DNA of 32,000 bases from Candidatus Saccharimonadota bacterium (GTDB lineage: Bacteria; Bacteroidota; Bacteroidia; Flavobacteriales; Blattabacteriaceae), in NCBI GenBank assembly GCA_029851085.1, contig CP100318.1, positions 270,001 to 302,000 of the forward strand, given 5' to 3'. Position 1 is the first letter of the stretch. Each line of letters opens with the position of its first letter. Under the pieces are notes generated by a model. The model was not told the origin of the DNA. It ran no database searches and worked only from the letters and a program-made list of their open reading frames with translations. Shown one piece after another: positions 1 through 32,000 of the stretch. Both the position numbers and the translations under genes were made by a program.

Positions 1-116
1 AGGCCTTTTTTTTCAAATAAAATATAAGATTTCATATATGGATTCCATTTATCAGTTAAATGTCCAAAATGAACTCTTGCTTTTAATAATTCTTGAATAT
101 TTATTTCTGGTATCAT
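1..116 (-). CDS. rpsB: 30S ribosomal protein S2 (uS2), 5' part; continues past window start
   Basis: Not in ORF track because it is open at the window edge. Reverse complement of 1-116 reads [38 protein letters not shown], the conserved S2 N-terminus (VHFGH..WNP.M). Start codon is CAT at 114-116. The rplM-rpsI-rpsB order is typical. Confidence 0.9.
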
Positions 117-123
117 TTTAAAA

Positions 124-519
124 TTAACGTTTTGAAAATTGGAATTTTTTACGTGCTTTTTTTCTACCATATTTTTTTCTTTCTATAATTCGTGAATCAC
201 GTGTTAATAATCCTTTAGGTTTTAAAATAGATCTATTTTCTAAATTAATTTTGCAAAGTGCACGTGAAATAGCTAATGAAATAGCTTCTGCTTGACTATT
301 AATTCCACCTCCAAATACTGTAATTAATATATCAAATTTATTTTGGTTATTAGTTAATATAATAGATTGTAATATTTTTACAAATAGTGAATAATGTTTT
401 AAATATTCTTTATAAGAACGGTTATTAATTTTAATATCTCCATGTCCTTCTTTCAAGTAAATTCTAGCAATTGCACATTTTCTTCTGCCTATGGTATGAA
501 TAATATTTTTTTCTTCCAT
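124..519 (-). CDS. rpsI: 30S ribosomal protein S9 (uS9)
   Basis: 131 aa. [34 protein letters not shown] and C-terminal [18 protein letters not shown] are S9 hallmarks. Confidence 0.96.
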
Positions 520-523
520 TTAA

Positions 524-961
524 TTAAAATAAAATTTTAGGTTTTTGAGCGTAATGATTATGTTTTGATCCAACATATATATGTAAATTTTTAAGAAATT
601 GTTTTCTTAACCTATTTTTAGGTAACATTCCTTTTATTGATTTTTCTAAAATTTTTTTAGGATTTTTTTTGAATAAATCTTTAAAAAGAATTGTTTTTTT
701 CCCTCCTGGATATCCAGTATAAGTAATATATGTTTTATTATTCCATTTTTTTCCAGTTAGTTTAATTTTATCAACATTTATAATAATAATATTGTCTCCT
801 ATATTAACATTATCAATAAAATATGGTTTATGTTTTCCTCTTATTAATAGAGCAATTTGTGAAGATAATCTTCCTAGAATTTTATTTTTTGCATCTATAA
901 TATACCATTCTTTTTTTATTGATTTTTTATTTGAAATGGTTTTAAAACTTAAAGTATCCAT
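524..961 (-). CDS. rplM: 50S ribosomal protein L13 (uL13)
   Basis: 145 aa. KEWYIIDAKNKILGRLSSQIALLIRGKHKPYF matches the L13 N-terminal signature. Sits directly upstream of rpsI. Confidence 0.96.
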   Translation of the reverse strand: MDTLSFKTISNKKSIKKEWYIIDAKNKILGRLSSQIALLIRGKHKPYFIDNVNIGDNIIIINVDKIKLTGKKWNNKTYITYTGYPGGKKTILFKDLFKKNPKKILEKSIKGMLPKNRLRKQFLKNLHIYVGSKHNHYAQKPKILF

Positions 962-1062
962 AATAATAAATAAAAGTATAATAAATAATAATTATAAAAA
1001 AATAAAATGACAAAAAGTCCTTTTATATTAATGGCATGATGATTGAATAATAACGATTCTTA

Positions 1063-1106
1063 AATGCTACAAGATTATGTAGTTAATGCTACAAGATTAT
1101 GTAGTT
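1063..1106. repeat. Exact 22-bp tandem duplication (AATGCTACAAGATTATGTAGTT x2) in the rplM/dnaK divergent intergenic region
   Basis: Copy 1 at 1063-1084 and copy 2 at 1085-1106 are identical. Flanking bases differ (1062 a versus 1084 t). The repeat ends 32 bp before the dnaK ATG. Confidence 0.95.
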
Positions 1107-1138
1107 TTAAAAAATTGAAATAAATAAATATAATAAAT

Positions 1139-3052
1139 ATGAGTAAAATTATAGGTATAGATTTAGGTACTACTAATTCATGTGTTGCTATAATAGATGG
1201 AAAAGAGCCAAATGTTATACCTAATTCAGAAGGAAAGAGAACAACACCTTCTATTGTAGCTTTTGTAGAAGGGGGTGAAAGAAAAATTGGTGATCCTGCT
1301 AAACGTCAAGCGGTTACTAACCCCCAAAAAACTATTTTTTCTATTAAACGTTTTATGGGAAGAAAATTTTCTGAAGTTAATGAAGAAATTAAAAATGTGC
1401 CTTATAAAGTAATAAAAGGGAGTAATGATACTCCTAGAGTTAGTATTGATGGAAAATTATATTCTCCTCAAGAAATATCAGCTATGATACTTCAAAAAAT
1501 GAAAAAAACAGCTGAAGATTATATAGGATATAATATAAATAGTGCAGTAATTACTGTTCCTGCATATTTTAATGATGCCCAAAGACAAGCTACTAAAGAA
1601 GCTGGAGAAATAGCTGGATTAAAAGTTGAACGTATTATTAATGAACCTACTGCAGCGGCATTAGCTTATGGTTTAGATAAAAGTAAAAAATCTAAAAAAA
1701 TAGTGGTATATGATTTAGGAGGAGGAACTTTTGATATTTCAATATTAGAATTAGCTGATGGTGTTTTTGAAGTACTTTCAACTAATGGAGATACACATTT
1801 AGGAGGTGATGATTTTGATAGTATTATTATTAATTGGTTATCTACGATATTTAAAAATGAAGAAGGTATAGATCTTTGTAAAGATCCTATGGCACATCAA
1901 CGTTTAAAAGAAGCTGCAGAAAAAGCAAAAATAGAATTATCCTCAAGTATGCAAACTGAAATTAATTTACCTTATATTACTGCAACAGCTTCTGGTCCTA
2001 AACATTTAATACAAACACTAACAAGAGCAAAATTTGAACAATTATCTGAAAAATTAATTAATCGTTCTATTGCTCCTTGCAAACAAGCTTTAGAATCTTC
2101 AGGATTAAAATCTAAAGATATTGATGAAGTAATTTTAGTAGGTGGTTCTACACGTATTCCTAAAATACAACAAGAAGTAGAAAAATTTTTTGGTAAAAAA
2201 CCATCTAAAGGAGTAAATCCAGATGAAGTAGTAGCTATTGGTGCAGCTATTCAAGGAGGTGTATTGACTGGTGATGTAAAAGATGTACTTTTATTAGATG
2301 TTACTCCATTATCTTTAGGAATAGAAACTTTGGGAGGAGTTTTTACTAAATTAATAGAATCTAATACAACTATTCCTACAAAAAAATCAGAATTATTTTC
2401 TACTGCTACAGATAATCAACCAGCTGTCACTATACGTGTAGGACAAGGTGAACGTTCTATGTTTAAGGATAATAAAGAAATTGGACGTTTTGATTTAATA
2501 GATATTCCAACTGCTCCAAGAGGAACTCCTCAAATTGAAGTAACTTTTGATATTGATGCTAATGGTATATTAAATGTTTCTGCTAAAGATAAAAAAACAG
2601 GAAAAGAACAATCTATTAGGATAGAAGCTTCATCTGGGTTAAGTCAAGAAGAAATTGAAAAAATGAAACTAGAAGCTCAGGAAAATGCTGATAAAGATAA
2701 AAAAATAAAAGAAGAAATTGACAAATTAAATGCTACTGATAATTTAATTTTTAATAGTGAAAAACAATTAAAAGAATATGGAGATAAAATTTCAGATAAA
2801 AATAAAAAAAATATTGAAGAATCAATAAAAAAACTTAAATCTGCATATAATGATAAAAATTTATCTATGATAGATGAAGCAACCAAAGAAGTTAATGAAG
2901 CCTTTTCAAATGCTTATAAAGAAATTTCTGCAGTTAAAGAAAAAGAAAAAAATGAAATAAATTCTTCAAAAGAAACAACATCTAAAAATAATTCTAAATC
3001 ATCAGAAAAAAATGAAAATATACAAGATGTTGATTTTGAAGAAGTTAAATAG
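1139..3052 (+). CDS. dnaK: Chaperone DnaK (Hsp70)
   Basis: 637 aa. Contains [23 protein letters not shown] and [14 protein letters not shown] Hsp70 signatures. C-terminus is DVDFEEVK. Confidence 0.98.
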
Positions 3053-3067
3053 TTAAATAGTTTAAAT

Positions 3068-3107
3068 AAACAACAAATACATAAAAATATTTATGTATTT
3101 GTTGTTT
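3068..3107. terminator. Perfect 18-bp-stem hairpin between convergent dnaK and the dnaB remnant; candidate bidirectional intrinsic terminator
   Basis: Left arm AAACAACAAATACATAAA at 3068-3085, loop AATA, right arm TTTATGTATTTGTTGTTT at 3090-3107. Starts 16 nt after the dnaK stop. Confidence 0.6.
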
Positions 3108-3950
3108 TAAATATTTAAAAATTGGGCTTTTTCTTTAATAAAACGTAAACGAATATTATCTAATTTTCCATTACGATGTTTAGCAATAATTATTTCAGAT
3201 TGATCTTTTCCAGTTATTGATTATTCCAAGTATTAAAACCATAATATTCAGGTATATAAAAACAATATCAGCATCTTGTTCAATTGCACCTATCGTAAAT
3301 CAGATAATAATTGCCGTTTATTACCTAACCTAATTTCTACATAACGAGATAATTTAGATATAGCAATTATAGGAATATAATAATAAGTTCTTTTGCAATA
3401 GATTTAAAATAAATTATTGATATTTCTTGTTCACGATTAATAGTATTTTTATTTACAGTAATTAATTGTAGATAATCAATCATAATAATACGTATTTTTT
3501 TATTTTTTGATTAAGTATATACCATTCTGAATCAGATAAATTAGCTTGTTTTAATTTATTAATTGATATATCAGTTTCATATGCAATTAATCTATTAATT
3601 GTATAGAATACATTTCTAATGAAAAAAAAGCTATAGGTATACAGAATTATCGATAATATAAATGCTGTTTTACCCATTCCAGTACGTGCTTACAATATAA
3701 TTAAGTCAGAATTTTTCCAACCAGAAGTAATTTCATCTATTTTAAAAAATCCATAAGGTATTTGATATTGTATATAAATCTATAGGTTCAGAATTATTAA
3801 GAATAAAAGTTTTTGTATAACTATATAAATTTCTTTATGTTTTATATTATAAAACATTTCTGTAGATAATATAATCCTTTTTGATCAATCATTATAGCAC
3901 ATAAAACAATTTATTATAATGCTTTGGTAGGTATTTTTTTATCAATTGTA
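3107..3950 (-). pseudogene. dnaB: Replicative DNA helicase DnaB, eroded pseudogene (multiple frameshifts, in-frame stops, internal deletion, no start codon)
   Basis: The reverse strand shows DnaB motifs split over all three frames. Examples: IPYGFFKIDEITSGWKNSDLIIL-TAA-ARTGMGKTAF (Walker A; in-frame stop at 3690-3692), IMIDYLQLITVNKNTINREQEISIIYFKSIAKEL, IPIIAISKLSRYVEIRLGNKRQLLSDLR, GAIEQDADIVFIY, and EIIIAKHRNGKLDNIRLRFIKEKAQF followed by a stop at 3107-3109. Track ORF 3480..3677 is just the longest surviving fragment. Confidence 0.9.
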
Positions 3951-3996
3951 AAATCGTTATTAAGAATATAAGATATTTAATAAAATTTAAAATTAT

Positions 3997-4782
3997 ATGT
4001 ATTCTATTTATTCATTAGAAGAAATTGAAATTATTAAAAAAAGTGCATTATTAACATCAAAAACATTGGGTATTTTAGCTAAAGAAATAAAACCGGGTAT
4101 TAATACTTTATATTTGGATAAATTGGCAAAAGAATTTATTTATGATAATGGTGGTAGTTCAGCATTTTTAGGATTATATGATTTTCCTAATACTATTTGC
4201 ATATCTATTAATGAACAAGTAGTACATGGAATTCCAAAAAATAATGTTTATTTATATGATGGAGATATTATTTCTATAGATTGTGGAGTAAAAATGAATG
4301 GATATTGTGGAGATCAAGCATATACTTTTGAAGTAGGTGAAATAAATTACAAAAAAAAAAAATTATTACAAATAACTAAAGAATCTTTATATTTAGGAAT
4401 AAAAGAATGTAAAAAAGGACATAGTATAGGACATATTGGTTTTACTATTCAAAACCATGTAGAAAAATATGGATATAACATAGTTAAAGAATTTGTTGGA
4501 CATGGGTTAGGACGTAATATACATGAAAATCCTAAAATACCTAATTATGGAAAAAAAGGTGATGGTGATCTTTTAAAGGAAGGAATGGTTTTATCTATAG
4601 AACCAATGGTTAATATGGGAACTGATAAAATCCAATTTGATAAAGATGGTTGGACAATTTATACGTTTGATAAACAACCTTCAGCTCATTTTGAGCATAA
4701 TATAGCAATTATTAATGGAAAAGCTTCTTTACTATCTACTTTTAAATATATTTATAAATCTTTAAAAATAAAAACAAAATAA
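3997..4782 (+). CDS. map: Methionine aminopeptidase, type I
   Basis: 261 aa. Metal-ligand contexts are present: DGDIISIDCG, CGDQAYTF, FVGHGLG, LSIEPM, HFEHN. Confidence 0.95.
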   Translation: MYSIYSLEEIEIIKKSALLTSKTLGILAKEIKPGINTLYLDKLAKEFIYDNGGSSAFLGLYDFPNTICISINEQVVHGIPKNNVYLYDGDIISIDCGVKMNGYCGDQAYTFEVGEINYKKKKLLQITKESLYLGIKECKKGHSIGHIGFTIQNHVEKYGYNIVKEFVGHGLGRNIHENPKIPNYGKKGDGDLLKEGMVLSIEPMVNMGTDKIQFDKDGWTIYTFDKQPSAHFEHNIAIINGKASLLSTFKYIYKSLKIKTK

Positions 4783-4794
4783 TATTAATAATTA

Positions 4795-5178
4795 ATGCCA
4801 ACTATTCAACAATTAATTAGAAAAGGAAGAATTTCAATTAAAAAAACTAGTAAATCAGCTATATTAAATTCTTGTCCTCAAAAAAGAGGTGTATGTACAC
4901 GTGTATATACTACTACTCCTAAAAAACCTAATTCTGCTATGCGTAAAGTTTGTAGAGTACGTTTAACTAATGGAAAAGAAATAATTGCTTATATACGTGG
5001 TGAAGGTCATAATCTTCAAGAACATTCAATCGTATGTGTTGCAGGAGGAAAAATTGCTAGAGATCTTTCAGGAGTACGTGCTCATGTAGAACGTGGATGT
5101 AGAGATACTGCTGGAGTTGTGGGTCGTATGAAAAGTAGAAGTAAATATGGTACTAAAAAAAGTTCTAAAAATAAATAA
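4795..5178 (+). CDS. rpsL: 30S ribosomal protein S12 (uS12), with atypical C-terminal third
   Basis: 127 aa. [34 protein letters not shown] is canonical. Residues 81-103 ([23 protein letters not shown]) deviate from the near-invariant [22 protein letters not shown]. Confidence 0.95.
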
Positions 5179-5182
5179 AATA

Positions 5183-5659
5183 ATGAGAAAAGTTAAAGAC
5201 TTAAAAAAGTCTTATTTACCAGATCCAAAATATGGGGAAACATTAGTTACTAGATTTGTAAATCATCTTATTAAAGATGGAAAAAAAATAAAAGCTTATG
5301 ATATATTTTATAATGCTCTAAAAAAAATAGATCAAGATAAAAAAATATCAGAAAAAACAGCTTTAGATATTTGGAAACAGGCATTAAAAAATGTAATGCC
5401 TCATGTAGAAGTTAAAAGTCGTAGAATTGGAGGAATAAATATTCAAATTCCTGTTACTATATCGTCACATATTAAAATAACTAAAGCAATAAAATTGATA
5501 ATTAAATGTGCATCATTACGACATGAAAAAAGTATGGCATTTAAATTAGCAGCAGAAATTTTAGATGCGTTTAATGAAGAAGGTATGGCAATTAAAAAAA
5601 GAGATAATATTCATAAAATTGTTGAGGCTAACAAAGCTTTTTCTCATTTTAGATTTTAA
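5183..5659 (+). CDS. rpsG: 30S ribosomal protein S7 (uS7)
   Basis: Start trimmed to the ATG at 5183 ([29 protein letters not shown] matches the S7 N-terminus). The track start at 5147 overlaps the rpsL end and adds non-homologous residues. Confidence 0.93.
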
Positions 5660-5676
5660 ACATATTTTATTTATTT

Positions 5677-7770
5677 ATGGTAAAAAAATTAAAATATACA
5701 AGAAATATAGGCATTGTAGCACATATTGATGCTGGTAAAACAACTACAACAGAACGGATTTTATTTTATACAGGTAAAACTCATAAAATTGGTGAAGTCC
5801 ATGAAGGAACTGCTATAATGGATTGGATGGCTCAAGAACAAGAAAGAGGAATTACAATAACTTCTGCAGCAACACGTTGCGAATGGACATATTTTAATAA
5901 TAAATATTATATCAATATAATTGATACACCTGGACATGTAGATTTTACAGTAGAAGTAGAACGTTCTCTTAGGGTATTAGATGGTATGGTAGTTTTATTT
6001 AGTGCAGTAGATGGTGTAGAACCTCAATCAGAAACTGTCTGGAGACAAGCTGATAAATATAAAATTCCTAGAATAGGTTTTGTAAATAAAATGGATCGTA
6101 GAGGATCAGATTTTTTTGATGTTTGTGATCAAGTAAAAAATATTTTGTACAGTAAAGCAGTTATTATGCAAATACCTATTGGTAATGAAATAGATTTTAA
6201 AGGTATAATAGATTTAATTTCAAATAAAGCTATTATTTGGAATGATAATGATCAAGGTGTAACATATACACAATGTGAAATACCTAATAATCTAAAAAAT
6301 ATTTCTATTAAATATAGAAAAAAATTAATAGAAGATATTGTAGAATATGATGATGTTTTAATAGAAAAATTTTTTAATAATCCTGATTCTATTTCAGAAT
6401 ATGAATTATATAAAACTTTACGTAAAGCTACAATAAATCTTAAAATAGTTCCTATGTTTTGTGGATCGTCTTTTAGAAATAAAGGTGTTCAAATATTAAT
6501 AGATGCAATATGTCAATATTTACCATCTCCTATTGAGATAAAAAAAATTGTTGGTATAAATCCTATTACAAATAAACCAGAAGAACGTAAACATGATGAT
6601 AATGAACCATTTTCAGCATTAGCATTTAAAATTTCTACTGATCAATTTGTTGGACGTTTAGCATTCATAAGAGTTTATTCTGGTTTATTAAATGCTGGTT
6701 CTTATGTATATAATACGCGTTCAAAAAATAAAGAACGTATATCACGTATATATCAAATGCATACTAATAAACAAATTCCTATAGAAAAAGTGGTAGCCGG
6801 TGATATTGGAGCTATAGTAGGTTTTAAAGATATTAAAACAGGAGATACTATTTGTGATGAAAAATATCCCATAATTTTAGAAAAAATATTGTTTCCTGAC
6901 CCAGTAATAGGATTAGCAATTGAACCTAAATATAAAAAAGATCTTGATAAAATGAGTATTGCAATTTCAAAATTACTAGAAGAAGATCCTACTCTTCAAG
7001 TACGTATTGATAAATCAACAAGACAAACTATTATTTCAGGTATGGGAGAGTTACATTTAGAAATTATTATAGATCGTATGAAAAGGGAATTTGGAGTAGA
7101 AGTAAATCACGGAAAACCTCAAGTTGAATATAAAGAAACATTAACAATTCCAATTAAACATAGAGAAGTTTATAAAAAACAAACTGGAGGTAAAGGTAAA
7201 TTTGCAGATATAATATTTATATTAAGTCCTGCTGATAAAAATAAAAATGGGTTAGAATTTATAAATAAAGTTAAAGGTGGAAATATTCCAAAAGAATTTA
7301 TTCCTTCTATTGAAAAAGGTTTTATAGAATCAATGAAAAGTGGACCTTTAGCTGGTTATGAAATTGATGCAATGAAAATTACATTAATAGATGGTTCTTA
7401 TCATCAAGTAGATTCTGATCAATTATCTTTTGAATTAGCAGCAAAATCTGGGTTTAGAGAATCATCAAAAAATACAAAATTTGTATTATTAGAACCTATT
7501 ATGAAATTAGAAATAGTAACTCCTGAAGAAAATATGGGAGATATTGTAGGAGATTTGAATCGTAGAAGAGGTAATATACAAAATATAGATAGTCGTAATA
7601 AGACAAAAATTATTAAAACTATTGTACCATTATCAGAAATGTTTGGATATGTTACTACTTTACGTACGTTATCTTCTGGTAGAGCAATTTCAACAATGGA
7701 ATTTTATAAATATGAAGTTGTACCATCTAATATAGCAGAAGAAATTATTTTAAAAACAAAAGATATATAA
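5677..7770 (+). CDS. fusA: Translation elongation factor G
   Basis: 697 aa. Contains [52 protein letters not shown] and NKMDR GTPase motifs. Confidence 0.98.
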
Positions 7771-7771
7771 A

Positions 7772-8077
7772 ATGAGTCAAAATATTAGAATAAAATTACA
7801 ATCATATGATCATTTATTATTAGATAATTCTATGGAAAAAATTATTAAATCTGTTATTCCTACAGGTGTTATAATTAAAGGTCCTATACCTTTACCTACT
7901 GTTAAAAAAATTTATACTGTATTACGTTCACCACATGTTAATAAAAAATCTCGTGAACAATATGTTTTACCTAAACATAAGAGATTTTTGGAGATTTGTA
8001 ATGCACGTTCTACTACTATTGATGCTTTGATGAAGTTAGAATTAGCTAGTGGAGTTGAAGTAAAAATTAAAGTTTAA
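7772..8077 (+). CDS. rpsJ: 30S ribosomal protein S10 (uS10)
   Basis: 101 aa. [14 protein letters not shown]...KGPIPLPT...[17 protein letters not shown] is typical S10. Confidence 0.96.
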
Positions 8078-8082
8078 ATAAT

Positions 8083-8724
8083 ATGCTAGGAATAATAGGA
8101 AAATATATAGGTATGATTAGCTTATATGATATACATGGAATAAGTATTCCATGTAGTATTATAAAAGCTGGACCATGTACAATAACTCAAATTAAAACTA
8201 TAGATAAAGATTCTTATTGTTCTATACAATTGGGTTTTGAACATAAAAATGAAAAAAATACTAATAAACCTTTAAAAGGACATTTTAAAAAAGCTAATAC
8301 ATTACCTCATAAAAAACTTGTAGAATTTACAGGATATTTTCCTAATCTTAAATTAGGAGATAATATAAAAGTAAATATTTTTCATGAAAATGAATTAATT
8401 AATATTACAGGTTTTTCTAAAGGAAAAGGATTTCAAGGTGTAGTAAAACGTCATGGATTTTCAGGTGTTGGTGAAAGTACTCATGGTCAACATAATCGTT
8501 TAAGAGCACCCGGATCTATTGGAGCTGGATCTGATCCTTCTCGTGTATTTAAAGGTACCTTAATGGCAGGTAGAACAGGTCATGAAAGAATTACTATTAA
8601 AAATATTAAATTAATTAAAATAGATATAGAAAAAGATTTATTAATTGTTAAAGGATCTGTACCTGGATATAAAAATTCGTATTTAATTATAAATAAAATA
8701 ATAAATGGAAGTAAAAGTATTTAA
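8083..8724 (+). CDS. rplC: 50S ribosomal protein L3 (uL3)
   Basis: 213 aa. Contains [41 protein letters not shown] and [16 protein letters not shown]. Confidence 0.96.
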
Positions 8725-9340
8725 TATTAAAGGTGAACAAACGGATAATTTAAAATTAAATAATAATATATTTAATATAAATCCTCATTATCATTCTGTA
8801 TATCTTGAAATTAAAAGATATTTAGCATCAAAACGTCAAGGAACTCATAAAACAAAAGAAAGAAGTGAATTATCAGGAAGTAGACGTAAACTACATCGTC
8901 AGAAAGGAACTGGAAGTTCAAGAAAAGGTGATATTAAAAATCCTTTATTTAGAGGTGGAGCAAGAGTTTTTGGACCTACTCCTAGAAAGTATAATTTTAA
9001 ATTAAATAAATCTTTAAAAAAATTAGCTAAACGTTCTATTATAAGTAAAAAAATTCAGGATAATTCAATATTAATTTTAGAAGATTTTTCTTTAGAAGTT
9101 CCTAAAACTAAGAATTTTTTAGATAAATTAAAATATTTTGATTATTTATCAATAAATAAAAAAAATATTCTAATGGTTTTAGAAACGTATAACAAAAATT
9201 TATATTTAGCATCTCGTAATTTACCAAAATTTAAACTTATATCAATTAATGAATTAAATAGTTATGATCTTTTAAAAGCTTCATATATTATTTTGTTTAA
9301 GAGTTCTATAGAAAAACTTTCAAATTATTTGAATAAATGA
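8705..9340 (+). CDS. rplD: 50S ribosomal protein L4 (uL4)
   Basis: 211 aa. Contains [48 protein letters not shown]. Overlaps the rplC end by 20 nt. Confidence 0.94.
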
Positions 9341-9606
9341 CAATTTTAATTAAACCTTTAAATAAAGTTGAAAAATATAATAAATCTTATGTTTTTATAG
9401 TTAATAATAGAGCAAATAAAATTCAAATTAAAAATGAAATAAAAAAATTTTATAATGTTCTAGTTAAAAATGTTAATACAATAATTTGTTATAAACAAAA
9501 AAAAAATAAATCTACTAAAAAAGGTTTTTTAAAGTCAAAAACATTTAAAAAAGCTATAATAACTCTTGAAAAAGGTAATTTTATAAATTTTAAAAAAAAT
9601 ACATAA
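9337..9606 (+). CDS. rplW: 50S ribosomal protein L23 (uL23)
   Basis: 89 aa. Position between rplD and rplB, plus [21 protein letters not shown]...VNT and [15 protein letters not shown] overlap with rplD. Confidence 0.88.
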
Positions 9607-9608
9607 TA

Positions 9609-10421
9609 ATGTCAATAAAAAAATTAAAACCAATAACGTCAAGTCAAAGATTTAGAGTTGTTAATAATTATGAAGAAATTTCTACTACTAATAAAAAAAA
9701 TATTAAATATTTAAGTAGAGGAAAAAATAAATCAGGTGGAAGAAATAATTATGGAAAAATTACTATGCGTTATATTGGAGGAGGACATAAAAAAAAATAT
9801 AGAATTATTGATTTTAAAAGAAATAAATTCAATATACCAGCTATTGTAAAATCTATTGAATATGATCCTAATAGATCATCTTTTATATCTTTGTTATTTT
9901 ATGCTGATGGTGAAAAACGATATATTATATCTCCAAATGGTATTAAAATAGGTCAAAAAATTTTTTCAGGTAAAAATATTTCTACAGATATTGGCAATGC
10001 ATTATATTTAAATGACATTCCTTTAGGCACTATTATTTCGTGTGTAGAAATAAAACCTGGTAAAGGAGCAACACTAGCTCGTAGTGCTGGTTCTTATGCA
10101 CAATTGCTTTCTAAAGATGGTAAATATGTGATAGTTAAATTACCTTCCGGTAAAAATCAAATGATATTGAATAATTGTATAGCTACTATAGGTTCTGTAT
10201 CTAATGTTGATCATCAATTAGAAATATCAGGAAAAGCTGGAAGAAATAGATGGTTAGGAATAAGACCACGTACTAGAGGTGTAGCAATGAATCCAGTAGA
10301 TCATCCTATGGGTGGTGGAGAGGGAAAATCTTCTGGAGGTCATCCTAGAAATAGAAAAGGTATACCTTCAAAAGGATTTAAAACACGTAAAACATTATCT
10401 AAATCAAAAAAAATAAAATAA
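9609..10421 (+). CDS. rplB: 50S ribosomal protein L2 (uL2)
   Basis: 270 aa. Contains [23 protein letters not shown], and [23 protein letters not shown]. Confidence 0.98.
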
Positions 10422-10422
10422 T

Positions 10423-10716
10423 ATGGCACGTTCATTAAAAAAAGGTCCATATGTATCTTATACATTGTTAAAAAAGGTAATTAATAATAAAAAAATAAAT
10501 AAAAAAATAGTTATAAAAACGTGGTCAAGATCATCAATGATAATTCCTGAATTTGTAGGTCAAACTTTTGCAGTTCATAATGGAAAACAACATATTCCAG
10601 TATACATTACTGAAAATATGGTTGGACACAAATTAGGAGAATTTGTTTATACTAGGATATTTAGAGGTCACGCCGGTAATAAAACAAAAACAGGTAATAA
10701 AAAAATAACAAAATAA
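10423..10716 (+). CDS. rpsS: 30S ribosomal protein S19 (uS19)
   Basis: 97 aa. [11 protein letters not shown]...[42 protein letters not shown]. Confidence 0.97.
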
Positions 10717-10720
10717 TTTT

Positions 10721-11110
10721 ATGGGGTCAATAAAAAAGATAATGGCTCTGAATAATATTAAATCTCAAAAAAAAATAGTATTTGCTTTTTTACGAAATGT
10801 TCCAATATCTCCACGTAAAATGAGATTAATGACAAATAATATTCGTAATATTAGTGTGAATAAGGCATTAAATATTTTAAATAATAACAAAAAAAAATCA
10901 TCAATTTTTTTAAAAAAACTTTTATTATCAGCATTATCAAATTGGAAATTAAAAAATAAAAATATAGAAAATCTAGATAAACCTTTATATATAAGAGAAA
11001 TTATTGTTAATAAAGCTCATACTTTAAAAAGATTACGAATAGTTTCTAAAGGTAGAGCTAATCAAATTAAAAAAACATTTAATAATGTTAAAATTATAAT
11101 AAATAATTAA
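10721..11110 (+). CDS. rplV: 50S ribosomal protein L22 (uL22)
   Basis: 129 aa. Operon position, plus AFLRNVPISPRKMRL...IRN..V.KALNIL and LKRLRIVSKGRANQIKK. Confidence 0.9.
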   Translation: MGSIKKIMALNNIKSQKKIVFAFLRNVPISPRKMRLMTNNIRNISVNKALNILNNNKKKSSIFLKKLLLSALSNWKLKNKNIENLDKPLYIREIIVNKAHTLKRLRIVSKGRANQIKKTFNNVKIIINN

Positions 11111-11113
11111 ATA

Positions 11114-11782
11114 ATGGGACAAAAAACAAATCCAATTGCTAATAGATTAGGTATTATTTTATCATGGAAATCTAGTTGGTGTGGTGATTTTTTAGAAAGA
11201 ATTACTGAAGATTTCAAAATAAGACATTATATTGAAAAACGTATTCCCAAATATATTGTATCACGCATATTTATAGAACGTACTTTAAAATTTATTACTA
11301 TAACTATATATACTTCTCGTCCAGCTATTATTATTGGAAAGGCTGGAAATGAGGTAGATAAATTAAAAAATGAATTAAGTAAAATTACTACAAAAGAAAT
11401 GCAAATTAATGTATTGGACATTAAACGTCCTGAACTTGATGCGTCTTTAGTAGCTAAAAATTTAGCTCGTTATATTGAAAATAGATTTTCTTATAAAAGA
11501 ATTATTAAACAGGCTATTATATCGGCTATGCGTCTTAGTGCAGAAGGTATAAAAATACAAGTGTCAGGTAGATTAAATGGAGGAGAAATGGCGCGTACTG
11601 AATCTTATAAAGATGGTAGCATTTCTTTATCTACTTTTCGTGTTAATATTGATTATGCAATGGTTGAAGCACATACTATTTATGGAAGAATAGGTATTAA
11701 AGTCTGGATAAATAAAGGAGAAATTTATAATAAAAAAGAATTTTTAATAGAAAGAATTTTTAATATTAGGAAAATATCATAA
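11114..11782 (+). CDS. rpsC: 30S ribosomal protein S3 (uS3)
   Basis: 222 aa. [18 protein letters not shown], the KH-domain motif [13 protein letters not shown], and [12 protein letters not shown]. Confidence 0.96.
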
Positions 11783-11785
11783 TAT

Positions 11786-12214
11786 ATGTTACAACCTAAA
11801 CGAACAAAATATAATAAACAACAAAAACAACCTGTAAAAGGGAATTCTACAAAAGGTACTAGACTTTCATATGGTGAATATGGTATTAAAACTCTAGAAT
11901 CATCATGGATTACTGCTCGTCAAATAGAGGCAGCACGTATAGCAGCTACTCGTTATATGAAACGAGAAGGACAATTATGGATAAAAATATTTCCTGATAA
12001 ACCTATTACAAAAAAACCTCAAGAAGTCCGTATGGGAAAAGGAAAAGGTAATGTAGATCATTGGGTAGCAAATACTAAACGTGGACGTATTTTATTTGAA
12101 ATTAGTGGAGTTAGTATTTCTATTGCTAAGGAAGCTTTAAGATTAGCATCACATAAATTACCTGTTAAAACTAAATTTATTATTTCCAATCATTTAATTA
12201 ATAATGAAAATTAA
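11786..12214 (+). CDS. rplP: 50S ribosomal protein L16 (uL16)
   Basis: 142 aa. [33 protein letters not shown] and [14 protein letters not shown]. Confidence 0.97.
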
Positions 12215-12392
12215 TGAGTTAAAAAATTTATCAATTGAAGAACTTAAGCATCAATTAAAAATGAAACAAGATAATTATCAAAAATTAAAATTTGATAATG
12301 CAATTTCAAAATTAAAAAATCCTCTTATAATTAATAATTTTAGAAAAGATATAGCTCGTATTAAGACAATAATTAAAAGTTTTAAAATATGA
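12204..12392 (+). CDS. rpmC: 50S ribosomal protein L29 (uL29)
   Basis: 62 aa. Operon position between rplP and rpsQ. Coiled [11 protein letters not shown]...IARIKTII pattern. Confidence 0.88.
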
Positions 12393-12637
12393 CTATACAA
12401 AGAAATTTTAGAAAAAAAAGAACTGGATTAGTAATAAGTACTAAAATGAATAAAACTATAGTAGTTTTAGAAACTAAACGCGTAAATCATCCACGTTATG
12501 GAAAAAGTGTAATTAAATATAAAAAATATATGGTACATGATGAAAAAAATGTTTCTAATAAAGGAGATAATGTAATTATTATGGAAACTCGTCCTTTAAG
12601 TAAATACAAACGTTGGAGATTAATAAAAAAAATTTAA
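12389..12637 (+). CDS. rpsQ: 30S ribosomal protein S17 (uS17)
   Basis: 82 aa. [20 protein letters not shown]....HPRYGK......KYMVHDE....[16 protein letters not shown]. Confidence 0.94.
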
Positions 12638-12639
12638 AT

Positions 12640-13008
12640 ATGTTACAACAAGAATCAATACTTAAAGTAGCTGATAATACTGGTGCAAAAGAAGTATTGC
12701 TAATACGTGTATTGGGAGGAACTAGAAAAAAATATGGATATGTTGGAGATTCTATTATAGTTTCTGTAAAAGAAGCTATTCCTAGATCAAATATTAAAAA
12801 AGGACAAATATCTAGAGCCGTTATTATTAGAACAAAATATAAAACACGTCGTAAAGATGGCTCATATATCTCATTTGACGATAATGCGTGTGTATTACTT
12901 TCTACTTCAAAAGAAATAATAGGAACTAGGGTATTTGGTCCAGTAGCAAGAGAATTACGAGATAAAGAATATATGAAAGTTATATCATTGGCTATGGAGG
13001 TATTATAA
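12640..13008 (+). CDS. rplN: 50S ribosomal protein L14 (uL14)
   Basis: Start trimmed to the ATG at 12640 ([18 protein letters not shown] is the canonical L14 N-terminus; 122 aa). The track start at 12613 lies inside rpsQ. Confidence 0.95.
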
Positions 13009-13019
13009 AATATAATAAT

Positions 13020-13331
13020 ATGTTAAAATTTAAAGTTGGAGATAAAGTTATTATTTTAGCTGGAAATTATAAATCACGTACAGGTATTATTATTAATATT
13101 TTAAAAAATAAAAATAAAGTAATTGTTAGTGGTATAAATTTAATAAAAAAACATATTAAATATAATCAAAAACAAGGTAAAATTATAAATATAGAAGCAC
13201 CTATTCATATTTCTAATATATCTATTATTGATAATGATAGTGGAAATCCGACACGTATAGGTTTTCAAATAAATAATAATAATAAAATTCGTATAATGAA
13301 AAAAAATGGTAAAATATATGAAAATATATAA
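13020..13331 (+). CDS. rplX: 50S ribosomal protein L24 (uL24)
   Basis: 103 aa. [25 protein letters not shown] motif; INLIKKHIK; operon position. Confidence 0.9.
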
Positions 13332-13336
13332 TAAAA

Positions 13337-13888
13337 ATGTTTTATTTACCTAGACCTCAAATTTTATATAAAAACAAAATAATTCCTATTCTTATTAAAG
13401 AATTTGGGTATAAATCAATTATGGAGGTACCTAAAATGAAAAAAATAGTTATTAGTCAAGGAATTGGTGAGGCTATTAATGATAAAAAAATTATTAATAA
13501 TGCAATAGAAGAAATTTCTATTATTACTGGACAAAAAGCTGTACCTTGTTTATCAAAACGTGATGAATCAGGTTTTAAATTACGTAAAGGAATGTTTGTA
13601 GGATGTAAAGTTACTTTACGTAGACAAAAAATGTATGAATTTCTGGATAGATTAATTACTATAGCTTTACCTAGAGTTAGAGATTTTAACGGGATTAAAA
13701 ATAATAGTTTTGATGGAAAAGGTAATTATAATTTAGGAATTATTGAACAAATAATATTTCCTGAAATAAATATTGATAAAACAAAAAAAATTTTAGGAAT
13801 GAATATTGCTTTTGTAACATCTGCTAAAACAGATAAAGAAGCTTTATCTTTATTAAAATATTTTGGAATACCTTTTAAAAAAAAATAA
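13337..13888 (+). CDS. rplE: 50S ribosomal protein L5 (uL5)
   Basis: 183 aa. Contains [23 protein letters not shown]...[24 protein letters not shown] and [15 protein letters not shown]. Confidence 0.96.
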
Positions 13889-13892
13889 AAAA

Positions 13893-14162
13893 ATGGCTAA
13901 AGAATCAGTAAAAGCTAGACAAAGAAAACGTGAAAAAATAGTATTAAAATATAAAAAAAAACGTTTACTTTTAAAAAATGCTAAAGATTATAATTCATTA
14001 CAAAAATTACCAAAAAATGCATCTCCTGTAAGATTATGTAATAGATGTAATATTACAGGAAGGAAAAGAGGTTATATACGTGATTTTGGTATATCTCGTA
14101 TAGAATTTAGACGTCTTGCTTCTGAAGGTTTAATACCCGGAATAAGAAAAGCAAGTTGGTAA
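13893..14162 (+). CDS. rpsN: 30S ribosomal protein S14 (uS14), long form
   Basis: Start trimmed to the ATG at 13893 ([15 protein letters not shown]...; 89 aa). C-terminal [21 protein letters not shown] is the S14 signature. Confidence 0.94.
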
Positions 14163-14187
14163 ATTAACATAACAAAAAATTAAAAAA

Positions 14188-14580
14188 ATGAATATAGATA
14201 CTATAGCTGATTATTTAACACGTATTCGTAATGCATTACATGCATGTCATAAAATAGTAAAAATTCCATATTCTAATATAAAAAATGAAATTACTAAAAT
14301 TCTTTTAGATCAAGGATATATTTTAAATTTTAAATGTGAAAATGATAATTTTAAAAAAAATATTATAATAGCATTAAAATACCATAAAAATTATCCAGTA
14401 ATAAAATATATTAAACGTATTAGTAAACCTGGATTAAGAAAATATTGTAGTTCAAAAAAAATTCCTCGTGTATTAAATGGTTTAGGAATAGCAATAATTT
14501 CTACATCTAAAGGTTTAATGATTTGTAAAAAAGCTAAAGAAAAAAATATAGGAGGAGAAATATTGTGTTATATTTATTAA
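14188..14580 (+). CDS. rpsH: 30S ribosomal protein S8 (uS8)
   Basis: 130 aa. [39 protein letters not shown] and GGEILCYIY. Confidence 0.96.
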
Positions 14581-14592
14581 TAAAATAAAATA

Positions 14593-15144
14593 ATGTCTAG
14601 AATAGGTAAAATTCCTATATTGATACCTAAAGAAGTTATTCTAAAAATAGAAAATGAAAAAATTATAATAAAAGGTCCATTAGGAGAATTATATCAATCA
14701 TTTTCAAATAAAAATATTGAAATAGTAAATAAAAATAATTATTTATTTATAAATAATAAAGCTTTAAATGAAAAAAATGGACGATCTATGCATGGATTAT
14801 ATAGAGTACTAATTAATAATATGATAATTGGTGTTACTAAAGGTTTTAAAAAAATATTAGAAATAGTTGGAATAGGATATAAAGCTTCTAATAAAGGACA
14901 GTTTTTAGAATTAAGTTTAGGTTATTCTCATAATATTATGATTAAATGTCCTGATGAAATTAAAATAGATACTAAAAATGAAAAAGGAAAAAATCCATTA
15001 ATCATTTTATCATCTTATGACAAGCAACTGTTGGGAATAGTTGCGGATAAAATTCGTTCTTTTAGAAAACCCGAACCTTATAAAGGTAAAGGTATCAGAT
15101 ATTTAGGAGAAAATATTATAAGAAAAACTGGTAAATCAGCTTAA
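14593..15144 (+). CDS. rplF: 50S ribosomal protein L6 (uL6)
   Basis: 183 aa. MSRIGKIPILIPKEV, HGLYRVLINNMIIGVTKGF, GIGYKA and PEPYKGKGIRY. Confidence 0.96.
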   Translation: MSRIGKIPILIPKEVILKIENEKIIIKGPLGELYQSFSNKNIEIVNKNNYLFINNKALNEKNGRSMHGLYRVLINNMIIGVTKGFKKILEIVGIGYKASNKGQFLELSLGYSHNIMIKCPDEIKIDTKNEKGKNPLIILSSYDKQLLGIVADKIRSFRKPEPYKGKGIRYLGENIIRKTGKSA

Positions 15145-15154
15145 AAAATTATTA

Positions 15155-15499
15155 ATGTTGAAAATAAATAGAAGATTAAAAATAAAATATAGAATTAGAA
15201 AAAAAATATTTGGAACATCACAAATTCCTAGATTATCTGTTTTTAGGAGTAATAAAGAAATTTATGCACAAATTATTGATGATTCTAAAAGAATTACATT
15301 AGTATCATCGTCTTCTTTAAATAAGAAAGATGATGATAATAAATCAAAATTATTTATTGCTACTGAAGTAGGTAAACGTTTAGGTCTTAAAGCTAAAAAT
15401 ATAGGACTTAAAAAAGTAGTTTTTGATAGAAATGGATATTTATATCATGGTAGAATTAAAAATTTAGCTGAAGGTGTTAAAAAATATTTAAAATTATAA
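15155..15499 (+). CDS. rplR: 50S ribosomal protein L18 (uL18)
   Basis: 114 aa. PRLSVFRSNKEIYAQIIDD, VVFDRNGYLYHGRIKNLAEG. Confidence 0.95.
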   Translation: MLKINRRLKIKYRIRKKIFGTSQIPRLSVFRSNKEIYAQIIDDSKRITLVSSSSLNKKDDDNKSKLFIATEVGKRLGLKAKNIGLKKVVFDRNGYLYHGRIKNLAEGVKKYLKL

Positions 15500-15511
15500 A
15501 TAAATTTTTTA

Positions 15512-16024
15512 ATGTTTAAACAAAAAAAAATAAGAATAGCTAATATTGAATTAAAAGAACGTTTACTAACAGTAGAAAGAGTTTGTCAAGTTACTAAAGG
15601 TAGACGTTATTTTAGTTTTAGTGTTATTGTTATTAAAGGAAATCAAAATGGAATAATTGGTTATGGTTTAGGAAAATCTTTTGATATATCTGATGCTATT
15701 CATAAAGCAGGTGAACAAGCTACTAAAAATTTAGTAAAAATATCAATATATAAAGGAACAATACCTCATGAACAAAGTGCTAAGTTTGGAGGATCTAAAA
15801 TATTTATACGTCCCGCTTCTGAAGGTACTGGAATAATTGCATGTAGTGCTATGCGTGCTGTTTTAGAAATGGCAGGTATATCTAATGTATTATCTAAATC
15901 TAAAGGATCATCTAATCATCATAATGTTGTAAAAGCTACAATTAAAGCATTAATAAATCTTAGGAATGCAAATATAATTGCTAAAGAAAGAGGTATTCAT
16001 ATTAAAAAAGTTTTTAATGGATAA
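15512..16024 (+). CDS. rpsE: 30S ribosomal protein S5 (uS5)
   Basis: 170 aa. RVCQVTKGRRYFSFSVIVIKGNQNGIIGYGLGKS, PASEGTGIIA....RAVLEMAGI.NVLSKS.GSSN.HNVVKAT. Confidence 0.96.
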   Translation: MFKQKKIRIANIELKERLLTVERVCQVTKGRRYFSFSVIVIKGNQNGIIGYGLGKSFDISDAIHKAGEQATKNLVKISIYKGTIPHEQSAKFGGSKIFIRPASEGTGIIACSAMRAVLEMAGISNVLSKSKGSSNHHNVVKATIKALINLRNANIIAKERGIHIKKVFNG

Positions 16025-16217
16025 AAAAATATATATAAAACAAATAAAAAGTATTATTAATAAACCTAAAAGACAAAAATTAACTATATATGCTTTAGGT
16101 CTTAAAAAAATTAATCATACAGTATTACATACAATAAATCCTCAAATATTGGGTATGATTAAAAAAGTAAAACATTTATTATATATTTCTAATATAACTA
16201 AAAGTGAAATTAAATAA
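16017..16217 (+). CDS. rpmD: 50S ribosomal protein L30 (uL30)
   Basis: Start trimmed to the ATG at 16017 (MDKKIYIKQIKSIINKPKRQKLTIYALGLKKINHTV; 66 aa). Overlaps the rpsE end by 8 nt. The track start at 15978 is inside rpsE. Confidence 0.88.
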   Translation: MDKKIYIKQIKSIINKPKRQKLTIYALGLKKINHTVLHTINPQILGMIKKVKHLLYISNITKSEIK

Positions 16218-16656
16218 TTTAAAGCCAGCACCAGGTTCTGTAAAAATTAATAAACGTTTAGGTAGAGGTCAAGGATCAGGTAGAGGTGGAACATGTATAA
16301 GAGGACATAAAGGAGCTAAATCTCGTTCAGGATTTAGTAAAAAAATTGGTTTTGAAGGAGGACAAATGCCTTTACAAAGACGTGTTCCTAAAGTAGGTTT
16401 TAAACCATTTAACAAAAAAAAATATGCACTATTTAATTTAGATGATTTGCAAATTTTATTTGACAAAGGAATTATTAAAAATAATATCATAAATAAAAAT
16501 ATTTTAGTAGCTAATGGTTTTATAAAACAAAATGAATTAATTAAAATTTTAGGTAGGGGTAAATTAAAAGTTAATTTAAATATAACAGCTAATAAATTTA
16601 GCAAAAAAGCTGTTAAATTAATTAAACAAGTAGGTGGAGAAATTATAAAAATATGA
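16204..16656 (+). CDS. rplO: 50S ribosomal protein L15 (uL15), apparent GTG start
   Basis: 150 aa. (M)KLNNLKPAPGS...RLGRGQGSGRGGTCIRGHKGAKSRSG....GFEGGQMPLQRRVPK. The codon at 16204 is GTG. Confidence 0.93.
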   Translation: MKLNNLKPAPGSVKINKRLGRGQGSGRGGTCIRGHKGAKSRSGFSKKIGFEGGQMPLQRRVPKVGFKPFNKKKYALFNLDDLQILFDKGIIKNNIINKNILVANGFIKQNELIKILGRGKLKVNLNITANKFSKKAVKLIKQVGGEIIKI

Positions 16657-18008
16657 AATATTTTTTTTATTCAACTATAAAAAATATATATAATATTAGT
16701 GAATTACGTAAGAGAATAGGTATAACCATATTATTATTAATAATATATCGTTTTGGTTCTTATATTCCATTACCAGGAATAAATCCTAATGGCGTTACTG
16801 CTTTAGGAGCTGCTTTAGGAGCTGGAGGAGGAGCTTTAGGAGCGGGAGGAGCTTTAGGATCGGGAGGAGGAGCTTTAGGAGCTGGAGCTAAAGGAATTAT
16901 GCAAATATTATCTTATTTTACAGGAGGAGCTTTTAATCGTATATCTGTTTTAGCTTTAAGTGTAATGCCTTATATATCAGCTTCTATTATTGTACAATTA
17001 ATAAGTTTTGCATTTCCTTTTTTAAAAAAAATACAAAAAGAGGGTGAAAGTGGTAATAGAAAAATGAATTATATTATAAAATGGGTTACTATATTAGTGT
17101 GTTTAATTCAAGCTACTGCATATATAACAGCATTGACAACACATTTTTTACCTTTATATACACATGATATTAGTAATAAATTATTATTTTTATTTATATC
17201 TGTAATAATATTAACTACAGGAACTTTATTTACTGTTTGGTTAGGAGATAAAATTACTCATAAAGGAATAGGTAATGGAATATCATTAATTATTATGACT
17301 GGTATTATATCACGTTTTCCTATTTATGTAATTTATGAAATTTACAATAGAAGTTATGGATTTTTATTAATTGAATTTTTATTGTGGATATTAGTAATAG
17401 TTTTTTGTATTATTGTAATTCAAGCAGTAAGAAAAATACCAATACGATATGTAAATAGTTATTCTTCTTCTTCTAAAATATTTCAACATATTCCTATTAA
17501 AGTAACAACAGCTGGAGTAATGCCTATTATATTTTCACAATCTATTTTGTTATTTTTTATGACTATATCAACATATATTAAAAATGAAAAAATTAAATAT
17601 ATATTTAATAATATATATGGTTTTTGGTATAATTTAATATTTGTTATATTGATTATAATATTGACATTTTTTTATACTGCTCTTACTATATCTGTGATCC
17701 AAATATCTGATGATTTAAAACGAAATGGTGGTTATATACCTAATATAAAACCTGGAAAAAATACAATTAATTATTTGGATAATATTTTATATAAAATAAC
17801 TATTACAGGAGCTATATTATTATCTATAATAGCAATATTACCTTCATTAGTAATTAAAATAGGTATAACAAAAAATATTGCTTTATTTTATGGAGGAACT
17901 TCATTACTTATTATAATAGGTGTAATATTAGATACAATTCAACAAATTAATATTTATTTATTAAATTATAAATATGATCATTTTAAGATTCAACAAATTA
18001 TTAAATAA
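16653..18008 (+). CDS. secY: Preprotein translocase subunit SecY, with a Gly/Ala-rich insertion after TM1
   Basis: 451 aa, multi-TM. Contains IPLPGINP, FTGGAFNRISVLALSVMPYISASIIVQL and GNGISLIIMTGI. ATGA overlap with rplO. Confidence 0.96.
   Translation: MKYFFYSTIKNIYNISELRKRIGITILLLIIYRFGSYIPLPGINPNGVTALGAALGAGGGALGAGGALGSGGGALGAGAKGIMQILSYFTGGAFNRISVLALSVMPYISASIIVQLISFAFPFLKKIQKEGESGNRKMNYIIKWVTILVCLIQATAYITALTTHFLPLYTHDISNKLLFLFISVIILTTGTLFTVWLGDKITHKGIGNGISLIIMTGIISRFPIYVIYEIYNRSYGFLLIEFLLWILVIVFCIIVIQAVRKIPIRYVNSYSSSSKIFQHIPIKVTTAGVMPIIFSQSILLFFMTISTYIKNEKIKYIFNNIYGFWYNLIFVILIIILTFFYTALTISVIQISDDLKRNGGYIPNIKPGKNTINYLDNILYKITITGAILLSIIAILPSLVIKIGITKNIALFYGGTSLLIIIGVILDTIQQINIYLLNYKYDHFKIQQIIK
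16800..16889 (+). repeat. GC-rich in-frame degenerate tandem repeat (GCTTTAGGAGCNGGAGGAGGA-like) encoding ALGAALGAGGGALGAGGALGSGGGALGAGA inside secY
   Basis: GCTTTAGGA recurs at 16800, 16812, 16833, 16851 and 16872. Local composition is strikingly G+C-rich compared with the surroundings. Confidence 0.9.
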
Positions 18009-18065
18009 TATTTATTATTATTTATTTATTAATAATTAATTTTAAATATGATCATTTTATAAATT

Positions 18066-18326
18066 ATGGCCAAGCAAGAAAATATAGAAATTGATGGTAT
18101 TATTGTTGAAGCATTGCCAAATGCTACATTTCGTGTAAAATTAAATAATGGATCTTTTATACTAGCTCATATATCTGGAAAAATGAGATTGCATTATATT
18201 AAATTATTACAAGGTGATAAAATTAAATTAGAAATGTCTCCTTATGATTTGAATAGAGCTAGAATTATATTTAGATATAAAAATACTTATGAAAGTAAGA
18301 ACATCAATAAAAAAAAGAAGTGCTAA
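18066..18326 (+). CDS. infA: Translation initiation factor IF-1, with 14-aa C-terminal extension
   Basis: 86 aa. [65 protein letters not shown] is canonical IF-1. The tail [14 protein letters not shown] runs into rpmJ. Confidence 0.95.
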
Positions 18327-18405
18327 TTGTAAATTAGTTAAACGTAAAGGACGTCTTTATATTATAAATAAAAAAAATCCTAGATTTAAACAAAAACAAG
18401 GTTAA
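18289..18405 (+). CDS. rpmJ: 50S ribosomal protein L36 (bL36)
   Basis: Not in ORF track (38 aa). Hand translation gives [38 protein letters not shown]. Canonical position between infA and rpsM. Confidence 0.92.
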
Positions 18406-18410
18406 AAAAA

Positions 18411-18788
18411 ATGGCTAGAATATCAGGTCTAGATTTATCTAAAAATAAAAGAGGTATAATAGCTCTTACAGAAATTTATGGTATAGGTAAAAGTACAGCT
18501 ACAAAAATTTTAAATATAAATAATATTGATAAAAATATTAAAGTAAAATATTGGACAAATGAACAAATTAATAATATTAGAGAATATATATCAAATACAT
18601 TGAAAGTAGAAGGTGAATTACGTTCTGAAATTCAATTAAATATCAAACGTTTAATAGATATTGGGTGTTATAGAGGTATACGTCATAGAATTGGATTACC
18701 TGTTAGAGGACAAAAAACAAAAAATAATTGTAGGACTAGAAAAGGTAAAAGAAAAACTGTAGCTAATAAGAAAAAAGTTACTAAATAA
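18411..18788 (+). CDS. rpsM: 30S ribosomal protein S13 (uS13)
   Basis: 125 aa. [48 protein letters not shown]. Confidence 0.97.
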
Positions 18789-18803
18789 TAAATTTTAAAA
18801 TAA

Positions 18804-19196
18804 ATGGTTAAATCAAAATCATATAAAACAAAAAAAAGAAAAGTTATAGTTGAAGCTAAAGGAGAGGCTCATATAAGTTCAACGTTTAATAATATTATTA
18901 TTACATTAACTAATACTAAAGGAGAAGTTATAGCTTGGTCATCAGCCGGTAAAATGGGATTTAAAGGTTCTAAAAAAAATACACCTTATGCTGCTCAAAT
19001 GGCATCAGAAGATGCTGCTAAAGCAGCATTAAATGCTGGATTAAAAAAAGTAGATGTTATTGTTAAAGGACCTGGAGCTGGTAGAGATTCCGCTATACGT
19101 ACATTAAATAATATGGGAATACAAATTAATATAATAAAAGATGTAACACCATTACCTCATAATGGTTGTAGACCACCTAAAAGAAGAAGAGTTTAA
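18804..19196 (+). CDS. rpsK: 30S ribosomal protein S11 (uS11)
   Basis: 130 aa. [65 protein letters not shown]. Confidence 0.97.
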
Positions 19197-19197
19197 T

Positions 19198-19818
19198 ATG
19201 GCAAAATATTTAGGACCTAAAGGTAAAATAGAACGTAGATTTGGAGAACCAATATTTGGAACTAAAATACTTAAACGTAGAAAATATCAACATGGACATG
19301 TACAGAGTCATCGTAAAAAAAGTAAAAAAAGTAAAAAAAGTAAAAAACGTTCTGAATATGCTATTCAATTATTTGAAAAACAAAAAGCGAAATATACTTA
19401 TGGGATATTAGAACGTCAATTTTTAAATTTATTTAAGAAAGCATCAAAAAAAAAGGGAATTACTGGAGAATTACTTCTTCAAATGTGTGAATCTCGTTTG
19501 GATAATATTGTATATAGATTGAATATTGCACGTTCTAGATCTGAAGCTCGTCAAATAGTTTCCCATCGTCATATTACAGTAAATAATAAAATTATTAATA
19601 TACCTTCTTATTTATTAAAACCTGGTGATATAATAGGTATTAATAAGTCTAAAAATCATAATGTAATTAAACAACATTTAAATAAAATAAAATTATTAAT
19701 AGATTGGCTAACATGGAATGATGAACAAATGATAGGAACTTTTAAAACTATACCTAATAGATCACAAATTCCAGAAAACATAAAAGAAAATTTAATAGTT
19801 GAATTATATTCTAAATAA
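19198..19818 (+). CDS. rpsD: 30S ribosomal protein S4 (uS4), with KKS repeat insertion
   Basis: Start trimmed to the ATG at 19198 ([21 protein letters not shown]; 206 aa). Contains [49 protein letters not shown]. Confidence 0.95.
19315..19350 (+). repeat. 9-bp in-frame tandem repeat (AAAAAAAGT x3 plus one degenerate copy) encoding [12 protein letters not shown] in rpsD
   Basis: Read directly: copies at 19315-19323, 19324-19332 and 19333-19341, then AAAAAACGT. Confidence 0.9.
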
Positions 19819-19824
19819 AACAAT

Positions 19825-20829
19825 ATGGAAATTATTAATTTTGTAAAACCTGAAAAATATATAATGTTGGAGTCTACAAATTTTAATGGAATTTTTCAAT
19901 TGAAACCTTTAGAACCTGGTTTTGGTTGTACTATAGGTAACGCTATGAGACGTGTATTATTATCTTCTTTAGAAGGTTATGCTATTACTTCAATTAAAAT
20001 TGAAGGTATAACGCATGAATTTAATACTATAAAAGGAGTATTAGAAGATGTTACTGAAATTATTCTTAATCTTAAACAGATTAGATTTAAAAAAGAAAAA
20101 ATTGATCTTGATAAAGAAATTGTTACAGTATCTATAACAGATAAAGAACAAATTATAGCTGGAGATTTTAATAAATTTATTTCAGGATTTAAAATAATTA
20201 ATACAAATTTAGTAATTTGTAATATGGATAAATCAGTAAATTTTAATATAACCTTTTATATTGAAAAGGGTAGGGGATATGTACCATCTGAACAAAATAG
20301 AAAAGATATAATTGGTACTCTAGCAATAGATTCTATATTTACACCTATAATAAACGTTAAATATACAATTGAAAATTGTAGAGTTTGCAAAAAAACTGAC
20401 TTTGAAAATCTTTTATTATATATTAAAACAGATGGTACTATACATCCAAAAGATGCTTTAAATAAAGCTTCAAAAATATTGATAGATCATTTTTTACTTT
20501 TATCTAATGATAAAAATTATCATTTAAATTTATCATCAAAATCTGAAATTAATGAGTTAATAAAAAATAATGATAAATTAAATAATGAATTTCTACGTAT
20601 TAAAAAATTGTTAAAATCAAAATTTACTGATACAGATAAGCTATCTAGACGTACATTAAATTGTTTACATTCAGCTGAAATAGAAACTTGGGCTGATGTA
20701 GTATCTCATGATAAAAATTATATTTTAAGAGTTAGAAATTTTGGAAAAAAATGTTTATCTGAATTGGAAGAAGAAATGAATAATAATGAATTATATTTTG
20801 GAATGGACATATCAAAATATGAACTCTAA
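19825..20829 (+). CDS. rpoA: DNA-directed RNA polymerase subunit alpha
   Basis: 334 aa. [50 protein letters not shown]. The C-terminal domain has LS.RT.NCL....I.T..D. Confidence 0.96.
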
Positions 20830-20834
20830 ATATT

Positions 20835-21209
20835 ATGAGACACGGAAAAAAAATAAATCATTTAGGTAGGAAATATTCTCATCGTAAACTTATGCTTTCT
20901 AATATGGCTATATCATTAATAAAATATAAAAGAATTAATACTACTTTATCTAAAGCAAAAGCATTAAAAAAATATATAGAACCACTTATAACTAAAAGCA
21001 AAAAAAATGATCTTAATACAATACGTATAGTTTTTAAACAATTGCAAAATAAAAAAATTGTGTCAGACTTGTTTAAAGTAATTTCTAATAAAGTAAAAGA
21101 TCGTTTAGGTGGATATATTAGAATAATAAAAACTGTTTATCGTTTAGGAGATAGAGCAGATATGGCTATGATTGAATTAGTTGATTTTAATAAAACATAT
21201 AAAAAATAA
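20835..21209 (+). CDS. rplQ: 50S ribosomal protein L17 (bL17)
   Basis: 124 aa. [28 protein letters not shown]...[25 protein letters not shown]...R.GD.A.MA.IELVD. Confidence 0.95.
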
Positions 21210-21211
21210 AA

Positions 21212-21316
21212 AGAGGCAAGTCATATGCCACACATCGCTATAACTACCTTACCTTTGCTGTGTTCCCACCCTGGAGGGATTTAGCATTAGCTGATTGTGC
21301 CAAAAAACTTACCTCT
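21212..21316 (-). ncRNA. ffs: Signal recognition particle RNA (small bacterial 4.5S type)
   Basis: Reverse strand reads 5'-AGAGGUAAGU...CCAGG-GUG-GGAA-CAC-AGCA...ACUUGCCUCU-3'. Compare the E. coli domain IV core AGG-UCC-GGAA-GGA-AGCA (GNRA tetraloop at 21263-21266). The 5' and 3' ends form a 10-bp terminal helix (AGAGGUAAGU/ACUUGCCUCU, one G-U pair). The 105-nt length fits 4.5S RNA. Locally G+C-richer than the flanks. Confidence 0.7.
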
Positions 21317-21440
21317 ATTCTATCACAAATATAGAAAAATATTATTAATAATGAAAATTACAATAATAGGAGAAACTTACCTCTATTCTATCACAAATAT
21401 AGAAAAATATTATTAATAATGAAAATTACAATAATAGGAG
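21305..21440. repeat. Exact 68-bp tandem duplication covering the ffs 5' end, the ffs-mdh spacer and the first 22 nt of mdh
   Basis: 21305-21372 and 21373-21440 are identical base for base; flanking bases differ. The copy-1 ATG at 21351 opens the short ORF MKITIIGETYLYSITNIEKYY, with its TAA stop at 21414-21416. Confidence 0.97.
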
Positions 21441-22348
21441 CAGGTAATGTAGGAGCTACATCTGCTGAGATTTTATTTAAAAAAAATGTTGTAAAAGAAA
21501 TAATTTTATTAGATGTAAAAAAAAATCTTGCTGAAGGAAAAGCAATAGATATTTCGCAAACTGCTCCTATAAATGGATCTTATAGTAAGATTATTGGCGT
21601 AACTAATGATTACTCTAAAACAGAAAATTCTAAAGTAATAGTAATAACTTCAGGTATTACTAGAAAATATAATATGAGTCGTGATGATTTAATCAATATA
21701 AATGCTAATATTGTAAAATCAGTAATTAAAAAATCTATAGAATATTCTCCTGATACAATATTTATTGTTGTATCTAATCCGCTTGATGTAATGACATATG
21801 TTGCTTTTATTTCATCTAAAATAAATGCTTCTCGTGTATTCGGAATGGCTGGAATTTTAGATAAAGCTCGTTATTGTACTTTTTTAGCAACGGAATTAAA
21901 TTGTTATCCTCAAGATATTCAAACTTTATTATTAGGAAGTCATGGAGATACTATGGTACCTTTACCTCGTTATACTACTGTATCTGGTATTCCCATAATA
22001 GAATTAATTGATAAGTCAAAAATTGATTCTATTATAGAACGTACTAAAAAAGGTGGTCTAGAAATTGTTAATATGTTAGGTACTTCTGCTTGGTATGCTC
22101 CAGGTGCTGCTGTTGCTCAAATGGTAGAATCAATTATTAAAGATTCTAAACGGATATTTCCTTGTAGTGCTTGGTTACAAGGAGAATATGGTTTAAAAAA
22201 TATATATTTAGGTGTTCCTGTAATTTTAGGAAAAAATGGTATAGAGAAAATTTTAGAATTAAAATTAAATAATGAAGAAATGAATTTTTTGAAAAAATCA
22301 GCTGAACATATAACAAATATGATAAAAGTAATAGATAAATCTGAATAA
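21419..22348 (+). CDS. mdh: Malate dehydrogenase (LDH-like MDH family)
   Basis: 309 aa. MKITIIGAGNVGA Rossmann motif, GITRKYNMSRDDL (Arg typical of MDH substrate specificity) and LGSHGDTMVP. Confidence 0.93.
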   Translation: MKITIIGAGNVGATSAEILFKKNVVKEIILLDVKKNLAEGKAIDISQTAPINGSYSKIIGVTNDYSKTENSKVIVITSGITRKYNMSRDDLININANIVKSVIKKSIEYSPDTIFIVVSNPLDVMTYVAFISSKINASRVFGMAGILDKARYCTFLATELNCYPQDIQTLLLGSHGDTMVPLPRYTTVSGIPIIELIDKSKIDSIIERTKKGGLEIVNMLGTSAWYAPGAAVAQMVESIIKDSKRIFPCSAWLQGEYGLKNIYLGVPVILGKNGIEKILELKLNNEEMNFLKKSAEHITNMIKVIDKSE

Positions 22349-22398
22349 TTTTTTTTGAATTGCTTTTTATTTTGTATATTCATAATATTATCAATTTT

Positions 22399-23403
22399 AT
22401 GAAAAATATTACTTCTAAAACTTATCTCAAATGGTTTAAGGATATGTGTTTATGGAGACGATTTGAAGATAAATGTCGTTACTTATATTTTAAACAAAAA
22501 ATTAGAGGATTTTTACATTTATATAATGGACAAGAAGCTATTGCAGCAGGAGTTACTCATGCAATTGATCTTAACAAAGATATAGTAATTACAGCTTATA
22601 GGTGTCATATACTTGCAATTGCTATGGGTGTTGATCCTAAAATTGTTATGGCAGAACTTTATGGAAAAATTACTGGTACTTCTAAAGGAATTGGTGGATC
22701 TATGCATATTTTTAGTAAAAAAAATCGTTTTTATGGAGGTTATGGTATTGTAGGAGGACAGATACCTATAGGAGCAGGTATAGCATTTGCAGATAAATAT
22801 TTTGGTCGTAATTCGGTAACGTTAACTTTTATTGGAGATGGAGCAGTTAATCAAGGATCTTTGCATGAAACTTTTAATATTGCTATGAATTGGAAACTAC
22901 CAGTTATATTTATATGTGAAAATAATAAATATGCAATGGGCACTTCAGTTGAAAGAAGTACATATATAAAAAAAATTTATAAAATTGGATTAGCATATAA
23001 TATGCCATCTCTAGAAATAGATGGAATGGATCCTGCTAAAATAGCATCCGCTACTTATGAAGCAGTTGAAAAGGCTAGAAAAGGAGATGGTCCTACATTT
23101 TTAGAGATGCGTACTTATAGATATAGGGGACATTCAGTTTCAGATGCAGAAAATTACAGAACTAAAGATGAAATACTTAAATATCAAGAAAAAGATCCTA
23201 TTTTAAAAATAAAAAATATGATTTTAACTAATAAATGGTATACAGAAAAAGATATTAAAGAGATTGAATATCAAATTAATATAAAAATTGATCAATGTGT
23301 TAATTTTGCTGAAAAATCTGATTTTCCTTATATTGATACAATGTATAATACAGTTTATTATCAAAAGGATTATCCTTTTGTGGATAAAATAATAAATAAA
23401 TAA
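22399..23403 (+). CDS. pdhA: Pyruvate dehydrogenase E1 component, alpha subunit
   Basis: Start trimmed to the ATG at 22399 (MKNITSKTYLKWFKDMCLWRRFEDKC...). Contains GFLHLYNGQEA, the TPP motif GDGAVNQGSLHETFNIAMNWKLPVIFICENNKYAMGT, and YRYRGHSVSD. The track start at 22360 is a non-ATG codon upstream. Confidence 0.92.
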   Translation: MKNITSKTYLKWFKDMCLWRRFEDKCRYLYFKQKIRGFLHLYNGQEAIAAGVTHAIDLNKDIVITAYRCHILAIAMGVDPKIVMAELYGKITGTSKGIGGSMHIFSKKNRFYGGYGIVGGQIPIGAGIAFADKYFGRNSVTLTFIGDGAVNQGSLHETFNIAMNWKLPVIFICENNKYAMGTSVERSTYIKKIYKIGLAYNMPSLEIDGMDPAKIASATYEAVEKARKGDGPTFLEMRTYRYRGHSVSDAENYRTKDEILKYQEKDPILKIKNMILTNKWYTEKDIKEIEYQINIKIDQCVNFAEKSDFPYIDTMYNTVYYQKDYPFVDKIINK

Positions 23404-23404
23404 T

Positions 23405-24745
23405 ATGGCAGAAGTAGTATCAATGCCCCGTTTAAGTGATACAATGAATGAGGGTAAAGTAATTAAATGGTATAAAAAAGTAGGTGATAAAGTTTTCGAA
23501 GGTGATATTTTAGCTGAAATAGAAACTGATAAAGCTACTCAAGATTTTGAAATTGACATTAATGGTATATTACTTTATATAGGTGTACCTGAAGGAAAAA
23601 GTGCAAAAGTTAATGATATATTAGCTATAATTGGAGAATCTAATGAAGACATAAGTAATTTAATTACTAAAAATAAAGATTTAGATGAAAATAAAGATTT
23701 AGATGAAAATAAAGATTTAGATGAAAATAAAGATTTAGATGAAAATAAAGATTTAGATGAAAATAAAGATTTAGATGAAAATAAAGATTTAGATGAAAAT
23801 GAAGATTTAGATGAAGATGAAGATTTAGATGAAGATTTAGATGAAGATGAATATGAAGATGAAGATTTAGATGAAGATGAATATGAAGATGAAGATGAGA
23901 ATAAAAAAATTTTAGCTTCACCATTAGCTAAAAAATTAGCTATAGAAAAAAATATATCTTTACATAATATTGTTGGAAGTGGTATTAATAATCGTATTGT
24001 AAAACGTGATATTGAAAAACATATTGTAAAACAACGTGAAAAACAACGTGAAAAACAACATAATAAAAAAATCATTCCGCATTCTTATATGCGTAAGATT
24101 ATTGCAATACGTTTAACTGAATCTAAATTTACTGCTCCTCATTATTATTTAATGAGGGAAATTAATATGGATAATCTTATAAAATTAAGAATTGAAATTA
24201 ATAAGAAATTTTCTGAGGATAAAAAAATATCTATAAATGATATGATTATTAAAGCTTCTGCTATTGCATTACGTGAAAATCCAAAAATTAATACTTCATG
24301 GACAGATTCTTCAATAATTTATCATTCTGATATTAATATAGGTGTAGCAGTTGCAATAAAAGATGGTTTAATAGTTCCTGTTATTTCAAAAGTTGATCAA
24401 AAATCATTACGTAAAATATCTTATGAAATAAAAGATAAAGTTAATCGGATTAATTTAAATAAAATATATCCTAATGAAATATGTGGTAGTACATTTACTG
24501 TTTCTAATTTGGGAATGTTTGGAATAGAATTTTTTACTTCGATTATAAATAAACCTAATTCTTGTATTTTTTCTATAGGTTCTATTTTAGAAAAACCTAT
24601 TGTTAAAGAAGGAAATATCGTAATAGGTAAAACCATGAAAGTAACTCTAGCTTGTGATCATCGTATTGTAGATGGTGTGGTAGGTAGTACTTTTTTACAA
24701 ACTTTTAAAGATATAATTGAAAATCCTATACTAATATTAATATAA
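23405..24745 (+). CDS. pdhC: Dihydrolipoamide acetyltransferase (E2) of the pyruvate dehydrogenase complex, with repeat-expanded acidic linker
   Basis: 446 aa. Lipoyl domain with MPRLSDTMNEGKV..W and EIETDKAT, an E3-binding domain with ASPLAKKLAIEKNISLHNIVGSG, and catalytic CDHRIVDG. Confidence 0.92.
   Translation: MAEVVSMPRLSDTMNEGKVIKWYKKVGDKVFEGDILAEIETDKATQDFEIDINGILLYIGVPEGKSAKVNDILAIIGESNEDISNLITKNKDLDENKDLDENKDLDENKDLDENKDLDENKDLDENKDLDENEDLDEDEDLDEDLDEDEYEDEDLDEDEYEDEDENKKILASPLAKKLAIEKNISLHNIVGSGINNRIVKRDIEKHIVKQREKQREKQHNKKIIPHSYMRKIIAIRLTESKFTAPHYYLMREINMDNLIKLRIEINKKFSEDKKISINDMIIKASAIALRENPKINTSWTDSSIIYHSDINIGVAVAIKDGLIVPVISKVDQKSLRKISYEIKDKVNRINLNKIYPNEICGSTFTVSNLGMFGIEFFTSIINKPNSCIFSIGSILEKPIVKEGNIVIGKTMKVTLACDHRIVDGVVGSTFLQTFKDIIENPILILI
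23672..23898 (+). repeat. In-frame 18-bp tandem array (AATAAAGATTTAGATGAA x7 exact, then degenerating GAAGAT/GATGAA units) encoding (NKDLDE)7-NEDLDE-DEDLDE-DLDEDEYEDEDLDEDEYEDEDE
   Basis: Read directly: seven perfect copies across 23672-23797, followed by degenerate acidic copies up to about 23898. Confidence 0.95.
24028..24059 (+). repeat. 12-bp in-frame tandem repeat (AAACAACGTGAA x2 plus a partial copy) encoding KQREKQREKQ in the second E2 linker
   Basis: Read directly from the sequence. Confidence 0.9.
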
Positions 24746-24837
24746 TGAAAACGTATCCATATCCTATTGTATAGAGTTTATTTCTTTTCAAATGTTTAAA
24801 TATATGTTTATATGTAAAAAAATTTTAATTATGTGAT

Positions 24838-26553
24838 ATGCATAAAAAAATTATAAAATTGCGAAAAGAAATTTCGAAACATAATTATAAATATTATATA
24901 TCTAATAATCCTGAAATATCAGATTATGAATTTGATATGAAATTAAAAGAATTAGAGAAACTTGAAAATGAATATAATGATTTAACTTATACTACTAAAA
25001 AAATTGGTGAAGATGTTATTAAATGTTTTCCTATTGTAAATCATCGTTATCCAATGTATTCATTAAATAATGTTTATAGTAAACAAGAGGTAATTGATTG
25101 GGAAACACGTATAAAAAAACATTTAAAATCTTCATTAGAATATGTATGTGAATTAAAATATGATGGAATATCTATAAGTTTACATTATGAAAATGGATAT
25201 TTAATTAGTGCTTTAACTCGTGGAGATGGTATTCATGGAAATGAAATAATTGATAATATACGGATTATAAATTCAATTCCATTAAAACTAAAAGGTAATT
25301 ATCCTTATGATATTGAGGTTCGTGCTGAAATTATTCTACCTTTAATAGAATTTAAAAAAATTAATCAAGAACGTATAAAAAAAGGAAAGAAACCTTATGT
25401 TAATCCTCGTAATACAGTTAATGGTTTATTAAAACAAAAAAATAAAAATTATTTAGAATGTTTGGAATGTTTTGTTTATTCTATTATTAGTAATAATAAT
25501 TATAATAATCAATATTATAATTTAATGTATGCACGTGAGTGGGGATTTAAAGTTCCTGAAAGTGTTAATATTTGTAAATCAATTACAAGTATTTTTAATT
25601 ATATTGAATATTGGAATTTTGCTAGATATAATTTACAATATAATATTGATGGAATTGTTATAAAGGTTAATAATTATCATCAACAAGCAATATTAGGTTA
25701 TACCTCTAAATATCCACGTTGGGCTATTGCTTATAAATTCAAATCACAAAGAGTAATAACGCAAATTTTAAATGTTACTTTTGAAGTAGGACGTACTGGA
25801 GTAGTTACTCCTGTGGCAGAACTTAAACCTATTTTTTTTGATGGAACAACTGTTAAACGAGCTTCATTATATAATGAAGATATTATAAATAAATTAGATA
25901 TTTATAAGTCTGATTTTGTTATTATAGAAAAAGGTGGAAATATTATTCCTAAAATAATAGGCGTTGATTTTACTAAACGTACTACTAATAATAAGATTAA
26001 ATTTATAAATATATGTCCTGATTGTAATACATTTTTAATTAAAAAAAATAATATATATTACTGTCCTAATGAAATTGGTTGTTATTCACAAATAATAGAA
26101 AAAATAAATCATTTTGTTAGTAGAAAAGCTATGAATATTTACAATATAGGTAGTAATACTATTAAACAGTTATTTAACGCTAAATTATTACATACAATTG
26201 CAGATTTATATACTTTAAAAGTAAAGGATATAATGAATATAATGCATATATCAGAAAATAATGCACAAAATATTATAGAAGAAATAGAAAAATCGAAAAA
26301 AAATCCTTTTTATAAAGTTTTATATGCATTATGTATTCCTAATGTTGGAGAATATATAGCTAAAAAACTCACACATATATTTTTTAATATTGATGAATTA
26401 ATATTTGCTGATTACGATAAATTAAAAAATATTAACAATATAGGAAATAAAATTATTTTTTCTTTAAAAGAATATTTTTCAAAAGATTATAACATATTAA
26501 TTATTAATAAACTTAAAAAAAATGGTATAAAATTAAAAAAAAATGATATTTGA
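24838..26553 (+). CDS. ligA: NAD-dependent DNA ligase LigA (short form, apparently without a BRCT domain)
   Basis: 571 aa. Adenylation motif CELKYDGISISL, OB-fold region, four-Cys zinc finger CPDC...CPNEIGC and HhH repeats (IPNVGEYIAKKL, INNIGNKII). The protein ends right after the HhH region. Confidence 0.93.
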   Translation: MHKKIIKLRKEISKHNYKYYISNNPEISDYEFDMKLKELEKLENEYNDLTYTTKKIGEDVIKCFPIVNHRYPMYSLNNVYSKQEVIDWETRIKKHLKSSLEYVCELKYDGISISLHYENGYLISALTRGDGIHGNEIIDNIRIINSIPLKLKGNYPYDIEVRAEIILPLIEFKKINQERIKKGKKPYVNPRNTVNGLLKQKNKNYLECLECFVYSIISNNNYNNQYYNLMYAREWGFKVPESVNICKSITSIFNYIEYWNFARYNLQYNIDGIVIKVNNYHQQAILGYTSKYPRWAIAYKFKSQRVITQILNVTFEVGRTGVVTPVAELKPIFFDGTTVKRASLYNEDIINKLDIYKSDFVIIEKGGNIIPKIIGVDFTKRTTNNKIKFINICPDCNTFLIKKNNIYYCPNEIGCYSQIIEKINHFVSRKAMNIYNIGSNTIKQLFNAKLLHTIADLYTLKVKDIMNIMHISENNAQNIIEEIEKSKKNPFYKVLYALCIPNVGEYIAKKLTHIFFNIDELIFADYDKLKNINNIGNKIIFSLKEYFSKDYNILIINKLKKNGIKLKKNDI

Positions 26554-27685
26554 TATTATTTATTTAGATAAATATTATGATACGTTTAAAGAACATACAA
26601 TTACTTCTAGAATATTTAGACATTCTGAATTATTAATACAATTAGAAAAATATAATAATAAATGTATTATTGATTTAATAGGACATTCTATAGAAAAAAG
26701 AGAAATTTATAAAATCCAATTGGGTGAAGGAACAAAAAAAATAATGATATGGTCTCAAATGCATGGAAATGAAACTACAGGTACCATAGCTATGTTTGAT
26801 GTTTTACGTTATCTTAACGAGGATAACCCATTTACTAACTTTTTAAAAAAAAAGTTGAATATTTCATATATTCCAATACTTAATCCTGATGGATCAGAAA
26901 TATTTAAACGTAATAATGCAATAGATATTGATTTAAATAGAGATGCAATAGCTTTAAAGTCTCCTGAAATTAATATATTATTTAATAATATTAAATCTTT
27001 AACTCCTGATATTCTTTTTAATTTACATGATCAAAAAAGCATATATAATGTAGGTGATACACATAATCCGGCAGTATTATCTTTTTTAGCTCCTTCTGAG
27101 GATAAAAAACGTGCTATAACAGATTATAGAAAAAAAACTATGAATATAATAAATTTTATTGAAAAAAACCTTAAAATTATTTTGCCAGGTATGATAGGTA
27201 GATATTATGATAAATTTTATCCTACAGCTACAGGAGATAATCTTCAAAGAATGGGATATCCATGTGTATTATTTGAGGCTGGATATTATTTAAATGATTT
27301 GAAAAAAATTAAAGTTAGAAAATATAATGCACTTGCAATTTTATCCGGTTTGTTTTATTTAGCTAATGAAGAAAATATTGAACAAGATTATAGATATTAT
27401 TTTTCTATTCCAGAAAATAGCAAAAATATTATTGATTTAATTTATAAAAATGTAAAAATTAGAAAAAAAGGAATGGAATTTTATGTAGATATTGGTATTA
27501 TGTATGAAGAAAAATATAATATTTACACAAATACTATTGAATTTATTCCTAAAATAATTGAAATAGGTGATCTAAATCATTATTTTTATAGAAATGAGGT
27601 AAAAGCTTATGGAAAAAATTATATTGGAAAATATGGTAAAACTTATCCTAACATAGGTGAATGTGCTAATTTCAAACTTATTTAA
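26543..27685 (+). CDS. M14-family zinc carboxypeptidase-like protein
   Basis: 380 aa. WSQMHGNETTG (HxxE zinc motif), NPDG, IDLNRD and FNLHDQ (third zinc-ligand context) are arranged as in M14 peptidases. Overlaps the ligA end by 11 nt. Confidence 0.8.
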   Translation: MIFDIIYLDKYYDTFKEHTITSRIFRHSELLIQLEKYNNKCIIDLIGHSIEKREIYKIQLGEGTKKIMIWSQMHGNETTGTIAMFDVLRYLNEDNPFTNFLKKKLNISYIPILNPDGSEIFKRNNAIDIDLNRDAIALKSPEINILFNNIKSLTPDILFNLHDQKSIYNVGDTHNPAVLSFLAPSEDKKRAITDYRKKTMNIINFIEKNLKIILPGMIGRYYDKFYPTATGDNLQRMGYPCVLFEAGYYLNDLKKIKVRKYNALAILSGLFYLANEENIEQDYRYYFSIPENSKNIIDLIYKNVKIRKKGMEFYVDIGIMYEEKYNIYTNTIEFIPKIIEIGDLNHYFYRNEVKAYGKNYIGKYGKTYPNIGECANFKLI

Positions 27686-27690
27686 TAATT

Positions 27691-27834
27691 TTACTCATTA
27701 CTAACTGTCAATTTTTTTCTATTTTTTTTTCGTCTACGTGCTAAAATTTTCCTTCCATTATTATTGCTAATACGTTTAATATATCCGTGTTTATTTACTC
27801 TTTTTCTTTTTGATGGTTGATATGTTCTTTTCAT
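27691..27834 (-). CDS. rpmH: 50S ribosomal protein L34 (bL34)
   Basis: Not in ORF track (47 aa). Hand translation of the reverse strand gives [47 protein letters not shown], which is canonical L34. Confidence 0.93.
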
Positions 27835-27837
27835 TTT

Positions 27838-28194
27838 TTAAAATTGTATAATACTTTTTATTAAAGCTATTTTATTTTGATTTTCTATTTTAATAATAAA
27901 AGTTTTTCCAGATTTATTTTCTTTATATAAAATATAATATATGGGAAAAGGTTTTCTTCTAATTTTACTTTTATTAAAATCAACTTTACCATTTATTAAA
28001 AGTTTTTTAATATATTCTATATTATAGATAGAACATGTATCACAATTATTATCAAATAATAATTGTTTTCGTATTATATTACATAATACTCTGTAATTAG
28101 GCAAATAACATGAATATAAATTCATTCTATTGCATAGAATTATACCTAATAAAATTCCAACTAAAAAATATATAAAACGTTGATAAAAATTCAT
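27838..28194 (-). CDS. Small hypothetical protein with an N-terminal transmembrane helix
   Basis: 118 aa. Hydrophobic FIYFLVGILLGIILC, then CYLPNYRVL...NGKVDFNKSKIRRKPFPIY. It resembles, from memory only, a small conserved flavobacterial protein family (possibly DUF4258). Tightly coupled to tsaE (4-nt overlap) and rpmH. Confidence 0.6.
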   Translation of the reverse strand: MNFYQRFIYFLVGILLGIILCNRMNLYSCYLPNYRVLCNIIRKQLLFDNNCDTCSIYNIEYIKKLLINGKVDFNKSKIRRKPFPIYYILYKENKSGKTFIIKIENQNKIALIKSIIQF

Positions 28195-28598
28195 ATAAAT
28201 TTTATTTTACGAATAATTCCATTTTTGTTTATTATTACTTTATGATAATTAATAGGTAATATATGTTCATATTTATCAGGCCATTCAATTAAACAAATAT
28301 TTTTAGAATAAAAATATTCTTCATATCCTAAATCATATATTTCATATTCGTTTTCTATTCTATAGAAATCAAAATGATAAATTTTTCCTATTTCATTAGA
28401 CAAATATTCGTTTACTATAGAAAAAGTAGGACTATTTACTAAATTAGTACTACCTAAACATTGACATATATAACTTATTAAAGTAGTTTTTCCTGATCCC
28501 ATACTTCCATAAAAAGCTATTATATTATGATAATAATATTGTGAAATATAATTACCTACTTGTAATAAGTTATTTTTTTTTTTTATATAAAAAAGCAT
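28191..28598 (-). CDS. tsaE: tRNA t6A37 biosynthesis ATPase TsaE
   Basis: 135 aa. Contains FYGSMGSGKTTL (P-loop), VNSPTFSIVNEY, YHFDFYRI and LIEWPD, in the characteristic TsaE/YjeE motif order. Confidence 0.88.
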   Translation of the reverse strand: MLFYIKKKNNLLQVGNYISQYYYHNIIAFYGSMGSGKTTLISYICQCLGSTNLVNSPTFSIVNEYLSNEIGKIYHFDFYRIENEYEIYDLGYEEYFYSKNICLIEWPDKYEHILPINYHKVIINKNGIIRKIKFI

Positions 28599-28614
28599 AA
28601 ATAAATATTTAAAT

Positions 28615-29091
28615 ATGATAAAAAAACAAAAAAAAATAACATTTGATATTAAAAATACAATATATGATATTAATTATATATTGTCTATTTTACCACATAA
28701 GCAACCTTTTATTTTTGTAGATAAAATTATAGAATCTACAGATAATCATGTTGTTGGAATAAAAGCTGTTACTATAAATGAACCTTTTTTTGTTGGACAT
28801 TTTCCTAATGAACCAATAATGCCAGGGGTATTATTAATTGAAGCAATTGCACAAGTAGGTTGTATTTTTGTTCTAAGTAAAGTAGATGATCCTAAAAAAT
28901 ATTATACTTATTTATTAAAAATAGATAAAACAAAATTTAAAAAAAAGGTAGTTCCTGGAGATATTATTATATTTAAATTAAATTTATTAAAACCTATTAG
29001 AAGAAACATAATAAATATGCATGGATATGGATATGTTAATAATAATATAGTAGTAGAAACAGAATTAATTGCAAAAATATCTAAAATATAA
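28615..29091 (+). CDS. fabZ: 3-hydroxyacyl-ACP dehydratase FabZ
   Basis: 158 aa. LPHKQPFIFVDKI, FFVGHFPNEPIMPGVLLIEAIAQVG. Confidence 0.94.
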   Translation: MIKKQKKITFDIKNTIYDINYILSILPHKQPFIFVDKIIESTDNHVVGIKAVTINEPFFVGHFPNEPIMPGVLLIEAIAQVGCIFVLSKVDDPKKYYTYLLKIDKTKFKKKVVPGDIIIFKLNLLKPIRRNIINMHGYGYVNNNIVVETELIAKISKI

Positions 29092-29098
29092 AACAAAA

Positions 29099-29680
29099 AT
29101 GGCATCAAATACTACAGATATTAAAAAAGGTTTATGTTTATTGTTAAATGATGAAATTTATAAAGTAATAGAATTTATACATGTAAAACCTGGAAAGGGA
29201 TCTGCATTTATACGTACTAAACTAAAACATCTAATTACAGGACATATATTAGAAAATACTTTTCCTTCGGGACATAAGATAGAAAACGTACGTATAGAAA
29301 CCCGTACTTATAAATATTTATATAGAGATAAAACATTATTTTATTTTATGAATGTTACAAATTATGATCAAATTTTTTTAGATAAAAAAGTTATAAATAA
29401 TTACCAATTCTTGAAAGAAGGGTTGACAGTTAAAATAATTTTTATTGCAGATAATGATATTCCATTATATGTAGATATGCCTCATAATGTAATATTAAAA
29501 GTAATTTATACAGAACCATGTATAAAAGGAGACACTATTACAAATGCTACAAAACCTGCTAAATTAGAAAATTGTGTTACTGTGCAAGTACCTTTATTTA
29601 TAAATATTGGAGAATATATTAAAGTAAATATTGAAAAATGTTCATACATAGAAAGATATAAAGAATATACAAAAATATAA
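29099..29680 (+). CDS. efp: Translation elongation factor P
   Basis: Start trimmed to the ATG at 29099 (MASNTTDIKKG...). Contains VKPGKGSAFIRTKLK (modified-Lys loop) and TEP.IKGDT...ATKPA.LE.G. The track start at 29069 lies inside fabZ. Confidence 0.93.
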   Translation: MASNTTDIKKGLCLLLNDEIYKVIEFIHVKPGKGSAFIRTKLKHLITGHILENTFPSGHKIENVRIETRTYKYLYRDKTLFYFMNVTNYDQIFLDKKVINNYQFLKEGLTVKIIFIADNDIPLYVDMPHNVILKVIYTEPCIKGDTITNATKPAKLENCVTVQVPLFINIGEYIKVNIEKCSYIERYKEYTKI

Positions 29681-29684
29681 ATCA

Positions 29685-30572
29685 ATGAGCATCTTAGTTA
29701 ACAAAAATTCAAAAGTCATTGTACAAGGATTTACTGGAAAAGAGGGAAGTTTTCATTCAGAAAAAATGATTGCTTACGGAACTAATGTAATAGGAGGAGT
29801 TACACCAGGGAAAGGTGGACAAAGACATTTGGAAAAACCTGTATTTAATACTGTAGAAGAAGCAGTAAAACAATTAGGATTAATTGATGTTAGCATAATT
29901 TTTGTTCCTGCAATATTTGCAGCTGATGTTATACTTGAAGCAGCTGACGCTGGAATATCACTTATAGTTTGTATTACTGAAGGCATACCTATTTTAGATA
30001 TGATTAAAGTAAAATATTATATAAATAATAAAAATTGTAAATTAATTGGTCCAAATTGTCCTGGAATAATAACTGTTGAAGAAACTTTAATAGGTATTAT
30101 GCCTAGTTCTATATTTAAAAAAGGAAATATAGGTATTATATCTAGATCTGGAACATTAACTTACGAAGTAGCTGATCAAATAGTTAAATCTGGTTATGGT
30201 ATATCTACAGCTATTGGTATTGGTGGAGATTATATTATTGGGTTTAGTATACTAGAAATTATAAAATTATTTATGAACGATCCAGATACTGATGTTATTG
30301 TATTGATAGGAGAAATTGGTGGACAACTTGAAATTGAAGCAGCTAAATGGATAAAAAATAATAAAAAGTGTAATAAAGCAGTTATTGGATTTATTGCTGG
30401 TGTAACTGCACCAAAAGGACGTATTATGGGACATGCTGGAGCTATAATTGGTGGAAAAAATGATACAGCACAATTTAAAATTGAAATTATGAAAAAATGT
30501 GGTATGTATATAGTTACATCTTTGGATCAAATAGGATATGAGATAAGTAAAATTATGAAAAAATATAATTAA
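29685..30572 (+). CDS. sucD: Succinyl-CoA ligase (ADP-forming) subunit alpha
   Basis: 295 aa. VIVQGFTGKEGSFHSEKMIAYGTNVIGGVTPGKGG, GPNCPGIIT, SRSGTLTYE and MGHAGAII (catalytic His). Confidence 0.96.
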   Translation: MSILVNKNSKVIVQGFTGKEGSFHSEKMIAYGTNVIGGVTPGKGGQRHLEKPVFNTVEEAVKQLGLIDVSIIFVPAIFAADVILEAADAGISLIVCITEGIPILDMIKVKYYINNKNCKLIGPNCPGIITVEETLIGIMPSSIFKKGNIGIISRSGTLTYEVADQIVKSGYGISTAIGIGGDYIIGFSILEIIKLFMNDPDTDVIVLIGEIGGQLEIEAAKWIKNNKKCNKAVIGFIAGVTAPKGRIMGHAGAIIGGKNDTAQFKIEIMKKCGMYIVTSLDQIGYEISKIMKKYN

Positions 30573-30609
30573 ATTTTAATTTAACTTTATTATTTAAAAA
30601 AAAAACATA

Positions 30610-31245
30610 ATGAAAGTTTTAGTAGGAAAAAATGCTCCTAATTTTAAAGCTAATGCTATTATAAATAATCAAATAATAGAAAATTTTACTTTAAAAAAAT
30701 TTATAGGAAAATATGTATTATTATTTTTTTATCCTAAAGATTTTACTTTTGTATGTCCTACTGAATTACATGCTTTTCAAGCAAAAATACAAGATTTTGA
30801 ATCAAGAAATGTACAAATTATTGCTGTATCTACAGATACAGAACAATCCCATTGGGGATGGATGCAGCTATCAAAACAAGAAGGTGGAATAAAAGGCATA
30901 ACCTATCCTATTGTAGCTGATACTAATAAAACTATTTCTTATAATTATGGAGTTTTAGCAGGTGATTGGATTTATGATGAAGAAAATGATCAAATAGAAG
31001 CATATAAAGAATTGGTTGCTTATAGAGGACTTTTTTTAATTGATAAAGAAGGTATTATACGTCATCAATTAATTAATGATATGCCTCTAGGCAGAAATGT
31101 TAATGAAGCGATACGTATTATAGATGCACTTATTTTTTTTGAAAAAAATGGAGAAGTATGTCCAGCTAATTGGAAATTAGGTGATAAAGGTATAAAAACT
31201 GATCATAAAAGTGTAGCACTATATTTATCTTCTAAAAAGTATTAA
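30610..31245 (+). CDS. ahpC: Typical 2-Cys peroxiredoxin (AhpC/Tsa family)
   Basis: 211 aa. FFYPKDFTFVCPTE (peroxidatic Cys) and GEVCPANW (resolving Cys). Confidence 0.93.
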   Translation: MKVLVGKNAPNFKANAIINNQIIENFTLKKFIGKYVLLFFYPKDFTFVCPTELHAFQAKIQDFESRNVQIIAVSTDTEQSHWGWMQLSKQEGGIKGITYPIVADTNKTISYNYGVLAGDWIYDEENDQIEAYKELVAYRGLFLIDKEGIIRHQLINDMPLGRNVNEAIRIIDALIFFEKNGEVCPANWKLGDKGIKTDHKSVALYLSSKKY

Positions 31246-31269
31246 TATATGCACATAATTTAGCATCAT

Positions 31270-32000
31270 ATGAATAGCATCAAATGTATAAAATCAGTTT
31301 TAAAAGATATTAAATTATATAGTATATCTATAGATACGTTTGAATTAGAAATTCAGTATACTATTAAAAAATATAAAGGAGATGTTACATTAATAATATT
31401 TCCATTATTAAAGATTTTTAAAAAACCTTTGAAAGAAATTGGACAAGAGTTAGGCAATAACATTAAAAAAAAATTATCATTTATTAAATCATTTAATGTA
31501 ATTAATGGATTTTTAAATTTAGAATTTAAAGATGAGTATTATTTGGAATTATTATTAAAAATGAAACAAGGATTATTTAAAATAAATAAAAAAAAACATC
31601 GTCCATTATTAATGATAGAATATTCTTCACCTAATACTAATAAACCTTTACATTTAGGACATATTCGTAATTGCATATTAGGACAATCAATGTCCAATAT
31701 ATTTGATACTATAGGATATAAAGTAATCAGAACCCAACTTATTAACGATAGGGGAATACATATTTGTAAATCTATGGTTGCTTGGCAAAAATTAGGTCAA
31801 AGCAAAACTCCCCAAAATACAAATATAAAGGGAGATCATTTTGTTGGTAAATATTATGTAGAATTTGAAAATTTGAAACGTAAAGAAATTGAAAGATTAT
31901 TATCATTAGGATATAATTATAGTGAAGCTGAAAAAAAATCTACAATCATGCAATCTGTACGTGAAACTTTACGTAAATGGGAAAATGGTGACAATTATAC
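31270..32000 (+). CDS. argS: Arginyl-tRNA synthetase, 5' part; continues past window end
   Basis: Not in ORF track because it is open at the window edge. Hand translation from the ATG at 31270 gives MNSIKCIKSVLKD...MIEYSSPNTNKPLHLGHIRNCILGQSMSNIF...INDRGIHICKSM. This has the class I HIGH motif in ArgRS context and no stop codon through 32000. Confidence 0.88.
   Translation, partial: MNSIKCIKSVLKDIKLYSISIDTFELEIQYTIKKYKGDVTLIIFPLLKIFKKPLKEIGQELGNNIKKKLSFIKSFNVINGFLNLEFKDEYYLELLLKMKQGLFKINKKKHRPLLMIEYSSPNTNKPLHLGHIRNCILGQSMSNIFDTIGYKVIRTQLINDRGIHICKSMVAWQKLGQSKTPQNTNIKGDHFVGKYYVEFENLKRKEIERLLSLGYNYSEAEKKSTIMQSVRETLRKWENGDNY

Follow-up and report, generated by a model that had tools for sequence, protein, structure and literature searches.

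The dnaK-map interval of the Lyctus brunneus symbiont

The window, i.e. the whole stretch of 32,000 nucleotides analysed here (CP100318, positions 270,001 to 302,000), belongs to Candidatus Bostrichicola ureolyticus strain LBRU, a flavobacterial co-symbiont that recycles urea in the powder-post beetle Lyctus brunneus and has a genome of 337,436 bp. In an exact protein look-up, Map, S12 and L13 of the window matched WGH27807.1, WGH27808.1 and WGH27805.1 without a difference. DnaK of the window had no exact counterpart, probably owing to a different annotated start, whereas a 65-aa ORF of the relic described below did. Judging by the consecutive accession numbers, the annotation probably places a single protein, presumably DnaK, from L13 to Map. 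The upstream neighbour of the locus of interest, dnaK (1139..3052, plus strand), is an intact ORF, for which a syntenic HSP70 gene exists in strains LCAV, DPOR and DMIN (see below); its dN/dS relative to DPOR was 0.35. When the DnaK protein was used as a query against the genome collection, only free-living Flavobacteriales were matched, at 76% identity or less. The downstream neighbour is map (methionine aminopeptidase, 3997..4782, plus strand), also intact, with a Pfam Peptidase_M24 match at 3.5e-45 and WGH27807.1 as its product.

Between these two genes, on the minus strand, lies a dnaB pseudogene (3107..3946), 840 nt left over from a gene that once measured about 1335 nt, extending from the ancestral start position to the conserved ancestral stop. 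We are highly confident that what survives here of the replicative helicase gene, apparently its sole copy, is dead and decays neutrally. Once its fragments were concatenated, they matched Pfam DnaB_C (E=6.7e-56) and, more weakly (4.3e-5), the DnaB N-terminal domain, the latter match (PF00772) covering only profile positions 12-66 of 103. The best protein match was the B. ureolyticus DnaB of strain DPOR (69% identity, E=1e-98), and at the DNA level an alignment of 730 columns gave ~91% identity between the relic and an intact orthologue. When the full window was scanned against Rfam, the relic matched no RNA family, which gives no hint of its re-use as an RNA gene.

Five strains were compared: LBRU (CP100318), LCAV (CP100320, host L. 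cavicollis), LAFR (JAMYEW, host L. africanus), DPOR (CP100319, host Dinoderus porcellus) and DMIN (CP100321, host D. minutus). The Bostrichicola genomes considered here measure 324-337 kb. Comparing the dnaK-map locus of related strains, as the original prediction had advised, turned out to be informative: dnaB is intact in DPOR and DMIN, and LCAV and LAFR carry relics. The two intact genes (WGH27314.1, 442 aa, in DPOR; WGH26289.1, 446 aa, in DMIN) lie in the order dnaK-dnaB-map-rpsL-rpsG-fusA, and the dnaK-dnaB-map synteny is common to four strains. The intact protein contains PF00772 (residues 8-108) and PF03796 (185-440), both complete, and matches solved DnaB structures at 9e-107. The LBRU copy resembles these genes in position, in the place of its stop codon and in the ~91% nucleotide identity of the blocks it has kept. 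In contrast to their uninterrupted ORF, evolving with an omega of 0.33, it has no start codon, 11 frameshifts and several stops. The predicted remnant size of about 0.85 kb was right, whereas the intact length assumed for comparison, 1.4-1.5 kb, is too long for this clade, where the genes measure 1329-1341 nt. The neighbourhood had been described as reading cleanly, and indeed none of the 23 flanking genes that it has in common with the DPOR locus is disrupted.

Lesions of the LBRU copy

Lesions were read from four- and five-way alignments with the intact DPOR and DMIN orthologues (MAFFT, gap-tolerant setting). The LBRU copy carries 14 indels (13 relative to both Dinoderus strains, and one relative to DMIN only), of which 11 are frameshifting. 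Their sizes range from 1 to 347 nt, for a total of 510 nt deleted and 10 inserted. Deletions have removed 38% of the coding sequence, and about 63% is kept in the relic. In the ancestral frame, at least 4 stops were counted, where at least 3 had been announced. The announced 6 or more frame changes held as a lower bound, the actual count being 10, produced by the 11 frameshifting indels. All the peptide motifs listed in the prediction were found on the minus strand at their expected places, scattered over the three frames.

Followed along the minus strand, the damage begins at the ancestral start codon (3944..3946), which has changed from ATG to ATT (alignment columns around ACAATTGATAA vs AAAATGGATAA), in keeping with the earlier failure to see any start. 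The same change is present in LAFR, and LCAV retains ATG. The DnaB N-terminal domain remnant (3763..3937) corresponds to approximately the first 69 codons. It opens with KIPTKAL (3917-3937, frame 1) and runs straight into two consecutive TAA stops (3911..3916; translation KIPTKAL-stop-stop-IVL) created by a GAA to TAA change plus a 6-nt deletion. Two more of its blocks are legible, EMFYNIKHKEIY (3825-3860, frame 0) and NNSEPIDLYTIS (3763-3798, frame 2), and the domain is further interrupted at ~3874, where 16 nt are deleted, and at ~3805, where 5 nt are inserted. A large deletion had been suspected near 3755-3765; it is 347 nt long, with its junction at 3761..3762, and has removed DPOR residues ~70-185. 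The remainder of the N-terminal domain was lost in this way, together with the linker helix and the beginning of the RecA-like domain. The N-terminal domain and the linker helix of DnaB are required for hexamer assembly and for contact with the primase.

Beyond this junction, IPYGFFKIDEITSGWKNSDLIIL (3693-3761) leads to the Walker A region (3666..3692), where an in-frame TAA (3690-3692, from TTT GCA to TTG TAA) immediately precedes ARTGMGKT (3666-3689). This remnant was aligned to AARPSVGKT of the G. stearothermophilus DnaB, and the conserved proline of the ARPGMGKT form has become a threonine in all three Lyctus strains. The FSLEM motif had been thought to be degraded. It was found intact in another frame, as IAFFSLEM (3611-3634), flanked by three small frameshifting deletions (10, 10 and 4 nt) within 3601..3652. 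A second sizeable deletion, of 94 nt (junction at ~3495), has taken DPOR residues ~283-314, the strand and helix ahead of Walker B, whose remnant (3463..3495) follows at once and reads IIMIDYLQL (3463-3489). The C-terminal RecA-core remnants (3217..3411) contain deletions of 6 nt (~3411), 4 nt (~3293), 7 nt (~3261) and 1 nt (~3220), a 5-nt insertion (~3383) and a TAA at 3217-3219 (WNNQ-stop); a derived sequence in this stretch, AATAATCAATAA, is common to LBRU and LAFR. The last piece (3110..3196), in yet another frame, starts with EIIIAKHRNG (3167-3196), ends with RLRFIKEKAQFLNI and includes the arginine-finger motif, which was placed by aligning the intact orthologue to IAKQRNG of PDB 2vye. 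It is closed by the terminal stop (3107-3109), at the same position as in the DPOR and DMIN genes.

Sequencing or assembly errors masking an intact gene would be another explanation for such a pattern. LBRU coverage, at 55×, is indeed the lowest among the complete genomes (55-693× across these symbionts), and the assemblies of two libraries differ at a poly(A) tract within map (A12 vs A14). Nevertheless, among the 14 indels there is one single-base event, the others being 4-347 nt long, and none lies simply within a homopolymer. Logan contigs of SRR19201365 were 100% identical to the window over 2551-5160, which includes the whole relic. A Logan contig of SRR19201357, spanning just the 5′ third of the relic, was identical over 3624-4898 apart from the poly(A) length difference inside map. 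Moreover, the symbionts of two other hosts, sequenced at 693× and 338×, show dnaB decay of their own, and substitutions are 5-9 times as frequent in the relic as in the flanking genes. We therefore regard error as having a negligible chance of accounting for these data: multiple disabling lesions are present in the DNA itself rather than in one assembly. The eroded dnaB in an intact housekeeping block, as originally proposed, is thus confirmed, the syntenic gene being intact in two sister strains and the lesions being reproduced in independent assemblies.

Since the start is lost, stops and 14 indels are present and 38% of the coding sequence is deleted, the LBRU relic, judged by its sequence, is predicted to be incapable of yielding a helicase. 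Homology and orthologous position identify it as dnaB, but a single ORF with a start, a complete N-terminal domain with its linker, and a RecA-like domain contiguous in one frame are all missing. Could the fragments nonetheless be assembled into a working enzyme by programmed frameshifting, transcriptional slippage, or as a split protein of several subunits? Walker A (GKT), FSLEM, Walker B (DYLQL) and the arginine finger are all still spelled, and poly(A) slippage is known to rescue some endosymbiont genes. However, Walker A, Walker B and the arginine finger stand in frames 0, 2 and 1 respectively, and 11 frameshifts of varied sizes would all have to be corrected. The 510 missing nucleotides encoded, among other parts, the greater share of the N-terminal domain, the linker helix, and one strand and one helix from the core of the RecA fold. 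The longest ORFs left are 65 and 38 aa, each of the three Lyctus strains has kept different pieces, and the relic evolves at the rate of a spacer. Residual helicase activity is accordingly as improbable, in our view, as a sequencing artefact.

Another part of the LBRU chromosome could carry an intact dnaB in addition to this real pseudogene, whether by duplication, relocation or horizontal transfer; an intact copy elsewhere was one of the options raised in the original prediction. The DNA read amounts to 32 kb of a 337-kb genome, which leaves room for such a copy; the paralogue search covered annotated and called proteins. In a protein collection comprising the LBRU NCBI proteins and gene calls from L. 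brunneus Logan assemblies, no other Bostrichicola DnaB was found. Searching this collection with the relic returned the Bostrichicola DnaB cluster, which has two members, DPOR and DMIN (69%), then unrelated flavobacterial DnaBs, every other match being at 58% identity or less. To our knowledge, gene duplication or acquisition is essentially without example among symbionts with genomes this small. The number of predicted proteins is lower in LBRU (324) than in DPOR and DMIN (334 and 336). In addition, a published comparison found the Bostrichicola genomes to be highly syntenic. A second dnaB copy in LBRU is therefore unlikely, and we give it very little weight.

Decay in the three Lyctus-associated strains

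The LCAV relic is ~0.8 kb long, with 15 indels and only a 111-aa DnaB_C ORF left. That of LAFR does not exceed ~0.5 kb: the 527 nt upstream of map contain scraps spanning the whole gene. The deletions are almost entirely different among the three relics, and LCAV and LBRU have a single indel in common, an in-frame deletion of 6 nt. Between these two strains, the p-distance was 7.2% in the relic, compared to 1.0% in dnaK, 1.5% in map, 0.8% in fusA and 5.0% in the rplM-dnaK spacer. Over the 242 relic columns shared by the three Lyctus strains, 27-47 sites differed, compared to 0-1 in the first 322 nt of map. The GC content of the relic was 21.4%, vs 25.0% for the intact genes at the corresponding alignment columns, and changes from GC to AT (38) outnumbered those from AT to GC (11). 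The relic thus changes at a neutral rate, with a bias towards AT and towards deletions. Both biases are typical of such symbionts.

The NG86 estimate of omega between the LBRU and LCAV relics was 6.7. We do not read this value as positive selection: dS is depressed, because in so AT-rich a genome most synonymous changes oppose the mutational bias, and the p-distance relative to the spacer is the fairer test.

The original prediction also held that inactivation was fairly recent, which would confine it to the L. brunneus strain. What speaks for this is that the kept segments are ~91% identical to the intact orthologues, and that many motifs remain legible. However, this 91% reflects a low divergence between the strains overall, dnaK and map being about equally similar to those of DPOR. 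LCAV and LAFR have relics too, and the LBRU and LCAV relics are 7.2% apart with ~25 non-shared indels, for flanking genes that differ by ~1%. A recent, strain-specific loss is thus highly improbable. As the three strains all carry relics that have diverged at the spacer rate since their split, the death of dnaB is placed no later than the time when the Lyctus symbionts radiated.

In the Dinoderus clade, omega of dnaB between DPOR and DMIN was 0.33, resembling that of neighbour genes. The gene seems to have been under normal purifying selection over the greater part of the long branch that lies between the Lyctus and Dinoderus symbionts, and selection on it probably ceased around the base of the Lyctus-associated clade. 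Each Lyctus lineage would then have eroded dnaB independently, by deletion- and AT-biased mutation. We looked for an inactivating lesion common to all three Lyctus strains and found none, the shared changes being the 6-nt deletion, which keeps the frame, and missense changes, among them the Walker A proline to threonine and IPSGF to IPYGF. For this reason, a single ancestral inactivation is something we infer, and the data would fit equally well with three losses in parallel shortly after the strains split. The ATT at the start position and a CAATAA stop are present in LBRU and LAFR and absent from LCAV. In the first 322 nt of map, there is one informative site, with a derived base common to LBRU and LCAV. 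It would place LAFR outside LBRU and LCAV, which would mean homoplasy or reversion for the sharing of ATT and CAATAA.

Probable replication without DnaB, and known dnaB losses

DnaB is considered essential for replicating bacterial chromosomes. Given that the Lyctus-associated symbionts persist in high copy numbers (55-693× coverage), they appear to replicate their chromosomes without a DnaB of their own, as must Walczuchella and some Karelsulcia and Carsonella. We speculate that unwinding would most likely be provided by another genome-encoded helicase or by an imported host protein. Supply by the co-symbiont, Shikimatogenerans, had been put forward as well. It is unlikely, since the two symbionts occupy separate bacteriomes (PMC10284843). 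A bolder proposal is that the Lyctus Bostrichicola have passed through at least one host radiation without a bacterial replicative helicase, the host supplying fork unwinding, for example through an imported helicase such as a host organellar DnaB-like enzyme. We consider it improbable. If true, it would represent an organelle-like step in a beetle symbiont of 324-337 kb, and the contrast between the intact Dinoderus genes and the Lyctus relics would date the switch.

Loss of dnaB per se is already documented, and the Lyctus Bostrichicola are a further, unusually well-staged case. The gene is absent in all 7 Walczuchella genomes and in some Karelsulcia and Carsonella (PMC12188211; PMC3971599). 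According to a recent preprint (bioRxiv 10.1101/2025.10.31.685726), some scale-insect Bacteroidota symbionts with small genomes have lost or pseudogenised replication genes, among them those for the helicase (dnaB) and the primase. The heat map of core genes in this survey covers four Bostrichicola genomes, with only dnaE and rpoCD universal; its text contains no statement that Lyctus Bostrichicola lack dnaB, and the relic, its lesions and its timing are not described there. The main text of the original genome paper does not mention the dnaB loss either.

Candidatus Walczuchella monophlebidarum, from giant scale insects (281-309 kb), is likewise an obligate flavobacterial insect symbiont, and is devoid of dnaB and dnaG. 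In Walczuchella, dnaB loss co-occurs with further erosion; similarly, a published comparison reports that the mur (peptidoglycan) genes are also gone from the Lyctus strains. The two cases differ in that the Bostrichicola genomes are slightly larger, and that they offer an intact sister clade and three decay stages, whereas no intact sister lineage or relic series has been described for Walczuchella. With each further lineage that survives without DnaB, the way in which highly reduced symbionts copy their chromosomes becomes a more pressing question. Here, the Dinoderus sister clade, with its intact and constrained dnaB, provides a close control, and the three stages (relics of ~840, ~800 and at most ~500 nt) bracket the timing of the loss and make the neutral spectrum of indels and substitutions readable.

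For Walczuchella, it has been hypothesised that early dnaB loss was a tipping point, triggering accelerated pseudogenisation. The Lyctus/Dinoderus contrast constitutes an independent test of this idea, the peptidoglycan genes being lost in the Lyctus strains as well. A relative-rate test on DnaK with five outgroups gave 19-24 unique changes on the Lyctus side vs 9-18, with 19 of 20 comparisons non-significant (lowest p = 0.04), and provides no usable evidence either way on acceleration after dnaB loss.

Candidatus Karelsulcia muelleri and Candidatus Carsonella ruddii (157-245 kb) also display lineage-specific dnaB loss, other members retaining the gene (PMC12188211). The dnaB-less members have far smaller genomes and live in sap-feeding Hemiptera, unlike Bostrichicola, a beetle symbiont whose 324-337 kb exceed the dnaB-less genomes cited in the papers considered here (157-309 kb). 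Intact Karelsulcia DnaBs were among the protein matches of the relic.

A decayed dnaB between dnaK and map

The window is very AT-rich (18-29% G+C per kb) and made of densely packed housekeeping genes: rpsI, rplM, dnaK, map, rpsL, rpsG, fusA, the S10-spc-alpha ribosomal operons, secY, infA, rpoA, rplQ, mdh, pdhA, a PDH E2 gene, ligA, tsaE, fabZ, efp, sucD and a peroxiredoxin gene, plus the first part of a gene for a class I aminoacyl-tRNA synthetase, probably argS. Between dnaK (1139-3052, + strand) and map (3997-4782, + strand) lies a gap of 944 nt, in which the longest ORFs are 65 and 38 aa. By six-frame translation, all the scattered DnaB motifs quoted in the original prediction were recovered in place, in three minus-strand frames. 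FSLEM, which had been called degraded after reading in the wrong frame, is intact as IAFFSLEM at 3611-3634. Once joined, the relic fragments give a pseudo-protein of 279 aa whose Pfam matches far exceed chance (DnaB_C, 6.7e-56; DnaB N-terminal domain, 4.3e-5). In the database it comes closest to the Candidatus Bostrichicola ureolyticus replicative helicase (69% identity, E=1e-98), the next matches being at 58%.

The Map, S12 and L13 proteins of the window are exact matches to WGH27807.1, WGH27808.1 and WGH27805.1, all encoded by one B. ureolyticus contig of 337,436 bp. The strain is LBRU (CP100318, host Lyctus brunneus, 55x coverage; Kiefer et al. 2023, Supplementary Table 2, PMC10284843). The same study provides LCAV (CP100320, host L. 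cavicollis, 324 kb), LAFR (JAMYEW, draft genome, host L. africanus), DMIN (CP100321, host Dinoderus minutus, 346 kb) and DPOR (CP100319, host D. porcellus, 345 kb) (Kiefer et al. 2023, PMC10284843). To judge from the consecutive accession numbers, the LBRU annotation has a single protein, presumably DnaK, between L13 and Map. The DPOR and DMIN annotations have a DnaB protein directly before Map. Gene order in these two strains is that of the window, and dnaB is intact (442 aa in DPOR, 446 aa in DMIN). DPOR DnaB has both domains complete (PF00772, residues 8-108; PF03796, residues 185-440), and solved DnaB structures align with it end to end (e.g. 2vye, E=9e-107). In LCAV, the dnaK-map gap is 904 nt and dnaB is reduced to one 111-aa DnaB_C ORF. 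In LAFR, short pieces of dnaB survive in the 527 nt that precede map; they derive from its start, Walker A region, middle and C-terminus, and the relic measures ~0.5 kb or less. The claim that decay is restricted to dnaB holds in the region compared, as the 23 other genes common to the window and the DPOR locus (rpsI through rpsN) are all intact in both.

Lesions of the LBRU relic (3107-3946, - strand, 840 nt) were scored relative to both Dinoderus genes unless stated. On the minus strand, the start codon is lost (ATG>ATT, 3944-3946), two adjacent TAA codons are found at 3911-3916 (GAA>TAA), a stop lies just ahead of Walker A (TTT GCA>TTG TAA, 3690-3692), and a further TAA at 3217-3219. Deletions are of 6, 6, 16, 347, 10, 10, 4, 94, 6, 4 and 7 nt, plus one of 1 nt seen relative to DMIN only, and there are two 5-nt insertions. 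Frameshifts result from 11 of the 14 indels; deletions add up to 510 nt and insertions to 10. The 347-nt deletion (junction ~3761/3762, - strand; residues ~70-185) runs from within the N-terminal domain, through the linker helix, into the RecA-like domain, whose start is lost. Directly before Walker B, residues ~283-314 are missing as a result of the 94-nt deletion (~3495, - strand). Motifs still readable, in differing frames, are Walker A (ARTGMGKT), FSLEM, Walker B (IIMIDYLQL) and the arginine finger (AKHRNG). Judged from its sequence, the LBRU relic would not be able to encode a functional helicase.

A sequencing or assembly artefact as the source of these lesions was excluded. Two independently assembled SRR19201365 Logan contigs match window 2551-3905 and 3876-5160 with 100% identity, and together cover the whole relic; a contig from a second L. 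brunneus library (SRR19201357) matches 3624-4898, the sole difference being a poly(A) length inside map. Only one indel of the relic is of a single base, and junction contexts are not simple homopolymers. Moreover, dnaB has decayed independently in the symbionts of two further host species, sequenced at 338x and 693x coverage.

Timing and mode of decay

LBRU and LCAV have only one indel in common, an in-frame 6-nt deletion at codons 3-4 also present in LAFR; the remaining ~25 differ between them. The three Lyctus strains also agree in missense changes that affect conserved motifs (IPSGF>IPYGF; Pro>Thr in Walker A). LBRU and LAFR also have in common ATG>ATT and the derived AATAATCAATAA that creates WNNQ*, whereas LCAV has kept the start ATG and deleted the site of AATAATCAATAA.

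The LBRU-LCAV p-distance is 7.2% (29/405) in the relic, compared with 1.0% in dnaK, 1.5% in map, 0.8% in fusA and 5.0% (7/141) in the rplM-dnaK spacer. Among the three Lyctus strains, 27-47 sites differ in 242 shared relic columns, and 0-1 in the first 322 nt of map. A divergence far above that of the three genes and near that of the spacer argues that the relic has evolved in a spacer-like manner throughout the time since the Lyctus strains diverged. The long Lyctus-Dinoderus branch differs: with private changes subtracted, dnaB has a dN of roughly 0.048 and a dS of 0.14 (omega ~0.34), equal to the omega of DPOR-DMIN dnaB (0.33) and of neighbouring genes (0.14-0.44). We infer that dnaB was functional along most of this branch, and that selection was released around the base of the Lyctus-associated clade. 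One ancestral event (a missense or regulatory change) and parallel losses soon after the split would each account for this. Decay was strongly deletion-biased, and substitutions in the relic are AT-biased (38 GC>AT versus 11 AT>GC), with a G+C of 21.4% versus 25.0% in the same columns of intact genes.

Probable replication without DnaB

The dnaB pseudogene is real and clade-wide among the Lyctus strains. Other reduced insect symbionts are already known to have lost dnaB, and the Lyctus-associated Bostrichicola add another case. All 7 Walczuchella genomes (281-309 kb) lack dnaB, and dnaG too, as some Karelsulcia and Carsonella (157-245 kb) lack dnaB, and early dnaB loss was proposed by the Walczuchella authors to be a tipping point for genome degradation (PMC12188211; PMC3971599). 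In some small scale-insect Bacteroidota symbionts, dnaB is missing or pseudogenised; that survey included four genomes of Bostrichicola, and its only remark was that dnaE and rpoCD are universal (2025 preprint, bioRxiv 10.1101/2025.10.31.685726). In its main text, the Bostrichicola genome paper does not mention dnaB, helicases or pseudogenes, and states that replication functions are retained by both symbionts (PMC10284843). What makes the present case stand out is a sister clade with intact dnaB, three independent decay stages, and a comparatively large genome. Peptidoglycan genes, kept in the Dinoderus strains, are lost in part in LBRU and entirely in LCAV (PMC10284843), which fits with a more eroded Lyctus clade.

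No second Bostrichicola-type DnaB was found among annotated proteins or gene calls from Logan assemblies. Protein sharing with the co-symbiont Shikimatogenerans is unlikely, because the latter occupies a separate pair of bacteriomes (PMC10284843). The remaining candidates for unwinding would be a different helicase that the symbiont still encodes, or one supplied by the host. When DnaK was put through a relative-rate test, the Lyctus lineages showed a weak excess of changes, for the most part not significant. The replication gene ligA (24838-26553, + strand) is intact in the window, yet only 571 aa long; the LigA profile match ends at about position 580 of 652-664, and its C-terminal (BRCT) portion is apparently absent.

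Other features of the locus and window

The poly(A) run inside map (4351-4362) has the same length, A12, in the window and the SRR19201365 Logan contig; it is A11 at the same place in LCAV, and A14 in the Logan contig of the second L. brunneus library (L090), where map is split into ORFs of 126 and 58 aa. In the DPOR Logan contig (L088) map is also split, and the contig differs from CP100319 by three gaps. These differences are either homopolymer sequencing errors, or real length heterogeneity of a kind rescuable by transcriptional slippage. Annotated Map is 270 aa in LCAV, 261 aa in LBRU and 256 aa in DPOR and DMIN, and the map-rpsL spacer is 213 nt in LCAV (locus L083, 6814-7026) versus 12 nt in LBRU (4783-4794); the 3′ end of map thus varies among strains, which may be linked to the poly(A) run.

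The rplM-dnaK spacer is ~800 nt in DPOR (locus L081, 13320-14116), 468 in DMIN (locus L084, 2146-2612), 177 in LBRU (962-1138) and 152 in LCAV (L083, 3037-3188). It may be the remains of another gene, more eroded in the Lyctus strains; no convincing ORF was seen in the long DPOR spacer.

For a 380-aa ORF (26543-27685, + strand), the sole family match is a weak and partial one to Peptidase_M14 (E=4.4e-11, ~100 residues), and a 118-aa ORF (27838-28194, - strand) has none; both may be degenerating or fast-evolving genes.

In the AT-rich rplQ-mdh spacer, a G+C-rich island (21210-21321, - strand) is an end-to-end match to the Bacteroidales small SRP RNA model (49.4 bits, E=3.6e-9) and is probably the LBRU ffs gene. 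As its score lies just short of the gathering threshold (55.2), it was missed by the default Rfam scan. Directly before the mdh start, a direct repeat of ~47 nt (AACTTACCTCTATTCTATCACAAATATAGAAAAATATTATTAATA) is present in two copies ~20 nt apart (~21310-21418, + strand), a duplication unusual in so compact a genome.
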